Shown here: positions 1-64,000 of the stretch, piece after piece | Position numbering within the stretch: position 1 is the first letter of the stretch | How the letters are laid out: the number at the start of each line of letters is the position of its first letter | From: Escherichia phage pEC-M719-6WT.1 | Sequence record: OQ845957.1 | DNA length: 64,000 nucleotides | Reading direction: 5' to 3' (one strand) | Program-made: the position numbers and the translations under genes | The notes under the pieces: model-generated | Seen by the model: only the letters and a program-made list of their open reading frames with translations | Database searches by the model: none | What the model was told of the DNA's origin: nothing

Positions 1-1602
1 ATGGATTTAAATGCTATTAAGCAGAAGCGAGTGGAAGATGTAAGGAAAGTCCTAGCTGGAGAGTTGGGGCTTTCTGAAGAAGTAAAAGAAATTATCAAAT
101 CATTTGGTAAAGACCCGTCTAAATTCCTTCCTACTCAGATTCTGACTTTATTAAGATATTCACCAGACCAAGTAAGACTCATCTTTAAATTGATGACTGA
201 CAAGAACTACGTAGCTCCACAGCCTGGGTCTCAGGAAGTATTCTTGAACACTAATGCTGACTTGGTGCTATATGGTGGTGCTGCTGGTGCTGGTAAAACG
301 GCTGCCCTTTTAATGGACTCATTACGATTCATTGAAGACCCTAACTATAATGCTGTATATTTCCGTCGAAATACTACGCAGCTACAAGGTGGTTTATGGC
401 CTGCTGCTAAAAAGTTATTTGGTAAGTTTGGTGGTACTCCACACGAACAGAAAATGACTATTACATTCCCTTCAGGAGCTACTATTAAGTTTACTTACTT
501 GGAACTTGAAAAACACTCAGAAGGTCACCAAGGGATTGAATACTCAGCTATCTACTTTGACGAAGGTACACACTTCTCAGCTTCACAGATTTCATATCTA
601 CAAACACGTTTACGTTCTGGTGCTGAAGGTGATTCATACATGAAGATTTCTATGAACCCTGATAGAGACCACTTCATCTATGATTGGGTAGAACCTTTCC
701 TTGACGAAGACGGTTATCCAGACCCTGACAAGTGCGGTAGGATTCGTTGGTATGTTATGAATGATGGTGTGATGGTTTCTGATTGGGACAGAGACAAGAT
801 TCTTGAAATGTTCCCTCTTGAGATTCCTCAAACGTATACCTTCATTTCTGGTACAATCGATGATAACCCAATCCTTGACTTCTTGGAACCTAAGTATCGT
901 GGTAAGCTTGAAAACAACACTCCAGTTAACGTAGCAAGACTTCGTTTTGGTAACTGGAAAGCTCGTGCTGAAGGTTCTAGCTATTGGCAAAGACAATGGT
1001 GTGAGATTGTTGACAGTGTTCCACCAGATATCTTTGACGTTCGAGCATGGGACTTAGCGGCTACTTTACCATCTGAAGTTAACCCTAACCCTGACTGGAC
1101 AGCAGGTGTCAGAATGGCTAAATCTAAAAAAGATGGTTGCTATTATGTCATGAACGTAGTAAGATTTAGGGATAGACCTTCTGGAGTCGAGACACAAATT
1201 AACTTGACTGCTGAAAGCGACGGTAAGCGCACAGGTATTTTTATCCCTCAAGACCCCGGCGCTGCTGGTAAATCCTACGCAACATCCCTTATCAGAAAGC
1301 TTGCTGAGAAAGGCTACAGAGCAAGAGCAAAACCAACAAATAAAGATAAAGTCACCCGTTTTGCGGGTTTCTCTGCTGCTTCTGAAGCAGGATTGGTTAA
1401 GATTGTCAGAGGTAGCTGGAACGAAGCTTACTTCCAAGAACTAGAAGGTTTTTGTGGAGATGGTAAGACCAAGGATGACCAAGTGGATGCTACAAGTGAT
1501 GCTTTCAACAGTCTCAATGAGGTAAAACTGTTTAAGCCACCTTCAATGGGAACTCACACAGACTTAGTGAGAAATAACCCTTATGAGGGACTTAGACGCT
1601 AA
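1..1602 (+). CDS. Terminase large subunit (ATPase + nuclease); may be 5'-truncated by the window edge
   Basis: 533 aa; Walker A-like GGAAGAGKT near N-terminus; sits immediately upstream of portal gene. Confidence 0.8.
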   Translation: MDLNAIKQKRVEDVRKVLAGELGLSEEVKEIIKSFGKDPSKFLPTQILTLLRYSPDQVRLIFKLMTDKNYVAPQPGSQEVFLNTNADLVLYGGAAGAGKTAALLMDSLRFIEDPNYNAVYFRRNTTQLQGGLWPAAKKLFGKFGGTPHEQKMTITFPSGATIKFTYLELEKHSEGHQGIEYSAIYFDEGTHFSASQISYLQTRLRSGAEGDSYMKISMNPDRDHFIYDWVEPFLDEDGYPDPDKCGRIRWYVMNDGVMVSDWDRDKILEMFPLEIPQTYTFISGTIDDNPILDFLEPKYRGKLENNTPVNVARLRFGNWKARAEGSSYWQRQWCEIVDSVPPDIFDVRAWDLAATLPSEVNPNPDWTAGVRMAKSKKDGCYYVMNVVRFRDRPSGVETQINLTAESDGKRTGIFIPQDPGAAGKSYATSLIRKLAEKGYRARAKPTNKDKVTRFAGFSAASEAGLVKIVRGSWNEAYFQELEGFCGDGKTKDDQVDATSDAFNSLNEVKLFKPPSMGTHTDLVRNNPYEGLRR

Positions 1603-1618
1603 TGAAGCGGTGAGATGA

Positions 1619-3085
1619 ATGACAGATATTACAGAAACACAAGAAAGCCTACCACCATTTAGAATGGGTGAGGTTGGGAGTCTTGGTATCAAAGTTCGTA
1701 ATGGAAGAATCTATGAAGAACCTAGACAAGCCTTAAGATTCCCAGAAAGTATCAAGACTTTCCAACTTATGATGCGTGACCCTGCTGTAGCAGCATCTGT
1801 AAACATTATTAAGATGTTTGTTAGAAAAGTCAACTGGAGATTTGTTCCACCGAAAGGTAAAGAGCAAGACCAGAAGATGATTGAGCGAGCAGACTTCTTT
1901 AACTCTCTGATGGATGACATGGAACATGATTGGGCTGACTTTATTAACTCTGTAATGTCATTCTGTACTTACGGATTCTGCGTGAATGAGAAAGTTTACA
2001 AGAAGCGTCAGGGTAATAAAGGGAAATATCCTTCAAGATATAATGACGGATTAATTGGTTGGGCTAAACTCCCAATTAGAAATCAGTCAACTCTTGATAA
2101 GTGGTATTTTGACGAAGATTACAGAAAAGTAATTGGTGTTAGACAGAACCTTAGAAATGTTTCACATATTGCTGGAGCAATTAATCTTGGAGAAAGACCT
2201 CTGACAAGGAAACTTCCAAGAAGTAAATTTATGCTGTTCAAATATGACGATGAATATGGAAACCCAGAGGGACGTTCACCATTACTTAATGCTTATGTAC
2301 CTTGGAAATATAAAGTTCAGATTGAAGAGTATGAAGCTGTAGGTGTTTCCAGAGACTTAGTAGGTATGCCAAAGATTGGTTTACCACCTGATTATCTGGA
2401 TGAGAATGCAGAACCTGAAAAGAAAGCTTTCGTAGAATACTGCAAAGCTGTAGTAAATGATATGATTGCAAATGACCGAGCAGGTTTAATCTGGCCTAGA
2501 TTTATCGACCCAGAAACTAAAGAGGATATTTTCGAGTTCTCCCTAGTTTCTAGACAGGGTGCTAAAGCATACGACACAGGGGCTATCATTGACCGTTATT
2601 CAAAACAGATTATGATGGCGTTTATGTCAGATGTACTTGCAATGGGACAATCAAAGTACGGTTCATTCTCTTTGGCAGATTCTAAGACAAGCTTACTGGC
2701 AATGTCTGTAGATATTCTTCTGAAACAAATTAAGAACGTTATTAATCGTGACCTAGTAGCACAGACTTATGCTCTTAATATGTGGGATGATGAAGAACAC
2801 ATAGAAATTGTCTATGACGATATTGAAACTCCAGACCTAGAAGCTATCGGTGCTTATATTCAGAAGACCGTTGCAGTTGGTGCTATGGAAGTTGACAAGC
2901 AATTGTCAGACAAGCTTAGAGAGAATATTGGCTTGCCACCTGCTGATGAATCTAAACCTGTGTCTGAAGCTTTATCTCCAAATACTCAGAGTCGTTCTGG
3001 TGATGGTTATAAGACTGCTGGAGAGGGAACTGCTAAGACTCCTTCAGCAAAAGACCCAAGTACAGCTAATAAGGCAAACAAATAA
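1619..3085 (+). CDS. Portal protein
   Basis: 488 aa ORF directly after terminase and before protease/capsid genes; size and position typical of portal. Confidence 0.75.
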   Translation: MTDITETQESLPPFRMGEVGSLGIKVRNGRIYEEPRQALRFPESIKTFQLMMRDPAVAASVNIIKMFVRKVNWRFVPPKGKEQDQKMIERADFFNSLMDDMEHDWADFINSVMSFCTYGFCVNEKVYKKRQGNKGKYPSRYNDGLIGWAKLPIRNQSTLDKWYFDEDYRKVIGVRQNLRNVSHIAGAINLGERPLTRKLPRSKFMLFKYDDEYGNPEGRSPLLNAYVPWKYKVQIEEYEAVGVSRDLVGMPKIGLPPDYLDENAEPEKKAFVEYCKAVVNDMIANDRAGLIWPRFIDPETKEDIFEFSLVSRQGAKAYDTGAIIDRYSKQIMMAFMSDVLAMGQSKYGSFSLADSKTSLLAMSVDILLKQIKNVINRDLVAQTYALNMWDDEEHIEIVYDDIETPDLEAIGAYIQKTVAVGAMEVDKQLSDKLRENIGLPPADESKPVSEALSPNTQSRSGDGYKTAGEGTAKTPSAKDPSTANKANK

Positions 3086-3585
3086 TGGCAGAAGTTATCT
3101 CTATTTCCAATGCTACGAGAGTGCATTCTTATAGAGGTGTCTTAGTCATTACTGACAATTTAACTGTGGAGGCTGGCTCAAGGGTCAGCCTTACAGGGTT
3201 TGTTAGTGATGGTGGAACCTCGAACGTTTTCACAATTTGCAGGTTACTTGATGCTCCAATGAGCGGAAAATCGTTTATTCCACAAAATTGTTACGAAATT
3301 GTTAAAATTCCATTTGACAGTTCATGCCTTTTGGGTGTAAAGTTATATAACTGTGAGAACAAACGTATTAACGTTAACAGCGTTGAAGCTGCTTTCATTA
3401 CCATTGACACAGCATTTCAATCTCCTATGACAGTAAACAAAGAGACTAACAGACTCGAATACATTTTTTCACAAAATGATTACAAAGTACTTGTCAAAGG
3501 TAAAGTTTATGATATGATTGTAAATGTGGTGGATGAATCTGGTAACCATTCAACAGTCCTTAAACAGAAAGTAAGGTTTAATTAA
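3085..3585 (+). CDS. Hypothetical head-module protein
   Basis: 166 aa ORF, start overlaps portal stop (ATGA-type coupling). Confidence 0.5.
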   Translation: MAEVISISNATRVHSYRGVLVITDNLTVEAGSRVSLTGFVSDGGTSNVFTICRLLDAPMSGKSFIPQNCYEIVKIPFDSSCLLGVKLYNCENKRINVNSVEAAFITIDTAFQSPMTVNKETNRLEYIFSQNDYKVLVKGKVYDMIVNVVDESGNHSTVLKQKVRFN

Positions 3586-3917
3586 TGGGAACATTAACTA
3601 TTGATGGTAAGAATAAAATCCTAGCCACACTAACCCCGACGACAATTGTTTTACACAATGTAGACCCAACGGCAGACCCTACAGCAAACAAGGTTACTCA
3701 GCCAGTGGCTATTCTATTTTCAGAACCTAACAACGGGCTAATTGCCTCAGAAGATACAGTTAATATTACTGTACCAGCTTCTGCTACGGTTTCTCATTAT
3801 AGCCTGTGGGATGACAATAACAAGTGCATGGCAACGGGTGCTTTAAGTAGTCCTCAATTCTTTGCTGAAGAAGGTATTTATGTTATCTCTTCAGTATCTG
3901 TGGATTTAAACAAATAG
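3585..3917 (+). CDS. Hypothetical head-module protein
   Basis: 110 aa ORF, coupled to upstream ORF. Confidence 0.5.
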   Translation: MGTLTIDGKNKILATLTPTTIVLHNVDPTADPTANKVTQPVAILFSEPNNGLIASEDTVNITVPASATVSHYSLWDDNNKCMATGALSSPQFFAEEGIYVISSVSVDLNK

Positions 3918-3928
3918 GGTGAAAAAGA

Positions 3929-5272
3929 ATGAGTTCGAATATCTTCAGACTTGCTGATAGATTATTCAACCAGCCTTTACTAGCCACAGAATCACTAGCT
4001 CACTCAGCAGCGACTTATGTTAATAACCGTCTGTTAGGTGAAGTTCAAGCAGCAGTAAACTTTGACAAACCTAAAGGTGAAGCAAGAAGTCTTTTAAAAG
4101 TAAAAGATGACATTGCTATTATTCCTATTATGGGTGGCCTTACACATCGTATGACCTTTATGGATGCTATGTGTACTGGTGGTCTAAGTTCTTATGAAGG
4201 TTTACGCAGAGGCTTCGACGAAGCTTTAGCAGATGAATCTATCAATACTATCTTGCTGCATGTTGATTCAGGTGGTGGTGAAGCGTCAGGTTGTTTTGAG
4301 TTGGCACGTCACATCATGGCCTCAAGAGGCAAAAAGAAAATTATTGCTTATGTAGATGAGTTCGCATGTTCCGCTGCATATGCTCTTGCATCTTCTGCTG
4401 ACGAAGTTATTGCTTCTCCAGATGCTGATGTTGGTTCAATTGGTGTAATTATGGTTCACCAAGAATTAACTAAGGCATTTGAAAAGAATGGCGTAACAAT
4501 TAACGTTATTAAAGCTGGAGAATTTAAAGGTATGGGTTCCCCATTCCAAGCTCTCTCAGAAGAAAGTAAAGCAAGACTTCAGAAACGTATTGACGACACC
4601 TACTCAACCTTTACAGGTTTTGTTGCAGAAGCTCGTGATATCTCTGAAGAAGCTGTAAAGAATACTGAGGCGAATGTTTATTCTGCTCAGGAAGCTCTTG
4701 AACTTGGTTTAATTAATTCAATCATGTCTCAAGATGATTTCTTAAATTACTTACAAGGTTCTGAAGAAGCTCCTGTAAGTTTAAACGTTAACAATTCAGG
4801 TGAAGAAATGACTGAACAAGAAAAGCAAGAACTAGAAGCTTTGCGTCTTCAGGTTGCTCAAATGAAAGCTAAAGAACAAGAAGCTGCTCTGTCAGATTTA
4901 ACTGGCAAGATTTCTGCTTCTGCTGAAGCTTTTGGGTTTGACGCAACAGAAGCTGCTCAGGCTATCTTAGGCGCTGGTCTTGACAACCCTCTGAGTGTTC
5001 TCTTTATGAATGCTATGGAAGGTGCTAACCAGAAACTAAATGAAACTATCGCGGCTCATGCTTCTGCATTGTCAGAGAAAGATTCCGAAATCACTAAGCT
5101 AAAAGAAACTGCTGGTGCTGTTCTGGAACACTCTAACGCAATGGAAGAAATGGGTAATGACGGTGAAGCAGAACTGGTTGACGAAGAAAAACCTTCTGAA
5201 AACGCATCTGATGACACCGCAGAACAACGCAAACTGGCTCTCCAGAATGCTTTGAAATCTCTTATCAAATAA
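3929..5272 (+). CDS. Prohead protease (S49/SppA-like, lambda gpC-type) fused to coiled-coil scaffold-like C-terminal domain
   Basis: 447 aa; N-terminal peptidase-like region, C-terminal E/A/Q-rich coiled-coil; lies between portal and capsid genes. Confidence 0.7.
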   Translation: MSSNIFRLADRLFNQPLLATESLAHSAATYVNNRLLGEVQAAVNFDKPKGEARSLLKVKDDIAIIPIMGGLTHRMTFMDAMCTGGLSSYEGLRRGFDEALADESINTILLHVDSGGGEASGCFELARHIMASRGKKKIIAYVDEFACSAAYALASSADEVIASPDADVGSIGVIMVHQELTKAFEKNGVTINVIKAGEFKGMGSPFQALSEESKARLQKRIDDTYSTFTGFVAEARDISEEAVKNTEANVYSAQEALELGLINSIMSQDDFLNYLQGSEEAPVSLNVNNSGEEMTEQEKQELEALRLQVAQMKAKEQEAALSDLTGKISASAEAFGFDATEAAQAILGAGLDNPLSVLFMNAMEGANQKLNETIAAHASALSEKDSEITKLKETAGAVLEHSNAMEEMGNDGEAELVDEEKPSENASDDTAEQRKLALQNALKSLIK

Positions 5273-5284
5273 GGAACACAAATA

Positions 5285-5662
5285 ATGGCATATGAAGGTT
5301 TTACTCACTTAGGTAACAGAGAACCATTGAATGATATCATTCTTTGGGAACAGATTACACCAACAGGTCACTCTCGTAAAGAGTACGCTCCAGTCGCTTC
5401 TACAGAATACCGTGTCGGTGAAGTCCTGAAAGCTGATGGTACTAAGGTAGCCGCTGGCGAAGAATCTCAGGCTGATTCTGTTTGTATCGTAAACTTCTAC
5501 GCAGACCTGCAACTGTCTTACCACGGTCAGTTGAAAGTTGTTGGTATCTACCGTGATGCTGAACTGAAAGACCTCTTAACTCTGGCTGAAGATGTTGATG
5601 CTGACGCAGTTAAGGCGGCTCTGAAAGCGAAAGGCATTGATTTCGTACCAACTGGCCTGTAA
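5285..5662 (+). CDS. Head decoration protein (lambda gpD-like)
   Basis: 125 aa ORF immediately upstream of major capsid gene; size/position as lambda D; highly-expressed-type codon usage. Confidence 0.55.
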   Translation: MAYEGFTHLGNREPLNDIILWEQITPTGHSRKEYAPVASTEYRVGEVLKADGTKVAAGEESQADSVCIVNFYADLQLSYHGQLKVVGIYRDAELKDLLTLAEDVDADAVKAALKAKGIDFVPTGL

Positions 5663-5692
5663 TAACAATAAGACATTCTGGAGAATTTTATA

Positions 5693-6805
5693 ATGGCATT
5701 AACTAATTCTGAAAAAAGCAGATTTTTCCTTGCTGACCTGACTGGTGAAGTCCAGTCTATCCCAAATACTTACGGTTATATTTCCGGTTTGGGTCTTTTC
5801 CGTTCTGCCCCAATTACTCAGACTACTTTCCTGATGGATTTAACTGAGTCTGACATTAGCTTACTGGATGCAGTAGACCGTACCAGCCGTAAAGCTGAGA
5901 CGAGTGCTCCAGAAAGAGTTAAGCAGATTAGCTTCCCAATGATGTACTTCAAGGAAGTGGAAAGCATTACTCCTGATGAAATTCAGGGTGTACGTCAGCC
6001 AGGCACTGCAAACGAACTGACCACTGAAGCTATCGTTCGTGCTCGTAAGCTGATGAAGATTCGTACCAAGTTCGATATTACTCGTGAGTTCTTGTTCATG
6101 CAAGCTCTGAAGGGTAAAGTAATCGACGCTAACGGTGTTCTGTACGCTGACCTGTTCAAGCAGTTCGACGTTGAGAAGAAGACTGTTTACTTCGACCTTG
6201 ACAATCCAAACGCTGATATCGACGCTGCTATCGAAGAACTTCGTATGCACATGGAAGATGAAGCTAAAGTCGGTACTGTAATCAACGGTGAAGAAATTCA
6301 CATCGTTGTTGACCGTCTGTTCTTCAGCAAACTTATCAAGCATCCGAAGATTCGTGACGCATACCTTGCACAGCAGACTCCGCTGGCTTGGCAGCAGATT
6401 ACCGGCTCTCTTAGAACTGGTGGTACTGATGGCGTTCAGGCGCACATGAACACATTCTACTACGGTGGTGTGAAGTTCGTTCAGTACAACGGTAAGTTCC
6501 AAGATAAGCGTGGTAATACTCACGTTCTGGTAAGCATCAACGGCGTAGCAAACACTGTAGGTGTTGGTCATGCGTTCCCTAACGTTTCTATGTTGGGTGA
6601 AGCTAACAACATCTTCGAAGTTGCATATGGCCCATGTCCTAAGATGGGTTACGCAAATACTCTTGGTCAGGAACTGTATGTATTCGAATACGAAAAAGAC
6701 CGTGACGAAGGTATTGACTTCGAAGCTCACTCTTACATGCTGCCATACTGCACACGTCCTCAGTTGCTGGTAGACGTTCGTTCTGACGCTGCACCACAAG
6801 ACTAA
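5693..6805 (+). CDS. Major capsid protein (lambda gpE-like family)
   Basis: 370 aa; strong GGAG-type RBS; biased codon usage typical of abundant structural protein; position after protease/decoration genes. Confidence 0.8.
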   Translation: MALTNSEKSRFFLADLTGEVQSIPNTYGYISGLGLFRSAPITQTTFLMDLTESDISLLDAVDRTSRKAETSAPERVKQISFPMMYFKEVESITPDEIQGVRQPGTANELTTEAIVRARKLMKIRTKFDITREFLFMQALKGKVIDANGVLYADLFKQFDVEKKTVYFDLDNPNADIDAAIEELRMHMEDEAKVGTVINGEEIHIVVDRLFFSKLIKHPKIRDAYLAQQTPLAWQQITGSLRTGGTDGVQAHMNTFYYGGVKFVQYNGKFQDKRGNTHVLVSINGVANTVGVGHAFPNVSMLGEANNIFEVAYGPCPKMGYANTLGQELYVFEYEKDRDEGIDFEAHSYMLPYCTRPQLLVDVRSDAAPQD

Positions 6806-6826
6806 TACTTGAAAGGAGGGTTATAA

Positions 6827-7279
6827 ATGTGTTATACAGGCGACCCCGCCAATAACCCTCTTGATAGAGTAAGAATCCTCTGCACCGACACCAATAACGA
6901 TGAACTTCTTATTGAACAGTCGGTGCTAGAGTGGTTCTATGTGGAATCTGGTAAAGACGAAAAGAAAGCAGCCATCAAAGCTCTTAAATATTTACTCTTT
7001 CAAGTAGCCAAGATGGGAGATGAGAAAGTTGGTGGTGTTTACTTACGTAACTCTTCCAGATTCAAGTCTCTAAAAGCTGTCTACGACGACCTGATTAAAA
7101 GTTCAGTGTCTGGTCTACCTTATGCGGGTGGGATTAGTCAGTGTGATATTGATATCAGGCGTCAACAGAATCCTTGCTCTGTCAAGAAATATACTGAATA
7201 TGGCGATGCTGCTAGATATCATGGTAGAGACTTCTGCCATAATGTCAATGGCGTATTTGTAATTGAGCGAGATGAATAA
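6827..7279 (+). CDS. Hypothetical head-tail joining/completion protein
   Basis: 150 aa ORF in head-to-tail junction region. Confidence 0.5.
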   Translation: MCYTGDPANNPLDRVRILCTDTNNDELLIEQSVLEWFYVESGKDEKKAAIKALKYLLFQVAKMGDEKVGGVYLRNSSRFKSLKAVYDDLIKSSVSGLPYAGGISQCDIDIRRQQNPCSVKKYTEYGDAARYHGRDFCHNVNGVFVIERDE

Positions 7280-7761
7280 TGGTAAAAAGGGTTATTCACC
7301 CCGCTAGAGCTAAATTAGTCGGGGCTATGAAGAACTTGCAAACGGCTAATGCTCAAGTTGGGTATTTTCAAGAACAAGGTCAACATAGCTCTGGTTTTTC
7401 TTATCCTGCTTTAATGTACTTACACGAAGTTATAGGGGTTCCCTCAGCTTCTGGTAAGGTTTATCGTAGGCTGTTTGAAATCACTATGATGCTACACAAA
7501 CAGACCTTGTTAGAGCAGACTAAGAAGAATCTCTATAAGCAACTAAACAGTCTTACTGTAGACCCTTCAAATACCTTGGAAGCATTTGCAAAGAGTGCTC
7601 AAGGGGCAATTAAAAGAGGTTTTGGTAATACTGCTATCCTTCCTCCTAACGCACCTTCCACAGTAGCTAAAAAAGGTTTTAACGCTCCACTTGTGGAAAC
7701 AGGTGACTTAAGAGAAAACCTTGCTTATAAAATTTCTACTAAAAAGGGCATTAAGAAATGA
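7279..7761 (+). CDS. Hypothetical head-tail connector protein
   Basis: 160 aa ORF, coupled start. Confidence 0.5.
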   Translation: MVKRVIHPARAKLVGAMKNLQTANAQVGYFQEQGQHSSGFSYPALMYLHEVIGVPSASGKVYRRLFEITMMLHKQTLLEQTKKNLYKQLNSLTVDPSNTLEAFAKSAQGAIKRGFGNTAILPPNAPSTVAKKGFNAPLVETGDLRENLAYKISTKKGIKK

Positions 7762-8159
7762 GACTCTTAAACAGACACAGCTTTGTAGTTAAACGCAAAG
7801 TATCTGAAGATGGCTATTACAATAACGATGGTGATTGGATTGCTTCTCAAGATATTGTTGAGGTAAACTGCAAAGGTAATATTCAACCCTATATTAAGGG
7901 TTCTGTAAAGAATGGTACGCAGATTGTTTTACCTGAAGGTATCAGACTGACAGATACAAGAATCCTTTTCACTGTAGCTCAACTGAGAACGTCTGATGAC
8001 GTTGATTGGACTGAAGCAGATATTGTAATGATTGATAGTCACGAATACGAAGTATTTATGACGATGGATTGGTCTAATCAGTTAGCTCACACATCCCATT
8101 ATGAATATATCATCATTAGAAGGGATAAAATGAATGCAGTTAGAAACAGCAGAACTTGA
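7758..8159 (+). CDS. Hypothetical tail completion protein
   Basis: 133 aa ORF, overlapping start/stop. Confidence 0.5.
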   Translation: MRLLNRHSFVVKRKVSEDGYYNNDGDWIASQDIVEVNCKGNIQPYIKGSVKNGTQIVLPEGIRLTDTRILFTVAQLRTSDDVDWTEADIVMIDSHEYEVFMTMDWSNQLAHTSHYEYIIIRRDKMNAVRNSRT

Positions 8160-8733
8160 GAAGGGTATTGTAAGAACTCTGGTAACAATTATTGGTCACA
8201 GGTTAGCTCGTGATAAGAATAACAGACCAAACGTTATCAGGGCATACCCATCTGACAACTCAAATGATAAAGGTCTAAAACCTGACCAGCCATTTATTAC
8301 AGTTTACTGTCAAGATGCTACAACACCTTATGGGTGGGTACTTGATAAATTCGTGGAAGATGATGTAGTTTGTTACAGAATTGCTTTTCAGATTCCAGTG
8401 TTAATTACTGTGAATGGTAAAGGTGCTCATAGTATTATGCTAGAGCTAAAACAGAGATTAGAGATGAGTTCCACAAGGGATTTATTAGCTGAGGAAACAG
8501 GAGCATCCGTTCTTGATACCGGAGCTATCCCAAATGATTACACTTATCTTAATACAGACTTTGAAAATTCTGCACCTCTTGTTGTAATACTCGTAAAAAA
8601 TTCAGTATTAAAAGATGAACGTGGAAGTATTATTGAACGTGTCATTGTTGATGGTGAGTTAGTTTATGAGGAAGGACAGGAGCCACCAGAATATACTATC
8701 CATCTAGATGTAGACTCCAAAGGGGTAAAATAA
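8134..8733 (+). CDS. Hypothetical tail protein
   Basis: 199 aa ORF upstream of sheath gene. Confidence 0.5.
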   Translation: MQLETAELEKGIVRTLVTIIGHRLARDKNNRPNVIRAYPSDNSNDKGLKPDQPFITVYCQDATTPYGWVLDKFVEDDVVCYRIAFQIPVLITVNGKGAHSIMLELKQRLEMSSTRDLLAEETGASVLDTGAIPNDYTYLNTDFENSAPLVVILVKNSVLKDERGSIIERVIVDGELVYEEGQEPPEYTIHLDVDSKGVK

Positions 8734-10086
8734 ATGTGGAATCCAATTGTTAATGTAGATATTACATTGAACACAGCAGGGACTACGAGAGAAGGTTTTG
8801 GACTGCCATTATTCTTAGCTTCAACAGATAACTTTGAAGAAAGAATTCGTGGTTATACTTCACTGACTGAAGTTGCCGAAGACTTTGATGAAAGTTCTGC
8901 TGCATACAAAGCTGCAAAACAGCTATGGAGTCAGACTCCAAAAGTAACTCAACTTTATATTGGTAGACGTTCTATGCAGTATACCGTTGCTGTTCCTGAT
9001 GCCGTTGCTGAGAGTACAGAATACTCTCTGACAGTTGCTGTAGGTGGTGGCGTATCTCAACCATTCCAGTACACAGCTAAGGCCGATGATACAGCCCTGA
9101 TTGTTCTAAATGAATTTAAAACTCAGATTGAAGCAAGCCCTGCTGTTAAAGATGGTGTTCAGGTCAATGTAACAGGTACTGGTGACTCAGCTACAATGCT
9201 TATCTCCAAAGCAGGTGATAATGATTTTGTAAAAGTTACTACAACTGGACAGACTCTTTCAATCTCTTCTACGACTGCTGACAGTGCTTCGACTGCCCTC
9301 TCTGCAATTGAAACGTACTCAACAGATTGGTACTTCATTGCTGCTGAAGACAGAACTTCACAGTTTGTCTTGGCGATGGCGTCTGAAATTCAGGCTCGTA
9401 AGAAGATTTTCTTCACAGCTAACGCTGATGTGAAAGCTCTACAAGGAACTGATTTAGCTTCTGCTACAGACGTACCAGCACAGCTTGCTAAATCCAAGTA
9501 CACTCGTACAGTCTGCTTGTGGCATCACACTGCTGAGTTTGATTACCCAGAAATGGCTTACATTGCTTATGGTGCTCCATATGATGCAGGTTCTATTGCA
9601 TGGGGTAACGCTCAGTTGACTGGTGTTGAAGCATCTTATCAGCCAGCTAACCAGAGACCTCTGACAAGCATTCAGAAATCTGCACTAGATGCACGTAGCT
9701 GTAACTTCATTGACCTTGATGGTGGTGTTCCGGTTGTGCGTAGAGGTATCACTTCAGGTGGGGAATGGATTGATATCGTTCGTGGTGTCGATTGGCTGAC
9801 TTCTGACTTGAAAACTTCTCTGAGAGACTTGCTAATTAATCAGAAGGGTGGTAAGATTACTTATGATGATACTGGTATTACTCGTATTCGTCAAGTCATT
9901 GAAACATCTCTTCAGAGAGCGGTTAACAGAAACTTTTTATCATCTTACACCGTTAATGTACCTAAAGCTTCTCAGGTTTCTTTAGCAGATAAGAAAGCAC
10001 GTATCCTGAAAGATATTACCTTCCACGGTATTATCGCAGGGGCTATCTTGGATGTTGACCTGAAAGGTACAGTGGCTTACGAATAA
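8734..10086 (+). CDS. Tail sheath protein
   Basis: 450 aa ORF immediately upstream of a ~150 aa tube-like ORF, chaperone pair and tape measure (P2-like order). Confidence 0.65.
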   Translation: MWNPIVNVDITLNTAGTTREGFGLPLFLASTDNFEERIRGYTSLTEVAEDFDESSAAYKAAKQLWSQTPKVTQLYIGRRSMQYTVAVPDAVAESTEYSLTVAVGGGVSQPFQYTAKADDTALIVLNEFKTQIEASPAVKDGVQVNVTGTGDSATMLISKAGDNDFVKVTTTGQTLSISSTTADSASTALSAIETYSTDWYFIAAEDRTSQFVLAMASEIQARKKIFFTANADVKALQGTDLASATDVPAQLAKSKYTRTVCLWHHTAEFDYPEMAYIAYGAPYDAGSIAWGNAQLTGVEASYQPANQRPLTSIQKSALDARSCNFIDLDGGVPVVRRGITSGGEWIDIVRGVDWLTSDLKTSLRDLLINQKGGKITYDDTGITRIRQVIETSLQRAVNRNFLSSYTVNVPKASQVSLADKKARILKDITFHGIIAGAILDVDLKGTVAYE

Positions 10087-10101
10087 TAGGAGTACTTTGG
10101 A

Positions 10102-10548
10102 ATGGCTATGTATCAGCAATATTCCCCTAAAGATGTAGTTTGTAGCTGGAATGGTATTGCCATTGAAGGCTTTGCTCCAGACTCTTTCCTACGTCTACAG
10201 AGAACGTCACCACTTGTTACACCAGTTGTTGGTGCAGGTGGTCAGGTAGCTCTGACAAGAAACGCAGATAAGACAGGTACTATTGAGATTGAGCTAATGC
10301 AGACCTCTCTATCTAACCAGATTCTTTCTGCGATTCAAGCTAAACAGGATGATATGGAACTTGAAGCAGATATCTCTTCTAACTTCGTAATCTATGACCC
10401 TTCAGGGTCTGTAATGGCAACTGGTATTAATGCTTGGTTGCAAGAACTTCCACAGGTTGAGTTAGGTCGTGACCAGAACTCTAAGACGTGGATTTTCGGA
10501 TGCGAACGTTTAGACTATACTTCTACAGTACCAGCGTCAAGCGTTTAA
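10102..10548 (+). CDS. Tail tube protein
   Basis: 148 aa ORF between sheath and chaperone genes; followed by strong terminator. Confidence 0.65.
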   Translation: MAMYQQYSPKDVVCSWNGIAIEGFAPDSFLRLQRTSPLVTPVVGAGGQVALTRNADKTGTIEIELMQTSLSNQILSAIQAKQDDMELEADISSNFVIYDPSGSVMATGINAWLQELPQVELGRDQNSKTWIFGCERLDYTSTVPASSV

Positions 10549-10561
10549 TAAAGCCTAATAA

Positions 10562-10595
10562 GGGGGAGACTGTAAAAGGTCTTCCCCTTTTGTGT
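10562..10595 (+). terminator. Rho-independent terminator after tail tube gene
   Basis: GGGGGAGAC-loop-GTCTTCCCC stem followed by TTTTGTGTTTTTG. Confidence 0.6.
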
Positions 10596-10626
10596 TTTTG
10601 TACACCAATAATTTTAAGGAATCACA

Positions 10627-11034
10627 ATGAAGACTCAAACCAAACATATTAACGGAAAGAAAGTAACTATTATTCTTTTAGGTGCAAGAGAAGGTATTAA
10701 AATGTCTATGAAGCTCGGTAAAGTAGTTGTACCGACATTTGCACAGATGCTTTCTAGTTTGACCGGAAATAAAGAAGCTGAAGAAGCTCCAAAGGTTCCA
10801 TTTAAAGAACTTGTAGAAGCTTGCTTTGACAGAATTGATGAGTTGGATATTGACTCAATGGCAGAATTACTATTTCAGGGGGCAACAGTTGATGACTTCC
10901 CACTGAAAGTTGACTCTTACTTCCAAGGAAACTACGGAGAATTTATTGACTTCTTAGCATTTGCTCTGGAGGCTAATTTCGGAAGTTTTTTCGAGGCAAG
11001 CATTTTCAAAAGCCTAACTTCTCAGGAAGCTTAA
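10627..11034 (+). CDS. Tail assembly chaperone (gpE/gpG-like)
   Basis: 135 aa ORF between tube and tape measure; contains T_TTT_TTC slippery heptamer near 3' end. Confidence 0.6.
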   Translation: MKTQTKHINGKKVTIILLGAREGIKMSMKLGKVVVPTFAQMLSSLTGNKEAEEAPKVPFKELVEACFDRIDELDIDSMAELLFQGATVDDFPLKVDSYFQGNYGEFIDFLAFALEANFGSFFEASIFKSLTSQEA

Positions 11035-11270
11035 GATATGCTATGCAGACCCCACTGACTGATGGGGCTGTAGAAGCAACTTATGAAGAAGCAGATGAGA
11101 TGAAATTTGTGCTTGCTATTTACGGTATGGAAGGGTGCAAAGAAACACTTGACCAACTTTTCTCTATGTCCTTCACTGACCTTCTATCATTACGTCAGTA
11201 TCTGGAAATCCAGAGGTCATACAAAGAGGAAATTGCTTACAACGAACTTAGAAAGGCAGGTAAAATTTAA
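10986..11270 (+). CDS. Tail assembly chaperone -1 frameshift extension (gpE'/gpGT-like); ORF track shows its ATG-delimited part as 11043-11270
   Basis: -1 frame open from slippery site T TTT TTC at 10986-10992 through stop at 11270. Confidence 0.5.
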   Translation, partial: FFRGKHFQKPNFSGSLRYAMQTPLTDGAVEATYEEADEMKFVLAIYGMEGCKETLDQLFSMSFTDLLSLRQYLEIQRSYKEEIAYNELRKAGKI

Positions 11271-13507
11271 TGGCACAATATACAGTTGATAGTTTTATTG
11301 TTGAGTTGGGCTTTAGTGAAAAGGTTGTGAAGGGTTTACAAAGAGTTGAAAAGATGGCTATGCAATCTGCACAACGAATTGAAAGAAACCTGAATAAAGC
11401 CTTTGATGTGAAGCCAAATAAAAACTCTCAAGAAGCTTTAAACAGACTTGTTAAAAACGCTCAGACTGCTTCGGGCAGAATCAATAAAGCCCTGAACAAC
11501 TCCCTTAACTTAGACTCCCAAGGTGCAAAGTCTCTGAAGAAATTAGAGACACAAGGTAAGAAGACTGCAAAGGAAATTAATAAAGCCCTGAGACAAGCTA
11601 TGAAAGTTGATGGTAAAGTTAATATCCGTACAGGTGGAAAAGGTAAAGGTGGGAATACTATTCCTCCTATTGGTGGTGGTTCACCAAGACCTACAAGACC
11701 TGATATTGCACAGAGACAGATGGAAAGAATGTTTAATAACAACTTCTATTCTGGTCTGACACGTCGCCTTGAAACTATTGGTGGACAAGGTAACCAAATG
11801 GCTACTTCTTTCAGAGGTAGCTTGCAGGGTATCTATAACAAGTACAAAGGTAGTGGTAAAGTTGGTGAATATGAGCTAGAAGTTAAAAAGCTTATTGATG
11901 TAACCAAAAGATGGGTAATTGCAGAAAATGCTAGACTCAAGGCAGTCAAAGAATCAGCATGGCTACAGGATAGAGCAAATTCTTCACTAAGACAATTAGT
12001 AGGTGGTTTTGTTTCTGCATATGCTATGCTAGAATTGGCTCAGAAGACTATTGATGCAGGTGTTAAAAGACAGTCTGCACAGTTAGCTTCTACAGCAATC
12101 TTTGGAGCAGATACACAGCAAGCTAGAATGTTCGCTGCATCGTTCGCTCACCAGATTGGACAGAACTACACAGACACTATGAAGCAGTATTCAAACTTTG
12201 CTGCTGGTGCTCAACCAACACTTGGTTTCCAAGGTACTCAAGAGTTCTATAAGAACGCTGCTATGTTTGCCCGTATTAGAGGGGCATCTGACGAAGACCT
12301 GAAAGGTATCATGGTTGCTTTCCAACAGATGGCTTCTAAAGGTAAGATTCAGGCTGAAGAACTTCGTGGACAGTTAGGTGACCGTTTAGCTGGTGCTGTT
12401 CAGTTGTTCTCTGACGCGATTGGTAAGACTCCACAGGAACTGGATAAACTGATGCAGGATGGTAAACTTCTTGCTAAAGACGTTCTTCCTCAAGTTTCTG
12501 AGAAGATGAGAGAGTTAGTAGAAGCAGCAGGTGGTATGAATGCTGTGTCTAAGCAGACAGCTACTTCTATGGGTCAAGCAAAAGCGATGTGGGATAACAC
12601 TCTTGTAGCATTGTTTAACAACTCTAGTGAAGGTATTTCACAGTTGTCTAACTCAGTTGCAATGTTCTTACAAGGCTCCCTTGGTACTGCTGAAGCTTTA
12701 GGTACTGGTATCGGATACCTGTTAAAAGGTGCTGGAAACTTACTTGATTTCATTACAGACATTATGTATAGAATCTCTGGAATGTACTACCTATCTATGG
12801 GGTATTTCAACGAATTAGATGCTAGTCAACAGAAACTAATCAAAGATTCTGCTGAGTTAGTTACTACATTCACTGCTATTGGTGTTTCAATTGCAGCTAT
12901 TACAAAAGTCGCTAAAATCTTTGGTGGTACTGTAGCGTTTGTCAAGAGTGTTTTTGAAGAAGGTATCTTAGCTAAGATTGCTCAAAAGCTTGGTCTGACA
13001 ACAGCAGCAGAGACAGCAGCTACAACGGCTGGTGTAACAGGAACTAGAATGGCTCTTGGTGTAGTCGGCTCTACATTAATGTTGTCTGGTTCATCTGACA
13101 AGAACGCTGGAAAGAGGTTTAACGAGGTTAATACACCTAACCCTTTCAATGAAGCTGTTTCAGAAATCACTAATCCAAAACGTCCAATGTTCTTTGACCA
13201 GAATGGGCAATTGAGGTTTGCACAATATACAGCTGACACTGATGGTAATATCCGAAGAGTTGATAAGGGTATGTCAAATTGGGATATCATTATGAGCAAT
13301 CTGGCACAGTCTCTGAACAACTTTGCAAATAAGTTCAATCAGACCCCTATGATGATGACGCCTTCTGGATTACCTATGCAAACTAAACAGACTCTTAATG
13401 TCACGTTTAACCTTGATGGTAACCAGATTGCTACTAAGATGGTTGATATTTCCAACAAGAACCAAGAAGATATTTTGTTAAACTCAGCTTACCCAGAGGA
13501 TAATTAA
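11270..13507 (+). CDS. Tail tape measure protein
   Basis: 745 aa, coiled-coil-rich N-terminus, Gly/Ala-rich hydrophobic segments; canonical position after chaperone pair. Confidence 0.8.
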
Positions 13508-14319
13508 TGTTATGGGATAACAACATGCAAATCAAGTACTCTGGAAAGGATGGTATTTATTTCCATCTTAGAGATAATGTAGACGCATTCTTGACATTAT
13601 CTGCAACAGAGCAAATGGAGTATGACTCACCTATGTTGGTGACTACTCAAGCAATGCAAAGTGGTCAGACTATTACTGACAACGTGCAACGTTCCCCTAA
13701 GACAATTTCTATTTCTGGTGTTGTGGTAGTTGGCTACGAAGGTAGCCTTCTACGCACTCGTCAAGGTCAATTAGTAGAAAACTTTATTTCAACTGTAGAG
13801 ACTTGGAGAGACCAGAAGCAGATTATTTCAATCGTCTGTAAAGATGGTATTAAGATTGACGACGCTGTAATTACCCAATTTAAAGCTTCTAAAGAACACA
13901 CAATTTCTAATGGTCTTCGTATTCAGATGACCTTCCAAGAAATTAACTTTAAATCCGTTGTAGGGACTACAGATGTTAGTGCAGCAACTGGTAAAACATC
14001 CACAACTAAAGATGACGGTGTAACTTCTAAAAAGAACACTGGTAATACTACAACATCTCTTGGAAGTGGTAAATTGAATTGTCAATTGCTTTATGATATC
14101 CAAGCAAGTGGTGTGAGGATTCTTTCTAGTGCAGAGCAAAAAGCACTAGGTAACTGTGGTTTATCTGCAAATACTAATAAGGGAGTAACCACATTTAGTG
14201 ACAAAGCTAATGCTGGAGCAGCTAATGCAATCAGACAATCCTCAGCCAACCAATCAGCAGGTAAAGGGAATGCTTTACAGACTCATTCAGTAAATCCTAA
14301 CAAGAAAGGAAATTATTAA
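13507..14319 (+). CDS. Hypothetical tail/baseplate protein
   Basis: 270 aa ORF, coupled start. Confidence 0.5.
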
Positions 14320-14660
14320 TGTCACAATATATTCCTGTCCCAGATACTGCATGGTCAACTCAAACAGTTACTTTAGATGGTTCTGTGTTTATTATTGAGT
14401 TGAAATACAAAGGTAGGCTTGACAGATGGTTCTTGACGCTCACAGATGTTGATGGTAATGTATTACTATCTGAAAAGAAATGTCTTGCTGACCAATCATT
14501 AACAGGCCGCTATGTAATCCCCTCCTTGGCTGGTGAAATCTTCGTTGAGAAAATCTATGGAACTGATAAGCAACCTACTAGAAATAATTTTGGAAGGGGG
14601 AAAGCCTTTGAACTTAACTATTATACGGCAGCAGATATGAGAATTATGGAGAACTTATAA
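14319..14660 (+). CDS. Hypothetical tail protein
   Basis: 113 aa ORF. Confidence 0.5.
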
Positions 14661-15637
14661 TGTCTATCCAAGATAACACTGCTGGAGCATCTTTCAGGTG
14701 TTATCAACTGGCTGTAGGGAGTGAATCTACAGCCTTTAATGATAAGCCTACAAGTCATGCAAAAGACTCTCAAGAGATGGTTTATTTCGACAATTTACAG
14801 TTCACATGTAATGTCTCTTACACGTCTCAAAAGAACAAGGTGACAACTGATGATACCACGTTTGAAATTTATAACCTGAATAAAGAGATGAGAGCAAAGT
14901 TTAAAACAGTTGGTGGTACGGTAATGCTACGTGCTGGCTATACAACTGGCTTCAAGAGAGACTCAAACGGTGATTTGATTATTGAATATGATAACCTGCC
15001 ACTCATCTACTTAGGCACTATTGAGTATGCTTATACTTATAGACGTGGTGTGGACATGATTACTAAGGTAATCTGTTCAAATGACAAAATGGAAAGAACC
15101 ACTATCAAGAGTTCTATTTCATATAAAGCTGGAACATCCAGACAGAGTGTTATTAAAGACCTAGTTTCAAGACTTGGTTTCACACTTATTGATGAAGACC
15201 TTTCTAATATCCAAGGTTACACTTACAAGAATGGTTACAGTGTTTGGGGAAGTACAGCAGAGGCACTAACAAAGGTCTGTGAAGAAAGCGGTTTAAGATG
15301 GTACACATTCAATAAGCAAATTAGGATTGTACCTTTCAATGCTAAAGCTAAACAATTATCTTGGGAGATTTTCCCATACAACGTTATTGACTTTCTTCAA
15401 GGTTACTACAGAAGAACTAGAAAGGTTCTGAAGAAACAGAATAAGACTGAGATTAAAGTTAAAACTGGTGTACGTTGTAAAATCCACCTTGACGGAAGAA
15501 TTAAGATGGGAGACAACGTGACTATTCGTGAAAGTGAAGACTTTGAAGGTCAATACAGAGTAAAAGGTTTAGCACACAGCCTAGATTATTCAGGTGGTGC
15601 TTGGACAACTGAATTAGATTTGGAGAAGGTAGAGTAA
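14660..15637 (+). CDS. Tail/baseplate protein (P2 gpD-like position)
   Basis: 325 aa ORF preceding baseplate genes. Confidence 0.45.
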
Positions 15638-16278
15638 TGAAATCCCCTGTAACAAGAATGTCAGGGTACGTTACTGAGTGTTTGGATGAATTTAAAAAGG
15701 AACTCTACACTGGTTTACCAGCTATTATTGTTTCCTATGATGCTAAAACACAATCTGCAACGGTAAGGCCATTATACTCTATTGATGGTCTTCCAATGCC
15801 AGAGATTACAGGTGTTCCAGTTCAATTCCCTAGTGGTGGTGGAGCATCTTTAACGTTCCCTGTAAAGACAAATGACAGATGCTGGTTAGCATTCTCTATG
15901 CTTCCACTTGATGACTATGTAGTTAATGACAAGAACGTACAGATGGAAACAAATCTAAGAAGAACACACGACATGACTGACTGTGTAGCTTTTGTAGGTA
16001 TCTGTACAAGAACTCAGAACTTTAATCCTGACCCAACAGCAGTAAGGTTACACTACGGAGATTCGGTATTAAGAATCACTGATGATGGTAATTTCTGGTT
16101 CACTGGTGATGTTCATATTTCTAAGAATCTTTACGTTGAAGAAGATGTAATTGCCAAAGGTGAAGTTCATGGTTCAGATTTTGTCAGTGATACTACAGGT
16201 GTTAGTTTCAATGAGCATAACCACCATTACTACTGGACTGACGGTGGCGGTGAAGCTGATACAACAGAGGCACAATAA
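15637..16278 (+). CDS. Baseplate central spike protein (gpV-like)
   Basis: 213 aa; size and position match P2 gpV-type spike. Confidence 0.5.
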
Positions 16279-16694
16279 TGAAGACAGACTTTGCAATTAA
16301 CCTTGGTGGAGACTACGTAGCTAAAATGGGTTCAGACTCTGTTTACGTAGCCCACGGAGATTTAAAAATTATTGGTAACCAAATTAGAATTATCCCTGAA
16401 GATGATAAAGCTACACAGGTTGCACAAAGATTACATATTAGATGTTTGCTAAGGGCTGGAGAAGTGTTCTTCAATACTTCTGCTGGATTCCCTTATTTGC
16501 AGCTTGCTAAGTTCAAGCAGAGAACATCTATTTTTGATAACTATATGAAAGGCTACCTTGTTGAGACAAGAGATGTGACAAATATCTACAATTACTCTTC
16601 AACAATGGATAGTGCCATGAGAAAAGTTTCAGTCAGCTTTAGTGCAACTACAACTGCTGATACTGTAGAAATTAATGAAGAGGTAAACATTTAA
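16278..16694 (+). CDS. Baseplate wedge protein (gpW/gp25-like)
   Basis: 138 aa ORF following spike gene. Confidence 0.5.
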
Positions 16695-18163
16695 TGGCTG
16701 GATTAACTACAACTGGTTTGCAGACAAAAAGATATCAAGAAATCTTAGATGATATTAAAGAAAGCCTATACAGAGATATTTCACCTAACCTTGATGTATC
16801 TGAAGATAGCCAGCTTGGACTCTTCTTAGCTTCTGTTTGTAGAGCCTTGGCAGATGCACATGAAATCTTGTCAGAAATCTATGATGGTGGTACTATTGAC
16901 AAAGCTGAGGGATTTAGCCTTGATGATGTAACAGCACTGAACGCTGTATACAGATATGTTGCACAAGCTACGAGAGGTCAGGCTGAGTTTACTGGTACAT
17001 CCGGTTCTCCAGTTCCCTCTACAACAAGACTAAGAAGTACAGCAGGTAATATTTTCTACCCTGTATCAACATTTACACTAACTCCGTCTTACTGCGTTGA
17101 AGCAAATTTGGAAGTTAACTCTTTACGTACTGACTCAAACTATGTTATTATTATTGATAACGTTGAATACTCATATCAACCAACAAGCTCAGATACTGTT
17201 ACAACACTTTTACAGCACTTAGCAGACTCTATCAATGGTGGTCTCGTTGCTAAAGCTGAAGTTGTTAATGATGGTTCTGTGTTGAAAATCTATAAAGATA
17301 CTGGAGATATTGTTGCCAGAACAAACCCTATGGTTGTAACTGCGACAACCTTCTTGACATTCACAAAGATTACTACGATTAATGATGTAGTGGCTGAACA
17401 GACAGGCGCTTTACCAACTCTGGCAGGAACACTTATTGAGATTGAAACAACTGTAGATGGTCTTGACGGTGTATTTAACAGATATGACCTAGTAACTGGA
17501 CGTGATGAAGAATCTGACACAGAACTACGTCAGCGTTACCTAGAATCTTTAGCAGTTACTGGTGTGGGTACTTTAGATGCTATCGTTGCTGCTGTCAAGA
17601 GAGTTCAAGGTGTATCTGATGCTTCTGGTGTAGAAAATGACACAGAGACTACTTCTTCTGGTGGGTTACCTCCAAAGTCTTTCAAGATTGTCGTTGTAGG
17701 TGGTCAGAACGACAACGTAGCACAGGCTATCTGGGATGCTAAACCTGCTGGTATTAGAGCATACGGCTCTATCTTTGGAACAGCTTATGACTTAGGTGAC
17801 TTACCACATAATGTCTACTTTAGCAGACCAATGCCTAAGTATGTTTTTGTCAAGGTAAAATACTCAATGTACGATGAAGAATCTTTGAACATCCCTGAAC
17901 AGGATATCCATGACAGAGTTGTGCAGGGTATTAACGCTTATGGTAGAACCTTGAAAGTTGGTAATGACGTTATCCCTAACAGAATCTATGGATATGTTTA
18001 TGACGTTATCCAAGGTATTGAGATTAATGAAATCAAAGTAGCCTTGGCAAATAACCAATCAGTACCTCCAGCAGATGACCAGTATACCACTGCAAGAATC
18101 ACAGTTGATGGTGACCAGTATACCGTATGGGAAAGCAGTCAGTATACCATTACTAAGGAATAA
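16694..18163 (+). CDS. Baseplate protein (gpJ-like)
   Basis: 489 aa ORF following gpW-like gene. Confidence 0.5.
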   Translation: MAGLTTTGLQTKRYQEILDDIKESLYRDISPNLDVSEDSQLGLFLASVCRALADAHEILSEIYDGGTIDKAEGFSLDDVTALNAVYRYVAQATRGQAEFTGTSGSPVPSTTRLRSTAGNIFYPVSTFTLTPSYCVEANLEVNSLRTDSNYVIIIDNVEYSYQPTSSDTVTTLLQHLADSINGGLVAKAEVVNDGSVLKIYKDTGDIVARTNPMVVTATTFLTFTKITTINDVVAEQTGALPTLAGTLIEIETTVDGLDGVFNRYDLVTGRDEESDTELRQRYLESLAVTGVGTLDAIVAAVKRVQGVSDASGVENDTETTSSGGLPPKSFKIVVVGGQNDNVAQAIWDAKPAGIRAYGSIFGTAYDLGDLPHNVYFSRPMPKYVFVKVKYSMYDEESLNIPEQDIHDRVVQGINAYGRTLKVGNDVIPNRIYGYVYDVIQGIEINEIKVALANNQSVPPADDQYTTARITVDGDQYTVWESSQYTITKE

Positions 18164-18166
18164 TTA

Positions 18167-19024
18167 ATGTTACAAAAAATTGACAACATCTATGAAAAGA
18201 CGTTGGACGAAAGAACTGTAACACAATTCAAAGACAAGTTTATTTACACAAGTCTATTGAAATCTATCACAGATGAGTTACAATTGATTGAGGATATTAG
18301 TTTTCAGTTATACACTGAACGCAATATTCGTACAGGTGTAGGTCAGCAATTAGATAACATTGGGGCTTTGATTAAAGTCCCTAGACCTATTGGTGCTACA
18401 GACGAAGCTTACAGAGCTATCCTATATATCCAAATCTTTCTAAGACGTTCTGACACGACTCCAACGTTTCTTCAAAAAGCTATTATGACTCTTTACAATG
18501 CTACATTCAGTCAAATCTTTGAGCATATTACTCCTATGACTGGAGGTATTGTTATCAGAGTTAACACCAGAAACAACGTTGTAGATACAGCATACACACT
18601 TTCAAAGATTGCTGCAACAACTATCGGTTCAGCAGTCATCTTGAGGGATGTTACTTTGAATGGTACTGCATGGACACCTGTAGAGGTTGCTGACTCAGCT
18701 TTAGCAATCACTGATGACAAGAATAACTGGTTCGTTACAGATAACAACAAAGGTCTTGTAACAAACAACACAGGTGGCTCTCTTGAGGCTAACTTATTAG
18801 GAAGTTTAGCAGATGCTGGTGTAAGGGACGGCTACATGAGAGTTGATAAAACTGGTGGAAGTACCAGTAAAGATTACTTCAAAGTCTCTAAGACAGCAAA
18901 CGGTAATGATTATTTCATTGCTGGTAAAGAAACAGTCACAGGTGGTGATTATGGTGTAATGGCTGAAGTTGCACAAATCATCAAGGGCAGAAAAGATAAA
19001 TCCCAACAAGAAGGAAGTTCATAA
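18167..19024 (+). CDS. Baseplate/tail fibre attachment protein (gpI-like)
   Basis: 285 aa ORF between baseplate J-like and fibre genes. Confidence 0.45.
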
Positions 19025-19326
19025 TGGCAGATTTAAATTGGGCTACAGACTCAGTAGATGCTGATGGTAACCAGCTTAAAGTATTACCACCACCAGAAGT
19101 TCAAGCAACTGGTCTTTTAAGGGGTGAACCTATGGGTCGTCAGTGGTTTAACTATATCCTAAACTATCTTCTGGTAAGAGTAAACGGGACGGTAGGTGAA
19201 GTCAAATCTTTTGCCACTGAACAACCTGATTTAGTTGCAAGTGGTTGGACTCTTATTAAAACAGAAACAGGTACTGCAACAACATCGACAACAAACCTAT
19301 ACACATATGAATATGTAGGGGGCTAA
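19024..19326 (+). CDS. Hypothetical tail protein
   Basis: 100 aa ORF. Confidence 0.45.
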
Positions 19327-19328
19327 TA

Positions 19329-20516
19329 ATGGCAGTTGGTGAAATTCAAATTAGTGCATTACCTCAAGCCTCTCTACCAATCGGGCTTAGTGATATTTTT
19401 CACTTGAAGCAGGGTATTGAGGATAAAAGGTGTACACTAGAGCAATTACTTGCTCCACACGCATCTTTAAAGAATAACCCACACGAAGTTACAAAAAATC
19501 AGGTTGGTTTGAGTAGTGTTATTAACGCACTCCAATTAGTTGCTGCTAATAACTTGTCAGATGTTGTTAATGTTCAGGAAGCTAGAACAAACTTAGGAAT
19601 CCTTTCAAGTGACCAAGTTAATGCTCTTATTCAGGCTCACATTGATGACAAGAATAACCCTCACAATACTACGAAGAGTCAAGTTGGATTAGGTAATCTT
19701 CAGAACTGGACATACTCTAATTCATACTCTGAAGATGCTGACAGATACGCCACAGCAAGGGCTGTAAATGCTCTGTATAGAGCTATTCAGGATAGCTACC
19801 CAATTGGGACAATCCACTTATCAGTTAACCCTGCAAACCCATCTTCATATCTTCTTTGTGGTGGTACTTGGGAGTTAGTTTCAAAGGGTAGGTCTCTTGT
19901 TGGTTATGATACTGCATCAAGACCTGTAGAGTCAACATTTGGTAGTCAGACTGTCACACTCGGTTCAAATAACTTGCCAGCACACACACACTCTGTGTAC
20001 TTAGCGGGTGGTTCACACAATCATGACGCAATTGTTAGTATCTCCGGTTTTGATTATGGTGTTAAATCATCAAGTTCATTTGACTATGGAACAAAAACAT
20101 CAAATTTAACTGGTGCTCATAAACACACAATCAGTGGTACTGCTGCAAGCAACGGTAGCCACTCACATACGTCAACAGACTACTTTATTAATGAAGTTGT
20201 GGCTGGAAATAACTATGCCTTAAATGGTGGTGGTGGGGGCTACCAACATATTGCAACAAGGGACACTAGCAGTGCTGGGTTACACACACACTCAATCAGT
20301 GGGTCTACTTCATCTTCTGATGCTCACGCGCATACTGTAAGCATTGGTGCTCACGAGCATACTGTAAACATTGGTGCTCATAACCACAATGGAAGTGTAA
20401 GTATCTCAAGTACTGACCACACTCACTCAGGTACAACTGGTGCTGCTGGTGCAGGGCAAGGATTCAGTATTGAACAACCATCTTACGTTGTTTACGTGTG
20501 GAAGAGAGTAGCTTAA
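19329..20516 (+). CDS. Tail fibre protein with His-rich HxH-repeat C-terminal tip
   Basis: 395 aa; many HTHS/HAHT/HEHT/HNHN motifs; shares SFDYGTKTSN.TGAH.HT.SG module with next fibre. Confidence 0.7.
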   Translation: MAVGEIQISALPQASLPIGLSDIFHLKQGIEDKRCTLEQLLAPHASLKNNPHEVTKNQVGLSSVINALQLVAANNLSDVVNVQEARTNLGILSSDQVNALIQAHIDDKNNPHNTTKSQVGLGNLQNWTYSNSYSEDADRYATARAVNALYRAIQDSYPIGTIHLSVNPANPSSYLLCGGTWELVSKGRSLVGYDTASRPVESTFGSQTVTLGSNNLPAHTHSVYLAGGSHNHDAIVSISGFDYGVKSSSSFDYGTKTSNLTGAHKHTISGTAASNGSHSHTSTDYFINEVVAGNNYALNGGGGGYQHIATRDTSSAGLHTHSISGSTSSSDAHAHTVSIGAHEHTVNIGAHNHNGSVSISSTDHTHSGTTGAAGAGQGFSIEQPSYVVYVWKRVA

Positions 20517-20562
20517 TTATTTTTAAGGGGGCTGTAAAGCCCTCTATTAAGAGGATTGATAA

Positions 20563-22914
20563 ATGGCTGAATACAAACTAAGTGAACTAAACAGTGTTGA
20601 TACAGTTCGCTCAGACGACCTATTACATTTGAGAGTTATTAAAAGACCTGAAATGTTAGGTGACGAAGACCGTAAAATTACTTACGCAAATTTTCTAGCC
20701 TCATTTAGACTTGAAAGATTCCTGCAATTATCTGGTGGAAATATGACAGGTAATTTGGGAATTGTGAAGTTAACTTACGGTGGAAAAGATTTATTTGACC
20801 CTACAAATTCTTCTGAAATTTCTATTGGGGATACTGCAAAGACTTTTAAAGTTAATGCAAATGGTCTTGCTTTAAAAGTTGCCGATGCAACAAGAACTGC
20901 ATTTGTTTATCACACTCTGAATAAACCAAGTCCAGCAGATTTGGGTATGAGAACAAATGCTGAAAATGATGCAAGATATGCTATTAAGAATGCAGAGAAC
21001 ACCTTTGCAGCTAGACAGATTGTTAATATTAACGGTGCTGGTATTACCCTGAAAAGTATCTTACCAGATACTGGAGCATATTTTGAAGCAAGAGACTCTA
21101 ACAATGCTTTGAGATTTACTGTAGGTAACTTGGATGCAAGTTCAGATGTTACTTTAGTGAACAGTAAAGGTGCTAAGTTGACTCTTGGTTCAAACTCTGT
21201 TAGTGTTGATAAGAGTTTTGTGATTACTGGACAAGTTCAACCAAGTGACTTTGCAAACTTTGATGCAAGATACTTCACTCAGAATGCTGCTGACCAAAGA
21301 TTTGTAAGACTGACTTCAAATAACACCTTATCGGGTGCTAACAATTTCACAAACTATCAGACAATCATTTCTGATGGGGCTTTGCTGAGATTGAAGCCAG
21401 CTACAGCAAATGGCGCAGTGTTTGTTCAAGCCTACGCAGGTTCTGGCTCAGAGTCTTGGTATCTTGGTCAACCTGACGGGACTAAGCAGGATGTTAACTT
21501 GTTTAACCAGATGACAGGTGCAACTATGAGACTCTCTACAGAGTTCTTCTTCAGTAAAGCACTAAACGTTACTGGACAGGTTAAGCCAAGTGATTTCTCT
21601 AATTTTGATTCAAGATATGTACCAAGTTCTCTGACAAGCGTTATTGCTAGAACTAACTCTGCAAACACTTTTAATGGTTATCAAGCTATTATTTCTGATG
21701 AAACTCCACTTCTTCTTAAGAATAGCACACTGAATGCTCCTTTGTACATCTCAGGTATTAATGCCAATAATGTAAGAAGATGGTATCTTGGTAATGGTAG
21801 CCCAAATAACCCAGAAAGTTTATTTTTATCTAATGATACAACTGGTGCAGCTATTGTATTAAGTAACACTATTAATGTAACTAAAACAGTGTCAATTACT
21901 GGTCAAGTTCAGCCAAGTGACTTCTCAAACTTTGATTCAAGATATTACACAAAAGGTGTTTCAGATTCAAGGTTTATGAATACAACTGCAATTGGTGCTG
22001 CTGCGGCTGCTGATGGTGGTGTTTTATGGAATGCTAAAACAGGTTTGTATAGCCTGACTACGGAAACTGGTGGTTCAACAGACTTACTTTTGCATCTATT
22101 CCAAGGAACATCTTCTACACCATCTGCACAATTAAGGGTAAGGTACAGAAACGGTGGTGTTTGGTATAGGAGTGCCAGAGATGGTTATGGTTTTGAAGAA
22201 TCTTGGACAAAAATCTACAACGAGCGCGACAAACCAACACCTGCTGAATTGGGGGCTTATACTAAAGCTGAAACTGACCAGAAGATTGCAACAGCTATCA
22301 CAAACTCTACAGACCTTAATATGATTTACCCTGTGGGTATGGTTACACTTTTTGCCTCTAATGTCAACCCTAACGTAGCCTTTGCAGGAACTACTTGGAC
22401 TTACTTGGCAAATGGACAGTTCAGAACTATTAGGGTAGCTGCTGAGGATGGTTCAGATGTTGGTTCAATTGGTGGTTCAGACTCTAGAACACTTTCTGTA
22501 GGCAACATCCCAAGCCATACACATAGCTTCTCTGCAACCACAAGCTCATTTGACTATGGTACAAAAACATCTAATACAACTGGTGCTCACACTCACACAG
22601 TAAGTGGTAGTGCAGGTTCTGCTGGTGCTCACACACACACAGTTAGTGGAGTATGGACAAGTAGTACAAAACGTAGTGGTGGTTCTGATTGGAATACTCC
22701 TTCTACTGTTAGTACTGTAACGTCATCATCATCTGGTGCTCACACTCACTCCGTTAGTGGTACTGCTGCAAGTAATGGTAACCATGCTCATACAGTTAAT
22801 ATTGGTGCTCACGACCACACTTTCAGTGGTAATACTGATGGTACGGGTTCTGGTGCAGCATTTGACGTCACTAACGCATTCATTAAATTGATGGCATGGG
22901 TTAGAACTGCGTAA
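20563..22914 (+). CDS. Tail fibre protein (long) with three internal ~110 aa repeats and HxH-repeat C-terminal tip
   Basis: 783 aa; TGQVQPSDF.NFD.RY motif three times; C-terminal GAHTHTVSG repeats. Confidence 0.7.
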   Translation: MAEYKLSELNSVDTVRSDDLLHLRVIKRPEMLGDEDRKITYANFLASFRLERFLQLSGGNMTGNLGIVKLTYGGKDLFDPTNSSEISIGDTAKTFKVNANGLALKVADATRTAFVYHTLNKPSPADLGMRTNAENDARYAIKNAENTFAARQIVNINGAGITLKSILPDTGAYFEARDSNNALRFTVGNLDASSDVTLVNSKGAKLTLGSNSVSVDKSFVITGQVQPSDFANFDARYFTQNAADQRFVRLTSNNTLSGANNFTNYQTIISDGALLRLKPATANGAVFVQAYAGSGSESWYLGQPDGTKQDVNLFNQMTGATMRLSTEFFFSKALNVTGQVKPSDFSNFDSRYVPSSLTSVIARTNSANTFNGYQAIISDETPLLLKNSTLNAPLYISGINANNVRRWYLGNGSPNNPESLFLSNDTTGAAIVLSNTINVTKTVSITGQVQPSDFSNFDSRYYTKGVSDSRFMNTTAIGAAAAADGGVLWNAKTGLYSLTTETGGSTDLLLHLFQGTSSTPSAQLRVRYRNGGVWYRSARDGYGFEESWTKIYNERDKPTPAELGAYTKAETDQKIATAITNSTDLNMIYPVGMVTLFASNVNPNVAFAGTTWTYLANGQFRTIRVAAEDGSDVGSIGGSDSRTLSVGNIPSHTHSFSATTSSFDYGTKTSNTTGAHTHTVSGSAGSAGAHTHTVSGVWTSSTKRSGGSDWNTPSTVSTVTSSSSGAHTHSVSGTAASNGNHAHTVNIGAHDHTFSGNTDGTGSGAAFDVTNAFIKLMAWVRTA

Positions 22915-23000
22915 TCAACTTATTGACTAATTGTTAAGATGGTGTTAATATTTCTTAGTAGGTATTCTCACCATCTTGGCTTAAGAAGTAAGGTGATTAA

Positions 23001-23195
23001 ATGCCAACTATCCTAGCAATCCTCTTAAAAAACCTTGGGGCATTCTTCTGGAAGCTTGCACTTTCTCTTCTAAGTGAATACATGATTGAAAAAGCGTTCT
23101 TCAGACTTGCAAGATACCTTGCGAGTAAGACTCACACGCCTATCGATGATGAATTTGTAGATAACTTGGAAAAAGCTTTTAAAGGTGAGAAATAA
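23001..23195 (+). CDS. Small hydrophobic protein (function unknown)
   Basis: 64 aa ORF with ATG and AAGGTGA RBS downstream of fibre genes. Confidence 0.45.
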   Translation: MPTILAILLKNLGAFFWKLALSLLSEYMIEKAFFRLARYLASKTHTPIDDEFVDNLEKAFKGEK

Positions 23196-23569
23196 TGAAG
23201 TGGTTAGAAGATGCTTTCAAGAATAATATCGGTGCAATTGTTGTAGGTATTTTCAGTGTAATTGGGATGTACACTACAATGCAGGTCTCTGACGGAAAGC
23301 AGGAAGTTTCCGTTTCGACAAAGTTACAACAGCTTGATAGTTACAGCAAAGGCAACTATTCAGCTATTCGTGATTTACAATCTGACATGAAACTCCTGCA
23401 ATTAGGCATGGAGAACCAGAAGGTTCAGTTAGAGAATGTAAAGGGTGAAAACGCCAAGTTGACCAAAACCCTTGATAAATTCTCTGACAGTGTTAACAAC
23501 CTAGCACAGTCTGTATCAGCTTTGCAAGCAATCACTGAACAGAACACTCAAAATGCTAAGAAAAAATAA
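23195..23569 (+). CDS. Membrane-anchored coiled-coil protein
   Basis: 124 aa; N-terminal hydrophobic helix (IGAIVVGIFSVIGMY) then coiled-coil. Confidence 0.5.
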   Translation: MKWLEDAFKNNIGAIVVGIFSVIGMYTTMQVSDGKQEVSVSTKLQQLDSYSKGNYSAIRDLQSDMKLLQLGMENQKVQLENVKGENAKLTKTLDKFSDSVNNLAQSVSALQAITEQNTQNAKKK

Positions 23570-23574
23570 GTTTA

Positions 23575-23601
23575 AGGCTCCCGTAAAAAGGAGCCTTTTT
23601 T
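23575..23601. terminator. Stem-loop terminator between convergent gene blocks
   Basis: AGGCTCC-CGTAAAAA-GGAGCCT followed by TTTTTT. Confidence 0.65.
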
Positions 23602-23608
23602 GTATCTA

Positions 23609-24505
23609 TCAACCTACTGACAAGGGAGCTTCAATCTTCCCTGCATGTCGATAGTCTTTGAAACCACCGATAAAGTCACTTGCAGTCATATGTTTGAGGT
23701 CATCCAGACATTTCAAATCTTGAACAATCTCAAACTTCGGTGCAGGAAACTCTTCATTACCTAAAAGCTGGAATACCTGATTCATGTGGTTCTGGTAAAT
23801 CTGAGTATCACCAAAAGTACCAATCAGATAACGAGGTGTATATCCAGTCATCTTGCAAAGCACTTCTAAGATAAAACCATAAGATGCAATGTTAAATGGC
23901 AAACCTAAGAAGCTGTCTACAGAACGTTGATACCATTTTAAATCCACTTCACCAGTATTCGAGATGTAAATCTGGAAAAGCACATGACAAGGTGGTAAAG
24001 CCATTGCATTAGCTGAGATATCAGCAGCATTCCAAGCATTAACCAGCATGTAACGGTCTGTAGGAGACTTTTTCATCTTGGTAATCAGATTGTCTAGCTG
24101 GTCAACTGTAACACCACCATGACCTTCTGAGGCTCTCCACTGTACACCGTAGATACGTCCACCTGCATCATCTAACCAATCTTGCTCGCTTGCATACGTT
24201 GTTTTAAGCCAGCGTCTAAAGTCATTTGTCCAGATTGTCCAACGCTCTCCATCGTTTTCTCCCCAAGTACGATAACGAAGATGACCAAGTTTATTCTCAC
24301 CGTTCAAGAACCATAAAGCTTCCCCGATAACTTGTCTGGTCAGAACCTGTTTAGAGGTCAGTAAAGGGAAACCAGTACGCATATCAAAACGAAACTCTGG
24401 AGGTGAGAACGTTGAAATTACAGAACCAGTTCTGGTTTTACGTTGCTCACCAACTGTTAAAACGTGGTTCAAGATATTTTTGTAGCTTACATCTGCTTGT
24501 GACAT
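23609..24505 (-). CDS. thyA: Thymidylate synthase
   Basis: 298 aa; LPPCH active-site motif and LGLPFNIASY motif present. Confidence 0.9.
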   Translation of the reverse strand: MSQADVSYKNILNHVLTVGEQRKTRTGSVISTFSPPEFRFDMRTGFPLLTSKQVLTRQVIGEALWFLNGENKLGHLRYRTWGENDGERWTIWTNDFRRWLKTTYASEQDWLDDAGGRIYGVQWRASEGHGGVTVDQLDNLITKMKKSPTDRYMLVNAWNAADISANAMALPPCHVLFQIYISNTGEVDLKWYQRSVDSFLGLPFNIASYGFILEVLCKMTGYTPRYLIGTFGDTQIYQNHMNQVFQLLGNEEFPAPKFEIVQDLKCLDDLKHMTASDFIGGFKDYRHAGKIEAPLSVG

Positions 24506-24506
24506 A

Positions 24507-25052
24507 TCAGAATCGTCCTCTTACTTGTGGAACATAAATGTTGAATACAACGCTGTCATCCTTCGATGGTTTTGACTGTATTCTAGCAAAGGTTGACTCA
24601 TCATACAAGTACTCAAAGAAACCCTTGTAAGGAAGCTTCACAGTTGCTTCTTCAGTGACTTCACGAATATATGTTTGGCAAACTGCATCTGCATATGGTA
24701 AAGCTTGGATTAGAATGCTTACCCCGCCAATTATACAAACATCTTGCTCGATACTATTATCAAGATGTTTTAAGAATGCCCCAAAAGCGTCTGAATGAAC
24801 CTTAGCAAACATTACATCTTCTCTACCAAAATCTATACCTTCATACGGTAATGAGTTTGTCAGAACAAGATTATCACGGTCTGGTAAAGGTTTGCTTCCA
24901 AGACTCTTGAAAGTGTCATTACCCATAACTACCAATTGACCTGTGGTAATCTTTTTGAACTCTTGCATGTCTTGCTTATTACGAGGCCAAGGCATACCAG
25001 AAGGGCAACCAAACTCCCCGTTAAGGCCATTTGCAAAAACTAATTTAATCAT
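24507..25052 (-). CDS. Dihydrofolate reductase
   Basis: 181 aa; DHFR-like N-terminus (GMPWP, VVMGNDTFKSLG, PLPDRDNLVLT). Confidence 0.8.
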   Translation of the reverse strand: MIKLVFANGLNGEFGCPSGMPWPRNKQDMQEFKKITTGQLVVMGNDTFKSLGSKPLPDRDNLVLTNSLPYEGIDFGREDVMFAKVHSDAFGAFLKHLDNSIEQDVCIIGGVSILIQALPYADAVCQTYIREVTEEATVKLPYKGFFEYLYDESTFARIQSKPSKDDSVVFNIYVPQVRGRF

Positions 25053-25321
25053 TGTGTGAACCCATTTACAATAAACCAGTTAGCAATATTCTTCACAGTT
25101 CTTACTGGATGGAACACTAAACGTGGTTGTGGTTGATAACTACCATAAGCCCAGAAAGAGATGATGTTATTACAATCAGTGCAACGTGTGTACTCTTCTG
25201 CTACATTACCTGTGACAATCTCTGTAACCTCACCTTGGAAATTTGTACCCCCACAATGGGGGCATTTTAAAGGTTCGCCGTCTTGACTGTAGCATTGCTC
25301 AAACTTCTCAAACAGTTTCAT
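25049..25321 (-). CDS. Small zinc-ribbon protein
   Basis: 90 aa; CPHCGG ... CTDCNN cysteine pairs. Confidence 0.5.
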   Translation of the reverse strand: MKLFEKFEQCYSQDGEPLKCPHCGGTNFQGEVTEIVTGNVAEEYTRCTDCNNIISFWAYGSYQPQPRLVFHPVRTVKNIANWFIVNGFTQ

Positions 25322-25839
25322 TTTTTATTCACCTTAAAAGTTTGCTGGATATCAACTACAAAATCTAAGTCATCATGTTCACTTGAACAGAAATCTGTAA
25401 AGTGTTTTGGAACAAAGCTTAGGAACTCCATAGAGCCATAATCACCAGTTAAGGTAATTGAATAGCCATTAGGACATTCAGCGTTTACCACATGTCTTCC
25501 AGCAATAGGCTTAACAATCTCTCTGATATCCTCTATGAAGATATTCAGCAGTGCTTTAAAGCTTTTAGGGTACTGTGTACCAGTGTACAACTCAATGCTT
25601 GCATCCAAACTCACAGTTATGGATTTAGAATCTCTCAACTCAGTTGTAAACAAATGAGATGGAAGAATGCACAGTGAGTCTCCAGTATCTGAATCAACAA
25701 AATCTATAGTTCCAGCATCATAGTTTGTCTCTATCAAAAACTCACCTTCAAGCAAGTTACGATTTTTTAAATGGCTAAGAATCGTACTTTTAAGCAAGAC
25801 TGCTTCGGGTTGCTCTAGTGTAGTTCCTATCTTCTGCAT
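25318..25839 (-). CDS. Hypothetical protein
   Basis: 173 aa ORF, overlapping (coupled) starts/stops with neighbours. Confidence 0.5.
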   Translation of the reverse strand: MQKIGTTLEQPEAVLLKSTILSHLKNRNLLEGEFLIETNYDAGTIDFVDSDTGDSLCILPSHLFTTELRDSKSITVSLDASIELYTGTQYPKSFKALLNIFIEDIREIVKPIAGRHVVNAECPNGYSITLTGDYGSMEFLSFVPKHFTDFCSSEHDDLDFVVDIQQTFKVNKK

Positions 25840-25840
25840 A

Positions 25841-26344
25841 TCAAACCTCTACAAATGTTTGCTTCACGTTATCGTATGAGTAGAATTTTATACACTTTTG
25901 AGTATTCCAGTCAACCTTTTCTTTGTAAGAGATACCTTTTGAGATTCTCTTACCAAGAGTTTGATAGATGATATCTCGCAGCTTTCTGTACTCAGGTGCA
26001 TCATCTAAAACTTTTGCATCTGTAGTTGCCTTGTAACCATCTATAGAACGTTGATTCCAATCCTGCTGAGTTGGTGACATTGGCTTGTAAAGCTGTGGTA
26101 GATGGTTGTAAAGCATGTTACCTTCTTCTAAAGCAAGCTTCAGTTGGTGAAGATACTCATTCAAACGACCATCCTCTTCAAGCCATTCATACAGAGACTG
26201 TAAAGCTCCTAGATTGTTATTGTAATGTGCAGCACGTTTCACAGAACCTTTGTCAGTACGATAAGGTGACTTTGGCAGACTCAGTATCTGACCTTTCAAC
26301 ACATTAAACCCAAAGACCAAATCTATTTTCATGGGAAGAGACAT
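25841..26344 (-). CDS. Hypothetical protein
   Basis: 167 aa ORF. Confidence 0.5.
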   Translation of the reverse strand: MSLPMKIDLVFGFNVLKGQILSLPKSPYRTDKGSVKRAAHYNNNLGALQSLYEWLEEDGRLNEYLHQLKLALEEGNMLYNHLPQLYKPMSPTQQDWNQRSIDGYKATTDAKVLDDAPEYRKLRDIIYQTLGKRISKGISYKEKVDWNTQKCIKFYSYDNVKQTFVEV

Positions 26345-26688
26345 TTGATATCCTCATTTTTAAATACAAAAGTTGTGTAGTTAGTACCTTCAACATCTAA
26401 CCAGATAGCAGTAGCATCAACACCATCAAGGTTGTTGAAAAGTTCTTTGATGAACGAGTTACGAACATCCTTTGCACAGGTTGTCTCAAGTTTAATGTTT
26501 GAGATTGCTGAACCAATTGCCATATAGCCTTTGACACGATTCTTCTCAGAATGCTTGATATCACCTTTCTGTAGTTTAGCAATCATCTCTACAAGAATCC
26601 CATGCCCCCATACCTTCTCAGCCTCTGTAGGCTTACTATAAAAACCAATTGCAAAGTTGCCTTTAAAGATTGCATTTTCACGTTTCAT
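26329..26688 (-). CDS. Hypothetical protein
   Basis: 119 aa ORF. Confidence 0.5.
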   Translation of the reverse strand: MKRENAIFKGNFAIGFYSKPTEAEKVWGHGILVEMIAKLQKGDIKHSEKNRVKGYMAIGSAISNIKLETTCAKDVRNSFIKELFNNLDGVDATAIWLDVEGTNYTTFVFKNEDIKCLFP

Positions 26689-26689
26689 A

Positions 26690-26989
26690 CTAATCTACCT
26701 TACTTAAGTTGAAGTTTAAGCCAAGTTTATCACAAACACTAATCATGTAGTCAAGAGATACTTTCCCACTACCATTCAGAATGTTTGAGACTCTGGCTTG
26801 AGATATTTCACAAATCTTTGCTACCTGAATCTGTGAAAGGTTGTTTCTTTTCATGTGGATGTTTAACTTTTCAGAGATGTAAAACTTCATCTCATCAACA
26901 TCCATTCCTGCTATATAAGCTTCCATTTCAGCCTCTCTATCTGCCCCCCAATCATCTTGAGGTGCATAAGGGTCAAAGATACTATTCAT
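26690..26989 (-). CDS. XRE-family helix-turn-helix DNA-binding protein
   Basis: 99 aa; LSQIQVAKICEISQARVSNILNG helix-turn-helix-like segment. Confidence 0.55.
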   Translation of the reverse strand: MNSIFDPYAPQDDWGADREAEMEAYIAGMDVDEMKFYISEKLNIHMKRNNLSQIQVAKICEISQARVSNILNGSGKVSLDYMISVCDKLGLNFNLSKVD

Positions 26990-27185
26990 CTTTCTTTCTC
27001 CGTTTACGAGAAGTGTCGATTAACGAATCAAGGTTAGTAGCTCTAACTTGTTCACGAGTACCATTGATGTAGTTATCAAGGGACTCTACAACAGTGTTGA
27101 AGTCTTTAGCCCAAACTCTGTAAATAACTACGCCGTCATCGTCAATAACTTCACCATAGTCTACTCTACAGATACTCTTCTTCAT
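26982..27185 (-). CDS. Small hypothetical protein, overlaps HTH gene by 8 nt
   Basis: 67 aa ORF, basic C-terminus. Confidence 0.45.
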   Translation of the reverse strand: MKKSICRVDYGEVIDDDGVVIYRVWAKDFNTVVESLDNYINGTREQVRATNLDSLIDTSRKRRKKDE

Positions 27186-27562
27186 TGTGGAAGACCCATG
27201 CAGTGACGGTTAATGATAAAGTGTTCAACACCGTCTAAAGCACCCTGAGAAACGTGCTCTTTCACAACTTCAATTTCAGCAATCTGCTCAGGGTTAAGAA
27301 CGTCAATGTTTTCTGTAACCATCATATCAGAAACATCAAGGTAGTACTGCCCCATTGTGTGGTAATTGAAATCAATTATCTTGTCAGTTAATTCATAAAC
27401 AGTGTCTTGAGAAATTGGCTTGGTCAATTCTCCAGCTTTAGAAACAACCTTTTTAGCAACCTGACAAGCTTCTACTCTGACGTTGTTGTAATCAATCTTT
27501 GGCATATCTGCATAAGCATTGAGGCTTAGTGCTGCAAAGAGACATAATGTAATCTTTTTCAT
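27182..27562 (-). CDS. Secreted/periplasmic protein
   Basis: 126 aa; N-terminal signal peptide MKKITLCLFAALSLNAYA with AYA-D cleavage-like site. Confidence 0.55.
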   Translation of the reverse strand: MKKITLCLFAALSLNAYADMPKIDYNNVRVEACQVAKKVVSKAGELTKPISQDTVYELTDKIIDFNYHTMGQYYLDVSDMMVTENIDVLNPEQIAEIEVVKEHVSQGALDGVEHFIINRHCMGLPQ

Positions 27563-27737
27563 AACTTACTCCTATATAATATTTTGTATATCTACGAGTA
27601 TAAAAATAAGCTATAACACCTGACTTGTCAACAGATTTTATAGCTTATTTGGCAGATTTTTTATAAGGCTACTGCCATCCTTCCATACCTTACCACACAA
27701 GACCAAACCATGCCGTACTCCACTTCACAGTACCAAG

Positions 27738-27775
27738 CATCACTTAAAAATCCTCTTAAAGACCCTTAAGTGATG
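27738..27775. promoter_or_regulatory. Palindrome CATCACTTAA-N18-TTAAGTGATG (copy 1)
   Basis: Perfect 10-bp inverted arms read directly from sequence. Confidence 0.6.
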
Positions 27776-27824
27776 TAAGTCTCATTTTAATGTAGCTGAG
27801 ACTAACTACCCATACCATGCCTTA

Positions 27825-27892
27825 CACCACCGAACCACACCAAACCACACCAAACCATACCAAACCATACCAAACCATACCATACCAAACCA
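27825..27892. repeat. Tandem ~10-bp repeat array (CAAACCA[C/T]AC x ~6-7)
   Basis: Direct reading: ccaccgaacc acaccaaacc acaccaaacc ataccaaacc ataccaaacc ataccatacc aaacc. Confidence 0.8.
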
Positions 27893-27916
27893 GAGCCTAC
27901 TATACCATACCGAACC

Positions 27917-27953
27917 TCACTTAAAAACCCTCTTAGAAGACTCTTAAGTGATG
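27917..27953. promoter_or_regulatory. Palindrome TCACTTAA-N19-TTAAGTGA (copy 2 of flanking palindrome)
   Basis: Near-identical to copy 1 including loop (AAAACCCTCTTAGAAGACTC vs AAATCCTCTTAAAGACCC). Confidence 0.6.
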
Positions 27954-28017
27954 CTGGTGAGTACCCGTTGGTTTATGCTGCTCAGTATACTCACCAAATT
28001 TTCTATGTCAACAACTT

Positions 28018-29118
28018 TTATTCATAATCTCGAATAACTAACCCAACAGGGAACTGTAAAGAACCCTTACGAGTCATCTTCTGGAACTGAACCGTTAAAG
28101 GTTTCCCGATAAACTCTTCAGGATGTTCAGCAAGATACTGTTTCTTCTCATGGGTAGTCTTCCATGAAACATCTACAAAGACATTAGGAAGAGTCTCTAC
28201 AACGAACTTACCATGACCACGCTTATCAGTCTTCACACCAGTTACTTTAAATTCCTCTGTGTGCATCTTCTTATGTTTAATCAGGAAGTAAGAACGGTGA
28301 CCACACTCATAGAAAGAATCTGCTGAAATGGAACGGTACATTGCCCCTTCAAACTTCAGCTTAACCCAATTATCATGGGCTTTGTCAAACTCTTCCCAAG
28401 AGTTAACACGTATAGTTTGAACAGGTACAACCTTGCAAGCATCGCCAAGTTCAACGATTGGTGAATTATCAATGATTTCACGTCGCTCAGGCCAAGACTT
28501 AGTGCTATCACAGATATCATACCAGTAGAACTTAAGAAGGTGACGGTCTGGATTGTCAGCATTCTTAATCATTGAAACAATATCTTCCAAATCCCAACCA
28601 TGAGCATAAATCTCACCATCGAAGTCTGCAACTTGTGGATGGCATTTAAGCAGTAAAAGTAAGTCTGGAATTAACTCTTCAGGTACGTTGTACACAGTAT
28701 TTTCACGGGAATAAGCTGTGAAGTTCACTGAGTCAACATCTCTTGAAATCCTGCAACGAACACCATCAAGTTTTGGTTGAGCGTCAGCAGGGAATTTCAA
28801 ATACTTTGCATGACTAACCTTGGAAGCATCATGAGCAAGCTGTACACCTACCTTTTCAGTATTCTGTGCAGACTCTTTTGTGTAAGCATAACCTTTGCGG
28901 TCAACTTGCTTCTTGTACTTAGCAGCAACTTCAAAGAGAGCTTGCTGTTCAGCGTTACGCTCATTCTTTTTACCGATGTTTTTCGGTTCTGCTGTGTACT
29001 CTTCAAACATCATCTTGCCATTCTCTTTACCATAGGTGGTAACAACTTTGTCACCTACAGCAACACATGACCAGACGTTAAAGGAACCATCTTTATTTTG
29101 TTTGTACAGAATTGTCAT
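28018..29118 (-). CDS. ATP-dependent DNA ligase
   Basis: 366 aa; nucleotidyltransferase motif I KLDGVRC (KxDGxR); size similar to T7-type ligase. Confidence 0.7.
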   Translation of the reverse strand: MTILYKQNKDGSFNVWSCVAVGDKVVTTYGKENGKMMFEEYTAEPKNIGKKNERNAEQQALFEVAAKYKKQVDRKGYAYTKESAQNTEKVGVQLAHDASKVSHAKYLKFPADAQPKLDGVRCRISRDVDSVNFTAYSRENTVYNVPEELIPDLLLLLKCHPQVADFDGEIYAHGWDLEDIVSMIKNADNPDRHLLKFYWYDICDSTKSWPERREIIDNSPIVELGDACKVVPVQTIRVNSWEEFDKAHDNWVKLKFEGAMYRSISADSFYECGHRSYFLIKHKKMHTEEFKVTGVKTDKRGHGKFVVETLPNVFVDVSWKTTHEKKQYLAEHPEEFIGKPLTVQFQKMTRKGSLQFPVGLVIRDYE

Positions 29119-29209
29119 TTATTTCTTTCCTCACAAGCTATGCAGCCTTTTGAATAGAAGGAGTGCCAAGCACATCCACCAAAGTCTTCTTCAATGATAC
29201 TATAAATCT

Positions 29210-29416
29210 TCATTGCCATTTACCCTTTAAGTGTACATTAACAATTTGGTGGTCGTAGCCAGTTTTCAGTTTGTGTTCAATAAATTCAACTTTGTGCTTC
29301 CAACCATCAATTTCAACAATCTCACCTTCTCGTGGGATTACCGGATTTCTTTGAGCAACGGTTGTAGTAGAGTGGACAACATCATAACGGTAGATATAGT
29401 TTACTAAAACTTGCAT
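29210..29416 (-). CDS. Hypothetical protein
   Basis: 68 aa ORF. Confidence 0.4.
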   Translation of the reverse strand: MQVLVNYIYRYDVVHSTTTVAQRNPVIPREGEIVEIDGWKHKVEFIEHKLKTGYDHQIVNVHLKGKWQ

Positions 29417-29425
29417 AGGTTTTCC

Positions 29426-29638
29426 TTAAAAGAATAAGTCAGATGCTTTTGGAGAATCTTGCACAATACTCCAACCAGTCTTCTGCCAATCATACCCACA
29501 ATACCATGAAGCCATTGGGTAACCCATCTCACATACAATCTTTCCATCTTTCATTTCAAAGAACTCATCAGATGTGAAGTTCTTGTTACGAACTTTCTTA
29601 CCTTTCTTCATTGCTTCAACAGCTTCTTCATAAGTCAT
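29426..29638 (-). CDS. Hypothetical small protein (start moved to ATG after TTGGAGATACCAAAA leader)
   Basis: ORF track start at 29653 is TTG; ATG at 29638 has conserved GGAG-containing leader. Confidence 0.45.
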   Translation of the reverse strand: MTYEEAVEAMKKGKKVRNKNFTSDEFFEMKDGKIVCEMGYPMASWYCGYDWQKTGWSIVQDSPKASDLFF

Positions 29639-29786
29639 TTTTGGTATCTCCAATATTCAATATCAATAAGTTCTTGTGCAATGCTTTTCAGATTACCTTT
29701 CGTAGTCTAAGCCCCTGCTCCAAGCGTCAGCGATTAAGGCTGTAGCTTTATCTTTGCTTCTGATAACTTCATCAGATTTTTCAATC

Positions 29787-29942
29787 TTACTGTTCACGAT
29801 GCTCTACCTCTCTGTATGTTTGTCGGTAATTTATAATAAGTTGTGCCAACTCGTTACTCTTGACGTTTGAACGTAGAAGTTGCCAATCAAAGCCTTTACC
29901 AACCCTGCCATATAAGCTAAACAGTTTTACCTTGCGTTTCAT
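29787..29942 (-). CDS. Small hypothetical protein (51 aa), not in ORF track
   Basis: ATG preceded by same leader TATTGGAGATACCAAAA as neighbouring gene. Confidence 0.35.
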   Translation of the reverse strand: MKRKVKLFSLYGRVGKGFDWQLLRSNVKSNELAQLIINYRQTYREVEHREQ

Positions 29943-29960
29943 TTTTGGTATCTCCAATAC

Positions 29961-30173
29961 TCAAAAGTCAATATTAATACGCTCACCCTTAAGGACTCCT
30001 GTACGGTCTCTTGCAATCTTACCGTCAACAATAAGGATATGTGCAGCCCTTAAAGAGTCACGATTAAAACCTTTTACAAACTTACTAGTCATCACCACAA
30101 TAAGCATCTCCTGAATTAAATCTGGAGTGTAGCAGTTGTCGTGGAGTTGTTGAATAACGTCTGCAAGTGTCAT
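29961..30173 (-). CDS. Hypothetical protein
   Basis: 70 aa ORF with AGGAGG RBS. Confidence 0.5.
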   Translation of the reverse strand: MTLADVIQQLHDNCYTPDLIQEMLIVVMTSKFVKGFNRDSLRAAHILIVDGKIARDRTGVLKGERINIDF

Positions 30174-30234
30174 ATGGCCTCCTATATAAGTTATTGTATA
30201 AGGTACTCTTCCATGAGCACCTTGTCAATACCAA

Positions 30235-32934
30235 TCAGTGTACCTCATACCAGCTTTTACCAACCTTACCAGTGCCAGTTACAAGCGTCTCACTCTTCAA
30301 ACCTAAATTCTTAGATGCCTGACCATACATCCAGTCAGTTATAGCTTTAACTTCTTGAGTCATACTTTCTGGGCATTCCCAACTGTTTTCATCGTGGTAT
30401 GCCAGCAAAAGTCTAGCACCGATTGCTGGTTTTCGTCCATTTAATTTTGTCAACCCTTCTTCACATGCCCTTCTACAAGCAAGGTTAATTGCCTCGTTCT
30501 GAATCTGGCTTTCCGAACCCATGAGCAAATAATTCAATAACTTATGTGGAGATTTACACCACAACCACGCTCCAGCAACCTGAACAAACCCACCTTTAGC
30601 AATTGCAGCAGTCTTCCCAAAGACCTCTTCAAGAGCCTTCTTAGTCGCTTTAAAATCAGCTTCTAAGTTATCAATCAGTTTCTTAATCTTCGGCAAACGA
30701 ACAAAGTAAGTCTGCTTAGTCAATGCACCTTCCTGAGTAGTTGCTGCTTTAATGGTCTTAGCAAACTTCTCATCACCTGCACCGAACAGCAGTGCATAGA
30801 TACCATTCTTAGCTTTCTTACGACCCTTACTAATCTCGTGAAGAAGATTTTCATCCTGTGTCATACGACAAGTCAAGATATCCTGCTCATCATTCAAGCT
30901 AAAGTAAATACTGTTCAGCGTGTGAGCATCAGTACCTGAATAAACTACGTACAAGTCGTTTTCAGAGTCATAACGCAGATACTTGTCAATTTCTGGATTA
31001 AGGTATTCGTCAAAGTGTTTGCAGTAATAGCGACCATCTTCTTGACGAATAAACTCAACCTCTTCCTTACCTTCTGTTACCGCTTTGGTGAACTCTTTGT
31101 CACCCATAAAGTTACACAGTAGAACAAGCTGTGCAGAGTTCATATCAACAGATACTACGTTGGTTCCCTCTTCACAAATCCAGACTGCCCTCATTGGTTC
31201 ACCGTAAACAGCAGCACCAGAAGGTACGTTTACAATACCATATTGTGTCATACGACCAGTTGAAGTACCAAACACCATTGCACCAGCACTTAAACGACCA
31301 TCTGGACGAATCTGGTTCAACCAACCTTTCTCATCATCCTTTGAGTTCTCAATAGTTCTGCGTCGGTGCATCAAAGTATAGTACTTCGCAATCTTCTGCC
31401 CAAGTTCACCTTCGATGGTATCATAAGAAGATTCAGTCAGTTTTGGTGAAGTACGAATCAAGCAAGGTTCAAGCACATCTGTGTATTTCTTCACAGACCA
31501 ATTATGCTCGATGTACTGTACCCCTTCATGCTCAACATAGTTTAAACCGCAGCGTTCAACCATTTCATCCCACTTAGGATGTTTACGAATCATCTTCTTA
31601 TTATCTTTGAAGCGACAAACCTTAACAGGACGACCATCTGAGTCTTTCTTGTAGTTCCAATCATCAGGAATCCAACCAACAGATTTCAGATACTCTTTAA
31701 CTACTGCAACCTGAGTCATGCGTGAAACTTCAAACTCAATTGGTGTATATGGTGCATCAATCAAACCTGTGTAACGACTTGACTCAAGTTCAAAGTGATT
31801 AACAACATGATTGTTGTAGTACTTGACAGTCTTAACAGTTTTAACTGGCTTCCAATCTTTGCACTTCTTGTCAACCTTCGCATTTAGCTCATTACATACT
31901 GCACGAGCATCTTTCATTGCCACGAAACCTTCTTTGTACTCTTCTCCGGTTACCGTGTTAGTTGGTGTGTAGCAGTTACGTTTCTCTACGCTGAAAATCT
32001 TGGTAGTTGGTTTACCAAATGGCTTAATAGGATAACTTTGCATTTCCCCATTACGAACCTGCTGACGATACTTTGTCTTAGGATACTTGGTAATGCGTTT
32101 CAAACCATCTGCTTCACCAAAAGTTTCAACATACTCATTCCAAGCTTTTGCAAATTCTTCACCAGTAACTTTCCCTTTTGTCTTGATAGTTGGTGGTAAG
32201 AATGGCTCAACATCTGAAGCAAGGTCAGCAGTCATCTTATCAAGCTCTTTAACACAACTCTTCATCATGTTAATGTCAGCTTTCCAACCATTGATAGCTT
32301 GCTGGCTCATCCAGAAAGATGTTTCTTTAGCTCGCATGTAGGTTTCGTAGGTATCCACACCACACTTCTTCAGCTTCACATACTCATTATCAAGGGCACG
32401 TTTAGTTTTGGCGTTGATTCGAATATCCTCAACAACACGAGTTAAGATTTCAGCGTTCCAAACTCCCCACTCTTCAATCTCAGGCTTACGGACACCGACA
32501 CGAGCACCCCATGCAGCCAAACCATGAGAACCTTTGTAACCTTTAGGTGTAGGTCTGTCCATCCACTGAACACGAGATTGGATAAGTGAATCTTGTAAGA
32601 AATTACCCCAAGGTTTGCATTTAGGGTTATCAAAGTTCCACAGGTCAGGTGCAATGTGGTTGAACACCCACCAGTCATAACCAAGACCATTGTGAATGCA
32701 AAGACGTTTCGCCTTTAAAGCAAACTCAACACCTTCTCTCAAGCCACCCTTGATATACTTGGTGTACTTGTGACCAAGAATAGGCTCATCAGTGAATACC
32801 CACACAGGTGGTTCGTCACTGTCATCTTTGTAATCTGCAAAAGCCATTACGTGAGCTTTAGTGAACTCAAGCAGTAATCCGTCAGTTTCTGTATCGCCTA
32901 CCAGATGCAAATTTTTAAAGTCTACGTTTTCCAT
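30235..32934 (-). CDS. DNA polymerase, family A (T7/PolI-like) with 3'-5' exonuclease domain
   Basis: ~899 aa; Exo motif DTETDGL near N-terminus; PolA motif KAKNGIYALLFGAGDEK; ORF-track start at 32940 is GTG, ATG at 32934 follows GAGGGAG RBS. Confidence 0.85.
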   Translation of the reverse strand: MENVDFKNLHLVGDTETDGLLLEFTKAHVMAFADYKDDSDEPPVWVFTDEPILGHKYTKYIKGGLREGVEFALKAKRLCIHNGLGYDWWVFNHIAPDLWNFDNPKCKPWGNFLQDSLIQSRVQWMDRPTPKGYKGSHGLAAWGARVGVRKPEIEEWGVWNAEILTRVVEDIRINAKTKRALDNEYVKLKKCGVDTYETYMRAKETSFWMSQQAINGWKADINMMKSCVKELDKMTADLASDVEPFLPPTIKTKGKVTGEEFAKAWNEYVETFGEADGLKRITKYPKTKYRQQVRNGEMQSYPIKPFGKPTTKIFSVEKRNCYTPTNTVTGEEYKEGFVAMKDARAVCNELNAKVDKKCKDWKPVKTVKTVKYYNNHVVNHFELESSRYTGLIDAPYTPIEFEVSRMTQVAVVKEYLKSVGWIPDDWNYKKDSDGRPVKVCRFKDNKKMIRKHPKWDEMVERCGLNYVEHEGVQYIEHNWSVKKYTDVLEPCLIRTSPKLTESSYDTIEGELGQKIAKYYTLMHRRRTIENSKDDEKGWLNQIRPDGRLSAGAMVFGTSTGRMTQYGIVNVPSGAAVYGEPMRAVWICEEGTNVVSVDMNSAQLVLLCNFMGDKEFTKAVTEGKEEVEFIRQEDGRYYCKHFDEYLNPEIDKYLRYDSENDLYVVYSGTDAHTLNSIYFSLNDEQDILTCRMTQDENLLHEISKGRKKAKNGIYALLFGAGDEKFAKTIKAATTQEGALTKQTYFVRLPKIKKLIDNLEADFKATKKALEEVFGKTAAIAKGGFVQVAGAWLWCKSPHKLLNYLLMGSESQIQNEAINLACRRACEEGLTKLNGRKPAIGARLLLAYHDENSWECPESMTQEVKAITDWMYGQASKNLGLKSETLVTGTGKVGKSWYEVH

Positions 32935-33131
32935 TTCCACTCCCTCTCAAACATATGACTCCATACCTTACTGCAAAACGACACAAAAAGCAAGTTGACA
33001 AATCACTTGACAGGGTGTTAGTCTTGTATGCAGTGGGTTTTAACTTAAAAGACTCCCTTTACAGATTAACTATACAGATTCTTTAAAACCCTTAAAAGAC
33101 TTTTAATAGCTTTTAAAAAGCTTTAAAGTAT

Positions 33132-33148
33132 TACGTATAGAATACGTA
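33132..33148. promoter_or_regulatory. Palindrome TACGTAT-AGA-ATACGTA in divergent intergenic region
   Basis: Perfect 7-bp inverted repeat read from sequence; lies between divergently transcribed pol and plus-strand genes. Confidence 0.5.
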
Positions 33149-33191
33149 AAGAAAGAGATTAAGACTTAATAGAAACTATAAAGAGGCTGCC

Positions 33192-33614
33192 ATGCAGAGA
33201 ATGTTTGTTCACCCTGACGTAGCAAATTTCCTAAAAGCTTTGGAGAAGTTAGAAGAACTTGACATAGCTGCTCAGAAAGAATATGCTTACCATCATCGTC
33301 GAATGGTTGATGTTCAACACGAGATAGAACTTTCAGAAGGTTACGACGAAGATTTGAAATGCTCTGTTTTCGAGCATATGAAAGAGATTGCTTCTGATAG
33401 GCGTAAAGCAAAAGATACATGTTTTTTGATAGATGCCTTAAAAAAGAAGTTGCAAAGTGGAACAGACTTGTGTAGTCTAGCAACACTTCTTCAGGATGTT
33501 GAGAGTTCTTGGGATAGACATTACTTCCCAAGGTCTGAAAAGACACTTGACTTCTCTTCACCGGAAGGATTAAAATTATCACGACTTACATTAAACAAAA
33601 TGAGAGAGAAATAA
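33192..33614 (+). CDS. Hypothetical protein
   Basis: 140 aa ORF with AAGAGG RBS. Confidence 0.55.
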   Translation: MQRMFVHPDVANFLKALEKLEELDIAAQKEYAYHHRRMVDVQHEIELSEGYDEDLKCSVFEHMKEIASDRRKAKDTCFLIDALKKKLQSGTDLCSLATLLQDVESSWDRHYFPRSEKTLDFSSPEGLKLSRLTLNKMREK

Positions 33615-33615
33615 T

Positions 33616-34416
33616 ATGAAAACTGTAAATGAAATGCTGGCAGAAAAGAACATCAACGAACAATTCCTATTAACTACTGTGGAAAGCCTTGCTGTAATTT
33701 TCCGTAGCAATACTTTCACTTCTGGCTTTATGCCAGAATCACTTAAAGTTACAGATATTGACAGTGACGAATCTTTCCGCTCAACTGTAGAGTTGCTTAC
33801 CAGCAATCGTAAAATTGCTCTGGCCTCTATCGTTGTTGGTGTTGACTCTCTGGCTAAATTTCTGTTTGAGAACATGCAGAGTGGTGATTACTCTAGCATG
33901 GATGAACAAAGCATTAATATGCTGCTTAACGAGATGACTGAACAGCAAATGGTAATGGGTATTGTTGGTGGAGTATCAAGTGTCATGGCTATGCTGGAAA
34001 AGCGTATGGAAGATAAATCTTCACGCTATGACAAACTTGATTGGGGTTTCAATGTAATTTCTGAACGTGCTAAAGCGCTGGCTATTGAAACTTACCAGAA
34101 ACTGGAAGACTTGACTAAACAGGATGTAGACATTAAACTTGATGACATTCAGGTGATGGTCACTGCTCTGACGCCTGCAATTATGGTTATCATGAATATT
34201 CACGCAATTCTTGAAGTTGCAGATTTGCTGAAGTCTCCACCTTCTTTCATTGAAGAAGTCAGTGGTGGTGCAAGTGTATCTGCTTTACAAGATGTTCTTA
34301 TGCAGACTAACGTAGCAATTGTACGTGAGAAAATTGCCATTAACTTTGGTGATGAGTTCTTGCAGCAGATTGAAGCAATGGCTGAAAAGAACGGTGAAGC
34401 TATTACAATCCACTAA
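33616..34416 (+). CDS. Hypothetical protein
   Basis: 266 aa ORF. Confidence 0.55.
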   Translation: MKTVNEMLAEKNINEQFLLTTVESLAVIFRSNTFTSGFMPESLKVTDIDSDESFRSTVELLTSNRKIALASIVVGVDSLAKFLFENMQSGDYSSMDEQSINMLLNEMTEQQMVMGIVGGVSSVMAMLEKRMEDKSSRYDKLDWGFNVISERAKALAIETYQKLEDLTKQDVDIKLDDIQVMVTALTPAIMVIMNIHAILEVADLLKSPPSFIEEVSGGASVSALQDVLMQTNVAIVREKIAINFGDEFLQQIEAMAEKNGEAITIH

Positions 34417-34431
34417 TTGTTAATACCCAAA

Positions 34432-34458
34432 TAGCCTCCTTAATTGGGGGCTTTTTAT
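34432..34458 (+). terminator. Putative terminator
   Basis: AGCCTCC-TTAATT-GGGGGCT followed by TTTTTATT. Confidence 0.45.
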
Positions 34459-34474
34459 TATGGAGAGACTAAGT

Positions 34475-35215
34475 ATGAAAAGTATTATTGCATTCACTGG
34501 TAAGGCTCGTTCTGGAAAAGACACTTCCTGTACTCTGGTAAGAAATGCCTTGACTGAGAAAGGTTACGAAGTTAAAGTTTTTGCGTTTGCAGATAACCTT
34601 AAAAACACTGCTGGAGATATCTTCAACCTGACTTGGGAAGATTTGTATGGAGACACAAAAGAAACTCCACAGGTCTTCACACTGACTCATGCAGCACTGT
34701 CTTCACAGGTTATTTGGGCTTTTTTCAGACACATGCAAGATAAGAATATCCATAAGGATTCAAAACTGTGTGGTGAATTAACCGATAAACTAATCAAAGA
34801 ACTGAAAAAGGTTGGTAAACCAACATTACTCACCAGACTCGGCTTGCGTAATGAATATAAAGTCTCTTCACGTCAAATCCAACAAGTTTGGGGAAGTGAA
34901 GTTGTCCGTAAAATCTTGGGTGAAAGGTTCTGGATTATTGACTTAGCAGAACGCATGGAGAAGTTCTTTGGTGAATGCCATACAGAAGACCATGAAGGTA
35001 TTGCACTAATCTGTGATTTAAGATTTGACATTGAGGCTGAGTTTCTGCAAAGTTATGACAGTCAAATCATTGAGGTGAAGAGAAGCAACGCTACACAAGT
35101 TGCTTCACATCATTCTGAGAAAGGTATTTCAACCTTATTTGAGCGTGACATTATTCAAAACAATGGCACAGTTGATGAGCTTGAAAGTAAATTAAAAGCT
35201 ATCGTTGGAATTTAA
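34475..35215 (+). CDS. Deoxynucleoside monophosphate kinase (T4 gp1-like)
   Basis: P-loop GKARSGKDT near N-terminus; GGAGAG RBS 7 nt upstream of this ATG (ORF track starts 15 nt earlier). Confidence 0.7.
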   Translation: MKSIIAFTGKARSGKDTSCTLVRNALTEKGYEVKVFAFADNLKNTAGDIFNLTWEDLYGDTKETPQVFTLTHAALSSQVIWAFFRHMQDKNIHKDSKLCGELTDKLIKELKKVGKPTLLTRLGLRNEYKVSSRQIQQVWGSEVVRKILGERFWIIDLAERMEKFFGECHTEDHEGIALICDLRFDIEAEFLQSYDSQIIEVKRSNATQVASHHSEKGISTLFERDIIQNNGTVDELESKLKAIVGI

Positions 35216-35231
35216 AAAGAGAGATATTAAG

Positions 35232-35423
35232 ATGAGAGTAGATAATTTAAAAGTAATTGACCACCGTTCTGTAGAACTCTCATCTCTTTCTAAAGAAGTA
35301 ATGATGGAGCGACTTGAAAGGGTCGCTTCACGAAGGAAAGAGATTGCTGAGGAAATTCATGAACTAGACAAGATTGAAAATGGTTTAAAAGCTGAACTGC
35401 AACGTAGAGGTGCTAATGTCTAA
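35232..35423 (+). CDS. Small coiled-coil protein
   Basis: ~63 aa from internal ATG with AAGAGAGA RBS. Confidence 0.4.
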   Translation: MRVDNLKVIDHRSVELSSLSKEVMMERLERVASRRKEIAEEIHELDKIENGLKAELQRRGANV

Positions 35424-37332
35424 AGGTCGTAAATTGAAAGAAGCTGGTCAGTTTGTTGGTCACTGTGCATGTCCTAAGTGTGGTTCATCAGATGCAGGGT
35501 CTATCTATCATCATGACGATGATTCTTATTCGATGACTTGCTTTAGCTGTAACAAAGGTTTTCCAGAGTGGGATTTTGATAAGGGTCAGATTGTGAGCAC
35601 ATATTCTACAGGTTCTGATAATAAGAATCGTACTTTCCGTGGTATGGATTTAGATGAAGTAAAAGAAAACCTTGAAGCAATGGATTTAAAAGACCGAAAG
35701 ATTCCTGCAAAGGTTCTTGAACGTCTTGGTATTAAGGTTGACATTGATGAAAACGGTGATATTGACGCTCACTTTTACCCAACTTATAAGAAAGATGAAA
35801 ATGGGAAGTTGAAACATGTTGGTTATCGTGTTCGCCACAAATACCCTGAAGACCACCCTAAAGAGCATCTTCGTGGCAAGTTAAAAGACTTCTCAGGTGG
35901 TGTAGGAGACATTAAAGGTGAACTGGCTATGTTCGGTTCATGGATTGCTCCAGAAGGTGGTAACCGTCTTTTCATTTGGGAAGGAGAGATGGAATGTGCT
36001 ACAGCAATCTATATGACTTCTTTGGCAATCAAAGATAAGTCACGTAGAAAGAATTACTGTCACGTTTCTGTACCATCTGGTGCAAACATTAAGTCTATCA
36101 AAGAAAACTATCAGTACATTACATCGTTTGATGAGATTTACCTGTGCTTTGATAATGACGAAGCTGGAGCCAAAGTAACTAAAGAAGCTGCTGGTATTCT
36201 GCCTATCGAAAAGGTTCGTTTATTCCAGTATCCAGAAGGTGTTAAAGACCTTAGCGAGTGGTGGACTAAATTCTTCAAAGACAAAGATACAGTCCTTGAA
36301 GGGTTTAAGCAGAGAATTTACAATGCACCTCGTTACTGCCCTGCTGGTATCAAGAACTTCGCAGATGGTTTTGAGGCTATGAAGAATCGTGGTCAGATTC
36401 CACTGATTCCCTTCCCAGATTCCTTCGGAGACCTTAACAGGTTGACTTATGGAGGTTATGGTTTAGGGGAAATCACAACTCTGGCTGCACCATCTTCAGT
36501 TGGTAAATCCGCATACACTCGTGAAATGATTTACACAGCTTGGAAAGAAACTGACTACAATATCGGTGTAATTCCTGTGGAAGACACCTATGAAGAGTTA
36601 ATGGAAATGCTCTGTGCAATTCACCTGAGTAAGCAGATTTCAGAAATTCCTTATGATGAACGTAATTGGGATGAAATCAAGGTTGCACATGCTGAATTGT
36701 CTGCTGGTCGCCGTATCCATATCGTTGACCACCAAGGAGCAATTGACCAAGATAACCTTCTGGAGTTTGTTGACTATCTGGTTAACAGTCTAGGTTGCAA
36801 GATTATTATTCTTGACCCTATTACGTTGGCACTGTCACGTTCTGATACAGATGAAGAAGAAGTTCTGTCTGAGTTACTTCGTCGTTGCAAGCGTTACCAA
36901 TATGCACAGGTAAACGTCTGTCACGTTCGTAAGAGTGCAGGTGGTCAGAAAGCTAACTCTGAAGGTGGTGATATTTCTGAAGAGGATATCAAGGGTTCTG
37001 GTGCATACTTCCAGATTTCCATGAACAACATTCTGTTAATGCGTAACAAGGTTGACCCAGACCCTGTGAAGAAAAACTTGACCAAAATCAAGTTAACTAA
37101 ATGTCGTCGTCATGGTAAGTCAACTGGTATTGCTGGTCACACTTGGTATAATCCAGATACAGGCCGTCTTATCAAGGCTGCTGGCAGTGGTGTTGATATT
37201 GATGGTGCAGCAGAGAATATTCGTCAGCAGTTTGGTATTGGTGAAGCCGATGACCACTATGATGATTCTATGTCACATTATGATGATGAAGCCTTTGACC
37301 GTGATACTGGAGAAATTTATACTCAAGAGTAA
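35416..37332 (+). CDS. DNA primase-helicase (T7 gp4-like)
   Basis: N-terminal Cys4 zinc finger CACPKCG...CFSCNKG; helicase Walker A AAPSSVGKSAYT; ORF track start at 35410 is GTG. Confidence 0.85.
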   Translation: MSKGRKLKEAGQFVGHCACPKCGSSDAGSIYHHDDDSYSMTCFSCNKGFPEWDFDKGQIVSTYSTGSDNKNRTFRGMDLDEVKENLEAMDLKDRKIPAKVLERLGIKVDIDENGDIDAHFYPTYKKDENGKLKHVGYRVRHKYPEDHPKEHLRGKLKDFSGGVGDIKGELAMFGSWIAPEGGNRLFIWEGEMECATAIYMTSLAIKDKSRRKNYCHVSVPSGANIKSIKENYQYITSFDEIYLCFDNDEAGAKVTKEAAGILPIEKVRLFQYPEGVKDLSEWWTKFFKDKDTVLEGFKQRIYNAPRYCPAGIKNFADGFEAMKNRGQIPLIPFPDSFGDLNRLTYGGYGLGEITTLAAPSSVGKSAYTREMIYTAWKETDYNIGVIPVEDTYEELMEMLCAIHLSKQISEIPYDERNWDEIKVAHAELSAGRRIHIVDHQGAIDQDNLLEFVDYLVNSLGCKIIILDPITLALSRSDTDEEEVLSELLRRCKRYQYAQVNVCHVRKSAGGQKANSEGGDISEEDIKGSGAYFQISMNNILLMRNKVDPDPVKKNLTKIKLTKCRRHGKSTGIAGHTWYNPDTGRLIKAAGSGVDIDGAAENIRQQFGIGEADDHYDDSMSHYDDEAFDRDTGEIYTQE

Positions 37333-37381
37333 CGTCAGAGTTCTACCATCCCACCAGTGTTAAACGAAGACGGAGAAGACG

Positions 37382-37660
37382 ATGACTGCCCGTTTGAAAC
37401 TGACTGATACGTATCTTAAGGAGGGCTTTACACCCTTCTATGAAGAAACAAATTCAGTAAAATTTAAAAAAGAGTGCTTGACTCGTATAGACGATTTCTG
37501 TAAAGTACTCATCAACAAAGGACATACGGTTGAGTTAGAATATAGAGAACTTGAGAGTGTCCTTGATGGAATCTTAGTTTCTGTTGATAATGATACCGGA
37601 TATATGTTTAGGTTAACTGACAAAACATTTGAATACGAAATTTATCGGAGAGTTGTATGA
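37382..37660 (+). CDS. Hypothetical protein
   Basis: 92 aa ORF. Confidence 0.45.
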   Translation: MTARLKLTDTYLKEGFTPFYEETNSVKFKKECLTRIDDFCKVLINKGHTVELEYRELESVLDGILVSVDNDTGYMFRLTDKTFEYEIYRRVV

Positions 37661-37879
37661 AACATTCTAAAGCGTTTGAAAAAGTATTTGGCGATTCACT
37701 GAAAGCAACTGCTGGTAAGTCTGCTGCACATTATGAAGCAAAGCGTGTTCGCACTGGTAAGACAGCACGTAAAGCAGCTAAGAAAGCTGCTTAAAAAGAT
37801 TTGACAAAGGAGTATGAAGTCTGTAACATTGTACTCCTTCAAGTTTGAAAGAAATAATTTTGAGAAAGAGGATTTAAGA

Positions 37880-38731
37880 ATGTCTAAAGTTGTTAAAATG
37901 AAATCTCCGGTAGAAAAATACAACGGTACTGAACGTCAGACTCTGCGTTACTTGCTGAAAGATGTTTGGTTCTACTACCTGAACACTATTCCACGTCCGG
38001 GAAAAGGTAAGTCAGTTGACAAGAAATTCCCAGGCAAAGACTGTAACTACAGCGTTTCGATTCTGGCAAAAGACGGTAACAAACTCTTCAAAGAGTTCAC
38101 CAAGTCTAAAAAGAATCCTGATGGTTGGGACAAGGTTACAACTGAAGCAGTTGATGCAGATGACTTCGAAGAGAAGTTTGGTTGCAAACCACCATTTGAA
38201 GCAGATACTTATCACATTCTGAAAGTAAGTCGTGCTGCTGCTTATAAAGATGGTGCAGTCTGGACAGCGAAACAGTCATTCCCTGTTATGCTGATTGAAG
38301 AAGTTAATGGTAAACGTGTTGCAGTTAAACAGCCGATGAAGAAAATCAAGGCTCAACATTCTGACAAACACGATGACGACAAAACTTATGATATTATTCA
38401 CCCAGATATCGCAGTCGGTAACGGTTCATTTGGTAGTGTGATTCTTGCAACTCACTTCTACACTTTTGAAAGCAACGTTCTGACGAAGCCGATTCAGGAA
38501 CAGTTTATCATTGATACTCTGGTTCCGTACACTGGTGGTACAGGTGGTAACGGTGAGCCTGAACTGGATGAAGATGAACTGGCTCTGCTTGGTCTGGATG
38601 GCGTTGAAGATAACGGTGAAATTACCGAAGAAGATGCGAAGGATTCTGAAGATACTAACTCTGACGATGACGACGATGATATGCCAGACCCAGATGACTA
38701 CGACGAAGAAGATTTCGATACTGAAGATTAA
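37880..38731 (+). CDS. Single-stranded DNA-binding protein (T7 gp2.5-like) with acidic C-terminal tail
   Basis: C-terminus DDDDDDMPDPDDYDEEDFDTED; GAGG RBS before this ATG; biased codon usage. Confidence 0.55.
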   Translation: MSKVVKMKSPVEKYNGTERQTLRYLLKDVWFYYLNTIPRPGKGKSVDKKFPGKDCNYSVSILAKDGNKLFKEFTKSKKNPDGWDKVTTEAVDADDFEEKFGCKPPFEADTYHILKVSRAAAYKDGAVWTAKQSFPVMLIEEVNGKRVAVKQPMKKIKAQHSDKHDDDKTYDIIHPDIAVGNGSFGSVILATHFYTFESNVLTKPIQEQFIIDTLVPYTGGTGGNGEPELDEDELALLGLDGVEDNGEITEEDAKDSEDTNSDDDDDDMPDPDDYDEEDFDTED

Positions 38732-38793
38732 TTCTCAGTAGTTACTACAAAGCCCTGTACTTAGTATGGGGCTTTTTCGTATTGGAGATACAA

Positions 38794-39834
38794 ATGGAAA
38801 AGTACACGTTAACAAAACTCCCAGATACTGTGACACATGTCTTTATTGACTCTGACAGCATCGCTTACAAGGGAGCCTGTGTCGTTGAGAAAGCAAAGTA
38901 CAAGTATGTGAATAAACTCACTGCTGAAGGGTCTGATGCCTTTGAAAGTGCTAAAGATGCTAATCAATGGCTATCTGACCAGAGAGTTCTGACAGAGGAA
39001 CTTGGTCTTGCATTCGATGAAGATGAATGGGAAAGACAATCTTGGAAAGAAGCAAAGAGTGAGAAAGAAGCTATTATGGCAACTCAACAAGTTCTTCAGG
39101 AATGGTTGAAAGTTGTCGGTAAAGAACGAACTTGGATGGGATACCTCACTGAGAAAGGTGTACATAAACACAAAGACATTAAAGGTCTTGAACACCAGTA
39201 TCAAGGTAACCGTAAAGAATCAGTAACCCCTACGCATTTAGTTGCTTGTCGTGAGTATCTTCTGTCACGACCTGAGTTTAAGCTTCTCAAAGGTGGCTTT
39301 GAAGCTGACTCCATTGTTATTGCAAAAGCTGAGAAGATGGGTAAGAAGGCTGCTCTTATGAGCATTGATAAAGACCTTCGCCAAGCGGAAGGAACTTACT
39401 GTATTGATATGACTTACGAGAAAGCCCCTCTTATTTTCATTGCAGATGGTAACGTAGGTAATATTTGGGATTGCCCTATCAAGTCTAAGCCGAAAGCTAA
39501 AAAGACTGTTGGTGTAGGCTTCAAATTCCTCTGCTATCAAGCTGTAGCAGGAGATAACGCAGATAACTACTTTGGCCTTAAGGGTGCAGGGAAAGTTGCT
39601 GTAATGAATGCTCTGGAAGGTAAAGAGACCTATAAAGAATGCCTTGATGCTATCTATGAACTTTACGCTAAGAAAGAGTCATACACTTATGAATCGTGGG
39701 ATGGTCAGGTGATTACAAGAACACCTCTTGAACTGATGCACCAGCACTTCTGGATTGCCTATCAAGAGCGTAACCCTAAAGATGATTTCACCTTTGCTAA
39801 ATATGGTTGGGAGCCTGTTATGAATGAAGATTAA
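38794..39834 (+). CDS. 5'-3' exonuclease / flap endonuclease (T7 gp6-like)
   Basis: VFIDSDSIAYKGA and SIDKDLRQ acidic motifs resembling FEN/gp6 metal-binding clusters; ORF track start at 38782 is TTG. Confidence 0.6.
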   Translation: MEKYTLTKLPDTVTHVFIDSDSIAYKGACVVEKAKYKYVNKLTAEGSDAFESAKDANQWLSDQRVLTEELGLAFDEDEWERQSWKEAKSEKEAIMATQQVLQEWLKVVGKERTWMGYLTEKGVHKHKDIKGLEHQYQGNRKESVTPTHLVACREYLLSRPEFKLLKGGFEADSIVIAKAEKMGKKAALMSIDKDLRQAEGTYCIDMTYEKAPLIFIADGNVGNIWDCPIKSKPKAKKTVGVGFKFLCYQAVAGDNADNYFGLKGAGKVAVMNALEGKETYKECLDAIYELYAKKESYTYESWDGQVITRTPLELMHQHFWIAYQERNPKDDFTFAKYGWEPVMNED

Positions 39835-40324
39835 AGGTTTTGGCAATTGCCCTGAATATGGACATTGGATTTCACTGTGCGGGGAGATTGACCCCGCTAA
39901 GTATTTTGGTTTCGTTTACTTAGTGTACTGCAAAAAGACTGGACAGTACTATTTGGGTAAGAAGCAGTTTAACAATGTCACCAAGAAGAAAGTAGCTGGA
40001 AAGACCAGACGTAAGATTGTGACAAAAGAGAGTGACTGGATGGTTTACCAGACCTCTTCTGAATACATTAAGAAAGATATTGAAACTTTCGGTGAAAAAG
40101 AGTTTGACTTCTATATTGTCCAAACTTATTATACGCGAGGTGGGTTGGTCTACGGAGAAGCTAACCTTCAGCATAAGTTTGACGTCATGACAAAAAGGAT
40201 TGACTCCAAGCTTCGACTCTTCTACAATGCAAACATTGCAGCAATCAAGTTTCTGACTAAAGAGACTTATGAAGATGCTGAGAAGAGAATCCATAAAATC
40301 ATGAAACTTAATGAGAGAGAATAA
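39824..40324 (+). CDS. GIY-YIG-like domain protein (possible nuclease)
   Basis: FVY-x10-YLG arrangement (FVYLVYCKKTGQYYLGKK). Confidence 0.4.
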   Translation: MKIKGFGNCPEYGHWISLCGEIDPAKYFGFVYLVYCKKTGQYYLGKKQFNNVTKKKVAGKTRRKIVTKESDWMVYQTSSEYIKKDIETFGEKEFDFYIVQTYYTRGGLVYGEANLQHKFDVMTKRIDSKLRLFYNANIAAIKFLTKETYEDAEKRIHKIMKLNERE

Positions 40325-40538
40325 TATGATATTTAACAAAATTAATAATGACCACGTAGCTAAGATTGACAGCCACATTGCAGCACTGAAAGATGCAATC
40401 GTAAAAGCGAAAGCAGCTACGGAGTCCGAAATGGAGGCTCTTGAGTCCCAGATTCAGCACCTGATTAACAAACGTGTTGAACTGAAAGGCCGACTGGATT
40501 ATATTGAGTCTCAGCAGAAACTGTTTCAGGAGGTTTAA
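40311..40538 (+). CDS. Small coiled-coil protein
   Basis: 75 aa ORF. Confidence 0.4.
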   Translation: MRENNMIFNKINNDHVAKIDSHIAALKDAIVKAKAATESEMEALESQIQHLINKRVELKGRLDYIESQQKLFQEV

Positions 40539-41293
40539 TGTTTAATTCCAGAGAATCCGTTTTAACTTGGAATCAGCGTTGTGGTAATACCCCGTTGACT
40601 CCTTATACACCTGAGTATTGGTCTTCAATGCATAGTCAAGCACTTTGCATGTTAGAAGAGGCAAAAGAGCTTTTGAAAGCCATTGATGAAAAAGACCCTA
40701 TTGAGGCTCTTGATGCTCAGGCAGATTTACAGTATGTTCTTGATGGACTGATTTACCTTTCACAGCATGACCATGACGGAGCTATGAAAGCAGTCTGTCA
40801 GAATAACAACCTGAAGTATACCGATAACTACGAAGAAGCTTTGAAGCGTCTTGCAGATATCGAGAAGCGTACTGGTGATGAATGTCGTGTACGTGCTTCA
40901 ATGATTGACGGAAAAGAATGGTACGCCATTGTCCGTGAATCTGATAAGAAGATTATGAAGCAGTCTAATCTTCCTAAAGTACAGCTTGCAGAGTTCATCG
41001 CGGAACTTGAAAGCAAAGAATTGTTCGTGGTAACATCTGACACATGTGTTATCTGTAAAGGTCTTGTAGGAAGTTTGAAAGACCTTGGATTGAGTGACTT
41101 CACAGAAGTTCGACCAATCAGTTCGAAAGCAGACAAAGACTTCTGCCGAGAAAACGGATTATGGCTTGCAGATATTGTTTACTATGACGGTGAGAAGTTC
41201 CATGTGACCTCATACCCGAAACTGAACTATGATGCAAATAACCTGAAGAATTGGTTAAAAGGGGTTGGTTATAATGGATTCACAGAACATTAA
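40538..41293 (+). CDS. MazG-like nucleotide pyrophosphohydrolase domain protein with C-terminal thioredoxin-fold-like region
   Basis: N-terminal LEEAKELL...DAQADLQYVLDG acidic-helix pattern; C-terminal CVIC and YYDGEKF motifs. Confidence 0.4.
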   Translation: MFNSRESVLTWNQRCGNTPLTPYTPEYWSSMHSQALCMLEEAKELLKAIDEKDPIEALDAQADLQYVLDGLIYLSQHDHDGAMKAVCQNNNLKYTDNYEEALKRLADIEKRTGDECRVRASMIDGKEWYAIVRESDKKIMKQSNLPKVQLAEFIAELESKELFVVTSDTCVICKGLVGSLKDLGLSDFTEVRPISSKADKDFCRENGLWLADIVYYDGEKFHVTSYPKLNYDANNLKNWLKGVGYNGFTEH

Positions 41294-41597
41294 TACTGAA
41301 GAGGTGGCTCCAAAGAGCCATTTCTCAAACTATAATCTCTCTATGACAGTGTTTATGAATGATTCACTGCTAGAGAAATATGGTGAGACTCCAGATACTA
41401 TTCTGGACAATGAGCAAGTCTTACGGGCAGTTCTTTACAAATATGGGCTAGATATTGATAAAGACTACTCTTATGAGATTTGTCAGCACAGAAACACTTT
41501 TGGTAAAGTTGTTCTGGCTCCACTATTCATGGGTGTTGAGCGCGTCGATGAACAGTGGACTTACTTAAAACGTAACTTGGATAGATACCATGTCTAA
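41265..41597 (+). CDS. Hypothetical protein
   Basis: 110 aa ORF. Confidence 0.45.
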   Translation: MVIMDSQNINTEEVAPKSHFSNYNLSMTVFMNDSLLEKYGETPDTILDNEQVLRAVLYKYGLDIDKDYSYEICQHRNTFGKVVLAPLFMGVERVDEQWTYLKRNLDRYHV

Positions 41598-41925
41598 AAC
41601 TAAAAAGTTGACAGTAGAAGAAATCAAATCGGGTGTTGAACTCGGTGTCGATAAGTTTGGAGAATCAATTCATTTCGGTGACTTTGTAATGTACACTCAG
41701 GACTGTAAAGGCCGTAGTAACATTTGCTTTGGTAGAGTTGTCTGTAAAGTTCGTGGTAACTTTGCAATAGCCAGAATTGATGACAACATTTACGAGAAGC
41801 TTGATAGGGTTATGGGTGAGAACTACGGATACTGGTATTGCAATGCAATGTCAAAAGGTTCTATCACCAAAGTCTCTCAGAAGTTTTATGAACTCTGGGA
41901 AAATAAAAAGATTTTTAGCATTTAA
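41590..41925 (+). CDS. Hypothetical protein
   Basis: 111 aa ORF. Confidence 0.45.
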   Translation: MSKTKKLTVEEIKSGVELGVDKFGESIHFGDFVMYTQDCKGRSNICFGRVVCKVRGNFAIARIDDNIYEKLDRVMGENYGYWYCNAMSKGSITKVSQKFYELWENKKIFSI

Positions 41926-41932
41926 TCTCTAA

Positions 41933-41957
41933 GGGGTCTCTTCGGAGACCCTTTTTC
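41933..41957 (+). terminator. Rho-independent terminator
   Basis: GGGGTCTC-TTCG-GAGACCC followed by TTTTTC. Confidence 0.75.
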
Positions 41958-41977
41958 ACCTGTAGGACTCTAAAATA

Positions 41978-44212
41978 ATGATTAAGACCATTCGCAAATC
42001 TGACGGTACAATCGTACCGTTCGAACCAGAACGTTTAAACAAATGGGCTTCATGGGCTGACAAACGAGGAATCATTTGGTCAGAAGTCACTATGGAAGCT
42101 ATGAAGCATATCTATGAAGGTTGCTCTACCAAAGAGATGCACCAAGCTATGATTGACGTTTGTATTGATAAGCAGACTCAAGAATACTCTGATATGGCTG
42201 GTCGATTACTTCTTGGTATCATCTACAAAGAAGCTTTTGGGGGTTTCACAAAAGTTCCTCAACTGTTTAACTTCGTCATGAAGATGGAGCAGATGGGTTT
42301 GTGGGAACACATGGATTACACTGAACAAGAGATTGACTATTTACAAGGTCACATTGTTCACTCAAAAGATATCTCTTACGGTTATGCAGTACTGAAACAG
42401 TTCCGTGACAAATACGGTATCCGAGATATCAAGTCAGGTCGTCTGTTTGAGTCTCCACAATTTATGTTTATGGGTATGGCTATGAAAGCCTTTGAGAGAC
42501 AACCTAAGCACCGTAGACTGGAAGATGTTATCAAACTGTACACTTACCTGTCTGACCTGAAGATTAACGCTCCTACGCCTTATCTGAATGGTTTACGTGC
42601 TACTAAGTCAGGTTATGCGTCATGTTGCTTAATCAAAGCTAATGACACTGCTGAGTCTCTTGGCATTGCTACTAAGGTAGCTTATGATATGACCACGAAG
42701 CAAGCTGGTATTGGTATGCTGATGGAGACCCGTACAATTGGTGACGGTATTCGTCAAAACACCATTGAACACATGGGTAAGCTGCCTTATTACAAGCTTG
42801 TACGTGCTGCTGTAGAGGCCAATAAGCAGAAGAGTCGTGGTGGTTCAGCTAACAACTTCTACACTGCCCTAGACCCGCAGATTGAAGATTTACTACGTTT
42901 GAAGCATCCTACAACGGTTCTTTCGAAGCGTATTAATGAGATGGACTATTCATTTGGTGCAAATGACTATTTCTGGCAGTGTGTGCAGTACGATACAGAT
43001 TGGTTGCTGTTCTCTTACAAGGACGCTCCAAAGCTTTATGACATGTTCTACACAGCATCTGCTGATGAGTTTGCTATGGCAGTTGGTCACGCAGTTCATT
43101 CAGGTGTTAAGCATAAGCGTGTTAAGGCTCGTGAAGTTGCCAAGCTGTTCATCCAGCAACGTTATGCTACAGGTCGTGTGTATCCGTTCTTTACGAACAA
43201 TGCAAACACTCACACACCGTTTAAAGAACCTTTGAAAATGTCTAACCTGTGTATGGAGATTGTATTGCCAGTTCATGGATTCGAAGATGAACGTGACCTT
43301 TACAGTTACACAGCACCTAAAGAAGATGGTGAAGTTGCTCTTTGCTTCTTGGCTAGTCTGGTAGCAGGGAGAATCACAGAAGATGAATACGCTGACGTTG
43401 CTTATTATGCTCTTGCAATGGTTGACTCCGTTATTGACCTTATGGACTATCCGTATCCGTCAATGCGTAACCACGTTCAGAAACGCCGTTCTGTTGGGAT
43501 TGGCCTTACGAATGTGGCTCACTACCTTGCGAAGAACTACGTGAACTATTCTTCAAGAGCAGGTAAAACGAGACTGCATGAACTTGCAGAGATGCACTCT
43601 TACTATCTGCATGAGGCATCATTAAGACTTGCAAAAGAACGTGGTGTACCTGAGTATATGCAGTTCACCAAGTATCCTGAAGGTTGGGTTCCTCCGAAGA
43701 CAGCTAACAGGAAGATTGATACAAAACACGATGCAAAACTTCGTTATGATTGGGATGACTTAGCAGACCGTATTAAGGCAAACGGTGGTATCAGAAACTC
43801 TGTGCTTGAGGCTTACATGCCTAACGAGAGTTCTTCACTGGCAACTAATACAACAAACGGTTTGTACCCAATTCGTGACTTCATCTTAACCAAGAAGTCA
43901 GCAACTGGTAACGTACTGTTTATCGTTCCAGACTACGAAGAGTTGAAGTATATCTATGAAATTGCTTGGGATATTGACACCTTTGATATGATTGATTGCT
44001 ATGCAATTGTTCAAAAATTCACTGGTCAAGCTATCTCTTCAGATTTCTATGTTGACTATTCAAAATCAAAAAAGGTATCATTAGAGCAAGCTTTGAAGTA
44101 CATGATTTATGCTAACTCAGTTGGGATGAAAACTATGTACTACCTTAACAGTCGTATTGGTGTTGGTAAGTCAGCACTTCAAGATGCTTACTGTGAAGGT
44201 TGTGGCGTTTAA
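41978..44212 (+). CDS. nrdA: Ribonucleotide reductase class Ia alpha subunit
   Basis: 744 aa; N-terminal ATP-cone-like region, C-terminal CxxC tail (CEGCGV), typical NrdA length. Confidence 0.85.
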   Translation: MIKTIRKSDGTIVPFEPERLNKWASWADKRGIIWSEVTMEAMKHIYEGCSTKEMHQAMIDVCIDKQTQEYSDMAGRLLLGIIYKEAFGGFTKVPQLFNFVMKMEQMGLWEHMDYTEQEIDYLQGHIVHSKDISYGYAVLKQFRDKYGIRDIKSGRLFESPQFMFMGMAMKAFERQPKHRRLEDVIKLYTYLSDLKINAPTPYLNGLRATKSGYASCCLIKANDTAESLGIATKVAYDMTTKQAGIGMLMETRTIGDGIRQNTIEHMGKLPYYKLVRAAVEANKQKSRGGSANNFYTALDPQIEDLLRLKHPTTVLSKRINEMDYSFGANDYFWQCVQYDTDWLLFSYKDAPKLYDMFYTASADEFAMAVGHAVHSGVKHKRVKAREVAKLFIQQRYATGRVYPFFTNNANTHTPFKEPLKMSNLCMEIVLPVHGFEDERDLYSYTAPKEDGEVALCFLASLVAGRITEDEYADVAYYALAMVDSVIDLMDYPYPSMRNHVQKRRSVGIGLTNVAHYLAKNYVNYSSRAGKTRLHELAEMHSYYLHEASLRLAKERGVPEYMQFTKYPEGWVPPKTANRKIDTKHDAKLRYDWDDLADRIKANGGIRNSVLEAYMPNESSSLATNTTNGLYPIRDFILTKKSATGNVLFIVPDYEELKYIYEIAWDIDTFDMIDCYAIVQKFTGQAISSDFYVDYSKSKKVSLEQALKYMIYANSVGMKTMYYLNSRIGVGKSALQDAYCEGCGV

Positions 44213-44230
44213 CTAAACAGGGGGCTGTAA

Positions 44231-44250
44231 AGCCCCTTTTGGAGAAACCA
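44231..44250 (+). terminator. Putative terminator/attenuator after nrdA
   Basis: GGGGCT-GTAA-AGCCCC-TTTT. Confidence 0.55.
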
Positions 44251-44525
44251 TGTTAGAACTCATTCAAGATGCAAGGAGCAGAGAACCAAACTGTGCTTTG
44301 TATCTGTATTATATTCCAAGGGAGTCTCTATATTATATCGCAGACTATCACCTGAAAGTTAAAATGCCAGATGGTTCTTGGAAAGAGCATCTCCGTTACA
44401 TTGATTGCTTTAATCCAAGCAACACTTATGCAAGGTCTCTTGACATGTTTAAAGTTGACCGTTGGCAAGTTTTAACAGCGTCAGAAGCCAGAGAATTTTA
44501 TGAAACAGGAAACCTACCATTATGA
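44250..44525 (+). CDS. Hypothetical protein
   Basis: 91 aa ORF between nrdA and nrdB. Confidence 0.45.
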   Translation: MLELIQDARSREPNCALYLYYIPRESLYYIADYHLKVKMPDGSWKEHLRYIDCFNPSNTYARSLDMFKVDRWQVLTASEAREFYETGNLPL

Positions 44526-45595
44526 TTAACCAACATCCAATCTTTTTAGGCGGTGAGCGAAAAACTTTTGACTCACTCAACAAACACTATCCAAAAATCT
44601 TTGAACTGTACAAACAGCAGAAAGCACAAGACTGGTCTGAAGATGAGTTCCCATTTGAGCAGTCACGATTAGATTTTGAAAGTGTTCCAGAATCAATGTC
44701 TGGTGTAATGCTTGAGATTCTTAAGTGGCAGTGGGAAGCTGATACACAGGTTGCTAAGAGTTTGGCATTTGCTTTTGCACCATTCATCTCTGATGATATC
44801 TACGCAACGGCAATTATGAAGCAATCTGAAATTGAGAACCTTCATGCCTTAACTTATTCAGAGATTGTTCGTCAGTGTATTAAGAATCCTGAAACAATCC
44901 TTGATGAGATTAACCAGAATGCTGCTGTACAAGACCGTCTGAAGACTGTGAACAGAGCACTGGAAGAACTACTTGACGAAGGTATCAACTATCGTCTAAG
45001 TTATGTTCGTGATTCACTGCTTGATAAAGACCCTTTACACTTCCACAAAGTGATTTTGAAAGGTCTCTTTGCAGTAACAGCCTTGGAAGGTGTATCCTTT
45101 ATGGCATCCTTTGCATGTACCTTTGCACTTGATGCACAAGATAAGTTCCAAGGTATTGCTCAGGCAGTACAGAAAATTATGCTTGATGAAATCCTTCACA
45201 CGAAGATTGACATTGAAGCACTGAAAGAGACTTTGAAAGATGAAGAATGGCAAGAAGCTTTCCGTCAGGTTCTTCCAGAAATCAAAGTAATTCTTGATGA
45301 AGTAGTTGAAAGTGAAGAGAAATGGTCTTATTATATTTTCTCTGAAGGTCGTGCCGTAGTTGGTTTGAATACAAAACTTCTGCATGAGTGGGTTTACTAT
45401 AATGCTGCACCATTGTATGATATGTTTGGTATTCCAAGAGACTTCGTAGCTCCTAAAGAACCACCTTTGAAATACATGATTAAGAAGATGGAAATTGACA
45501 AAGAGCAGAATGCTAACCAAGAGCAACAAAACGGTGCGTACTTGTTGAATACCGTTGTAGATGATTTAAACTCAGGATATTTAGAGGTTCCTTAA
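44522..45595 (+). CDS. nrdB: Ribonucleotide reductase class Ia beta subunit
   Basis: 357 aa; ferritin-like di-iron pattern (E...EILH), position directly after nrdA. Confidence 0.85.
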   Translation: MINQHPIFLGGERKTFDSLNKHYPKIFELYKQQKAQDWSEDEFPFEQSRLDFESVPESMSGVMLEILKWQWEADTQVAKSLAFAFAPFISDDIYATAIMKQSEIENLHALTYSEIVRQCIKNPETILDEINQNAAVQDRLKTVNRALEELLDEGINYRLSYVRDSLLDKDPLHFHKVILKGLFAVTALEGVSFMASFACTFALDAQDKFQGIAQAVQKIMLDEILHTKIDIEALKETLKDEEWQEAFRQVLPEIKVILDEVVESEEKWSYYIFSEGRAVVGLNTKLLHEWVYYNAAPLYDMFGIPRDFVAPKEPPLKYMIKKMEIDKEQNANQEQQNGAYLLNTVVDDLNSGYLEVP

Positions 45596-45837
45596 TGACT
45601 TACGTAATTTACTCCAAAACTGGTTGCCCTCAGTGCGAAACTGCAAAGAACTTTGCGAAGGCTCGTGGTATTGACCACGTTGTAAGAATGTTGGGGCAGG
45701 ATTATGAACTGTCAGACCTGATGGATATTGCACAGATGCCAGTTCGTCAGATGCCATTCATCATGAAGACTGACGACACTGTTCTGACTCCGGTTGGAAC
45801 ACTACAAAACTTTATGGCAGAGGTGAACAATACTTAA
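45595..45837 (+). CDS. nrdH: Glutaredoxin/NrdH-like redoxin
   Basis: 80 aa; CPQC active-site motif at residues 11-14. Confidence 0.7.
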   Translation: MTYVIYSKTGCPQCETAKNFAKARGIDHVVRMLGQDYELSDLMDIAQMPVRQMPFIMKTDDTVLTPVGTLQNFMAEVNNT

Positions 45838-46041
45838 GCGTTTGTGGGAAGGTTTCACAGTTGATGCACCGATGATTGTACTAGGTTTCTTCTTTGTGAA
45901 CCTGTTTATTGATATCAAACAAGGTGCTTTGTTTGGTGCTATGTTAGTATGGGTAATCTTTGAGATTCTAGAAATCCATCTTGACATTAGCGGAAAACTT
46001 AAAAAGTTTGTTGAGAAGATTTTCAAAAAGAATTAATATAA

Positions 46042-46064
46042 GGGTCTCTTCGGAGACCTTTTTC
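46042..46064 (+). terminator. Rho-independent terminator (identical stem to 41933 copy)
   Basis: GGTCTC-TTCG-GAGACC-TTTTTC. Confidence 0.7.
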
Positions 46065-46082
46065 GTATATAAAGGAGCACAA

Positions 46083-48224
46083 ATGGTCAAAGTACAAATT
46101 ATTAAAAAGAATGGCTCACTTGAAGAACCAGATATTAAGAAAGTCCTAGCAGCAGTTACAAAATCAGCTAACCGAGTTGGCTATAAAGAACTCCCGTTAG
46201 AAGTTGTTCATGCTCTTGAGTCAGCTTTTATGCGGATTCTTGTAAAGGCTTCTAACCAGAATGCTTTGCTGATTTCTGTAGATGATATTCACAGCATTGT
46301 TGAAGGGACTTTAGCAGAAGTTAATCACGAGATTTATGAATCTTATTCAACCTATCGTAACTACCGTAAAGAGGTTGCACAGAATTGGGATGAACTCTAT
46401 CAGAAGACTAAAGACACCCTCTTCTTAGGTGACCGTGAGAACGCTAACTTTGACAGCAGTTTAATCTCTACAAAGGGTTCTATCATTCGTGGATATCTGA
46501 CTAAAGAAATCTTCAAGCAGTATCACTTGACACCAGAAGAACTCGAAGCTATTGAAGCAGGTTTCATCTACATTCATGACCTGAGAGATTTGGTATTTGG
46601 TGGTATTAACTGCTGCCTGTTTGACATTGGTAAAGTCCTGAAAGGTGGCTTTGAAATGTCTGGTATTGAATACTGTGAACCAAAGTCTGTTCTGTCAGCT
46701 TTACAGGTTATTGGTGATGTTGTATTGTCAGCAACTGCACAGCAATTTGGTGGATTTACTTTAGCAGAGATTGATAAGGTGCTTGTACCGTATGCTAAGA
46801 AGTCTCTACGCTATCATGCTGAGAAAGCAGCATCTTACGGTATCCCTAAAGAACATTACCACAATTATGTCATGGAGCAGCTACAGATTGAATTAACTCA
46901 AGGTTTTCAGTCACTTGAGATGAAACTGAATACTGTACCTTGCAGCCGTGGTGACTTTGCATTCACAACTTTAACATTTGGTTTACTTGACTCAGACATG
47001 TCTAATGAAGACAACCGACTACAATACATGATTGCAAGCACTCTCCTAGATGTTCGTATGAATGGACAAGGTAAGAGCAAGAAGCCTGTTGTATTTCCTA
47101 AACTGGTTTATATCTATGACCAGAAGAGACATGATGAAAATATCTGTCAAGGACACCTGTACAGTAAAGCTATTGAGTGTTGCTCTAAAGCAATGTATCC
47201 AGACTTCTTAAGCGTATCTGGTCATGGTGCTGTAGCAGAAGCTTTTGAGCGTTCTGGCAAGGTAATTTCACCGATGGGTTGCAGAGCGTTTTTATCACCA
47301 TATCTTAACGAAGATGGTGAAGAATTTTATGTAGGTCGTGCAAACATTGGTGCAGTATCTTTGAACTTGCCAATGATTTACCAGTATGCTAGAGAGAATG
47401 GTTTAGACTTCTGGAGAGAGATTGACAAATACCTTGAAATGATTCGCAGTTTTCATAAGAAACGTTATGAGATGATTGCTAACATGCCAGCAAGTTCAAA
47501 CCCTCTAGCATTCACACAAGGTGGATTGTACAAAGGGAATAAGAAGCCAACTGATAAGATTGGTTGGGATACTGTGAAATCCTTCACAGCATCTTTCGGT
47601 GTAACTGCACTTGATGAGCTTTCTGTACTGGCTGGAGAAGGTAGACTGCATGAGTCTCAGAAAGTGATTGCACAGCAAGTTCTAGACTACCTGAATGACC
47701 GTCTGGCATACTTTAAAGAGCAAGATGGCTTCTTGTATGCCCTTTATGGTACACCTGCTGAGAGCCTTTGTGGGACGCAATTGAAGCAGTTCCGTAATAT
47801 GTTTGGTGTTGTGAAAGATGTGTCTGATAAAGAATACTTCACTAACAGCTTCCATATGAACGTTGCAGCAGATATTACTCCGTATCAGAAGCAAGACTTG
47901 GAAGAATCTCTGTTCCATAGCTGTAATGGTGGTCACATCCAGTACATTCGTCTGGCTAACCCAGAGAACCATAAAGCTATCAGGGCTTGTGTCTCAAGAG
48001 GCATGGGTAAAGGATTCTATCAAGGGGTTAACTTTGACTTAGCAATCTGTGAGAATTGTGGTCATCGCCCTAATTCAGATGTTGAAGAGTGTCCTAAGTG
48101 TCATTCACATGATATCTCAGTTATCAACCGTGTCTGTGGTTACCTTGGATGGACTAAGATTAAAGGAACCTCAAGAATGAATGATGCAAAAATTGCTGAG
48201 ATTCGTGACAGAAAATCTATGTAA
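46083..48224 (+). CDS. nrdD: Anaerobic ribonucleoside-triphosphate reductase
   Basis: C-terminal CENCGH...CPKCH zinc site and glycine-radical motif RVCGYLG; ORF-track start at 45981 is TTG, ATG at 46083 follows AAGGAG RBS. Confidence 0.85.
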   Translation: MVKVQIIKKNGSLEEPDIKKVLAAVTKSANRVGYKELPLEVVHALESAFMRILVKASNQNALLISVDDIHSIVEGTLAEVNHEIYESYSTYRNYRKEVAQNWDELYQKTKDTLFLGDRENANFDSSLISTKGSIIRGYLTKEIFKQYHLTPEELEAIEAGFIYIHDLRDLVFGGINCCLFDIGKVLKGGFEMSGIEYCEPKSVLSALQVIGDVVLSATAQQFGGFTLAEIDKVLVPYAKKSLRYHAEKAASYGIPKEHYHNYVMEQLQIELTQGFQSLEMKLNTVPCSRGDFAFTTLTFGLLDSDMSNEDNRLQYMIASTLLDVRMNGQGKSKKPVVFPKLVYIYDQKRHDENICQGHLYSKAIECCSKAMYPDFLSVSGHGAVAEAFERSGKVISPMGCRAFLSPYLNEDGEEFYVGRANIGAVSLNLPMIYQYARENGLDFWREIDKYLEMIRSFHKKRYEMIANMPASSNPLAFTQGGLYKGNKKPTDKIGWDTVKSFTASFGVTALDELSVLAGEGRLHESQKVIAQQVLDYLNDRLAYFKEQDGFLYALYGTPAESLCGTQLKQFRNMFGVVKDVSDKEYFTNSFHMNVAADITPYQKQDLEESLFHSCNGGHIQYIRLANPENHKAIRACVSRGMGKGFYQGVNFDLAICENCGHRPNSDVEECPKCHSHDISVINRVCGYLGWTKIKGTSRMNDAKIAEIRDRKSM

Positions 48225-48235
48225 GTAGTTGACAA

Positions 48236-48273
48236 GGTAGTGTAGGTCTTGATAGGCTTGCACTACCTTTTTT
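48236..48273 (+). terminator. Rho-independent terminator after nrdD
   Basis: GGTAGTG...CACTACC stem followed by TTTTTT. Confidence 0.6.
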
Positions 48274-48379
48274 ATTGGATGTTAGATATGGCAGAGAACA
48301 TCATTGGACTATTCATAGTTTCAATCTTACTAGGGTTCTTTTTAGGACTCCTTTATTGTGAATTAAGAGGAAAGTTAAA

Positions 48380-48778
48380 ATGTTTAAAATCTCAAAAGCG
48401 TTAATGGAAGTGCTGAAAGAATGCACGTTAGATGATGGAAAGTGTGAGAAAGAGCATCGTCGTGGTTCAAGCTTTTATCTCACCAGTGAACTCACAATCA
48501 CTCAAGAGCTAATTGACTCAATCAAAGAGGATGAAAACTTAGTAGTGCCTGATTGGTTACTTGATAAAATCATTACCATAACAGGTACTTGGGACGGTGA
48601 TTGGGGAACTGAGATTTTTGATATCTCATTCTACAGCTACATCCAGAAGATGAATCCTAAGTATGTGGCCTTGATGACTGCTGCGCAAGATAGTAAAATC
48701 TTGCAAGACTTCATTTACAAACACTGTCCAGAATATGTTATATCTTACGAAAAGATTGAAGTGGAGGTAGTAGAATGA
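48380..48778 (+). CDS. Hypothetical protein
   Basis: 132 aa ORF between nrdD and nrdG. Confidence 0.5.
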   Translation: MFKISKALMEVLKECTLDDGKCEKEHRRGSSFYLTSELTITQELIDSIKEDENLVVPDWLLDKIITITGTWDGDWGTEIFDISFYSYIQKMNPKYVALMTAAQDSKILQDFIYKHCPEYVISYEKIEVEVVE

Positions 48779-49260
48779 ATTTTATGGAAATTCGAGGATT
48801 CGATACAGCTAATGGTGAAGGTGCTCGTGTGAGTATCTTTGTAGCTGGTTGCAAGCATCACTGTGAAGGTTGTTTCAACAAAGAATCTTGGAAATTCAAT
48901 GCAGGTAAAGAGTTTACTGATTTTGATATGGCTGATATCTTAGCTATGTTGAAAGATGATGGTATAGAAGGTTTGTCAGTGTTAGGTGGGGAACCTTTAG
49001 AAGAACGAAACATTGACACTGTAGCGTATATCTGCAAGACTGTTAAAGAGCATTATCCAGAGAAATCTATCTGGCTTTGGACAGGTTTCCAGCTTCACCA
49101 AAAAATTCACCATGAAGTAATGGAATATGTTGACGTGGTGATTGATGGTAAGTATGATGCTTCTAAACCAACGAACAAACCGTATCGTGGTTCTGATAAC
49201 CAAAACCTTTGGAGAAAAGAATATGGCTGGCAAGGCGATTGTCAATGGCGTACAGAGTAG
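48775..49260 (+). CDS. nrdG: Anaerobic RNR activating enzyme (radical SAM)
   Basis: 161 aa; radical-SAM-like cysteine cluster CKHHCEGC. Confidence 0.8.
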   Translation: MNFMEIRGFDTANGEGARVSIFVAGCKHHCEGCFNKESWKFNAGKEFTDFDMADILAMLKDDGIEGLSVLGGEPLEERNIDTVAYICKTVKEHYPEKSIWLWTGFQLHQKIHHEVMEYVDVVIDGKYDASKPTNKPYRGSDNQNLWRKEYGWQGDCQWRTE

Positions 49261-49543
49261 TGGTGGATTCAAACGTGGCGAGATTGTTATGGTAACCTGT
49301 AACATGTCTCTGTTTGGTAGCTACAAAGTCAATCCAGAAACTCTCGAAGAGTGGAGAAACTACACAAAAAGCCTATTTGATTCCACTGGAATGATAGCCT
49401 TGAAGCAGATTGAGGACGCTGGAGTATTTAAAGTAAAATACAAAGCACATTTCTCAAACTTTTACGCGACAAACTTGAGAGTTGATGATAAAGTTGTCGC
49501 AGTTACCGAAGAAGAACTGAATAAGTTCTGTATTAAACTTTAA
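49223..49543 (+). CDS. Hypothetical protein
   Basis: ATG at 49223 preceded by GGAGAAAAG; ORF track extends further upstream. Confidence 0.45.
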   Translation: MAGKAIVNGVQSSGGFKRGEIVMVTCNMSLFGSYKVNPETLEEWRNYTKSLFDSTGMIALKQIEDAGVFKVKYKAHFSNFYATNLRVDDKVVAVTEEELNKFCIKL

Positions 49544-49559
49544 TAAGAGAGATATTAAA

Positions 49560-49817
49560 ATGGGAATTTTTAGCAATATGAAAGCTGGTTTCTTAGCGGC
49601 ACTGGCAAAAGCAGCAGCAATTGTTTCTATGACAGGTAAGCAAGTTGGTGTAGATGCTTCAGCAGTTGCACAGGTTCTTGCAAGCCAGATTGAAAACCAA
49701 CCTTACATTCACGTTGGACGTGGTAAAGGTGGTAAGAAGCAAGCTCACCGTCAGTCTGGTGCAGCAGCAATTAAACGTGCAGCTAAGAAAGCACGTAACC
49801 GTAAACGTAACAAGTAA
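49560..49817 (+). CDS. Small basic protein
   Basis: 85 aa; Lys/Arg-rich C-terminus. Confidence 0.45.
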   Translation: MGIFSNMKAGFLAALAKAAAIVSMTGKQVGVDASAVAQVLASQIENQPYIHVGRGKGGKKQAHRQSGAAAIKRAAKKARNRKRNK

Positions 49818-49828
49818 GGAAAATTGTC

Positions 49829-50140
49829 ATGAGCAAGATTTATAACACTCGTAAAATTCAGATTTTAGCACTGTGCCAGTTTATGTATGACAAACACAAT
49901 GCACACTATTGTGGTACAGGCTTTCAATCTTTTAGTGGTGAGTACACACCATTTAAAAAGGCTGTTGAGATGTACAACACTCAGGATGAATCTGATAAAG
50001 AACTGCATCAACTGAAGCTGACTTATGACAAAAAGCACAAGAAGATTGTATGCACAAACAACCTTGTCAAGCCATCTGAATCACTCAAGATGGATGTAAC
50101 CCAAGAAGGGTTTGTAAGAGTCTTGAAAAAGCTTCAGTAA
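49829..50140 (+). CDS. Hypothetical protein
   Basis: 103 aa ORF. Confidence 0.45.
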   Translation: MSKIYNTRKIQILALCQFMYDKHNAHYCGTGFQSFSGEYTPFKKAVEMYNTQDESDKELHQLKLTYDKKHKKIVCTNNLVKPSESLKMDVTQEGFVRVLKKLQ

Positions 50141-50152
50141 TTCGTTATGATT

Positions 50153-50180
50153 AGGGAACTGTAAAAGGTTCCCTTTTTAT
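50153..50180 (+). terminator. Rho-independent terminator
   Basis: GGGAAC-TGTAAAA-GGTTCCC followed by TTTTTATTTT. Confidence 0.7.
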
Positions 50181-50192
50181 TTTGGACAGAAA

Positions 50193-50708
50193 ATGTACTT
50201 ATCTAACTTGAAACGTGCTGCTGCAATGTCTGTTCTAAGACTTGACTTTGATGAACGTCAAGAGTTCATTGATTCCCATCAGTACGACCCTTCTAATTCT
50301 AATCACATGGTTCTTTGGAATCGTGGGAAGTTTCGTGACAGTTCCCTCTTTGCATACTACCCTCATTATACAATTGACAATCTTTATGAGTACTGTGTTG
50401 TCAAGAACACTATTGCAACTCTTAACAAGCTTTGTCATTATTCTGGCAAGCAAGCCTTTACATTAGGCCACCACAAACCCGTCACAAAGGGTGGTGAACA
50501 TCATTGCTCTAACTGGTTTATCCAGACTCAGCTTGATAACCAGAAGCAGGGAGAAACTATTCTGGACACTCCTAAGATGACTTATGAAGAACAAAAGGCT
50601 TATCTTAAAAATAATATGCCACCAATGCTTGACAAAGAATATGCAACTCTGGCAATATCTCTCTTGTTGAAGTTCGAGACAGTTTATAGGGCAACTTATC
50701 ATGGCTAA
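50193..50708 (+). CDS. HNH endonuclease (possible homing endonuclease)
   Basis: 171 aa; His-Me finger-like segment CHYSGKQAFTLGHHKPVTKGGEHHCSNWFIQTQLDN. Confidence 0.55.
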   Translation: MYLSNLKRAAAMSVLRLDFDERQEFIDSHQYDPSNSNHMVLWNRGKFRDSSLFAYYPHYTIDNLYEYCVVKNTIATLNKLCHYSGKQAFTLGHHKPVTKGGEHHCSNWFIQTQLDNQKQGETILDTPKMTYEEQKAYLKNNMPPMLDKEYATLAISLLLKFETVYRATYHG

Positions 50709-50988
50709 AGAGAAATGGGAAATCTTACAATTAATTAGTGATGCTGGCAATGGTTGTGAGATGTATATGATTCGTGGTCATGTACCAGACTCATTAGCTC
50801 TTGAGATGCTTGACCATCACACAAACGGATTCTACAAAGAACTATGTGAACTTGGTGAACCACGTATCCAACGCACTTGGACAAAACCAGTACCAGATGG
50901 CACAGGCAACTGTTCAGTCATCTATCACATTGTGAATCCACAAAAATGTAAAACAGCTATGGCTGTGACCTTTGTAACTTTTGATTGA
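50701..50988 (+). CDS. Hypothetical protein
   Basis: 95 aa ORF. Confidence 0.45.
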   Translation: MAKEKWEILQLISDAGNGCEMYMIRGHVPDSLALEMLDHHTNGFYKELCELGEPRIQRTWTKPVPDGTGNCSVIYHIVNPQKCKTAMAVTFVTFD

Positions 50989-51000
50989 GAGAGATTAAAG

Positions 51001-51882
51001 ATGAAAACTATTATTAGCGTACTGTTGCAATCACAGAAAAAAGGTGCTTACCAAGAAGAGTTCAACATTATCCAGTTCCCGTCTGGAGAAATTGGTGGTA
51101 ACTTCCCTGAAGACCTTGTAACCTATGCTGAAGAGAACGCTTCCCAGATTGAGAACGTAATCTTCACTGTACGGGGTTACGACAAAGACACTCTGTTTGC
51201 TTTAGCTCTGGCAAAAGAGGCAATCGACAAAATGATTCCTCAGAAAGCAACTATGAAGACTGTCATCTTTGCTTATCTTCCAAATGCTCGATATGACCGT
51301 CACATGTTTAAAGGTGATGCAGCAGCACTGAAAGTGTTTGCTAATCTGGTTAATGCAATGGATTTTGATGCAGTATGTGCTCTGGATGCTCACAGTGACG
51401 TTGCAGACAACCTGTTCAAATGCTTCCAGAACATCCATCAAAAAGATGTTGCAGCACACTATGCCAGTGAGCCTACCATTGATTTCTTGGTAGCACCAGA
51501 TGCAGGGGCAGCTAAGAAGATTGCAGAGACCGCTAAAGAGGTTGATAAGCCTTATGTAACAATGGCTAAGGTTCGAGACCTGAAGACTGGTGAGATTACG
51601 GGTATGCGTCTCCTTGATGATGTAGACCTGACTGGTAAAACTGTGCTAATCATTGATGATATCTGTGATGGTGGTCGTACATTCATCGAAGCAGCTAAGT
51701 ATCTACGTGAAGCTGGAGCAGCTAAAGTTGAATTGTATGTAACACATGGTATTTTCTCAAAAGGTGTTGAAAACCTGCTTGACAATGGGATTTCACACAT
51801 CTACACTACAGACTCTTTAGGTAGTGCAAAAGACCGTGGCATTACTCATTTCGGTCAAGTAACTGTAGCAAACATTGAATAA
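51001..51882 (+). CDS. Ribose-phosphate pyrophosphokinase (PRPP synthetase) family protein; candidate ADPR-pyrophosphate synthetase of a NAD+ reconstitution pathway
   Basis: Prs-like motifs FPSGEIGG, AYLPNARYDR, ALDAHS, VAPDAGAAKK, VLIIDDICDGGRTF. Confidence 0.8.
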   Translation: MKTIISVLLQSQKKGAYQEEFNIIQFPSGEIGGNFPEDLVTYAEENASQIENVIFTVRGYDKDTLFALALAKEAIDKMIPQKATMKTVIFAYLPNARYDRHMFKGDAAALKVFANLVNAMDFDAVCALDAHSDVADNLFKCFQNIHQKDVAAHYASEPTIDFLVAPDAGAAKKIAETAKEVDKPYVTMAKVRDLKTGEITGMRLLDDVDLTGKTVLIIDDICDGGRTFIEAAKYLREAGAAKVELYVTHGIFSKGVENLLDNGISHIYTTDSLGSAKDRGITHFGQVTVANIE

Positions 51883-51929
51883 AAACTTTAAAGGGGCTGC
51901 ATAGCCCCCACTTTGAGAGAGACAAGAAG

Positions 51930-53756
51930 ATGACTAAATCAATCTACGCAGTTCCAGCAGGTCTTAATGCAGATGCCTACAAAGCAGGTCACGTCTACCA
52001 GTATCCAAGTGCTACACAGTATTTGATGCTGAACCTTACACCTCGTGGTGATAAGTGGTTTAACAGCCCCTTAGAAGTTGACGGTGTAGTTGCTTTCGGT
52101 ATTCAACGTTTCGTTAAAGATTACTTAGTAGACCATTGGAACGAAACTTTCTTCGAACGTGATAAGAAAGAGGCTGTTGATGAAATCTTGGAAATCATGA
52201 ATGGTGTTCTTGGTGCAGATGCTATCAAGCGTCATCATTGGGAAGAACTTCACGACTTGGGTTATCTGCCAGTTGCAGTGTACTCTGTTGAAGAAGGTAC
52301 AATCGTTCCTATGCGTGTTCCAATGATTATCTTCAAAAATACCGTTGAAGGTTTCCATTGGGTAGCTGGTTATCTGGAAGATGCTTTCTCTGCTGAAATC
52401 TGGAAAGCTTGTACCATTGCCACTATTGCACTGCATTACAAACGTATCTGTAAGTCTTGGGCTGAGAAGACCTGTGACAATGACTTCCATCTTCCTTGGC
52501 AGTGTCATGACTTTGCAATGCGTGGTATGTCTGGCTTCACAGATGATGCTTTCAATGCTGTAGGTCACCTGACCAGCTTTAAAGGCACTGATAGCTTCCC
52601 TGCTGTGTATACTGCTAAACGTGCATATGGTCAGTTCATGACTGTAAGTGATATTGGTAACTCTGTTCCAGCAACTGAACATTCCGTTATGTGTGCAAAC
52701 ATTTCATGGAATATGAAAGACCTGACAGAAGATAACATTCACTCACAGTACATCATGCAGTCTGATAGCTTGCTGGATGCTAAACGCTGGCGTGGAGAGG
52801 TTCAAACCTTTAAGCACCTGCTGGTAGATGTTTACCCAACTGGTATTGCAAGTGTTGTGTCCGATACTTACAACTTCTGGCGTACAGTTACAGAGATTCT
52901 TTCAGAACTCCGTGAAGTAATCTTGAATCGTGATGGTAAGCTGGTAATCCGTCCAGATTCTGGTGACCCTGTACACATTGTTACTGGTTATCGTGCAATT
53001 GAATGGGAAAATGCTAAGAGCATGTATTACAAACACATGGCAACCATTTCTCCTGACAATACTTATCTGCTTGATGCAATCTTGAATTGTAACATGACAG
53101 ATATGGGTTACGGTTTCTCTGCTTGGCTAATCTCTGAAGGTTATGAGTTAGTTGTTGATGCAGAAGACTTTAACGTTGCCGATACAGTTAACCTGAAAGA
53201 GACTTACAAGACTGGTAAAGTTGTTGTTAAACGTATGCTGACAGCAGAAATTGATGGTGCTATCAAGACTCTGTACAACATCTTTGGAGGCACTGTAAAC
53301 TCTAAAGGTTACAAAGTTCTTGATGAACACATTGGCTTAATCTACGGTGATTCTATCACTCTGGAACGTGCTGAAGAGATTCTTAGCCGTCTTGCTGAAA
53401 AGGGCTTTGCAAGTTCTAACGTTGTCTTTGGTGTTGGTTCATACACTTACCAGTACCTGACTCGTGATACCTTTGCATTCGCTGTTAAAGCAACTCTTGC
53501 ACAGATGGATGGTGAAGAAATCATGCTGGCAAAAGACCCTAAAACTGACAGTGGTCTGAAGAAGTCTGCTTTTGGTGGTGTAGTCCCTATGTGGGATGGT
53601 GATAAGCTGGAAGCTGTAGATGGTTTTGGTTTTGCAGAGTTTGAAAGTGTACTGGATAACCCTCAGTGTGCTCTGAAGCTGGTATTCTGTGACTCTCAGC
53701 CATATGGCTACGTTAACCTTTGTGATGTACGAAATGTTATTGACAGAGAGCTTTAA
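51930..53756 (+). CDS. Nicotinamide phosphoribosyltransferase (NAMPT/NadV) family protein
   Basis: 608 aa; N-terminal DAYKAGHVYQYP resembling NAMPT DSYKVTHYKQYP signature; adjacent to Prs-like gene. Confidence 0.8.
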   Translation: MTKSIYAVPAGLNADAYKAGHVYQYPSATQYLMLNLTPRGDKWFNSPLEVDGVVAFGIQRFVKDYLVDHWNETFFERDKKEAVDEILEIMNGVLGADAIKRHHWEELHDLGYLPVAVYSVEEGTIVPMRVPMIIFKNTVEGFHWVAGYLEDAFSAEIWKACTIATIALHYKRICKSWAEKTCDNDFHLPWQCHDFAMRGMSGFTDDAFNAVGHLTSFKGTDSFPAVYTAKRAYGQFMTVSDIGNSVPATEHSVMCANISWNMKDLTEDNIHSQYIMQSDSLLDAKRWRGEVQTFKHLLVDVYPTGIASVVSDTYNFWRTVTEILSELREVILNRDGKLVIRPDSGDPVHIVTGYRAIEWENAKSMYYKHMATISPDNTYLLDAILNCNMTDMGYGFSAWLISEGYELVVDAEDFNVADTVNLKETYKTGKVVVKRMLTAEIDGAIKTLYNIFGGTVNSKGYKVLDEHIGLIYGDSITLERAEEILSRLAEKGFASSNVVFGVGSYTYQYLTRDTFAFAVKATLAQMDGEEIMLAKDPKTDSGLKKSAFGGVVPMWDGDKLEAVDGFGFAEFESVLDNPQCALKLVFCDSQPYGYVNLCDVRNVIDREL

Positions 53757-53770
53757 ATAAGTATTATAAG

Positions 53771-53793
53771 AGGCTCCTACTGGAGCCTTTTTA
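53771..53793 (+). terminator. Rho-independent terminator
   Basis: GGCTCC-TACT-GGAGCC-TTTTT. Confidence 0.7.
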
Positions 53794-53809
53794 ATTTCTG
53801 GAGAATGTT

Positions 53810-54145
53810 ATGAAAATTAAGCAGATGAATGTCAATCTTGTCTTGGAAGAGAATTGGGATGACATTAAGCGTCCAGAGGATGGTCACAAGTTCATTAACA
53901 GCCTGATAGTAGCAGCCAGAGATGAGCTACAAAGTGATATCCTTACCACAGTCACACTGAAAGTGTTTATTAAAGGTTTACCACAAAATCACCAATTAGC
54001 ACTTGACCAATTCTTAGACGGGTTCTATAATCCGAACAAGAAAATACTTGAAGACAGTTTTGCAGTTTCTTCAAGCATTGTCCATGACAGAAGCTTCACA
54101 CTTTATAAAACTGTTGGAGAAAAGTTATGCAAGGTTATTGGTTAG
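53810..54145 (+). CDS. Hypothetical protein
   Basis: 111 aa ORF with GGAG RBS. Confidence 0.5.
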   Translation: MKIKQMNVNLVLEENWDDIKRPEDGHKFINSLIVAARDELQSDILTTVTLKVFIKGLPQNHQLALDQFLDGFYNPNKKILEDSFAVSSSIVHDRSFTLYKTVGEKLCKVIG

Positions 54146-54306
54146 AAGTTGCTCTTTCACTAGGTTGCATTGTTGCTATTGCAGTGGTACTTTGTAAGTA
54201 CTTTGCAGAGACCGAACCTTGTGAAGAGTGTGAAGGAACTGGTGTAGTAGGTATGGGGCATTGTTGCCCTCACTGTAATGGTTCGGGAAAGAAATTTAAA
54301 AAATAA
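54127..54306 (+). CDS. Small membrane-anchored zinc-finger protein (CxxCxGxG x2), not in ORF track
   Basis: 59 aa: hydrophobic helix then CEECEGTG...CPHCNGSG DnaJ-like cysteine repeats. Confidence 0.4.
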   Translation: MQGYWLEVALSLGCIVAIAVVLCKYFAETEPCEECEGTGVVGMGHCCPHCNGSGKKFKK

Positions 54307-54370
54307 TTTGACAGGGCTATACAGTTTTCTGCATAGCCTCTTAACCAAAACAACATAGAGGAATATAGTT

Positions 54371-56746
54371 ATGCGCATGGTAAATGACCACGCAGAAGTA
54401 ATTAAGAGTTCAACCACGTTAGAGACTGCTCAAGCATCGATTACCATGACTCCTGAGATGTTTAGTCTTCTGAGTTCTGGTGTATACACACATAAGGAAC
54501 GTGCTGTAATTCGTGAGCTTTCCTGTAATGCTGTAGATGCTCATGTAGAAGCTGGAAATCCAGATAAACCATTCAGGGTTCACTTACCAACTCGTTTTGA
54601 ACCTTACTTTGAAGTACGAGATTTTGGGACTGGTTTAACACACGATAAAGTAATGTCTCTGTATCTCAACTACGGAGAATCAACAAAGAATGATTCTAAT
54701 GATTACATTGGTGCAATGGGTATTGGTTCAAAGTCACCCTTTGCAATTGCTCAATCATTCACTGTGTCAAGCTATGTAGATGGTGTTGTAAACAAGTATT
54801 CTGTATATCTGGAAAACGGTATTCCGAGGGTTACTAAACTGACAACTAACCCTACTGTTGAACCAAACGGATTAGCTGTACGTGTAGCAGTTTCTGACCA
54901 ACGTATCAGCAAGTTTGCAGATGAAGCAAGTAACGTATTCTCTTACTTCAAAGTAAAACCGGAATGTAACATTAAGTATCGTGATATCCTTGCAGAGATG
55001 ACTTCAATCTCTCGTGAAGCAAATGTCTACGATGCTATGAAGTACAAAGAGAACTGGCGTTCAAGCAACAACGTAGTTAACTTTAACGTGGTCATGGGTA
55101 ATATTGCATACCCTGTTGATGTACCAACTTTGTTTGAAGGTAACTATGCAGATGCTGTTCCACAGTTCTTCAGGAATGCAGTAGACCTTGTTAACATCTA
55201 TATGCCAATTGGTTCAGTAGCTATTGCTGCATCTCGTGAAGCACTACAGATGAATGAGGCAACTAAACAGAAGATTATTGATGCTGTTAACCGTATCACA
55301 GAGACTATTGTTGCAGACGTTATTAAGGCTGTTGCTGATAAGCCAACTTTGCTGGATGCTGCACAAGCTTATAGTGACATGTTTAAAGATTCTCGTGAAA
55401 TCTTCATGCACGTTCAAAACAAGCTTGAGTGGAATGGTCAGAACTTAGCAGAACTTGACAGAAAACTTAACAGTATTCGTCGTGGTCAGTTAACTGAAGC
55501 AGATGGTTCACCGTCATTTATGAAGAATGATGCAGGTGATTTCATGCTTGATAAAGATGGTAATAAGATTCCTAACATTGGGAACCTATATGAACCAGTA
55601 GCTTATTATAAGTTTAGCAGTCTTGAGAACCGTATACGTGCAACTTCAGCAACTTATACACAAGACTCTTCAATGTTCAATATCTTCAGTGGTATGAGCA
55701 AAGATAAACTGTATAACTACATGTTTATGATTAATGACCGTCGAAACAAAAACGGTACTGAGAAGACAACTGGTAAGAATCAGATTATCCGTGGAGCTTG
55801 CCGTGACCGTGAACTTGAAGAACCTAAGTTCCGTCGCTACAATGGTATAGTTTTCATGTTTAGTTCTGAAGAACAATTGGATGACTTTATCAAGCTTCAT
55901 ATGCTGGATAAGAGCTTGCTTAATATTGTCACAATGTCTTCTAAAGAGCACCACTATGTTAAGCGTACCGTTGTACGTGGTGTTGTTAAGCTGTATAAAG
56001 CATTCATGGATAGTACACCACGGATTGCCTATACAGAAGTGAAAGAGAACTTTGATGATATTGAAGAACCTCAATATTACATCAAGGCACAAAGTGATAC
56101 TGTTGTGGGTGATATCTTCAGTTGTTCCCCAGAGACAGCAGCAAAACTGACTGCTCAACTTATTGGACAACCTGTGTATGTCTTCCGTAAGGCTAACTGG
56201 AAGAAAGTACCTGAAGATTGGATTGAAATCAGTGACCAAGTTTTCAAAGATTTTATTGACAGCAGTTATTGGGTTGATTATAATCGCTACCTCACTCACC
56301 AGTACATGAGTGGAAGTAAAGGTACTAGCATTCTTGACTGTAATGTTATCTCAAGAAACTTCACATTTAAGGATAAGAAGATTTCTAAAGGTTACGTGTA
56401 CAGCAAAGACTTTGAGAAGGTAATGTTCCTTGAAGGGAATGAAGAAGCAATTGAGGATGTATTCGGTCGAATCGCCTACACTGCTGCACCTATTGCTTAC
56501 ATGTTTGAGACAAGTGTTTTAAATGACATTCGTCGTCACACAAAGAGTGGAAGCAAAATTAACAAGAGTCTAAAGAAAGCTAAGAACCATATGGAGAAGA
56601 AACTTGAAGTTTATTTCTCTAAAAGAAAGTCAAAAAACTTCTTGCTTTCACATCTTGATTGGGGTAAAGTAAGCCCTGTTGAAGTGAGTAACTTCTTAGG
56701 TCACCAAGTCCGGTCAATCCCTTCAGATACAACTGCTTGGGACTAA
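54371..56746 (+). CDS. rIIA: rIIA-like protein (GHKL-type ATPase N-terminal domain)
   Basis: 791 aa; N-terminal HATPase-like motifs (ELSCNAVDA, DFGTGL, GAMGIGSKS); size and pairing with downstream rIIB-like gene. Confidence 0.65.
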   Translation: MRMVNDHAEVIKSSTTLETAQASITMTPEMFSLLSSGVYTHKERAVIRELSCNAVDAHVEAGNPDKPFRVHLPTRFEPYFEVRDFGTGLTHDKVMSLYLNYGESTKNDSNDYIGAMGIGSKSPFAIAQSFTVSSYVDGVVNKYSVYLENGIPRVTKLTTNPTVEPNGLAVRVAVSDQRISKFADEASNVFSYFKVKPECNIKYRDILAEMTSISREANVYDAMKYKENWRSSNNVVNFNVVMGNIAYPVDVPTLFEGNYADAVPQFFRNAVDLVNIYMPIGSVAIAASREALQMNEATKQKIIDAVNRITETIVADVIKAVADKPTLLDAAQAYSDMFKDSREIFMHVQNKLEWNGQNLAELDRKLNSIRRGQLTEADGSPSFMKNDAGDFMLDKDGNKIPNIGNLYEPVAYYKFSSLENRIRATSATYTQDSSMFNIFSGMSKDKLYNYMFMINDRRNKNGTEKTTGKNQIIRGACRDRELEEPKFRRYNGIVFMFSSEEQLDDFIKLHMLDKSLLNIVTMSSKEHHYVKRTVVRGVVKLYKAFMDSTPRIAYTEVKENFDDIEEPQYYIKAQSDTVVGDIFSCSPETAAKLTAQLIGQPVYVFRKANWKKVPEDWIEISDQVFKDFIDSSYWVDYNRYLTHQYMSGSKGTSILDCNVISRNFTFKDKKISKGYVYSKDFEKVMFLEGNEEAIEDVFGRIAYTAAPIAYMFETSVLNDIRRHTKSGSKINKSLKKAKNHMEKKLEVYFSKRKSKNFLLSHLDWGKVSPVEVSNFLGHQVRSIPSDTTAWD

Positions 56747-56758
56747 ACAAAAGCTTGA

Positions 56759-56778
56759 CGGGGGCTGAAAAGCCCCTT
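56759..56778 (+). terminator. Stem-loop after rIIA (weak T-tract)
   Basis: GGGGGCT-GAAA-AGCCCC. Confidence 0.4.
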
Positions 56779-56824
56779 AGGATACGAAACACAAACTTTT
56801 AAACAATAAAGAGAGAGATTTAAA

Positions 56825-57934
56825 ATGACTACTAAGACTAAAGCACAAATTGATGCAGAAATCTATGCACTGGTTCAGGAAGGTAAACTGACCAAAACCG
56901 CCATTGCAATGAAGTATAACACTTCTACTCGTTCCGTTGGTCGTGCTGTAGAACGTCACGAAGCAACACTGAAAGGTGCTAAGAAAGCAACTTCCAAGCC
57001 AGCTAAACAGACTCTGAAACAGATTGCAAAGTCTGCTAAGAAGACGGCTACTAAGCCAGTTGCCAAGGCTGTTAAAGAGGCAGTGAAGAAAGAGCCTGTT
57101 AACCAACTGCACGAAGCAATGCAGAATGGTAACCAGATTGAGTACATGATTACTGGTGATTCTGTTATCATGACTTTCGGTGCAGATTCTGAAATCGTAG
57201 AGTCTACCCATCCGAACTACAAAGAAATCGTGATGGCTGTTGTAGGTGGTGAGTACAAGAAAGCTTTCGAACTGATGAACATTCGTAAGTCTATCGAGAA
57301 CTTCACTCAGGGTGCAATCACTATCAAAGGTGATAACCTGTACTACGGTGCTGTTCAAATGCGCTCCACTCTGGTAGACCGTATTCTGGACATGATGAAA
57401 GTTGGTGATGATGGCTTTAAACGTCTGGTAGCATTCTTCGAAAAACTGATGGAAAACCCATCCAAAGATTCTGTAGAACAACTTTGGGGTTTTGTGTCTC
57501 ACCTCGATGTTGAGATTGATGAAGAAGGTTATATCATCGGTTGGAAGAAAGTTACAACTCGTGGTGGTAAGCTGTTTGACTCCCGTACCTGCAAAGTTCC
57601 TAATGATTTGGGTAACGTTGTAGAGATGCCACGCTGGATGGTTGATAATGACCGTACAGTAACTTGCTCTCAAGGTCTGCACGTTGGTGCTTGGGGTTAT
57701 GTACGTAGCTTCTCTGGTGATACTATCCTGAAAGTTCGTGTACATCCACGAGACGTTGTATCTGTACCAACTGACTATAAAGATATGAAAATGCGAGCTT
57801 CCCGTTATGAAGTTGCAGCAATCGTGAATGGTCAGCGTCAGGTTGTCAAAGAGTGGGATGGCAAATCTGAAGCACTGCATATTGTTGTAGGTACTGCTGG
57901 TGAACTGATTTCTCAGCGTAAACGTGAAATCTGA
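56825..57934 (+). CDS. rIIB: rIIB-like protein
   Basis: 369 aa directly downstream of rIIA-like gene; strongly biased codon usage. Confidence 0.5.
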   Translation: MTTKTKAQIDAEIYALVQEGKLTKTAIAMKYNTSTRSVGRAVERHEATLKGAKKATSKPAKQTLKQIAKSAKKTATKPVAKAVKEAVKKEPVNQLHEAMQNGNQIEYMITGDSVIMTFGADSEIVESTHPNYKEIVMAVVGGEYKKAFELMNIRKSIENFTQGAITIKGDNLYYGAVQMRSTLVDRILDMMKVGDDGFKRLVAFFEKLMENPSKDSVEQLWGFVSHLDVEIDEEGYIIGWKKVTTRGGKLFDSRTCKVPNDLGNVVEMPRWMVDNDRTVTCSQGLHVGAWGYVRSFSGDTILKVRVHPRDVVSVPTDYKDMKMRASRYEVAAIVNGQRQVVKEWDGKSEALHIVVGTAGELISQRKREI

Positions 57935-57949
57935 TAAGTAAATTCTTAA

Positions 57950-57973
57950 AGGGCTGCTTCGGCAGCCTTTTTT
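57950..57973 (+). terminator. Rho-independent terminator
   Basis: GGGCTGC-TTCG-GCAGCC-TTTTTT. Confidence 0.75.
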
Positions 57974-58034
57974 ATTTGTGTTTTGTGCAGAGTAGTGTAT
58001 AATTACCCCTATGTTTAATAAAATAGGAGAACCA

Positions 58035-58583
58035 ATGAAGAAATTCATTTTAGGTTTGTGCTTACTTTTTACAGCACAAGTAGCTGTGGCAACTGACTGC
58101 CCTGAGTTAACTATCGGCCAGAAAGTAAACATGCTTAAAGCTTACAACTATGGCGAAAACAAAATGGGAAAAGGTTGGGGCATTACACTTGCAGCTATAG
58201 CCTTACAAGAGTCAGAGTTAGGTCTTAACCTAGAAAATAGAAAGACACATGATTATGGCATCTTCCAGAATCACTTGAAGACTGTTGTAAAGCGTAACAA
58301 AGTTAACCCTAATGTAGCTAGGAAGAAGCTTATCAGAGACTTTCAATATGCTGCACAGGAGACTCACAAAGAACTTGAATTCTGGACTAAGGTACATGGT
58401 ACACCAAAAGGGAAGAAGTCTCTTAAAAAGGTGTTAGCCTCTTACAATGCAGGATATAGCTACAGCATCCCAAAAGCTAGACAGTACTCTAAAGATGTGT
58501 ATAATAATATGAAAGTGCTTGCTCAATGTGAGTTTGCAACAAACATTCAAAAGGTAAAACATGAGCGTATTAAGTCAATCTGA
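58035..58583 (+). CDS. Lytic transglycosylase (SLT domain) with N-terminal signal peptide
   Basis: Signal peptide MKKFILGLCLLFTAQVAVA; SLT motifs AIALQES and DYGIFQ; AGGAGA RBS; TATAAT-like -10 upstream. Confidence 0.55.
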   Translation: MKKFILGLCLLFTAQVAVATDCPELTIGQKVNMLKAYNYGENKMGKGWGITLAAIALQESELGLNLENRKTHDYGIFQNHLKTVVKRNKVNPNVARKKLIRDFQYAAQETHKELEFWTKVHGTPKGKKSLKKVLASYNAGYSYSIPKARQYSKDVYNNMKVLAQCEFATNIQKVKHERIKSI

Positions 58584-59256
58584 TAGTGTCCTGTGTCATG
58601 CTTATGACATTCAACCACTTGACTTAGGTCTGAGTGCAGCAAGCTGGGCAGACTGGATGAAGGAAGATTTTGCAGACACCGCAAGGCTTGTTGAGTGTGA
58701 ATTTGAAGAGTTCCATTCACCAAAATCTTTTGTCTGTTGTATAGATGTGACAACTAGAAAGGTTGTATCTGTAAAGCGTGACAGTTTGATACTTGTCGCA
58801 AAAGAATTTGACGTTAAACGTAAGATGGTGCTTACTGATATTGACGGTGTGCTAACACGATTTGATAAGTCACTGAATGCAACTTACTTGCAAGATGGTA
58901 CTAAATCACAGTACACCAATCTGGTTGATTCTGTTCATGCAGAAGCTACTTATGTGTTTAACATCCTGAGAGCTATCTCAAAGAATGCTGATATTGGTGT
59001 ATTAACTGCTCGTGGTGATTCACAAAGAATCCCTACTGAGTTGTTTTTAAACGAACATCTTGACAGCATGTACTCACTCTTTATGCGAGGCTTTGGATGC
59101 AATAAGATGAGTGCAGAAAGTTTGAAAGTTCGTATGATTCAGTCTTGCATTCTCCCATACTATGACGTAGAATGTTTTATAGAAGATACAGTAAGGAATG
59201 TGCAGAAGGTTAATAGAATCCTTCCACATATTAAAACAATGATTGTTAAACACTAA
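58561..59256 (+). CDS. HAD-superfamily phosphatase-like protein (possible nucleotidase)
   Basis: HAD motif I DIDGV at residue ~93 (true start may be internal ATG at 58825), VLTARGD motif II-like. Confidence 0.45.
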   Translation: MSVLSQSDSVLCHAYDIQPLDLGLSAASWADWMKEDFADTARLVECEFEEFHSPKSFVCCIDVTTRKVVSVKRDSLILVAKEFDVKRKMVLTDIDGVLTRFDKSLNATYLQDGTKSQYTNLVDSVHAEATYVFNILRAISKNADIGVLTARGDSQRIPTELFLNEHLDSMYSLFMRGFGCNKMSAESLKVRMIQSCILPYYDVECFIEDTVRNVQKVNRILPHIKTMIVKH

Positions 59257-59266
59257 GAGAGAAATC

Positions 59267-59731
59267 ATGCAAAACATTATCACTGTAGCAATTGATGCAA
59301 CTGGTAACAAATCACAAGTTGTACGTAACATCATCAAGGAAAACTTTGATGGTAAAATCTTTCGTGCAGTAAACGTTAAAGCTGACGGAGAAATCCGTGA
59401 ATATCGTGCAATGCTTAACGTTACTAAGCATGTCAAAGGTGTCGGTTCTACTACAGCACATAAAGAAAACCTGATGACCATCTATGACATGGGTATGGCT
59501 TCAGAGTTGGGTGCTAAAGGAATTGTACAGTCCGGTGCTCCGTACCGCTCTTTCAATCTGGAAACTGCTCTTATGCTTTCCTTTACAAGTGGTTCACAAA
59601 CTACCACATATCTCTTTACTGATGCTGCAACGGTATCTGCCATTAAGGATAGCACTATCAAGGCTGGTGTAGCTGCTGCTGCAAAAGCTTCAACGATGGC
59701 TGCAAATGTCCTTGCTAAAGTCCTCGGTTAA
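59267..59731 (+). CDS. Hypothetical protein
   Basis: ATG at 59267 after AAGAGAGA RBS; ORF-track start at 59243 is TTG. Confidence 0.5.
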   Translation: MQNIITVAIDATGNKSQVVRNIIKENFDGKIFRAVNVKADGEIREYRAMLNVTKHVKGVGSTTAHKENLMTIYDMGMASELGAKGIVQSGAPYRSFNLETALMLSFTSGSQTTTYLFTDAATVSAIKDSTIKAGVAAAAKASTMAANVLAKVLG

Positions 59732-59742
59732 GGTTACTATAT

Positions 59743-59765
59743 AGGCTCCTTCGGGAGCCTTTTTC
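59743..59765 (+). terminator. Rho-independent terminator
   Basis: GGCTCC-TTCG-GGAGCC-TTTTT. Confidence 0.75.
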
Positions 59766-60071
59766 GTTTATGTAAGGGGGTACATTATGATTAAAGTTAT
59801 CAAGATAATACCATCATTGGTAATGCTTATAGTAGGAGTAGGTATAATACTTATGCTTTGCCCTGCTTTTTGGCCTTTTATCTTATAAGATTCTAGGAGA
59901 TTATTATGAAGTACAAAGTCTACATTGTAATACAAGGTGTTGAGATTGCTATTGATATCTACTCTGACACAGATTCTGATGATGCTTATGAGCTTGAAGA
60001 AGAACTTAGAATGAAAGCCAAACTATTATTCCCACATGCAGAATGCTGTTATCTTTAAGAGGGTGAGTTAA

Positions 60072-60419
60072 ATGACATTTAAAGAATTTTGTCAAGCTGC
60101 TTTCATAGTTGTTTTTCTGATTGGTGTAGGTGTCTGGGGAGGTTATTCTTACAAGGATTACCAAGTCACTCAGACAGAGTTGGCTAATCAGAAACTTATC
60201 AGTGTTGCTAAGGATGCTTACCAAGAGGGTTTAGCAAATCTTAGCTCCAGTTACAAAAATGATTTGAAAGACGTGCTTGCTAAAAACAAACACACAAAAG
60301 AGGTATTGACATATGAAAAGACTAAGCCAGAGTTTTATAACATTTGTGCTACTGATACTTATGTCAGGGTGTTCAACGAACAAAGCGAACTTTACGTTCA
60401 AAAACTCCCAAGTAAGTGA
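60072..60419 (+). CDS. i-spanin (Rz-like): N-terminal TM helix plus periplasmic domain
   Basis: 115 aa; TM segment AAFIVVFLIGVGVWGG; contains embedded lipoprotein ORF in +1 frame. Confidence 0.55.
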   Translation: MTFKEFCQAAFIVVFLIGVGVWGGYSYKDYQVTQTELANQKLISVAKDAYQEGLANLSSSYKNDLKDVLAKNKHTKEVLTYEKTKPEFYNICATDTYVRVFNEQSELYVQKLPSK

Positions 60420-60582
60420 AAGTGATAAGTACACTCAAGAAGAATCACGCTATGTTGTCAAGGGTAATACAGGCACAGACCTGTCACAAGCCCTTGAATT
60501 TTATCGTGATGGGTACTATCAATGTACGATGAAAGCAAATAATTTGATTGATATGATTTTGTTAGGGAATAAGCAGCAATGA
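60313..60582 (+). CDS. o-spanin (Rz1-like outer-membrane lipoprotein), overlapping/embedded in Rz-like gene
   Basis: 89 aa; lipobox LLILMSGC then Ser/Thr-rich mature N-terminus; classical Rz/Rz1 overlap architecture. Confidence 0.55.
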   Translation: MKRLSQSFITFVLLILMSGCSTNKANFTFKNSQVSESDKYTQEESRYVVKGNTGTDLSQALEFYRDGYYQCTMKANNLIDMILLGNKQQ

Positions 60583-60848
60583 GTCAAGAGACAGAACTGT
60601 TCTACACAGAAGGTTATCTACTTCTTCCAAGACCAAAAGATACTTACATGCGCATTGACTTTATGCCGATGGTTATGGATGATGTGATGTGCCATATCTT
60701 TATGAAGGGTATCACAACACAGTTGAAAGATACTGGAAGAGATTGCAAATTAAAGATTGACACTCATCCAGAAATCAAAGAGAATCACTACACATGGTTC
60801 TTAGAAGATAGCAAAGAAATTATGGCAGTTCTCAAAACGAGGAAGTAG
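60579..60848 (+). CDS. Hypothetical protein
   Basis: 89 aa ORF. Confidence 0.45.
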   Translation: MSQETELFYTEGYLLLPRPKDTYMRIDFMPMVMDDVMCHIFMKGITTQLKDTGRDCKLKIDTHPEIKENHYTWFLEDSKEIMAVLKTRK

Positions 60849-61006
60849 CATGTCAAGCAAAGAGAAGTTGATTAAACTCATTAAAGAATACGGTCAAGCA
60901 CGTTACAACGTTGCTGGAGAAAGCTGTTGTGGTGATATTGACAGTATGATGATGTGGGAAGAAACTTCAGAAGCAATTCTACAACAAATTGAAGAGGTAA
61001 TCTCTG

Positions 61007-61333
61007 ATGGAGTTGAACGGTAAAACCTTTGTAGCTGTCATTCAAGATAGTGAAAAAGATATTGGTGTAGCACAAGTCACATATGGTAACGGTGAGTTCC
61101 TTTATGGTGTTGTGGCAATGGTTGGTACAAGAGGTGACACACCAACCTTTCATGATTGTGTAGATAAACTCGAAGAGTCTGTCAGGAATTATTGGTGTCT
61201 TATCTGGATGAATGAGAAAGATATCAAAGAGCGATATGCTAAACTCGGTATTGACATTGCTGGCATAGAACATGTAGACTTGTATGAGTTGACAGAGAAA
61301 GTTCTCTTTGAAAAAGGTAAAGAAAATGGCTGA
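61007..61333 (+). CDS. Hypothetical protein
   Basis: 108 aa ORF with GAAGAGG RBS. Confidence 0.5.
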   Translation: MELNGKTFVAVIQDSEKDIGVAQVTYGNGEFLYGVVAMVGTRGDTPTFHDCVDKLEESVRNYWCLIWMNEKDIKERYAKLGIDIAGIEHVDLYELTEKVLFEKGKENG

Positions 61334-61526
61334 TTTTTGCAAAGACTGCTCTATCGAAATGTTTGGACGTGACACAGGAGACTTGAAAGGTCTTATCTCT
61401 GAAGAAGAGTTCAAAGCTGGTTATGCTATGCCAACACTCTGTGAAGGTTGTGGTGGAATCTGGGTAGACCACGAAGGACAGCGCGTGAAGCCTTCTAAAG
61501 ATAAAGAATCATGGGAGAAATGGTAA
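61326..61526 (+). CDS. Small cysteine-containing protein
   Basis: ATG at 61326; CKDC...CEGCGG pairs; ORF-track start at 61308 is TTG. Confidence 0.45.
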   Translation: MADFCKDCSIEMFGRDTGDLKGLISEEEFKAGYAMPTLCEGCGGIWVDHEGQRVKPSKDKESWEKW

Positions 61527-61527
61527 A

Positions 61528-62310
61528 ATGGGTATTGTAAAAGTCATCAAAGGTGATATCTTCGCAGACTTTGAGAAAGGTAAGTTTGATATCATCGGTC
61601 ACGGTTGTAACTGTATGAATCTGATGGGTGCAGGTATTGCTGACAAGATTTCTAAGGGCTACCCAAAAGCCTATGAAACTGATGCTGAAGTCTACCGTGT
61701 AGCAGGAGGAAGAGAGCATAAACCTTGTCAGAAACTGCTTGGTAAACTCTCTGTAGCACGTCTTAAACAAGGCCGTATTGCTAACCTGTACACTCAGTTG
61801 AAGACTGGTAAAGATGCTCGCTATGATGCTCTTGAGAGCGCTCTGTTGAGCCTTAACCAGTACTGCAAAGTGAATAGACTGAAGAAAGTTGGGCTTCCAA
61901 TGATTGGTGCAGGGATTGGTGGGCTTGACCCGAAAGCTGTTGTGGTGATTATGAATCACATCCTGAAAGATGTTGATGTTTACCTTTACGTGTTTGAAGA
62001 GGCAATGTTTAATACTCTGTCAACATGGGGTAATCACAGTGAGCCACAATACTTTGCAGGTGTAGCCGTTGTCAACGAAGATGGAGTTACCCTCTTCAGG
62101 CATCGCCAGTACAAGGTACATCGGAGTAACCCTCCGGTTGAGCGAATGTCTCTAAGTAACGCTCAAGTTACCCCGCCGTTGAAAGGTAGTATGCAACGTG
62201 CAGTGACATTTGGAAGTGAACCTGATGTGTACATTCTTGCAGCAAATGAGAAAGATGCTGAAGCAATTATAGACATTTCTAATATCAAGTTCTTAGCTGC
62301 AAAGAACTAA
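61528..62310 (+). CDS. Macro-domain protein (ADP-ribose binding/processing) with ~110 aa C-terminal extension
   Basis: N-terminal GDIFA...DIIGHGCNCMNLMGAGIADKI and later GLPMIGAGIGGLDP resemble macro-domain glycine-rich ADP-ribose binding loops. Confidence 0.6.
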   Translation: MGIVKVIKGDIFADFEKGKFDIIGHGCNCMNLMGAGIADKISKGYPKAYETDAEVYRVAGGREHKPCQKLLGKLSVARLKQGRIANLYTQLKTGKDARYDALESALLSLNQYCKVNRLKKVGLPMIGAGIGGLDPKAVVVIMNHILKDVDVYLYVFEEAMFNTLSTWGNHSEPQYFAGVAVVNEDGVTLFRHRQYKVHRSNPPVERMSLSNAQVTPPLKGSMQRAVTFGSEPDVYILAANEKDAEAIIDISNIKFLAAKN

Positions 62311-62343
62311 GAAACTCTGTAGCATATTCACAATAGACTAAGC

Positions 62344-62387
62344 CTTTCTTATCTGGTGAATTTTCAGGTAAGGAGGGCTTTTTCATT
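62344..62387 (+). terminator. Rho-independent terminator
   Basis: 13-bp stem CCTTTCTTATCTG/CAGGTAAGGAGGG (with G-U pairs) followed by CTTTTTC. Confidence 0.5.
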
Positions 62388-62578
62388 TTAAAATTGTGCA
62401 GGTAAAAGTCTGGACAGAAATCTGTAGAGAAAATTTTGAACTCCAAAGGGAAAATTCATTTTCAATTTGTGCAGGTGGACTCCAAAGAGATTTTTCATTT
62501 TCAAAACGTGCAGTCCCGGCGAGTGTCGGGCAAGAAAAATCATTTTAGAATTGTGCAGGTAGGTGGGTGCAGGTGGGG
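62382..62578. repeat. Array of four ~22-bp repeats TTCATTTT-N-AATTGTGCAGGT plus extra GTGCAGGT copy
   Basis: Copies at 62382-62403, 62455-62476, 62494-62515, 62539-62560; irregular spacing 73/39/45 bp. Confidence 0.75.
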
Positions 62579-62738
62579 ATGCCACCATTTCTCACAAGGC
62601 TACCACATCTGAAAAGAAAAGTCAACAGAAAAATTTGTAGTGGATTGAAAAATAATTCTTGATTGTAGTTCTGTTTTGTGATAGTTGCATGTGCCCGTCT
62701 CATTACAGTTTTTGCAAAAAATATTTTTAAAAATTTGC

Positions 62739-62767
62739 TTGACCTGTAAAACAAAGGCGTTTAGTAT
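62739..62767 (+). promoter_or_regulatory. Sigma70-like promoter TTGACC-N17-TAGTAT, bracketed by inverted repeat TGCCCGTCT/AGACGGGCA
   Basis: Direct reading; AT-rich UP-like tract upstream; inverted repeat arms at 62692-62700 and 62775-62783. Confidence 0.55.
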
Positions 62768-62816
62768 TTGCATCAGACGGGCAAGCAAGCCCACTTCCTA
62801 AACTGGAGATTCCAAA

Positions 62817-63023
62817 ATGTTATATCAACGCCAATTGATGATTGTAGACAATAACAAGACTAAAAAGCGCCGTTTCTTTATGCTTATCTGTGACGTGTGG
62901 CAAAGAATATCAGAAAAAGATTTTGATAAGTATGTTGATACGTCTATCAAGTCAGATTGTTACTTGACAAATCACACAAGACAGTTTACAAGACATACAG
63001 CAATTTACTACTATGACGTTTAA
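62817..63023 (+). CDS. Small early-type hypothetical protein
   Basis: 68 aa; conserved leader CTAAACTGGAGATTCCAAAATG. Confidence 0.5.
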   Translation: MLYQRQLMIVDNNKTKKRRFFMLICDVWQRISEKDFDKYVDTSIKSDCYLTNHTRQFTRHTAIYYYDV

Positions 63024-63202
63024 AAGGTCTTGACAATGATTAAAGAAGACTATGTAATAAAATACAAAGGTAGTGACGGATACACAAAAATAGGTCGCGT
63101 CTTCTACCTTTACAAGTCAGTTACGGGTAATGACTGCATAGCTCTAACAAATGGCGACAAAATAACCATGAAAGATTTTATAAAAATTATTTCATAAAGT
63201 AC

Positions 63203-63231
63203 TTTACATGGGGTTTAGAGTTCGATAGTAT
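63203..63231 (+). promoter_or_regulatory. Sigma70-like promoter TTTACA-N17-TAGTAT overlapping hairpin TGGGGTTTA/TAAGCCCCA
   Basis: Direct reading; same -10 hexamer and spacing as 62739 promoter. Confidence 0.55.
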
Positions 63232-63281
63232 AAGCCCCAGATAAAGAGCTTTACCAACAATCCTAAACTGGAGAATCTAAA

Positions 63282-63665
63282 ATGAAAAAATACTACATGC
63301 CTAAATTCATCAAAAAAGAAAACTTTCGTGGTGCTCTGGAAAAATCTATGGGCGAACAATTCAAAGGCAAAATAATTGTTGTACACGCATATAATTTTAA
63401 GTATGATGTAAATGGTAACAAGATAAACCACTATAAAGCTACACTGTTAGATGGTACACTCTCAGGAGAAAAGGCTGTTATCCATGCACTTGCAGGACGT
63501 GGTAAGACGCTAATCCGTTGCGATAAACGCCGCTATCAAGGTAGTGCTTACGGTTATGAGGATGCAATCTATCATCTTGATAATATGGGTTACAACGTGG
63601 TAAAAGCTGGAGTATCCCAAATGATTGGTAGTGATGGTTACGTAACAATCTTTGAAATTAACTAA
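63282..63665 (+). CDS. Early-type hypothetical protein
   Basis: 127 aa; conserved leader CTAAACTGGAGAATCTAAAATG. Confidence 0.55.
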   Translation: MKKYYMPKFIKKENFRGALEKSMGEQFKGKIIVVHAYNFKYDVNGNKINHYKATLLDGTLSGEKAVIHALAGRGKTLIRCDKRRYQGSAYGYEDAIYHLDNMGYNVVKAGVSQMIGSDGYVTIFEIN

Positions 63666-63673
63666 TAAAGTGC

Positions 63674-63702
63674 TTTACATGGGGTTTATAAATTGCTAGT
63701 AT
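63674..63702 (+). promoter_or_regulatory. Sigma70-like promoter TTTACA-N17-TAGTAT overlapping hairpin TGGGGTTTA/TAAGCCCCA (second copy)
   Basis: Near-identical to 63203 module. Confidence 0.55.
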
Positions 63703-63754
63703 AAGCCCCAGATAAAGAACTTTATCCAACAACCTAAACTGGAGATTCAAAAAA

Positions 63755-64000
63755 TGGCTACTATCAAAAACATCATTGTTACTGCAAAATCTCGTGATGA
63801 TGCTCGCGCAACTGCTAAAAAATTAAATGGTAAAGTGGTTGACAATGGTAAAAATTCTAATGTAAGATGGGGTGTAAAGACAGACAAAGAATTAACCTTG
63901 AAACATAGCTCTAAAAACCTGTTTAAAGGTGTACAGACTATCGGTAAAACAAATGTATTTACAAAACAAGGTTACAAAATGCACTTGGCATTAACTGACA
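63755..64000 (+). CDS. Early-type hypothetical protein, 3'-truncated by window end
   Basis: ATG after conserved leader CTAAACTGGAGATTCAAAAAATG; open to window end. Confidence 0.5.

Follow-up and report, generated by a model that had tools for sequence, protein, structure and literature searches.

Two adjacent genes (19329-20516 and 20563-22914) in the window, by which we mean the whole 64,000-nucleotide stretch of Escherichia phage pEC-M719-6WT.1 (OQ845957.1) that was analysed, very probably encode two lateral tail fibres, one short and one long, a judgement made jointly with the explanation as a whole, in which each fibre is expected to end in a T4 gp37-type tip. The pair is an ordinary case of a known arrangement: two fibres with HxH tips have already been published for close relatives, and what is new here is the tip loops only. 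Homology, motif counts, a fixed repeat number and a mosaic pattern are established directly, and the model we propose is that these fibres would vary not through the number of three large repeats in the long fibre, but through swaps of shaft domains, swaps of head loops and the gain or loss of 9-aa needle layers.

The fibre pair and its locus

By its sequence, the source phage is an Ounavirinae (Felix O1-like) E. coli myophage, and the window shares ~85% nucleotide identity across 25 kb with Mooglevirus and Felixounavirus phages. The conserved Ounavirinae fibre-pair layout is present: the genes for wedge 2 and wedge 1 (489 and 285 aa), the 100-aa platform protein, the short fibre and the long fibre follow one another in an order found in 10 of 10 relatives compared, and 3′ of the long fibre gene lie two small ORFs and, beyond them, the td and frd genes, which are convergent. 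Cryo-EM structures have been published for the short and long fibres (gp26 and gp27) of Bas63 (Escherichia phage JohannRWettstein; Sci Adv 2025, PMC12609058) and for gp52 and gp53 of Sf14 (a Shigella phage, Mooglevirus; Commun Biol 2025, PMC11821841), whose fibres measure ~430 and 630 Å. In both phages each fibre has a collar, an HxH needle and a head, with T7 gp17-like and Mu-like domains in the shaft (PMC12609058, PMC11821841). The platform protein encoded here is, by sequence, the orthologue of Bas63 gp25, which was named the long-fibre platform and is T4 gp9-like (PMC12609058); it belongs to the fibre context and is separate from the fibres themselves. The features are as follows:

19024..19326, + strand: fibre platform protein, 100 aa (86% identical to Bas63 gp25 over 100 aa)
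19329..20516, + strand: short tail fibre gene, 395 aa (ORF; orthologue of Bas63 gp26 and Sf14 gp52)
19329..19793, + strand: short fibre N-terminal part, putative baseplate-binding region and helical linkers (74-90% identity to relatives)
19794..19973, + strand: first half of the short fibre collar domain, T4 gp10 / gp37 D10-like (Pfam Gp10_C)
19974..20168, + strand: short fibre needle, descending arm, with HxH at 219, 230, 264 and 278 and two FDYGxK strand units
20169..20282, + strand: short fibre head loop, aa 281-318, predicted receptor-contacting tip (aligns with T4 932-959)
20283..20450, + strand: short fibre needle, ascending arm, with HxH at 319, 333, 342, 351 and 364
20321..20380, + strand: 27-nt tandem repeat, 2.2 copies with 93% matches (Tandem Repeats Finder), encoding IGAHxHTVx units
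20451..20513, + strand: short fibre C-terminal strand, predicted to return to the collar (as in the composition of T4 D10; AF2 pLDDT 73-90)
20563..22914, + strand: long tail fibre gene, 783 aa (ORF; orthologue of Bas63 gp27 and Sf14 gp53)
20563..20976, + strand: long fibre N-terminal putative baseplate-binding region and first, conserved shaft domain (73-90% identity to relatives)
20977..21297, + strand: repeat unit A, aa 139-245, T7 gp17 pyramid-like (Pfam gp37_trimer, unit HMM)
21224..21273, + strand: conserved linker TGQVQPSDFANFDARY closing unit A (family D6; further copies at 21569-21618 and 21896-21945)
21319..21639, + strand: repeat unit B, aa 253-359 (Pfam gp37_trimer, unit HMM)
21646..21966, + strand: repeat unit C, aa 362-468 (Pfam gp37_trimer, unit HMM)
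21991..22311, + strand: fifth shaft domain, aa 477-583, Mu S′/P2 H-like (Pfam gp37_C; 8JU3 match)
22315..22512, + strand: long fibre collar domain (Pfam Gp10_C at aa 585-705; 63-75% identity to relatives)
22513..22638, + strand: long fibre needle, descending arm, with HxH at 652, 676 and 690 and one FDYGTK unit
22639..22734, + strand: long fibre head loop, aa 693-724, predicted receptor-contacting tip (3-17% identity to 10 relatives)
22735..22911, + strand: long fibre ascending needle arm, with HxH at 727, 741 and 750, and C-terminal strand to the collar

The short fibre matches the NCBI entry 'tail fiber [Escherichia phage pEC-M719-6WT.1]' with 100% identity and also matches PHROG 2097 (tail fiber, E 3e-123), whilst the long fibre matches PHROG 4277 along its full length and shares 55% identity with Bas63 gp27 (100% coverage) and 60% with its Sf14 counterpart. 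The likely role of both N-terminal regions in baseplate binding is taken from Bas63; in the short fibre this part carries a duplicated NNPHxxTKxQVGL motif (19470-19520 and 19650-19700, direct repeat D10). In the short fibre the N-terminus and collar segments are 77-88% identical to Bas63 and the needle and head 12-56%.

Shaft domains and their exchange

In the shaft of the long fibre, a conserved N-terminal domain would be followed by three homologous domains like the T7 gp17 pyramid and then by one resembling Mu S′, with short, conserved linkers between them. Pfam gp37_trimer (PF20744) matches the three central domains in three stretches (164.5 bits vs. a cut-off of 21.7), and a unit HMM delimits three units of ~108 aa within nt 20977-21966, so that the repeats reported at 21130-22000 in the first-pass annotation stand, with a start slightly further upstream. 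A profile built from 19 units matches the T7 pyramid chains 4A0T, 4A0U and 7BOZ (E 4e-7), as well as Mu S (E 0.005). The linker motif TGQV[QK]PSDFxNFDxRY starts at nt 21224, 21569 and 21896 (spacing of 345 and 327 nt), and its G, Q, V, P, N, D and R columns are invariant. The fifth domain is unrelated to units A-C, exhibits 45-50% identity to Mu S′, and matches 8JU3 with E 3.6e-24 by sequence and 1e-29 by profile.

Compared with Moogle at the nucleotide level, unit A is 37-62% identical and unit C 35-52%, and between them a block of 83-100% identity runs from linker A across most of unit B (the protein identities of units A, B and C are 49%, 94% and 34%). Compared with Sf14, unit A has 72-90% identity and the sequence beyond it 45-67%. 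These switches between phages fall at or near the linkers, and one route of variation would be the exchange of whole shaft domains between phages at these conserved sequences. At the fifth position divergent domains occur in Michonne, HP1/Moogle/wV8 and JK55, those of HP1/Moogle/wV8 being longer, and on this sequence pattern the fifth domain behaves as a swappable cassette.

Such variability raises the question of whether receptor specificity lies partly or mainly on the shaft side (units A-C and the fifth domain), with several binding sites in series. The shaft domains vary as much as the tips and are exchanged as cassettes, the fifth domain has homologues within the Mu S′/D108 S′ and P2-type gpH fibres, variable host recognition is one of three possible reasons that the Bas63 authors list for shaft variability (PMC12609058), and the Sf14 authors suggest that the receptor may be contacted proximal to the tip (PMC11821841). 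The same variation could, however, also mean relaxed constraint or escape from a defence system, and we consider specificity in the shaft unlikely, albeit worth carrying as an alternative.

Needle, metal sites and head loops

In the preferred reading it is the tips that carry the receptor contacts. A histidine-rich C-terminal module had been proposed as common to both fibres, and it is present in both, along with every HxH motif that had been quoted: BLASTP aligns short fibre residues 157-395 with long fibre residues 589-783 (34% identity, E 3e-27). The string SSFDYGTKTSN-TGAH-HT-SG occurs in both (short 249-270, long 661-682; 73 nt with 85% identity at the DNA level, family D2), sitting at the start of the needle and not at the extreme C-terminus of the protein. 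There are nine HxH motifs in the short fibre and six in the long, against means of 1.85 and 0.95 and maxima of 8 and 6 in 20,000 shuffles of the C-terminal stretches.

The T4 gp37 tip structure (2XGF) matches short fibre residues 146-367 (E 1.4e-19, 2XGF positions 18-228) and long fibre residues 650-759 (E 2.7e-7, positions 105-214), and a gp10/gp11/gp12/gp37 D10-type collar precedes the needle in both fibres (Pfam Gp10_C; in the short fibre aa 156-276, E 2.8e-18, where 2XGF and the T4 gp10 chains 2FKK/5HX2 also match). H278/H280 of the short fibre and H690/H692 of the long align with H929/H931 of T4 gp37, which are iron ligands (PMC6957217). Together with agreement from the orthologue structures, these matches bear out the suggested likeness to the gp37 tip and support the module as a true homologue of this receptor-binding tip. 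A link to the zinc-binding gp12, suggested alongside, found no support: neither fibre matched a gp12 chain in the PDB at E ≤ 0.01, and gp12 has only a generic collar fold in common (PMC6957217).

We expect both fibres to be homotrimers ending in collar, needle and head, with a long, six-stranded beta needle in which each chain would descend, reverse at a small, variable head loop and ascend again. The metal in the T4 gp37 needle is iron. Here the HxH pairs of the three chains would face inward, each set binding one metal ion and stapling the needle, which predicts nine metal sites in the short fibre and six in the long; trimer, metal binding, receptor and recombination mechanism are all inferred from T4, Bas63 and Sf14. 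In the short fibre the sequence layout places four descending and five ascending HxH around the Gly-rich variable loop, where the AF2 model is of low confidence, and reversal of the chain at the head was observed in the Bas63 orthologue (PMC12609058). The homologous T4 D10 domain is made of two separate segments (residues 811-881 and 1010-1026; PMC6957217). As the AF2 monomer model is poor overall (pLDDT 62, pTM 0.29), being confident at residues 150-190 and 380-395 only (collar pLDDT 80-89), and a fold search with it gave no significant match, the needle geometry rests on sequence homology and on the orthologues.

We judge it very unlikely that the HxH clusters are compositional, low-complexity sequence or pH sensors with no bound metal. 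As the Bas63 density did not permit side-chain modelling (PMC12609058), metal sites in Ounavirinae fibres are predicted ones, a point in favour of that view; however, the His pairs match the T4 iron ligands residue for residue, ten His of the short fibre (219, 221, 278, 280, 319, 321, 333, 335, 351 and 353) show conservation of 90% or more across 50 homologues amid variable neighbouring residues, and HxH pairs hold 18 of 19 C-terminal-module His in the short fibre and 12 of 12 in the long. A metal-stapled, exchangeable tip is supported, mainly by what is known of the relatives.

The needle varies in length in 9-aa steps. The number of descending FDYGxK units (n) and of ascending IGAHxH units (n+1), each of 9 aa, change together across the fibres examined: the pairs are (1,2) in long fibres with T4-type tips (6-7 HxH), (2,3) in the short fibre of this phage and in T4 gp37, (3,4) in the Bas63 short fibre and (4,5) in that of Michonne. 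By regular expression 52 of 54 short-fibre homologues fit this rule, the two exceptions being misses of the expression itself, and IGAHxHTVx units number from 3 to 5 among relatives. We tentatively suggest, as a reading somewhat less likely than not, that needle length is set in discrete layers, that the 27-nt repeats are the real substrate of length change, and that the two fibres are tuned differently. If each pair of units amounts to one layer and one extra metal site, it is the 27-nt repeats, the sole true DNA-level tandem repeat within the two fibre genes, and not the 330-bp repeats, that vary length; one virion would then carry two fibres tuned to different needle lengths (nine vs. six sites), each bearing a new head loop of its own and perhaps reaching two depths of the lipopolysaccharide layer.

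The first-pass annotation had instead pointed to the three ~330-345 bp repeats of the long fibre as a substrate for length or host-range variation. The tandem repeats are real, with units A-C sharing 34-42% protein identity pairwise (z = 16-27 vs. shuffles) and a 50-nt linker common to all at 80-88% identity, features that would suit live unequal crossing-over with copy number changing fibre length and host range. However, exactly three units occur at the same positions in 11 of 11 long fibres from phages of Citrobacter, Shigella, Salmonella and E. coli, hosts here standing as a proxy for receptors; repeat number is also not variable among the 18 felixounaviruses of the Bas63 paper (PMC12609058); exact DNA matches between units reach 10-15 nt at most; Tandem Repeats Finder did not call the three-unit array; and the spread of long fibre lengths among relatives (781-848 aa) is located in the fifth domain. 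By the refuting condition that the annotation itself had set, an equal repeat number in phages that use different receptors, this part of the proposal falls. Crossing-over between the repeats is contradicted for the phages sampled and highly improbable in general, the array being an old domain triplication and not a DNA-level tandem repeat.

Folding of these fibres may differ from that of T4 gp37, which requires the chaperones gp38 and gp57A. No gp38- or gp57A-like chaperone was recognised by Pfam or PHROG among the two ORFs downstream of the fibre genes (64 and 124 aa), which match unknown-function PHROGs only, and the possible difference is suggested because of this and because homologues of gp50/gp51, the Mu fibre chaperones, are reported to be absent from the Sf14 genome (PMC11821841).

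The host surface is most likely contacted through the head loops, and the probable target is lipopolysaccharide, as in relatives. Neither loop has a close counterpart among the sequences compared. That of the short fibre has 12-33% identity to 10 relatives, no similar loop was found in the best 120 homologues from a search of 5.8 billion proteins, and it is unique among the sequences compared, whilst the whole tip of the long fibre finds a best match of 71.5% in 50,697 phage records. Exchange of heads would take place where the conserved His boxes are encoded, and the exchangeable tip that had been proposed is borne out in relatives: the REP11 long fibre has a near-T4 tip (E 2e-47) with similarity ending just past a GAHxHTV His box, and both fibres of UAB_Phi87 have an identical head (113 nt of exact DNA identity). 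Support is confined to these relatives: in this phage the two heads are unrelated to each other, and no exact match between the two fibre genes is longer than 17 nt; in a paralogue tree all short-fibre tips stand apart from all long-fibre tips. It is highly improbable that the short ORF encodes a structural protein of the baseplate, like T4 gp10, instead of a receptor-binding fibre, for although Gp10_C is its sole Pfam family match, T4 gp10 chains match it (E 1e-6 to 5e-3) and the best fold match, non-significant, is the gp10 C-terminal domain, the gp37 match is both stronger and longer and includes the needle, which gp10 does not possess, the gp10 match being limited to the collar (141-222), and the orthologue was observed as a 430-Å fibre in Bas63 and Sf14 (PMC12609058, PMC11821841).

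Comparison with known fibres

A close parallel is Bas63, which has the same gene order, neighbouring genes of the same sizes (489, 285 and 100 aa), a long fibre of 784 aa (783 here) with six HxH in both phages, and the same three central homologous shaft domains followed by a different fifth. It differs in its short fibre, which has seven HxH and three FDYGxK units against nine and two here, without the two tip-proximal descending HxH, and in its unrelated head loops (12-17% identity), the shaft units being 40-45% identical. For the Sf14 long fibre, domains resembling T7 gp17 and Mu gp49 were described, together with a distal tip like that of T4 gp37 (PMC11821841). Sf14 shares the nine-HxH layout of the short fibre and a unit A that is 77% identical, yet only four HxH occur in its long fibre, whose head insert is much larger, identity is 53% for unit B and 49% for unit C, and the heads are unrelated.

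Homology to the T4 gp37 tip (2XGF; collar D10, stem and tip D11) spans the collar, both needle arms and the head, with the SSFDYGTK-TN-TG-H-H motif conserved and the proximal layout of the short fibre (two FDYGxK, three IGAHxH) identical. However, T4 has seven HxH against nine and six here, it carries the tip on a four-protein 1400-Å fibre whereas here the tips are on single-gene fibres of 395 or 783 aa, and the head loops here are unrelated to its OmpC/LPS-binding loop. The likeness to T7 gp17 (4A0T/4A0U) lies in the pyramid-like repeats and that to Mu S/S′ (5YVQ, 8JU3) in the S′-like fifth domain, but in this phage such domains lie within the shaft, with another collar and a needle beyond them, and a T7-type tip domain was undetected by sequence in its fibres.

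The gp37 genes of T-even phages reportedly recombine at conserved His boxes and undergo duplications, in work attributed to Tétart et al. in 1996 and 1998 (J Mol Biol). The likeness to this plasticity is threefold: GxHxH coding motifs flank the variable loops, short in-frame repeats alter needle length, and the resemblance of REP11 to the T4 tip stops at such a box. That system, however, is the gp37/gp38 of Tevenvirinae, whereas here two paralogous fibres are encoded in one Ounavirinae genome.

Tail fibre locus of a Felix O1-like phage

The window belongs to a Felix O1-like myophage of the Ounavirinae. Over the first 25 kb it shares ~85% nucleotide identity with many Felixounavirus genomes and with three phages of Citrobacter (Michonne, Mordin and Moogle), and gene order was the same in all 10 relatives fetched. 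Two adjacent plus-strand open-reading frames within the late structural operon, with limits exactly as in the first-pass annotation, are already labelled tail fibres in the GenBank genome of pEC-M719-6WT.1, a phage with one passing mention in the literature (as pEC-M719-6WT). In GenBank, the protein "tail fiber [Escherichia phage pEC-M719-6WT.1]" matches the short fibre at 100% identity, and the second-best match to this fibre in a 5.8-billion-sequence collection shares only 72–74%.

Features of the fibre locus (window positions)
Upstream of the fibre genes: baseplate genes of 489, 285 and 100 aa
19329-20516, + strand: short fibre, 395 aa
20321-20380, + strand: tandem repeat, period 27, 2.2 copies, 93% matches (Tandem Repeats Finder), encoding the IGAHxHTV units of the short fibre
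20563-22914, + strand: long fibre, 783 aa
23001-23569, downstream of the long fibre: two small open-reading frames, 64 and 124 aa
23574-23597, bidirectional: terminator-like hairpin of 8-9 pairs, between the fibre operon and td/frd
Beyond the hairpin, convergent with the fibre operon: thymidylate synthase and dihydrofolate reductase genes (td/frd)

No recognisable tail-fibre chaperone adjoins the fibre genes. The two small downstream frames matched only PHROGs of unknown function (402 and 4038), each begins with a hydrophobic stretch by eye, and the second is annotated as a putative holin in relatives; terminators are annotated in Michonne and wV8 at the place equivalent to the hairpin. The N-terminal half of the short fibre carries the motif NNPHxxTKxQVGLxxV twice (19470-19520 and 19650-19700; 51 nt, 73% identity), and its residues ~36-135 are matched by several PHROG families of tail or virion structural proteins.

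T4 gp37-like tips and their HxH needles

The His-rich C-terminal module that the first-pass annotation proposed for both fibres was recovered by alignment, with residues 157-395 of the short fibre and 589-783 of the long fibre sharing 34% identity (E 3e-27). The motif SSFDYGTKTSN-TGAH-HT-SG, said to lie at the end of both proteins, does occur in both (73 nt at 85% identity between the fibre genes), yet marks the start of the needle, not the protein end. HxH pairs are enriched and conserved: the short fibre has 9 and the long fibre 6, against means of 1.85 and 0.95 after shuffling residues of the same C-terminal stretches, using a counting method that returns the published Bas63 counts (7 and 6), and across 50 aligned homologues conservation is at least 90% for each of the histidines 219, 221, 278, 280, 319, 321, 333, 335, 351 and 353.

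The tip of T4 gp37 (PDB 2XGF) matched residues 146-367 of the short fibre (E 1.4e-19) and 650-759 of the long fibre (E 2.7e-7), and at the level of sequence both are homologues of this receptor-binding tip. The T4 protein is divided into a collar (811-881 and 1010-1026), a stem (882-931 and 960-1009) and a tip (932-959), with seven iron sites in total and with H929 and H931 as iron ligands (PMC6957217). Short-fibre H278/H280 and long-fibre H690/H692 align exactly with H929/H931, the counterparts of the T4 tip loop are, by alignment, residues 281-318 and 693-724, and the collar is a Pfam Gp10_C domain. The suggested resemblance to gp37 and its iron sites is therefore upheld, whilst that to gp12 and zinc is not borne out, because no T4 gp12 chain was matched by either fibre at E ≤ 0.01 among PDB chains.

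By analogy with T4, Bas63 and Sf14, each fibre would be a trimer whose chain folds back at the head, with one metal ion per HxH triplet (9 and 6 predicted sites) and with head loops that would touch the host. Lipopolysaccharide, the reported receptor of Felix O1, Bas63 and VpaE1, is probably bound here too. An AF2 monomer of the short fibre, built on a 50-sequence alignment, reached pLDDT 62 and pTM 0.29 with the collar alone confident, and Foldseek found nothing for it in the PDB at E ≤ 0.001; the top match, the C-terminal domain of T4 gp10, had an E of 0.08 and was discarded. The model is uninformative for the needle, and its low confidence fits a structure that presumably forms only when three chains intertwine.

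The collar-proximal needle is built of 9-aa units, FDYGxK-type in the descending arm and IGAHxHTV-type in the ascending arm, the numbers of which co-vary as n and n+1.

Numbers of needle units (FDYGxK, IGAHxH)
(1,2): long fibres with a T4-type (6-7 HxH) tip
(2,3): short fibre of the window, and T4
(3,4): short fibre of Bas63
(4,5): short fibres of Michonne, HP1 and Moogle

With a simple regular expression 52 of 54 short-fibre homologues fit this rule, both exceptions being variant units that the expression misses (ATDLGTK and AFDYSTK), and relatives have between 3 and 5 ascending units. We infer that one unit pair may represent one needle layer with one metal site. The repeat at 20321-20380, absent from the first-pass annotation, is the sole true DNA tandem repeat in the fibre genes and would be the place for length change by repeat recombination, if any occurs in these genes.

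Two further HxH motifs were observed. In the Moogle long fibre (locus L004, residue ~721) an FDYGT unit reads HDHGT, creating a seventh HxH at a position without histidines in other fibres. Close to the C-terminus of the baseplate spike (15637-16278, 213 aa) lies another HxH motif. An iron-binding apex is described for the orthologues of this spike, Bas63 PA (H188/H190) and Sf14 gp47 (H194/H196), and by analogy the motif would be a third type of HxH metal site within the window.

Shaft units of fixed number and mosaic descent

Three repeats had been proposed in the long fibre, and at the protein level they are real: units A, B and C (residues 139-245, 253-359 and 362-468, from an HMM of 19 units) share 34–42% pairwise amino acid identity (z = 16-27, alignment with shuffles), Pfam gp37_trimer matches three stretches (E 6e-49), and the distances from one TGQV[QK]PSDFxNFDxRY linker to the next are 345 and 327 nt. 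Tandem Repeats Finder called no ~330-bp array in the window, and BLASTP of the long fibre against itself gave no matches off the diagonal. In profile searches the units matched the T7 gp17 pyramid domain (4A0T, 4A0U, 7BOZ; E 4e-7) and Mu S (E 0.005), and the fifth domain (residues 477-583, Pfam gp37_C) matched Mu S' (8JU3, E 1e-29). Two candidate extra copies were rejected: the fifth domain as a diverged fourth copy had an hhalign probability of 0.2%, and residues 55-123 gave a sole match to the unit HMM at E 6.2.

The three-unit shaft is fixed. All 10 relatives have exactly three gp37_trimer stretches, and the unit HMM located three copies, identically placed, in 11 of 11 long fibres, from phages of Citrobacter, Shigella, Salmonella and E. 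coli. The proposal that the repeats are a substrate for length variation is not supported, because unit number is identical across phages of different hosts (hosts here standing as a proxy for receptors), and the longest exact DNA matches between units are 10, 11 and 15 nt. Homologous recombination is probably inefficient over exact matches of this size. Long fibres of relatives do range from 781 to 848 aa, owing to divergent fifth domains that are longer in some phages. The Erwinia phage phiEa21-4, from the more distant Ounavirinae genus Kolesnikvirus, has two other genes, of 502 and 244 aa, in the long-fibre slot (locus L011, 5662-7914); these have neither HxH nor pyramid-like units, so repeat copy number is not comparable there, and their apparent likeness to the long fibre is confined to an N-terminal motif (by eye). 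Its short fibre keeps an HxH needle of 6 motifs, with no FDYGxK units.

Sliding nucleotide-identity profiles revealed a sharp mosaic in the shaft, with switches at or near the conserved linkers. For example, against Moogle, unit A has 37–62% identity, the stretch from linker A through most of unit B 83–100% and unit C 35–52%; against Sf14, unit A has 72–90% and the remainder 45–67%, whilst HP1 shares a single 60-nt stretch within unit B at 100%. The fifth domain has no nucleotide similarity in the closest genomes (Michonne, HP1 and Moogle), yet mostly 56–80% identity in the more distant Sf14, VSe102 and Bas63. This pattern argues that phages exchange whole shaft domains, probably by way of junctions at the conserved linkers. 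The authors describing Bas63 left open why shaft domains vary (PMC12609058); the mosaic suggests that cassette exchange, and not mutation accumulation alone, contributes.

Tip exchange and relation to known fibre systems

In a collar-plus-needle tree all short-fibre tips are separated from all long-fibre tips, and the duplication therefore predates the Felixounavirus/Mooglevirus split. The first-pass annotation had suggested a possibly exchangeable tip, and exchange is seen in relatives, not between the two fibres of the window, whose heads are unrelated. Recent gene conversion in the window was rejected: the longest exact DNA match between its fibre genes is 17 nt, and own-genome tip identity is 42% against a maximum of 43% with other genomes. 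Within the conserved SFDYGTK patch, 20 codons encode the same residue in both genes and 15 of these are identical, a raw count that is suggestive only.

In the Escherichia phage REP11, ~100 aa of the long-fibre tip (locus L006, 5169-5606) are almost identical to T4 gp37 (2XGF, E 2e-47), the similarity stopping just past the GIGAHxHTV His box and giving way to an Ounavirinae-type C-terminus, which looks like transfer between Tevenvirinae and Ounavirinae. UAB_Phi87, an Enterobacteria phage with a Salmonella host, carries an identical head, HTHTVGGHYGGDSIGGKQRVQASGTAQVSSVAGDHSHTVSG, on both fibres, the two genes sharing an exact DNA match of 113 nt (locus L008, 2118-2230 and 4577-4689). Its own-genome tip identity is 55%, whilst comparisons with other genomes average 44%, and the paralogous tips thus appear to have undergone recent gene conversion. 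VSe102 (locus L010) has nearly the same heads, with an exact match of only 32 nt. Tétart et al. are said to have found, in 1998, recombination at conserved His boxes in T-even phages, a picture that the REP11 and UAB_Phi87 exchanges fit.

The window's own heads share 12–33% (short fibre) and 3–17% (long fibre) identity with those of 10 relatives, nothing similar to the short-fibre head was found among the 120 best database homologues, and a search of 50,697 phage records gave best whole-tip identities of about 59% and 71.5%. Two differing heads, without a close relative among the compared sequences, suggest two candidate receptor specificities. Felix O1-like phages serve in diagnostics and therapy for Salmonella and E. 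coli, and host-range engineering could use the likely natural exchange junctions marked here: the linkers that join shaft domains (TGQVxPSDFxNxDxRY), the linker ahead of the collar (KPTPxxxGAYTKAETDQKIA), and the GAHxH boxes flanking the head.

The reading of the tips is supported, yet is already in the literature for orthologues. By cryo-EM of Bas63, the short fibre gp26 (430 Å) and long fibre gp27 (630 Å) both end in a T4 gp37-like tip, in which a collar is followed by an HxH needle and a head; gp26 has 7 di-histidine motifs and gp27 has 6. Among felixounaviruses repeat number is constant, and high variability is reported for the tips and for repeat domains 2-5 (PMC12609058). For Sf14, the long fibre is described as combining domains like those of T7 gp17 and Mu gp49 with a distal tip like that of T4 gp37, and the genome is reported to lack homologues of the Mu fibre chaperones (PMC11821841). 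Our profile searches agree with both papers on the shaft domains, and the window's long fibre shares 55% identity with Bas63 gp27 over its full length (783 vs. 784 aa) and 60% with Sf14 gp53. The genome is in GenBank, and the 2025 papers on Bas63 and Sf14 already describe this two-fibre layout, with its T7/Mu-like shaft and with HxH needles like that of T4 gp37. The weight as discovery is small, and the new elements are modest: unique head loops, a 9-site short needle, the linker-bounded mosaic, the n/n+1 rule and clear cases of tip exchange in relatives. The window's fibres are a new allele pair of this known fibre system.

Follow-up and report, generated by a model that had tools for sequence, protein, structure and literature searches.

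The locus and its genes

We have analyzed a 64,000-nucleotide stretch of DNA from Escherichia phage pEC-M719-6WT.1 (OQ845957.1), referred to here as the window. On the minus strand the order is DNA ligase (28018-29118), a 455-nt intergenic region, and then nine genes ending with thymidylate synthase. These form an operon that runs from a putative promoter P2 (27631) to a bidirectional intrinsic terminator (23574-23597), the equivalent of Felix O1 t79/t80 (PMC3185647, Table 2). The two genes that concern us here, encoding proteins of 67 and 99 amino acids, are the second and third of the operon.

All nine genes lie on the minus strand. Gene 1 (27182-27562) encodes a 126-aa secreted protein (phrog_4332, the equivalent of Felix O1 gp87), with a signal peptide (MKKITLCLFAALSLNAYA/DM) and a conserved pair of cysteines. 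Gene 2 (26982-27185), taken from the list of open reading frames and a family match, encodes the 67-aa protein (phrog_4473, Felix O1 gp86), and gene 3 (26690-26989) encodes the 99-aa protein, assigned to the XRE helix-turn-helix (HTH) family by Pfam and AlphaFold (phrog_1373, Felix O1 gp85). There follow three genes of unknown function, encoding proteins of 119 aa (gene 4, 26329-26688, phrog_4116), 167 aa (gene 5, 25841-26344, phrog_9143) and 173 aa, the last of these acidic (gene 6, 25318-25839, phrog_4422). Gene 7 (25049-25321, phrog_2993) encodes a 90-aa zinc-ribbon protein with a CxxC...CxxC arrangement, whose resemblance to the ECs_2282 and Lar families is sub-threshold only. The operon is completed by dihydrofolate reductase (DHFR; gene 8, 24507-25052) and thymidylate synthase (ThyA; gene 9, 23609-24505).

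The genes are packed closely together. Within the cluster of seven small genes (25049-27562) the successive junctions measure -4, -8, +1, -16, +1 and -4 nt, with a further -4 nt into DHFR, and all eight junctions between the secreted-protein gene and thyA are either overlaps of 4-16 nt or 1-nt gaps. The original prediction, of seven tightly coupled small genes of unknown function that include a zinc-ribbon protein and a signal-peptide protein, is thus borne out. It also placed the cluster downstream of thyA and DHFR. This is true of the plus-strand coordinates only; in the direction of transcription the cluster lies upstream, with DHFR and ThyA coming last in the operon. Variability of the cluster among related phages, which it had proposed to check, holds weakly. 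Felix O1 lacks the 167-aa gene, and Moogle and SUSP2 have a shortened 173-aa gene, whereas the pair is invariant in position.

The junction of genes 2 and 3

The coordinates confirm that the two reading frames overlap by 8 nt, as had been claimed. The overlap (ATGAATAG) occupies positions 26982-26989 on the minus strand, where the sequence AAAGATGAATAG is read as K D E stop at the end of gene 2 and as M N S at the beginning of gene 3. There is a GGAG Shine-Dalgarno sequence 8 nt before the ATG of gene 3, lying within the end of gene 2, and together with the overlap this makes a predicted translational coupling junction. At the other end of gene 2 the ATG overlaps the stop codon of gene 1 (ATGA, 4 nt), and we found no obvious Shine-Dalgarno sequence ahead of this start.

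The 8-nt overlap is kept in five of six relatives (Sf13, Moogle, Felix O1, SUSP2 and ESh21), together with the Shine-Dalgarno sequence. In the sixth, a more distant metagenomic relative termed L007, the whole gene order is kept and a 1-nt gap replaces the overlap. We also considered a programmed frameshift that would fuse the 67-aa and 99-aa frames. On inspection the canonical slippery heptamer is absent from the junction and the genes are separate in L007, and we rejected this.

Since every junction of the operon is tightly packed, the 8-nt overlap is not special here. This bears on a reading in which the two genes are functionally independent, where the HTH protein would regulate alone, the tail of the 67-aa protein would bind a host factor or nucleic acid, and the overlap would be no more than compact packing. 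That all eight operon junctions are overlaps or 1-nt gaps, and that the overlap is lost in L007, both argue for independence.

The 99-aa protein has an XRE-family fold

The 99-aa protein matches Pfam HTH_3 (PF01381) with E=2.1e-8 and 34.5 bits (cut-off 23), and HTH_37 (PF13744) with E=2.4e-7 and 30.9 bits (cut-off 27), the two matches spanning residues 40-93. A match to HTH_26 scores 23.3 bits (cut-off 22). In the AlphaFold model residues 31-95 form a five-helix domain predicted with confidence, preceded by about 28 N-terminal residues of low confidence. Helices lie at residues 14-28, 31-48, 53-59, 64-72 and 79-88, and the pLDDT is 82-90 over residues 31-90. Comparison of the HTH domain with solved structures using Foldseek gave a probability of 1.00 to C.BclI, HipB, 2a6c and 2o38, although the small size of the domain keeps the E-values at only ~0.02. 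These four, of which 2a6c and 2o38 are HTH_37 proteins, are its closest neighbors among solved structures together with Mycobacterium tuberculosis HigA2 (7ewc). We conclude that the 99-aa protein is a member of the XRE / Cro-C1 HTH family, with the five-helix fold of the lambda repressor. The HTH call of the original prediction was therefore right, with both Pfam matches above their cut-offs and the AlphaFold and Foldseek results in agreement.

More specific assignments are less secure. The matches of the protein to particular antitoxin and controller families in NCBIfam and PADLOC all fall far below their cut-offs. Those in NCBIfam are sub-threshold matches to the HipB, HigA and PezA antitoxins, and that in PADLOC is to 'Control_protein' (E=7.5e-5, far below cut-off); PADLOC returned nothing other than generic HTH matches. 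HTH_37 is itself an antitoxin-rich family.

The conservation of the protein is very uneven. Across seven phages, in proteins that are down to ~50-60% identical, 12 of the 22 positions in the region of the recognition helix (residues 51-72) are invariant, and the recognition helix ISQARVSNI is nearly so. Such invariance across divergent phages implies a conserved DNA target, to judge from the alignment. Helix alpha1 (residues 35-50) by contrast has no invariant residue in the seven phages, and the window and ESh21 have in common a distinct version of it (KFYISEKLNIHMKRNN vs REFVSYRFRKEIEKRK). In the relatives compared, no matching change was seen in the 67-aa protein, and this swap of an alpha1 allele without a counterpart in the neighboring protein is a further point in favor of independence. 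Finally, the N-terminal segment (residues 1-34), which is modeled with low confidence, is acidic (pI 4.05) and strongly conserved (FDPYAPQDDW...EM..Y).

The 67-aa protein has a small core and a conserved basic tail

The 67-aa protein had been described as a small basic protein. This does not hold for the protein as a whole, which has a pI of 6.24 and a net charge of -0.5. Only residues 44-67 are basic (pI 10.2), and residues 1-43 are acidic (pI 4.4). The predicted core is a small beta-hairpin plus a helix at residues 9-40, giving ~32 structured residues. Beyond this lies a C-terminal tail of residues 44-67 (...VRATNLDSLIDTSRKRRKKDE), which is predicted to be disordered (pLDDT <50) and is nearly invariant. 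It is the best-conserved part of the protein, with 14 of the 19 residues at positions 44-62 invariant. Twelve of these 14 residues are encoded by more than one codon, and so the constraint acts on the peptide and not on a ribosome binding site or the RNA. We can therefore rule out conservation of the tail as a by-product of the embedded ribosome binding site.

A HMMER search of 1.84 billion representative proteins gave one true match, from a Felix O1-like phage, and one spurious match to a repetitive sequence; there were no bacterial or plasmid homologues in this set. Family and fold searches revealed no likeness to any toxin family or solved fold. Structure prediction and fold search, which the original prediction had proposed, thus delivered an XRE fold for the HTH domain and a core in the 67-aa protein that matches no solved fold.

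The best-conserved parts of both proteins are therefore predicted to be disordered, from which we infer that they are binding segments. They are complementary in charge, with a pI of 10.2 for the tail of the 67-aa protein and 4.05 for the N-terminus of the regulator. Both candidate interface segments are too invariant to reveal covariation.

The pair is conserved among Felix O1-like phages

The source phage is Felix O1-like (Ounavirinae). Phages of this type find wide application in typing and biocontrol. The locus matches 257 records of Felix O1-group phages, of the genera Felixounavirus, Mooglevirus and Suspvirus, and its best nucleotide matches are to the Shigella phages Sf13 and ESh21 at 77-80% identity. 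A tblastn search finds 256 phage records with the 67-aa protein and 258 with the HTH protein, and these make up a single set of Felix O1-like phages. A check of synteny, also proposed at the outset, was positive, in that genes 2 and 3 abut in nine of nine records among the matches listed for both proteins, and gene order is kept even in L007. Calculated against six relatives, dN/dS ranges from 0.05 to 0.30 in the 67-aa gene and from 0.04 to 0.44 in the HTH gene, and both reading frames are under purifying selection. To judge from these comparisons the pair is core, syntenic and vertically inherited, and not a patchy mobile module.

The strict co-occurrence and adjacency of the two genes, in ~256 genomes (adjacency being nine of nine among the matches listed), speaks against their independence. 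On the other side, their nearest relatives differ. Among the matches listed, the best match of the 67-aa protein is to Moogle-type phages (91%). That of the HTH protein is to ESh21 (93%), and its identity to the others is just 57-63%. This indicates that recombination can separate the two genes, consistent with independence.

The orthologues in Felix O1 are gp85 (Felix01p155) and gp86 (Felix01p158), with amino-acid identities of 63% for the HTH protein and 54% for the 67-aa protein, and those in SUSP1 are agp035 and agp036. In both phages the gene order and 8-nt overlap are as in the window, and the pair occupies the same position between the genes for the secreted protein and the 119-aa protein in the ligase-to-thyA block. 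The window pair differs from these in sequence divergence only, including the version of alpha1. Felix O1 gp85 has been annotated as a 'transcriptional regulator' (pfam01381) since 2010, with gp86 as hypothetical (PMC3185647). The gene pair is therefore genuine, but it is an ordinary one that had already been annotated: a further copy of a regulator and hypothetical protein recorded since 2010, 93-98% identical to public sequences.

Some functional information is available from these relatives. In Felix O1 the neighboring genes gp83, 84, 87 and 88 reach peak expression at 25 min by RT-PCR, gp85 and gp86 lying outside the assay (PMC3185647, Table 3). A CRISPRi-ART screen of SUSP1 in laboratory E. 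coli scored agp031-agp037 all as 'Not Fit' (PMC11879866, supplement 16). These are the orthologues from thyA through the secreted-protein gene, with the HTH protein as agp035 and the small gene as agp036 (PMC11879866). The screen has an acknowledged false-negative rate, and ligase was likewise 'Not Fit' (PMC11879866). Thus the SUSP1 counterparts of the pair are dispensable in the laboratory, in a screen with known false negatives. As regards the role in host takeover or anti-defense that had been suggested for such clusters, the scores are compatible with a conditional or accessory function, without demonstrating one.

Comparison with toxin-antitoxin, controller and switch systems

The geometry of the pair had suggested either a toxin-antitoxin-like module or a Cro/regulator pair. 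In the first of these the closest comparison is with HigB2/HigA2-type modules, in which a small gene comes first, the frames overlap, and the second protein has a disordered N-terminus followed by an XRE HTH domain. Applied here, this scheme would cast the 67-aa protein as an inhibitor of growth. The HTH protein would neutralize it through its disordered N-terminus, and would in addition repress the promoter. The gene order, the overlap, the HTH_37 domain and the disordered N-terminal extension of the HTH protein all fit, there are the sub-threshold NCBIfam matches to HipB, HigA and PezA, and M. tuberculosis HigA2 (7ewc) is among both the sequence and the fold neighbors of the 99-aa protein. 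However, the upstream protein is not a toxin of RelE/ParE fold, its core of ~32 residues being unlike any toxin family or solved fold, and no bacterial or plasmid homologue was present among the 1.84 billion representatives. The pair has no cellular homologues and no autonomous promoter, lying inside a nine-gene operon, and its distribution is core and vertical in a virulent phage lineage. Every antitoxin family match is far below cut-off, and knock-down at the start site of the SUSP1 HTH gene carried no fitness cost (PMC11879866, supplement 16). Thus what stands of the toxin-antitoxin suggestion is the HigB2/HigA2-like geometry and the HTH_37 domain; the toxin fold, homologues, promoter and patchy distribution are all absent. 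We consider such a module very improbable and reject it, since fold, distribution and the arrangement of the operon all speak against it.

The suggestion of a Cro/regulator pair fails in a simpler way. The two genes are co-directional within a DNA-metabolism operon, with no divergent repressor gene in the neighborhood, and a Cro/CI lysis-lysogeny switch does not fit this arrangement. The relatives are Ounavirinae, virulent phages, with Felix O1 described as lytic/virulent (PMC3185647).

The controller (C) proteins of R-M systems (C.BclI, C.AhdI and C.Esp1396I) are the best structural neighbors of the HTH domain. These are small XRE proteins that are co-transcribed with the genes whose timing they set. 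The present protein differs in having an extra acidic N-terminus of 30 residues, and we found no R-M genes or C-box-like operator. A possible working analogy for the 67-aa protein, by description only, is provided by paratox (Prx), reportedly a small phage protein that binds the XRE DNA-binding domain of ComR (PDB 7n1n, from its entry title). The DNA-binding domain of ComR is among the fold neighbors of our HTH domain, at rank 39.

The analysis disposes of a tempting but mistaken toxin-antitoxin label, and it also directs attention to the neighboring intergenic region.

The intergenic region contains vrRNA-like arrays

The 455-nt region upstream of the operon is a more remarkable feature than the gene pair. 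It is headed by a predicted strong promoter (TTGACA-16-TATACT, 28011-27984, minus strand), followed by two units of VIPR type, in each of which a hairpin (CACTTAAG...CTTAAGTG) is followed by repeated GGYNN pentamers and then a tail. The first array has 21 GGYNN units (18 with an intact GGY) and the second has 11 (six with an intact GGY). The tails contain two interleaved stems, such as GTAG/CTAC with AGTCTCA/TGAGACT. VIPR was described in 2026 in phage SUSP1 (type II), where the RAMP-like Vipr protein reads the NN of GGY/NN repeats for DNA recognition (bioRxiv 10.64898/2026.04.26.720920,.720927). By their sequence organization the two arrays match the vrRNAs, the guide RNAs of this system, and we describe them as vrRNA-like and orphan. 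Rfam and tRNA scans of the 455-nt region gave no matches. Applying the published 1-nt-skip rule, we found no perfect match to a target of either array in a collection of viral contigs, and none within three mismatches in the window.

In SUSP1, SUSP2 and Moogle, genes for proteins of 195 and 146 aa lie between such arrays, and the 195-aa protein is consistent with the ~20 kDa size given for Vipr. Neither vipr nor vap1 was found in the 64-kb window, where tblastn with SUSP2 Vipr (195 aa) and the 146-aa protein gave chance matches only (E >3). A Vipr hidden among the neighboring 119-, 167- and 173-aa proteins was also rejected, hhalign against a Vipr profile giving a probability of ~0.1%. The 195-aa protein is found in ~118 Felix O1-like records, so that roughly half of the genomes bearing the pair have no vipr. 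The tail of the last vrRNA and the adjoining promoter occur in 230 records, and the gene pair in ~256; Sf13 and ESh21 keep the pair and have no vrRNA array upstream.

The operon promoter P2 is predicted to be sigma-70-like (27603-27631, minus strand; TTGACA-17-TATTTT, with TATACT 6 nt further), matching the consensus at 10 of 12 positions. Over approximately 100 nt around P2 the window does not differ from Moogle, Felix O1 or SUSP2. This final part of the intergenic region comprises the vrRNA tail, an AT-rich hairpin and U-run, with the -35 hexamer held in the loop, and the -10 region. The hairpin arises from an inverted repeat with 19-nt arms (a 47-nt palindrome) around the -35 hexamer (27604-27650, minus strand). 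As RNA it has a folding energy of -17.8 kcal/mol (z=-4.2), and the L007 version, with compensatory changes, -19.8 kcal/mol (z=-5.9). The hairpin probably terminates transcription of the vrRNA array that precedes it, and is joined directly to P2. The guide-RNA array would thus run, at its end, straight into a combined terminator/promoter cassette from which the operon starts.

We considered whether the 47-nt palindrome, the only one at the operon promoter, could be the operator of the regulator. It forms a strong RNA hairpin followed by a U-run, there are compensatory changes in L007, and Sf13 and ESh21 lack the palindrome yet keep the regulator; we therefore set it aside in this role, a terminator hairpin in the RNA being the better explanation. 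A search for a repeated palindromic operator motif in the 27 intergenic gaps of the window gave nothing consistent. Ahead of gene 1 there is a conserved AU-rich leader with a Shine-Dalgarno sequence (TATACAAAATATTATATAGGAG; 27569-27590, minus strand), present in seven of seven loci compared. A second copy of this leader and Shine-Dalgarno sequence lies at 30179-30200, where none would be expected by chance.

The relation of the pair to VIPR is one of position. It is the immediate genomic neighbor, with the operon promoter fused to the end of the last vrRNA, but Vipr is much longer than either the 67-aa or the HTH protein, and both of these occur also in phages without arrays. Since vrRNA and Vipr suffice (bioRxiv 10.64898/2026.04.26.720920), and Sf13 and ESh21 keep the pair without an array, the gene pair is not part of VIPR.

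The pair could nevertheless be an accessory conflict module, acting in anti-defense, superinfection control or inter-phage warfare and maybe tied to the adjacent guide-RNA locus, where it might for example control the cassette of terminator and promoter that lies between that array and the operon. The operon begins right after the last vrRNA in 230 records, none of the SUSP1 orthologues is needed on a laboratory host, which is usual for conditional genes, the product of gene 1 is secreted, and the zinc-ribbon protein is faintly Lar-like. Yet none of the ~256 genomes is without the pair, not even Sf13 and ESh21, which have no array upstream, or the half or so without vipr, VIPR works heterologously with vrRNA and Vipr alone (bioRxiv 10.64898/2026.04.26.720920), and the PADLOC matches are only to generic HTH proteins. 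We regard a conflict role as improbable.

The role of the pair

Our preferred reading, held tentatively and with a little less than even confidence, is that the pair provides an accessory, non-essential DNA-binding regulator expressed in the middle period and made with a small partner, the conserved segments of the two proteins binding each other or one shared partner. The product of gene 3 would be a small XRE-family protein that binds DNA sequence-specifically and serves as an accessory regulator of transcription. It would be made in the middle period from the sigma-70-type promoter, within a block of genes for ligase and nucleotide metabolism, and translational coupling would ensure that the 67-aa partner is made alongside it. 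The basic tail of the 67-aa protein and the acidic N-terminus of the regulator would be the parts that bind, either to each other or to a partner that both proteins share, and the 67-aa protein may thereby modulate the regulator. What we infer in this scheme is that the regulator binds DNA at a specific target, that the two proteins are physically linked, and that expression falls in the middle period. The 'Not Fit' scores of the SUSP1 orthologues indicate that the HTH protein is not an essential master regulator on the laboratory host.

The main rival to a regulator with its partner is the functional independence of the two genes. The tight packing of every junction, the loss of the overlap in L007, the alpha1 allele swap and the differing nearest relatives speak for it. 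It must however account for two best-conserved, disordered and oppositely charged segments being encoded side by side, as well as for the strict co-occurrence of the genes, and we consider it somewhat unlikely.

A more specific version of partnership is a phage-specific switch of regulator and anti-regulator, in which the two invariant disordered segments, the basic tail and the acidic N-terminus, would fold on each other. We think this unlikely. If it were true, the switch would have the wiring of a toxin-antitoxin system without the toxin, and would determine when middle transcription takes place, or else act as a gate on the cassette between the VIPR array and the operon. Temporal control in Felix O1 is unexplained, and no factor that modifies the promoter specificity of host RNA polymerase was found (PMC3185647). 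Since no temporal regulator is known in Felix O1-like phages (PMC3185647), such a switch could be part of the missing control. The HTH protein is the sole regulator assigned in this gene block in the Felix O1 genome paper (PMC3185647), and its DNA target or the role of the 67-aa protein, once defined, would give a first handle on gene timing in these phages.

Ancestry of the gene pair

Genes 2 and 3 of the operon do not share the same closest relatives. We compared the pair (26690-27185, minus strand) with the corresponding loci of related phages (L001-L006). For the 67-aa protein, identity to Moogle-type phages is 91%; for the HTH protein it is 93% to ESh21 but only 57-63% to all other groups, with most of the divergence lying in helix alpha1 (residues 35-50). 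Because the relatives of the two proteins differ, and the divergence is confined mainly to helix alpha1, comparison of the sequences suggests that the pair is mosaic in ancestry, an allele having been replaced via recombination within the HTH gene.

Variation and predicted functions within the operon

The gene content at 25318-26344 is not constant between the window and three of the comparison loci (L002, L003 and L005). Felix O1 lacks the 167-aa gene, and at the position of the 173-aa gene the sole ATG-initiated ORF is shorter, with 154 aa in Moogle and 100 aa in SUSP2, where there is an additional small annotated gene.

The 90-aa zinc-ribbon protein (25049-25321, minus strand) matches the ECs_2282 CxxC family with E = 6e-6 and 26 bits, below the cut-off of 37, and the Lar restriction-alleviation proteins at a sub-threshold E of about 2e-3. 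A possible anti-restriction role is a lead, nothing more. The first gene of the operon (27182-27562, minus strand) encodes a 126-aa protein with two conserved cysteines and a Sec-type signal peptide, with cleavage after AYA. Candidate roles for this protein, a predicted periplasmic product of a virulent phage, are superinfection exclusion or modification of the envelope.

Orphan vrRNA arrays 5' of the operon

On the minus strand at 27650-27935 there are two guide-RNA (vrRNA) elements of the VIPR type described for phage SUSP1, each comprising a hairpin, tandem GGYNN pentamers and a pseudoknot-like tail. The first array has 21 units in which the NN positions are low-complexity TT, AT or GT, and looks like a product of expansion by slippage. 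The second has 11 units and is partly degenerate. No homologue of vipr or vap1 was found across the entire 64-kb window, and the arrays are therefore orphans, as are those of Felix O1. Across the phage collection, ~118 Felix O1-like records contain vipr, and 230 records have the final vrRNA tail together with the promoter. When targets of the arrays were sought under the published 1-nt-skip rule, the viral contig collection gave no perfect match, and the window gave none with up to 3 mismatches.

A conserved cassette and leader

A stretch of ~100 nt (27596-27700, minus strand) does not differ between the window, Moogle, Felix O1 and SUSP2, while the genes that flank it have only ~74% nucleotide identity (Moogle, SUSP). 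Within it the vrRNA tail is followed by an AT-rich hairpin of 19 bp and a U-run (-17.8 kcal/mol, z = -4.2), and the -35 hexamer of the operon promoter sits inside the hairpin loop. Judged by this arrangement, the element is a predicted fused terminator/promoter cassette. Compensatory changes preserve the hairpin in the divergent metagenomic relative L007, and the whole element is missing from Sf13 and ESh21.

A conserved AU-rich leader, TATACAA(N4)TTATATAGGAG, occurs in two copies on the minus strand (27569-27590 and 30179-30200), where none would be expected by chance. It is an imperfect 18-bp palindrome, found at every related locus examined. Each copy immediately precedes the start codon of an operon's first gene, and the two operons are consecutive: one comes after the vrRNA region and the other after the DNA polymerase gene.

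Other observations

The 13-nt motif CCTAAACTGGAGA is repeated in three consecutive intergenic gaps (62755, 63198 and 63666) at the window's right end (62755-64000), and the 10-mers that it contains each have 3-4 copies across the window. The motif may be related to the repeated sequences that the Felix O1 genome paper (PMC3185647) reports for the early region.

Two records matched in the phage collection, 'Campylobacter phage A126' and 'Staphylococcus phage SA1' (H39 and H59), contain Felix O1-like sequence with the gene pair, and the latter also has vipr. Both are probably mislabelled or contaminated.

Follow-up and report, generated by a model that had tools for sequence, protein, structure and literature searches.

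Between a ligase gene and the next gene downstream, the genome of Escherichia phage pEC-M719-6WT.1 leaves a conspicuous gap of 455 bp, and the question is what, if anything, this gap encodes. It lies in a run of minus-strand genes extending from ~23.6 to 33 kb of the window (the whole stretch of DNA analyzed, 64,000 nucleotides). The encoded ligase shares 96.7% protein identity with the ligase of the Suspvirus EcSzw-2, and at the DNA level the surrounding region is ~85% identical to many phages of E. coli, Salmonella, and Shigella; judged by its sequence, the window belongs to a Felix O1-like myovirus (Ounavirinae). The list of open reading frames (ORFs) bore out the claim that none of 60 or more amino acids (aa) occupies the gap, which runs from the ligase stop at 28018 to the next start codon at 27562. 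In the original prediction, three readings were offered: a replication origin, a packaging or recombination site, or a GU-rich structured RNA on the minus strand. The last of these proved essentially correct, as the minus strand contains GGTNN arrays and hairpins with strand-specific G-U pairs.

The most visible feature of the gap is a tandem repeat with a proposed base period of 10 bp. Tandem Repeats Finder detected such a repeat (period 10, 6.5 copies, 92% matches, 27828-27892), and in a second call reported a period of 5 (15.6 copies, 27834-27911). While the presence of the repeat was thus confirmed, the 10-bp base period was not, since the true unit is a 5-nt GGTNN on the minus strand. Phased GGT triplets at a density of 5 to 12 per 60-nt frame were found on the minus strand at 27734-27941 only in the whole 64 kb, and never exceeded 3 per 60-nt frame on the plus strand. 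With up to 2 mismatches allowed, the motif CCAAACCATACC occurred 20 times in the window versus 3.7 expected copies; 17 of the 20 copies were located within 27683-27911. Overall, the minus strand of the gap exhibited two GGTNN pentamer arrays of 21 and 10 units (arrays A and B), each with a conserved hairpin on its 5' side and a conserved hairpin-pseudoknot tail on its 3' side (Table 1). The predicted layout of a single array bracketed by two palindromes was therefore replaced by a module of ~178 bp (hairpin, array, and tail) that is present twice. Rfam covariance models gave no match to positions 27000-28600 up to E = 1.

Table 1. Features of the gap, in window positions. The names vrRNA-A and vrRNA-B follow the assignment argued for in the text.
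Feature	Sequence or composition	Position	Strand	Remarks
Limits of insertion/deletion unit	16-nt direct repeat ATAAAAgtTGTTGACA / ATAAAAtcTGTTGACA	27626..28021	minus	
Predicted promoter P1	TTGACA-N16-TATACT	27984..28011	minus	Consensus match 11/12
Hairpin H1	CATCACTTAAGAG...TTTTTAAGTGAGG	27915..27953	minus	Second palindrome of the original prediction; directly 5' of array A
vrRNA-A repeat tract (array A)	21 GGYNN units	27812..27916	minus	18 canonical GGY; NN series TC AT AT AG CT TT AT AT TT AT TT AT TT GT TT GT TC GG AA AT AT
3' tail of vrRNA-A, type S	GGGTAG-TTAGTCTCA-GCTACATTAAAA-TGAGACTTAC	27775..27811	minus	Hairpin and pseudoknot
Hairpin H2	ATCACTTAAGGG...TTTTTAAGTGATG	27738..27774	minus	First palindrome of the original prediction; directly 5' of array B
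vrRNA-B repeat tract (array B)	10 units	27685..27734	minus	6 canonical GGY; NN series AC GA GG AC AT TT CT GT AA AT
3' tail of vrRNA-B, type T	GGAAGG-AT-GGCAG-TAGCCTTATAAAAAAT-CTGCC	27651..27684	minus	Hairpin and pseudoknot
AT-rich inverted repeat, then T run		27600..27650	minus	Arms 19 nt, 89% complementary
Predicted promoter P2	TTGACA-N17-TATTTT	-35 27631-27626, -10 27608-27603	minus	Consensus match 10/12
Downstream 126-aa gene start	RBS GGAG, ATG	RBS 27572-27569, ATG 27562	minus	Served by P2

The two near-identical palindromes were recovered by the pattern TCACTTAA-N(10-30)-TTAAGTGA, which matched exactly twice (27740-27773 and 27917-27951) in the window, and not once in 100 shuffles. Their interpretation as symmetric DNA sites did not hold, as they are RNA hairpins keeping invariant G-U pairs. 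RNAalifold analysis of 20 copies of the H hairpin predicted 17 pairs, 6 of them with compensatory double changes, and three G-U/U-G pairs were invariant or nearly so. Since the latter would be A-C mismatches on the opposite strand, the structure belongs to the minus-strand transcript. The tails were similarly constrained. In type S, 100% of cells were paired; the pseudoknot, formed by GUAG with the loop CUAC, consists of invariant pairs, and 3 stem pairs exhibited compensatory changes (GUCUCA/UGAGAC versus AUCGGA/UCCGAU). In type T, 98% of cells were paired, with a pseudoknot of AAGG and CCUU, and compensatory changes were found both in the stem (GGCAG/CUGCC versus GGUAG/CUACC) and in the pseudoknot (AAGG/CCUU versus GUGG/CCAC). 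When the whole 381-nt transcript was folded at minimum free energy, H1 paired with H2. Because relatives combine different hairpin types, this pairing was regarded as an artefact of two hairpins of the same type.

At the low-coordinate edge of the gap, the predicted promoter-like sequence TTGACA-N17-TATTTT was found on the minus strand (27631..27603; P2 in Table 1). A stronger site, the predicted near-consensus sigma-70 promoter P1 (11/12 versus 10/12 consensus positions), begins 7 nt past the ligase stop. P1 was near-invariant across 22 related loci, always lying upstream of the first hairpin and array, and is presumed from its sequence to be the promoter of a vrRNA precursor (see below) in this phage. 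The module pair is closed by an AT-rich inverted repeat with a T run, which by sequence looks like a terminator; a consensus terminator scan did not call it at 27600..27650. The -35 box of P2 is located in the loop of this inverted repeat and the -10 box in its 3' arm. The two copies of a 16-nt direct repeat, 380 bp apart, coincide with the -35 regions of P1 and P2. EcSzw-2 and Sf13 exhibited one copy of this repeat, a single promoter, and no arrays: the element is absent from both, leaving gaps of 84 bp and 85 bp, respectively, with the ligase and downstream genes intact. Nor was it found in the Erwinia and Pectobacterium Ounavirinae examined (including Kolesnikvirus and Arno162), where there is no gap. 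As far as can be judged from these genomes, the element is dispensable. The accessible part of the Felix O1 genome paper does not describe the element, and in the GenBank record of phage wV8, it is labeled only "DR_4." For Felixounavirus transcriptomes, the literature search turned up nothing but papers on other subjects.

Related loci were collected from IMG/VR by looking for exact copies of the small tail S hairpin (19 loci), and wV8 was added from GenBank. On the gene-sense strand, all of these loci followed the same grammar: P1 is followed by one to three hairpin-array-tail units, and then either by P2 and the next gene or by two genes of the wV8 gp95/gp94 type, a GC hairpin, and one to three more units. 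Hairpins, tails, and promoters were near-invariant among relatives, and the arrays varied at NN positions only. Across 59 distinct arrays (25 related loci plus the window), G was present at position 1 of the pentamer with a frequency of 0.78 to 0.80, G at position 2 with 0.97 to 0.98, and Y at position 3 with 0.95 to 0.96, while positions 4 and 5 carried ~0.1 bit of information. In the locus of phage SUSP1 (L010), one array is located upstream of the protein genes and three are located downstream.

The identity of the arrays became apparent from the proteins encoded next to them. Scanning IMG/VR for eight GGT triplets at 5-nt spacing, with NN left free, yielded >120 loci, of which many were microsatellites or coding repeats, and dozens were irregular arrays, often several per locus. 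In many of the irregular-array loci, on unrelated IMG/VR contigs, an ORF of ~170 to 210 aa ended a few bases 5' of the arrays. These ORFs constitute one family with a C-terminal GxGD(F/W)RP..G motif, which had no match in Pfam, corresponds to phrog_4652 (function unknown) in PHROGs, and extends to hundreds of homologous phage and prophage proteins, none of which has a name. gp95 of wV8 (195 aa), encoded between the modules in relatives such as wV8 and SUSP1, is a member. A profile of 37 homologs matched the PDB entry 36pp, "SUSP1 Vipr protein," with E = 3.6e-81, and the AlphaFold model of a Vipr homolog had a pLDDT of 94.7. wV8 gp94 adjoins vipr, at the position of vap1 in the preprint describing this system.

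Vipr is part of VIPR (Viral Interference Programmable Repeat), which was described in 2026 (10.64898/2026.04.26.720920, identical to PMC13142463; 10.64898/2026.04.26.720927). It is a minimal RAMP protein related to Cas5/6/7, and the vrRNAs consist of 9 to 16 YNNGG repeats and an invariable 3' tail of ~40 nt, which contains a pseudoknot in the SUSP1 clade (10.64898/2026.04.26.720920; 10.64898/2026.04.26.720927). Each repeat is occupied by a single Vipr protomer that sequesters its GGY; NN pairs with double-stranded DNA, one target base being skipped per unit, and this base usually falls on the wobble position of a codon in natural targets (10.64898/2026.04.26.720920; 10.64898/2026.04.26.720927). 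As a result of binding, transcription is repressed in competing phages and satellites, and 18 of the 20 SUSP1-clade guides with identifiable targets match a phage-parasitizing satellite; VIPR was proposed to predate CRISPR (10.64898/2026.04.26.720920; 10.64898/2026.04.26.720927). In SUSP1, one vrRNA is located upstream of vipr-vap1 and three downstream, and the vrRNA is a discrete RNA of ~100 nt that copurifies with Vipr (10.64898/2026.04.26.720920; 10.64898/2026.04.26.720927). The layout that we found in the SUSP1 locus equals this published small-RNA map.

The gap thus very probably encodes, on its minus strand, two vrRNAs of a type II, SUSP1-clade VIPR system. Like the window, the SUSP1 system (vrRNA1 to vrRNA4, vipr, and vap1) is located downstream of the ligase gene and comprises P1, H hairpins, GGYNN tracts, and pseudoknot tails of types S and T; by sequence, the tails in the window correspond to the published invariable 3' tail with its pseudoknot. 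In contrast to SUSP1, the window has no vipr or vap between its modules and only two guides, of which guide A, with 21 units, is longer than the published 9 to 16 and contains an internal tandem expansion. If the homologous SUSP1 locus is taken as a model, the transcript from P1 would span both modules, and RNAs cut from it would each consist of a repeat tract and a tail; the two products predicted for this phage would measure ~140 nt (27916-27775) and ~85 nt (27734-27651). One Vipr protomer would bury the GGY of each repeat, and the resulting filament would display NN and read double-stranded DNA with every third target base skipped, and target binding would then repress transcription of competing phages and satellites. 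In the text of the two VIPR preprints accessible to us, a role or account of the H hairpins was not found; they may function in processing or as a boundary.

Array A deviates from this scheme in its length and regularity. Its closest relative is the first array of LF110P1, which has 16 nonrepetitive units; the first seven and last four units are common to both, and the middle is expanded in the window phage. The 10-bp tandem repeat inside array A, (GGTTTGGTAT)n and (GGTTTGGTGT)2, had been read as iterons in helical phase. Instead, each 10-bp repeat comprises two 5-nt guide units, and slippage has amplified these pairs in this phage alone: comparison of repeat-unit numbers across relatives, as suggested with the original prediction, revealed that the 10-bp phasing is absent from LF110P1 and wV8. 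Going by these array sequences, the 10-bp repeat is a 5-unit slippage expansion within a guide. Although 21 units exceed the published range, arrays of 18 to 21 units were also present in two further loci (L020 and KEP1). Relative to the ancestral target, the expansion has shifted the two halves of guide A out of register by five units. Since the halves no longer share a register, we think that guide A is probably at least partly disabled, and that a relic or partly disabled guide is the most likely reading of array A. Array B (Table 1) is homologous to the fourth and last vrRNA array of the SUSP1 locus and to the last array of another related locus (L005). Degenerate TGT, AGT, and GGC units are common to all three, and 5 NN bases differ between array B and the fourth SUSP1 array.

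For targets, we adopted the threshold of the preprint authors, i.e., at least 80% of NN positions matching under the 1-nt skip rule. Among complete E. coli genomes (n = 5426), 474 harbored a satellite that was found via its baseplate gene; it is inserted at yciI/tonB or in the DUF72 gene, and five copies were compared. The LF110P1 homolog of array A matched 26 to 28 of 32 bases in a conserved gene of this satellite encoding 107 aa (null maximum, 23), and third codon positions were the ones skipped. The fourth SUSP1 array matched 18 of 20 bases in the serine recombinase gene of the satellite, in frame and again with skips at codon position 3. The target rule was thereby reproduced on homologous guides. 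At the site of the LF110P1 guide, the first 8 units of array A matched 14 of 16 bases in the same register, and its last eleven units matched 15 to 17 of 22 when anchored at the other end; over its whole length, the best match of array A among the five satellite loci was 25 of 42. The best match of array B among these loci (15/20, i.e., 75% and below the authors' 80%) was located at the site of the fourth SUSP1 array. No variant of the recombinase site better suited to array B was found in the 5426 complete E. coli genomes, and with a synthetic query combining the array B bases with the satellite recombinase context, no E. coli genome came closer than the unmodified site (94.4%). The exact array B pattern was found neither in IMG/VR nor in the GTDB species representatives. 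For the 3' part of array A, there were 4 IMG/VR matches, none of which extended past the seeded bases (24 to 26 of 42). Within the window, there was no self-target (best matches, 26/42 for array A and 14/20 for array B). From the satellite matches, we infer that the ancestor of guide A probably targeted the conserved 107-aa gene in a phage satellite of E. coli, and the ancestor of guide B the serine recombinase gene of the same satellite.

vipr was located at this locus in every vipr-positive relative examined. In contrast, tblastn with 30 family members (wV8 gp95, gp94, and 28 ORFs located 5' of arrays) revealed no vipr or vap homolog better than E = 0.25 in the 64-kb window, with ~23 kb of the genome lying outside it. 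With neither gene in the 64 kb, the guides are orphans, whose action would require Vipr from another source. The same state was observed in about half of the related phage records holding the element. In the phage collection, 230 records contained the 455-bp element versus 118 Ounavirinae records with vipr, and for Salmonella phages, the numbers were 75 and 17; guide-only loci are therefore common, and Felix O1 itself is apparently among the Vipr-less vrRNA carriers. The words "orphan" and "Felixounavirus" do not occur in the accessible text of either VIPR preprint. Because the SUSP1 clade was defined by a Vipr protein search (10.64898/2026.04.26.720920 / 10.64898/2026.04.26.720927), Vipr-less loci may have been missed. 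The mean fraction of canonical GGY was 0.74 in orphan arrays versus 0.73 in vipr-linked arrays, with equal per-position frequencies, and NN differed between orphan arrays. Orphan arrays could also be renewed by frequent recombination with relatives that carry vipr, and their conservation is accordingly not decisive.

Two readings of the orphan state have to be weighed. According to the first, the modules are two nonfunctional vrRNA genes left after deletion of vipr-vap by recombination between the repeated modules, and the region persists only because P1 and P2 are located there. This is quite possible, if somewhat short of probable. It agrees with the lack of vipr in the window, with the slippage expansion of array A, which throws it out of register with the site targeted by its 16-unit homolog, and with the match of only 15/20 of array B at the target of its own homolog. 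Moreover, the repeated modules flank vipr-vap in vipr-positive loci, which makes a deletion by homologous recombination easy to envisage. However, decay alone would sit poorly with tails and hairpins that are intact, with a GGY profile kept in orphan arrays as in vipr-linked ones while NN differs between orphans, and with the sheer number of orphans in the record counts given above, both overall and in Salmonella phages.

According to the second reading, orphan guides function in trans, either by using the Vipr of a coinfecting relative or as decoys soaking up the Vipr of a competitor; we consider this possible but rather doubtful. What speaks for it is the very conservation of GGY and tails in orphans to the level of vipr-linked arrays. 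One satellite locus (L146) contained a 13-unit vrRNA with a phage-type T2 tail and no vipr in the 20 kb examined, and some satellites are reported to carry their own vrRNAs (discovery preprint; 10.64898/2026.04.26.720920 / 10.64898/2026.04.26.720927). Such satellites, L146 in particular, make the use of Vipr in trans plausible. On the other hand, array A looks damaged, and no target at 80% or more was found for either guide in the five satellite loci or in the scans of IMG/VR, GTDB representatives, and E. coli genomes. Parallels to guides of this kind exist in cas-less mini-CRISPR arrays and in phage RNA anti-CRISPRs. That Vipr-less vrRNA arrays are a maintained strategy and not debris, relying on borrowed Vipr or acting as RNA decoys, is likewise a tentative proposition to which we give a minor chance.

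Far less credible is the first of the original readings, a replication origin. In that scenario, a strong promoter would give rise to a G-rich RNA, which would pair with the C-rich template as an R-loop, and the iterons in helical phase would serve an initiator or primase-helicase. A strong promoter is indeed followed by a G-rich, C-poor nontemplate strand, and replication genes are nearby (the ligase gene and, at the matching position in relatives, DNA polymerase). T7 primase sites, (G/T)GGTC, also resemble some of the array units. However, the element is missing from EcSzw-2 and Sf13, which have the same flanking genes, and from other genera of Ounavirinae, such as Kolesnikvirus, and from Arno162. 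In addition, phasing at 10 bp is a peculiarity of this phage, the hairpins depend on G-U pairing, and conservation of GGY only, with NN free, fits a protein-bound RNA scaffold of published structure; an origin is thus very unlikely. A packaging (pac/cos) site, a terminus-associated repeat, or, as originally proposed, a packaging or recombination site is the most improbable of these readings. The GenBank record of phage warpig starts inside the element, and short-repeat arrays are located next to the T7 termini. Yet the start of the warpig record is most simply explained as an assembly break in the repeat, the element is dispensable in relatives, and the mapped physical ends of UAB_Phi87, 608-bp direct terminal repeats, are ~57 kb away from the ligase gene, which is located 56.8 to 57.9 kb from the left end (PMC4837284).

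Further candidates were discarded. Two-tetrad G-quadruplexes like that of the thrombin aptamer were ruled out by the better conservation of GT than of GG at position 1, and operator sites for the downstream HTH protein by the occurrence of two hairpin types with different arms that keep G-U pairs. A Rho-utilization site on the antisense strand and a recombination hotspot or minisatellite were dropped before the link to the protein emerged. The hairpin loops may resemble a boxA-like motif, an idea that was also dropped. A CRISPR array was rejected since variable parts are confined to GGYNN; direct repeats of 23 to 50 nt with unique contiguous spacers are absent, and the sole long repeat is the ~178-bp module, present twice.

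Nevertheless, CRISPR arrays and crRNAs share several features with the modules: they are transcribed, variable targeting parts are interspersed between conserved structured elements, they are bound by RAMP proteins, and they can occur without protein genes, as in the cas-less CRISPR mini-arrays carried by some viruses. In contrast to CRISPR arrays, the variable part of a vrRNA is NN interleaved with GGY and read with a 1-nt skip, and 23- to 50-nt direct repeats and acquisition genes are both lacking. In the architecture of its repeats, the vrRNA is also reminiscent of the TRAP-binding site in the Bacillus trp leader, which consists of 11 GAG/UAG triplets with 2- to 3-nt spacers. In both, stretches of unstructured RNA present a conserved triplet at 5-nt intervals, and each triplet is bound by one protein subunit. 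However, the folds differ (Vipr is a RAMP/RRM protein), Vipr assembles into a helical filament and not a ring, and the spacers of the vrRNA carry information and serve in DNA targeting instead of attenuation. As regards genome architecture, the promoter-early stem-loop (PeSL) cassettes of T4-type phages, as described in the accessible parts of the respective papers, are also modules of repeated promoters and stem-loops that flank accessory genes, with presence/absence breakpoints in the repeated promoter sequence (PMC2839356, PMC4122927). According to the same parts of these papers, PeSLs are short motifs with a regulatory role and lack guide arrays, whereas the modules in the window are RNA genes themselves (PMC2839356, PMC4122927). 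By analogy, PeSL-like recombination at the modules of the window is putative.

Identification of the vrRNAs explains the conspicuous 455-bp noncoding gap without new biology: the element is an example of a kind described in 2026, in an incomplete locus with guides and no effector gene. Accordingly, annotations can now name as vrRNA genes both the "DR_4" repeats of wV8 and comparable gaps left unannotated in the genomes of Felix O1-like phages. The presence/absence breakpoints within the duplicated -35 sequences of the promoters suggest a route by which such modules are gained and lost, and array A shows slippage lengthening, and probably disabling, such a guide. Guides without an effector raise the question of what becomes of them when phages and satellites are in conflict: sharing, borrowing, or use as decoys.

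The relatives EcSzw-2 and Sf13, which do not carry the arrays of the VIPR guide RNA (vrRNA), possessed only a single copy of the 16-nt direct repeat associated with both promoters of the vrRNA region in the window (loci compared: L024, 4595-4640; L156, 1962-2048). It therefore looks as if this region was gained or lost through recombination between the promoter copies. In phage warpig (L002, 1-157), the GenBank record begins within the vrRNA region, where a repeat_region had been annotated by the submitters; the record probably starts there because the assembly broke at the repeat, not because a genome end lies there.

Sequence features in and around vrRNA regions (P1, promoter after the ligase stop; P2, promoter of the downstream 126-aa gene; array A, the 21-unit array)
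Feature	Location	Strand	Remarks
16-nt direct repeat	window 28006-28021 and 27626-27641		-35 regions of both promoters; borders vrRNA region
Perfect 9-nt inverted repeat, TGGTGAGTA / TACTCACCA	window 27955-27963 and 27988-27996		Covers P1 -10 box and transcript start
AT-rich inverted repeat, 19-nt arms	window 27600-27650		P2 -35 box in loop; -10 box in 3' arm and T run
35-aa ORF	window 27817-27924	+	Wholly within array A
~48-aa ORF, very hydrophobic	L001 (wV8) 2860-2980	-	Between ligase and P1
13-unit vrRNA, then T2-type tail	L146 (E. coli ECONIH4 satellite) 2834-2898		Tail same as in phages

Comparison of related loci revealed that the inverted repeat at P1 was kept in every one of them, and it could represent an operator. 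The gene for an XRE-type HTH protein lies three genes downstream (26690-26989). At the opposite end of the region, the boxes of P2 reside inside a terminator-like inverted repeat, so the promoter of the downstream gene overlaps a terminator-like end for the vrRNA transcript. The simplest explanation of the 35-aa ORF in array A is that it arises from the C/A-rich repeat as a by-product and is no gene. The hydrophobic ORF is an insertion present in wV8 and several relatives and absent from the window.

In unrelated IMG/VR contigs, up to 16 consecutive GGTNN arrays adjoined homologs of the RAMP-type effector Vipr (L081, 3242-4394; L030, 4599-5047; L037, 2216-3396). In place of pseudoknot tails, these arrays were punctuated by short motifs, such as GGCAGTT (L081) and GGCTAATGG (L030), and the three contigs presumably represent other VIPR types. 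At five further loci (L042, L134, L123, L059, and L130), the ORF ending right before irregular arrays belonged to phrog_15946, a second family unrelated to Vipr. A Pfam search with these ORFs gave no match, and PHROGs labels the family as of unknown function; its members could be accessory genes or a further kind of array-associated protein.

A vrRNA was also detected in one copy, L146, of an E. coli satellite of ~11 kb (copies L142-L146), which was present in 474 of 5426 complete E. coli genomes. Its tape-measure and baseplate genes shared ~72% DNA identity with the window at 13.5-14.1 kb. Its integration site lay between yciI and tonB in one type and within a DUF72 gene in the other, and the serine recombinases differed between these two types. 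No Vipr homolog was found within the 20 kb fetched for the L146 satellite. Satellites have been reported to encode their own vrRNAs (10.64898/2026.04.26.720920, 10.64898/2026.04.26.720927), and the vrRNA of the L146 copy fits this report.

Follow-up and report, generated by a model that had tools for sequence, protein, structure and literature searches.

A conserved, covarying palindrome between the polymerase and ORF97 genes of a Felix O1-like phage: a possible pairing element of the early leader

The gap between the divergent polymerase and ORF97 genes of this Ounavirinae (Felix O1-like) myovirus carries a perfect palindrome, and we propose, as a tentative reading to which we give somewhat less than an even chance, that it forms the 3' end of a cis element (RNA or single-stranded DNA) selected for pairing with two alternative partners. 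The alignment of relatives suggests that the significance of the palindrome is its conservation with compensatory change, and a single rule, by which the right arm stays complementary both to the left arm and to an upstream CTTTAC, would explain every change observed. The initial annotation had described TACGTAT-AGA-ATACGTA at 33132–33148 as a candidate operator, or an origin-proximal site, overlapping a -10-like hexamer; the observation is confirmed, and the interpretation is partly supported. The window is the whole stretch of DNA that was analysed (64,000 nucleotides), and all positions refer to it.

The gap and its neighbours are as follows.
32941–33191 (251 bp): the gap, with limits from the list of open reading frames; the polymerase/ORF97 ('96/97') junction of Felix O1
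Leftward from 32940, minus strand: family A DNA polymerase gene (ORF96), likely start ATG at 32934
From ATG 33192, plus strand: ORF97 homologue (140 aa), first gene of the rightward operon
Rightward after ORF97, plus strand: ORF98 homologue (266 aa), then a dNMP kinase gene, then a T7-like primase-helicase gene
33180–33194, plus strand: Shine-Dalgarno sequence AAAGAGG (33180–33186) and the ORF97 ATG (33192), with AGAGG and ATG invariant in the alignment
34433–34452: intrinsic terminator after ORF98, ahead of the dNMP kinase and primase-helicase genes

The records nearest to the gap are those of Suspvirus (SUSP2, EcSzw-2), at ~87% identity across it, and ~258 phage records align over its whole length at 80–87% identity; the IMG/VR contig IMGVR_UViG_3300045988_001525 differs from the window at three sites in the gap. 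The gap had been described as AT-rich with repeated T/A tracts, which is borne out by a GC content of 0.31–0.36 compared to 0.40 for the window and by a dense array of tracts of the CTTTAAAA / CTTAAAAG type. For the 96/97 junction, the Felix O1 genome paper postulated early divergent promoters but recognised none; it reported neither a phage RNA polymerase gene nor MotA/AsiA-type proteins, and asked how the many terminators of the phage get passed (PMC3185647). RT-PCR in the same work showed transcription of ORFs 96, 101 and 105 within 5 min of infection, with ORF97 not reported (PMC3185647). Our search of the literature on Felix O1-like phages for start-site maps or transcriptomes returned predictions only.

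The palindrome itself is slightly larger than first described, with perfect arms that are one base longer on each side (8 bp).
33131–33149: palindrome, with left arm TTACGTAT (33131–33138), loop AGA (33139–33141) and right arm ATACGTAA (33142–33149)

Its centre is the hexamer TAGAAT (33138–33143), and its half-sites, with arms of 7–8 bp and a 3-bp spacer, lie about one helical turn apart. First-order Markov simulations, counting perfect palindromes with 8-bp arms and loops of 0–6 nt, gave an expectation of ~11 per 64 kb, or ~0.04 per 251-bp gap, so that on sequence alone the palindrome is insignificant. However, only 2 such palindromes were observed in the 64-kb window against the ~11 expected, and because perfect palindromes are thus depleted in the genome, one that is retained stands out. 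The window holds no second copy at up to 3 mismatches. The hairpin has a calculated free energy of -5.8 kcal/mol as RNA and -5.4 as DNA (-3.5 in the Moogle variant). An intrinsic terminator or attenuator was considered and rejected, as the stem has just 2 G-C pairs and is followed by AAAGAAAGAG; a terminator scan over 32700–33400 found none. An Rfam 15 scan of 32700–33500 at E ≤10 returned only eukaryotic and archaeal families at chance level, far below gathering scores.

We followed the palindrome through 83 loci (13 haplotypes) from Felixounavirus, Suspvirus and Mooglevirus, with pair counts made on 24 distinct sequences. Four types occur.
Window: TTACGTAT-AGA-ATACGTAA
Suspvirus and Sf13 type: TACGTAT-AGA-ATACGTA
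Felixounavirus: TAACGTAT-AGA-ATACGTTA
Moogle, Michonne and Sf17 type: TATGTAT-AAC-ATACATA

Two clades have altered both arms complementarily, by C-G to T-A in the Moogle type and by T-A to A-T in Felixounavirus. The Moogle sequence, TATGTA...TACATA, keeps the inverted identity of the arms and loses their direct-repeat identity. Overall, 93% of the alignment cells in the local hairpin are paired, and two of its eight pairs change on both sides while none changes on one side only; none of 500 shuffles reached the observed value, and controls in which the pairing was slid along the alignment gave 16–54%. All variable columns within the perfect 7-bp arms are compensated, and the remaining variation falls in the outermost arm position, the loop and the immediate flanks.

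The arms also have complements further upstream, which together would form a long-range helix.
33057–33062, plus strand: U1, CTTTAC, 74–89 nt upstream of the arms, complementary to GTAAAG (33146–33151)
33070–33075, plus strand: U2, CTATAC, complementary to GTATAG (33135–33140)
33135–33151, plus strand: 3' half of the long-range helix, with GTATAG (33135–33140) opposite U2 and GTAAAG (33146–33151) opposite U1

U1 reads CTTTAT in the Moogle clade, where 33062 C>T accompanies 33146 G>A, and CTTAAC in Felixounavirus, where 33060 T>A is matched by 33148 A>T. In the U1 helix all alignment cells are paired across the 24 sequences, two of the six pairs change on both sides, and the U1 variant matches the palindrome variant in 83/83 loci (13 haplotypes) with zero intermediates. 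U2 and its partner GTATAG are jointly unchanged across lineages, as their pairing would predict. For the long-range helices as a whole (12 pairs), 98.6% of cells are paired and two pairs change on both sides; again none of 500 shuffles reached the observed value, and slid controls gave 8–47%. The right-arm columns that covary in the local hairpin also covary with alignment columns 29 and 31 (33060 and 33062), and RNAalifold, run on the predicted leader, chose the long-range helix unprompted and not the local hairpin. Between the sister clades of the Moogle and Sf13 types there are 7 fixed differences in the 163-nt leader, three of which make up a complementary triple (33062, 33134, 33146) and two of which are in the loop; Felixounavirus has 9 fixed differences, three of them the other triple (33060, 33132, 33148). 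We roughly estimate the chance that both partners follow a given change at ~1e-4 per event, in a covariation that rests on two evolutionary events and on a U1 partner identified post hoc. Because all three segments changed together in two separate clades, both pairings survive, and because they share bases they are mutually exclusive. In constrained folds the two conformers lie 0.9–6.8 kcal/mol apart, and the dominant one varies by lineage.

We also looked for further lineages, and three more phages were added to the comparison. No new hairpin variants were found in a metagenome scan and two further pattern scans, and a scan of genome contigs gave chance matches only. The 14-mer AAGCAAGTTGACAA was too unspecific to serve as a search probe, and two loci taken up as further relatives (L161 and L164) turned out to be unrelated AT-rich DNA.

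The palindrome forms the right-hand end of a larger, imperfect dyad at 33057–33151, which is centred, like inverted repeats I1–I4, at ~33099–33104. The dyad contains four copies of an 11-mer that flank a core of T-tracts and A-tracts.
From 33057, plus strand: 11-mer copy 1, CTTTACAGATT
From 33070, plus strand: 11-mer copy 2, CTATACAGATT
33141–33131, minus strand: 11-mer copy 3, CTATACGTAAT
33151–33141, minus strand: 11-mer copy 4, CTTTACGTATT
33081–33129: T-tract/A-tract block (T/A block), core of the dyad, CTTTAAAA CCC TTAAAAG A CTTTTAATAG CTTTTAAAAAG CTTTAAAG

Because TACGTA is self-complementary, the two right-hand copies of the 11-mer also make the local palindrome. The strict motif CT[AT][AT]A[ACT]AG occurs 7 times within ~140 bp of the gap, which is its sole cluster: no other 300-bp stretch of the 64-kb window has 3 or more copies, with ~25 kb of the genome lying beyond the window. 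The spectral power of the motif array exceeds that of shuffles; we do not claim helical phasing, because the best period is ambiguous (9.25, 11 or 15 bp). A 109-nt element folds better than its shuffles, with plus-strand and minus-strand RNA z-scores in the window of -3.7 and -5.5 (range -3.5 to -6.2), and of -3.4 and -3.2, respectively, with DNA parameters. Taken as a whole, the leader does not stand out in fold stability (z = -1.5). In lineages whose block has CCC (window, Suspvirus, Sf13), the better fold is that of the minus strand; in Michonne and Sf18 the minus strand does not fold better, and the three bases at the CCC position vary more than any others in the T/A block.

Promoter predictions place the palindrome downstream of the likely rightward start.
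32995–33024, plus strand: predicted rightward early promoter, with TTGACA (32995–33000), an 18-nt spacer and TAGTCT (33019–33024)
33097–33069, minus strand: candidate leftward (polymerase) promoter, with -35 TTTTAA (33097–33092), N17 and -10 TATAGT (33074–33069)

The rightward promoter has a second TTGACA (33007–33012) in its spacer, an extended -10 TG (33016–33017) and a AAAAAGCAAG tract immediately upstream. It gives the top plus-strand position-weight score in every lineage (10.8–11.2 bits) and is the sole promoter conserved in position out to the Erwinia and Yersinia relatives; a stricter consensus scan omits it, because its -10 matches only 3/6.
Erwinia phages, equivalent promoter: TTGACA-N17-TACATT
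Yersinia P778, equivalent promoter: TTGACA-N17-TGnTAATGT
L175 (an intermediate lineage), equivalent promoter: an almost identical block

From this predicted promoter we infer a start at ~33030–33033. Since the conserved promoter is at 32995–33024, the palindrome would lie at ~+100 to +118 in a ~160-nt leader and not in the promoter. The leftward candidate scores 7.7 bits and is the sole minus-strand one conserved in position in the window, Felix O1, SUSP2 and Michonne; a minus-strand promoter is annotated at this place in the GenBank record of ASO1A. It overlaps U2, the T/A block upstream of it could be an UP element, and we put it forward as a weak candidate for the promoter of the polymerase gene. 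To the right of the palindrome we found no conserved candidate for a leftward promoter, an arrangement that would have put the hairpin in the polymerase mRNA, as in the T4 gp43 operator.

The -10-like hexamer TAGAAT is present at 33138–33143, as had been noted, but it lacks a -35 partner and reads TAACAT in the Moogle/Michonne clade, where the A at position 2 and the T at position 6 are still kept. At a 17-nt spacer the upstream sequence is AAAAAG, and -15/-14 lacks a TG; scores peak at 6.1 bits (with TTAAAA at a 19-nt spacer), and the consensus scan is blank there. Felixounavirus, Suspvirus, the Sf13 type and the window all have TAGAAT itself. The hexamer is the only, weak, promoter candidate that the palindrome overlaps, the palindrome being at ~+100 from the rightward promoter and ~-78 from the leftward candidate. 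A T4-type MotA-box promoter class is not supported: AGCTTTA-N12-TAGAAT fits here, but the other 8–9 matches in the window are scattered and do not recur in the set of upstream stretches compared.

Conservation was compared as the fraction of invariant columns over five lineages.
Third codon positions of the flanking genes: 0.34–0.39
Spacer adjoining the polymerase start: 0.47
Promoter block, 32990–33043: 0.80
T/A block, 33081–33129: 0.88
Palindrome: 0.64

The non-coding blocks are thus 64–88% invariant compared to 34–39% at third codon positions. The proposal of a divergent control region holds in that the gap is an early-block junction of constrained non-coding DNA in which symmetry is kept; its placement of the palindrome is not supported, since this is predicted to lie in the leader and not in a promoter. 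In the outgroups (L175, the Erwinia phages and Yersinia P778) the promoter is retained together with a CTT(A/T)A(A/C/T)AG motif array. They are without the TACGTA palindrome and have other palindromes in its place.
L175: AATCTAT|ATAGATT
Erwinia phages: TTCTA|TAGAA
Yersinia P778: TTATCT-TTAC-AGATAA

L175 shows no excess of structure in this region (z = +0.3).

Under the pairing-element reading, the right arm would pair with the left arm (33131–33138) to give a local hairpin of 7–8 bp with a 3-nt loop, or, through the CTTTAC and CTATAC pairings, would close a ~95-nt imperfect hairpin around the T/A block. The element lies ~25–120 nt downstream of the host-type promoter and so would be transcribed in the ~160-nt leader of the ORF97 operon; the conserved promoter upstream implies transcription of the region. 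The most likely place for the pairing to act is the leader RNA of the plus strand, which could toggle between the local and the long hairpin, and the most plausible roles would be processing or stability, translation of ORF97, or read-through of the downstream terminator in the manner of nut/put. The same complementarity would hold in single-stranded DNA. Anti-Shine-Dalgarno pairing of CUCCCUUU with AAAGAGG, which appears in some predicted folds, was rejected, as the sequence is missing from Felix O1. Several points count against the pairing element: its hairpin has little stability (-3.5 to -5.8 kcal/mol), the predicted preference for one conformer shifts from lineage to lineage, the nearest outgroups do not have the element, and the near-invariant, non-covarying T/A block points to sequence-specific recognition by a protein or as a promoter, not to structure alone. 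It is unlikely, in our estimate, that the whole dyad is a bistable switch, which in the boldest form would also mark a transcription-primed origin, with the clade changes amounting to a switch in factor specificity.

Symmetric changes would also arise from an operator co-evolving with its protein or from template-switch correction of a quasi-palindrome. As a double-stranded DNA operator, the 17–19-bp dyad centred on TAGAAT would be bound by a dimeric phage or host protein with CTTTAC (33057–33062), a copy that overlaps the region where the leftward promoter would start, as an auxiliary site; in one version both sites would be occupied, the flexible T/A block would loop out between them, and the divergent early promoters would be switched off or coordinated. 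The geometry is classical, with half-site centres 10–11 bp apart and an odd central base, and the changes are symmetric, at offsets of ±6 and ±8 bp about the centre of the dyad, positions of the kind that helix-turn-helix proteins usually contact in their operators; the third copy changes alike, as would sites that follow the specificity of one protein. Five of the seven sister-clade fixed differences lie inside the 19-bp element, resembling a specificity switch, the invariant surrounding block is expected for sequence-specific recognition, and the low hairpin energy is irrelevant to this model. However, even at 3 mismatches the site is alone in the 64 kb, TAGAAT has no -35 and reads TAACAT in the Moogle clade, and a lone covarying upstream half-site is unusual. 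Neither do the two downstream genes provide a candidate regulator: ORF97 and ORF98 have zero Pfam domains above threshold, ORF97 has no named PHROG function and ORF98 only a doubtful 'minor tail protein' label, and their AlphaFold models (pLDDT ~73) are all-helical, with no PDB match, DNA-binding folds included, at Foldseek E ≤ 0.001. ORF98 is very divergent between genera (39–50% identity), and this divergence does not follow the hairpin type, with Sf13 and Sf18 97% identical. The operator idea of the initial annotation retains the symmetry kept through two double substitutions, but the covarying U1 suits alternative pairing better; the fourth copy, U2 (CTATAC), does not track the changes, and we favour the pairing element because one rule covers all changes whereas a model of four protein sites needs an exception for CTATAC. 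We regard the operator as rather doubtful. That the pattern is functionless, a product of template-switch 'correction' in a quasi-palindrome during replication that was then inherited clade-wide, would fit with just two events, each common to a clade, with a mutational mechanism established in E. coli and phage T4, and with the chance expectation of ~0.04 such palindromes per gap. Two extra templated changes would nevertheless have had to be fixed per event, with 0 intermediates in 83 loci, in a region far more conserved than synonymous sites and a genome in which palindromes are depleted (2 seen against ~11 expected), and we find this very unlikely.

Two further accounts place the function in replication or in transcription initiation. 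At a transcription-primed origin, the early transcript would enter the AT-rich dyad and the polymerase and primase-helicase encoded in the flanks would initiate there, with hairpins forming on the exposed single strand or the RNA remaining hybridised. The order of a promoter and then an AT-rich block (GC 0.31), the uniqueness of the motif array and large dyad in the 64-kb window, and the position, with the family A DNA polymerase gene on one side and the dNMP kinase and primase-helicase genes on the other, all agree with this, and selection for complementarity fits single-stranded DNA equally (DNA-fold z = -3.2 to -3.4). GC skew also changes sign at the gap, but this is uninformative on an origin because it coincides with the change in transcription direction. 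In addition, the T-tract/A-tract motifs differ from classical iterons, we identified no initiator protein, no origin is named in the Felix O1 genome paper (PMC3185647), and the hairpin is not kept in outgroups that have the same replication genes; we think an origin improbable. The remaining account takes the mirrored TATAG(T/A)-N4-6-GTAAAG modules as twin back-to-back promoters for which the T/A block would be a common, bidirectional upstream element, with leftward -10 TATAGT (33074–33069) and a start at ~33062, and rightward TATAGA/TAGAAT (33136–33143) and a start at ~33148–33150; the palindrome would then be a by-product of the self-complementary TACGTA. The mirrored elements are visible in the sequence, a strong second rightward promoter (TTGACT-N18-TGnTATGAT) stands in the equivalent place just upstream of the ORF97 homologue in the Erwinia phages, and these phages share an ATAGA(A/T)(A/T) motif with the window, P778 and L175. 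However, the rightward module has no usable -35 at 16–18 nt and scores 6.1 bits, and neither the joint change of the arms nor the inverted, not direct, identity in Moogle is explained, so that we hold out little hope for this account.

Felix O1-like phages are widely used in Salmonella typing, biocontrol and therapy. The analysis defines a discrete, covarying cis element, unique in the 64-kb window and directly behind the predicted rightward promoter. It pins a conserved host-type promoter in a gap where the genome paper recognised none (PMC3185647), and proposes a candidate leftward promoter for the polymerase gene. Future work on start sites, mutagenesis and reporters is thereby given concrete targets. 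Phage early leaders often bear regulatory hairpins or operators, and the kind of element is therefore unsurprising; the unusual detail is the three-way covariation.

Several known systems resemble the region in part. The early promoters of phage N4 are DNA hairpins with a 5–7 bp stem and a 3-nt loop, bound by the virion RNA polymerase; the hairpin described here is similar in its 7–8 bp stem and its 3-nt loop with a central purine, and differs in its single copy and in a 64-kb window with no ORF near the size of the N4 virion RNA polymerase. Similarly to the T7 primary origin and T4 oriF/oriG, a promoter (here with two tandem TTGACA boxes) is followed by an AT-rich block, and the site adjoins T7-like polymerase and primase-helicase genes; in contrast to those origins, a host rather than a phage RNA polymerase would be used, and a conserved hairpin-forming dyad is present. 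The lambda OR/OL, P22 and 434 operators, classical dyads of 17 bp, resemble the 17–19 bp dyad in that one helical turn separates their half-sites, and the phi29 p4/p6 switch region, which lies between early and late promoters that diverge, is likewise a control region rich in A/T tracts. Unlike classical operators, the palindrome is present once in 64 kb with no repressor gene found, lies ~100 nt downstream of the best promoter, and has a third covarying copy 74–89 bp off.

Closer likenesses are found among early leaders. The RNase III hairpins of T7, such as R0.3 ahead of gene 0.3, are also long, imperfect leader hairpins with internal loops, and T7 early mRNA likewise has a hairpin between the early promoter and the first gene, in a virulent phage with a T7-like replisome. 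The helices here, in contrast, are short (6 + 3 + 6 + 7 + 9 bp), A/U-rich and interrupted, and the alternative local hairpin has no counterpart in T7. The nut (boxB) and put hairpins of lambdoid phages, located in leader RNA shortly after early promoters, make RNA polymerase read through terminators. The element described here differs from boxB in its 3-nt loop, its A/U-rich stem and its lack of an Rfam match, and from the nut/put systems in that no boxA-like element, N- or Q-like gene, or second site for the leftward operon was found. It resembles nut and put, however, as a short hairpin in an early-operon leader downstream of a host-type promoter (predicted here), in the coordinated stem and loop differences between related phages, and in the intrinsic terminator that stands two genes on, before the replication genes.

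The second rightward gene beyond the control region, ORF98, diverges quickly. Between genera its identity falls to only 39-50%, compared with 90-95% for the N-terminus of the polymerase, and Sf13 and Sf18 are 97% identical in ORF98 yet differ in its flanks, which indicates that this region is mosaic. A short additional ORF in Shigella phage Silverhawkium may be a scar left by recombination at ORF98. The AlphaFold model of ORF98 is all-helical and found no match in the PDB; the gene bears a tail label despite its location among replication genes.

33616-34416, plus strand: ORF98; 'minor tail protein' is its PHROG 4251 label
Silverhawkium locus, 1625-1768: short extra ORF between ORF97 and ORF98, similar to the N-terminal part of SUSP1's ORF98 homologue
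34433-34452, plus strand: intrinsic terminator by sequence, AGCCTCC-TTAATT-GGGGGCT, then TTTTATT

The terminator lies between ORF98 and the start of the dNMP kinase gene (34460), and one is annotated at the equivalent site in the ASO1A and Michonne records. As it stands upstream of the replication genes, these would require either read-through or a promoter of their own.

Within the control region, the long hairpin at 33050-33158 is predicted to be far better on the bottom strand (-30.7 compared with -21 kcal/mol for the top strand), and fold z values are -5.5 to -6.2 on the minus strand against -3.5 to -3.7 on the plus strand, an advantage that arises from G-U pairs. The bottom strand has this advantage in the window and in Felix O1, as well as in Suspvirus and Sf13; Michonne and Sf18 do not show it. 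Both a nearly identical IMG/VR contig (L015) and ERZ773216 NODE-169 differ from the window at three sites in and beside the gap (32919, 33004 and 33100); these are two substitutions and one single-base indel, and they leave the encoded ORF97 protein the same.

The window as a whole is depleted of perfect palindromes (8-bp arms, loops of 0-6 nt), with two seen where first-order Markov simulations predict about 11. The sole one outside the control region falls where a 45-aa ORF (37657-37794) ends, and TTGACA-N17-TAACAT (37801-37829) comes immediately after it. Elsewhere, a 455-nt gap between minus-strand genes (27563-28017) holds two strong predicted sigma-70-like promoters.

37772-37792: perfect palindrome AAGCAGCT-AAGAA-AGCTGCTT
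28011-27984, minus strand: candidate sigma-70-like promoter TTGACA-N16-TATACT
27631-27603, minus strand: candidate sigma-70-like promoter TTGACA-N17-TATTTT

Among more distant relatives, Yersinia P778 lacks ORF98 entirely. This phage and the Erwinia phages also carry additional genes that separate the polymerase gene from the control region, namely a 40-aa ORF in P778 (L012, 944-1066) and an HNH endonuclease gene in the Erwinia phages (L011, 487-963; L013, 485-961).
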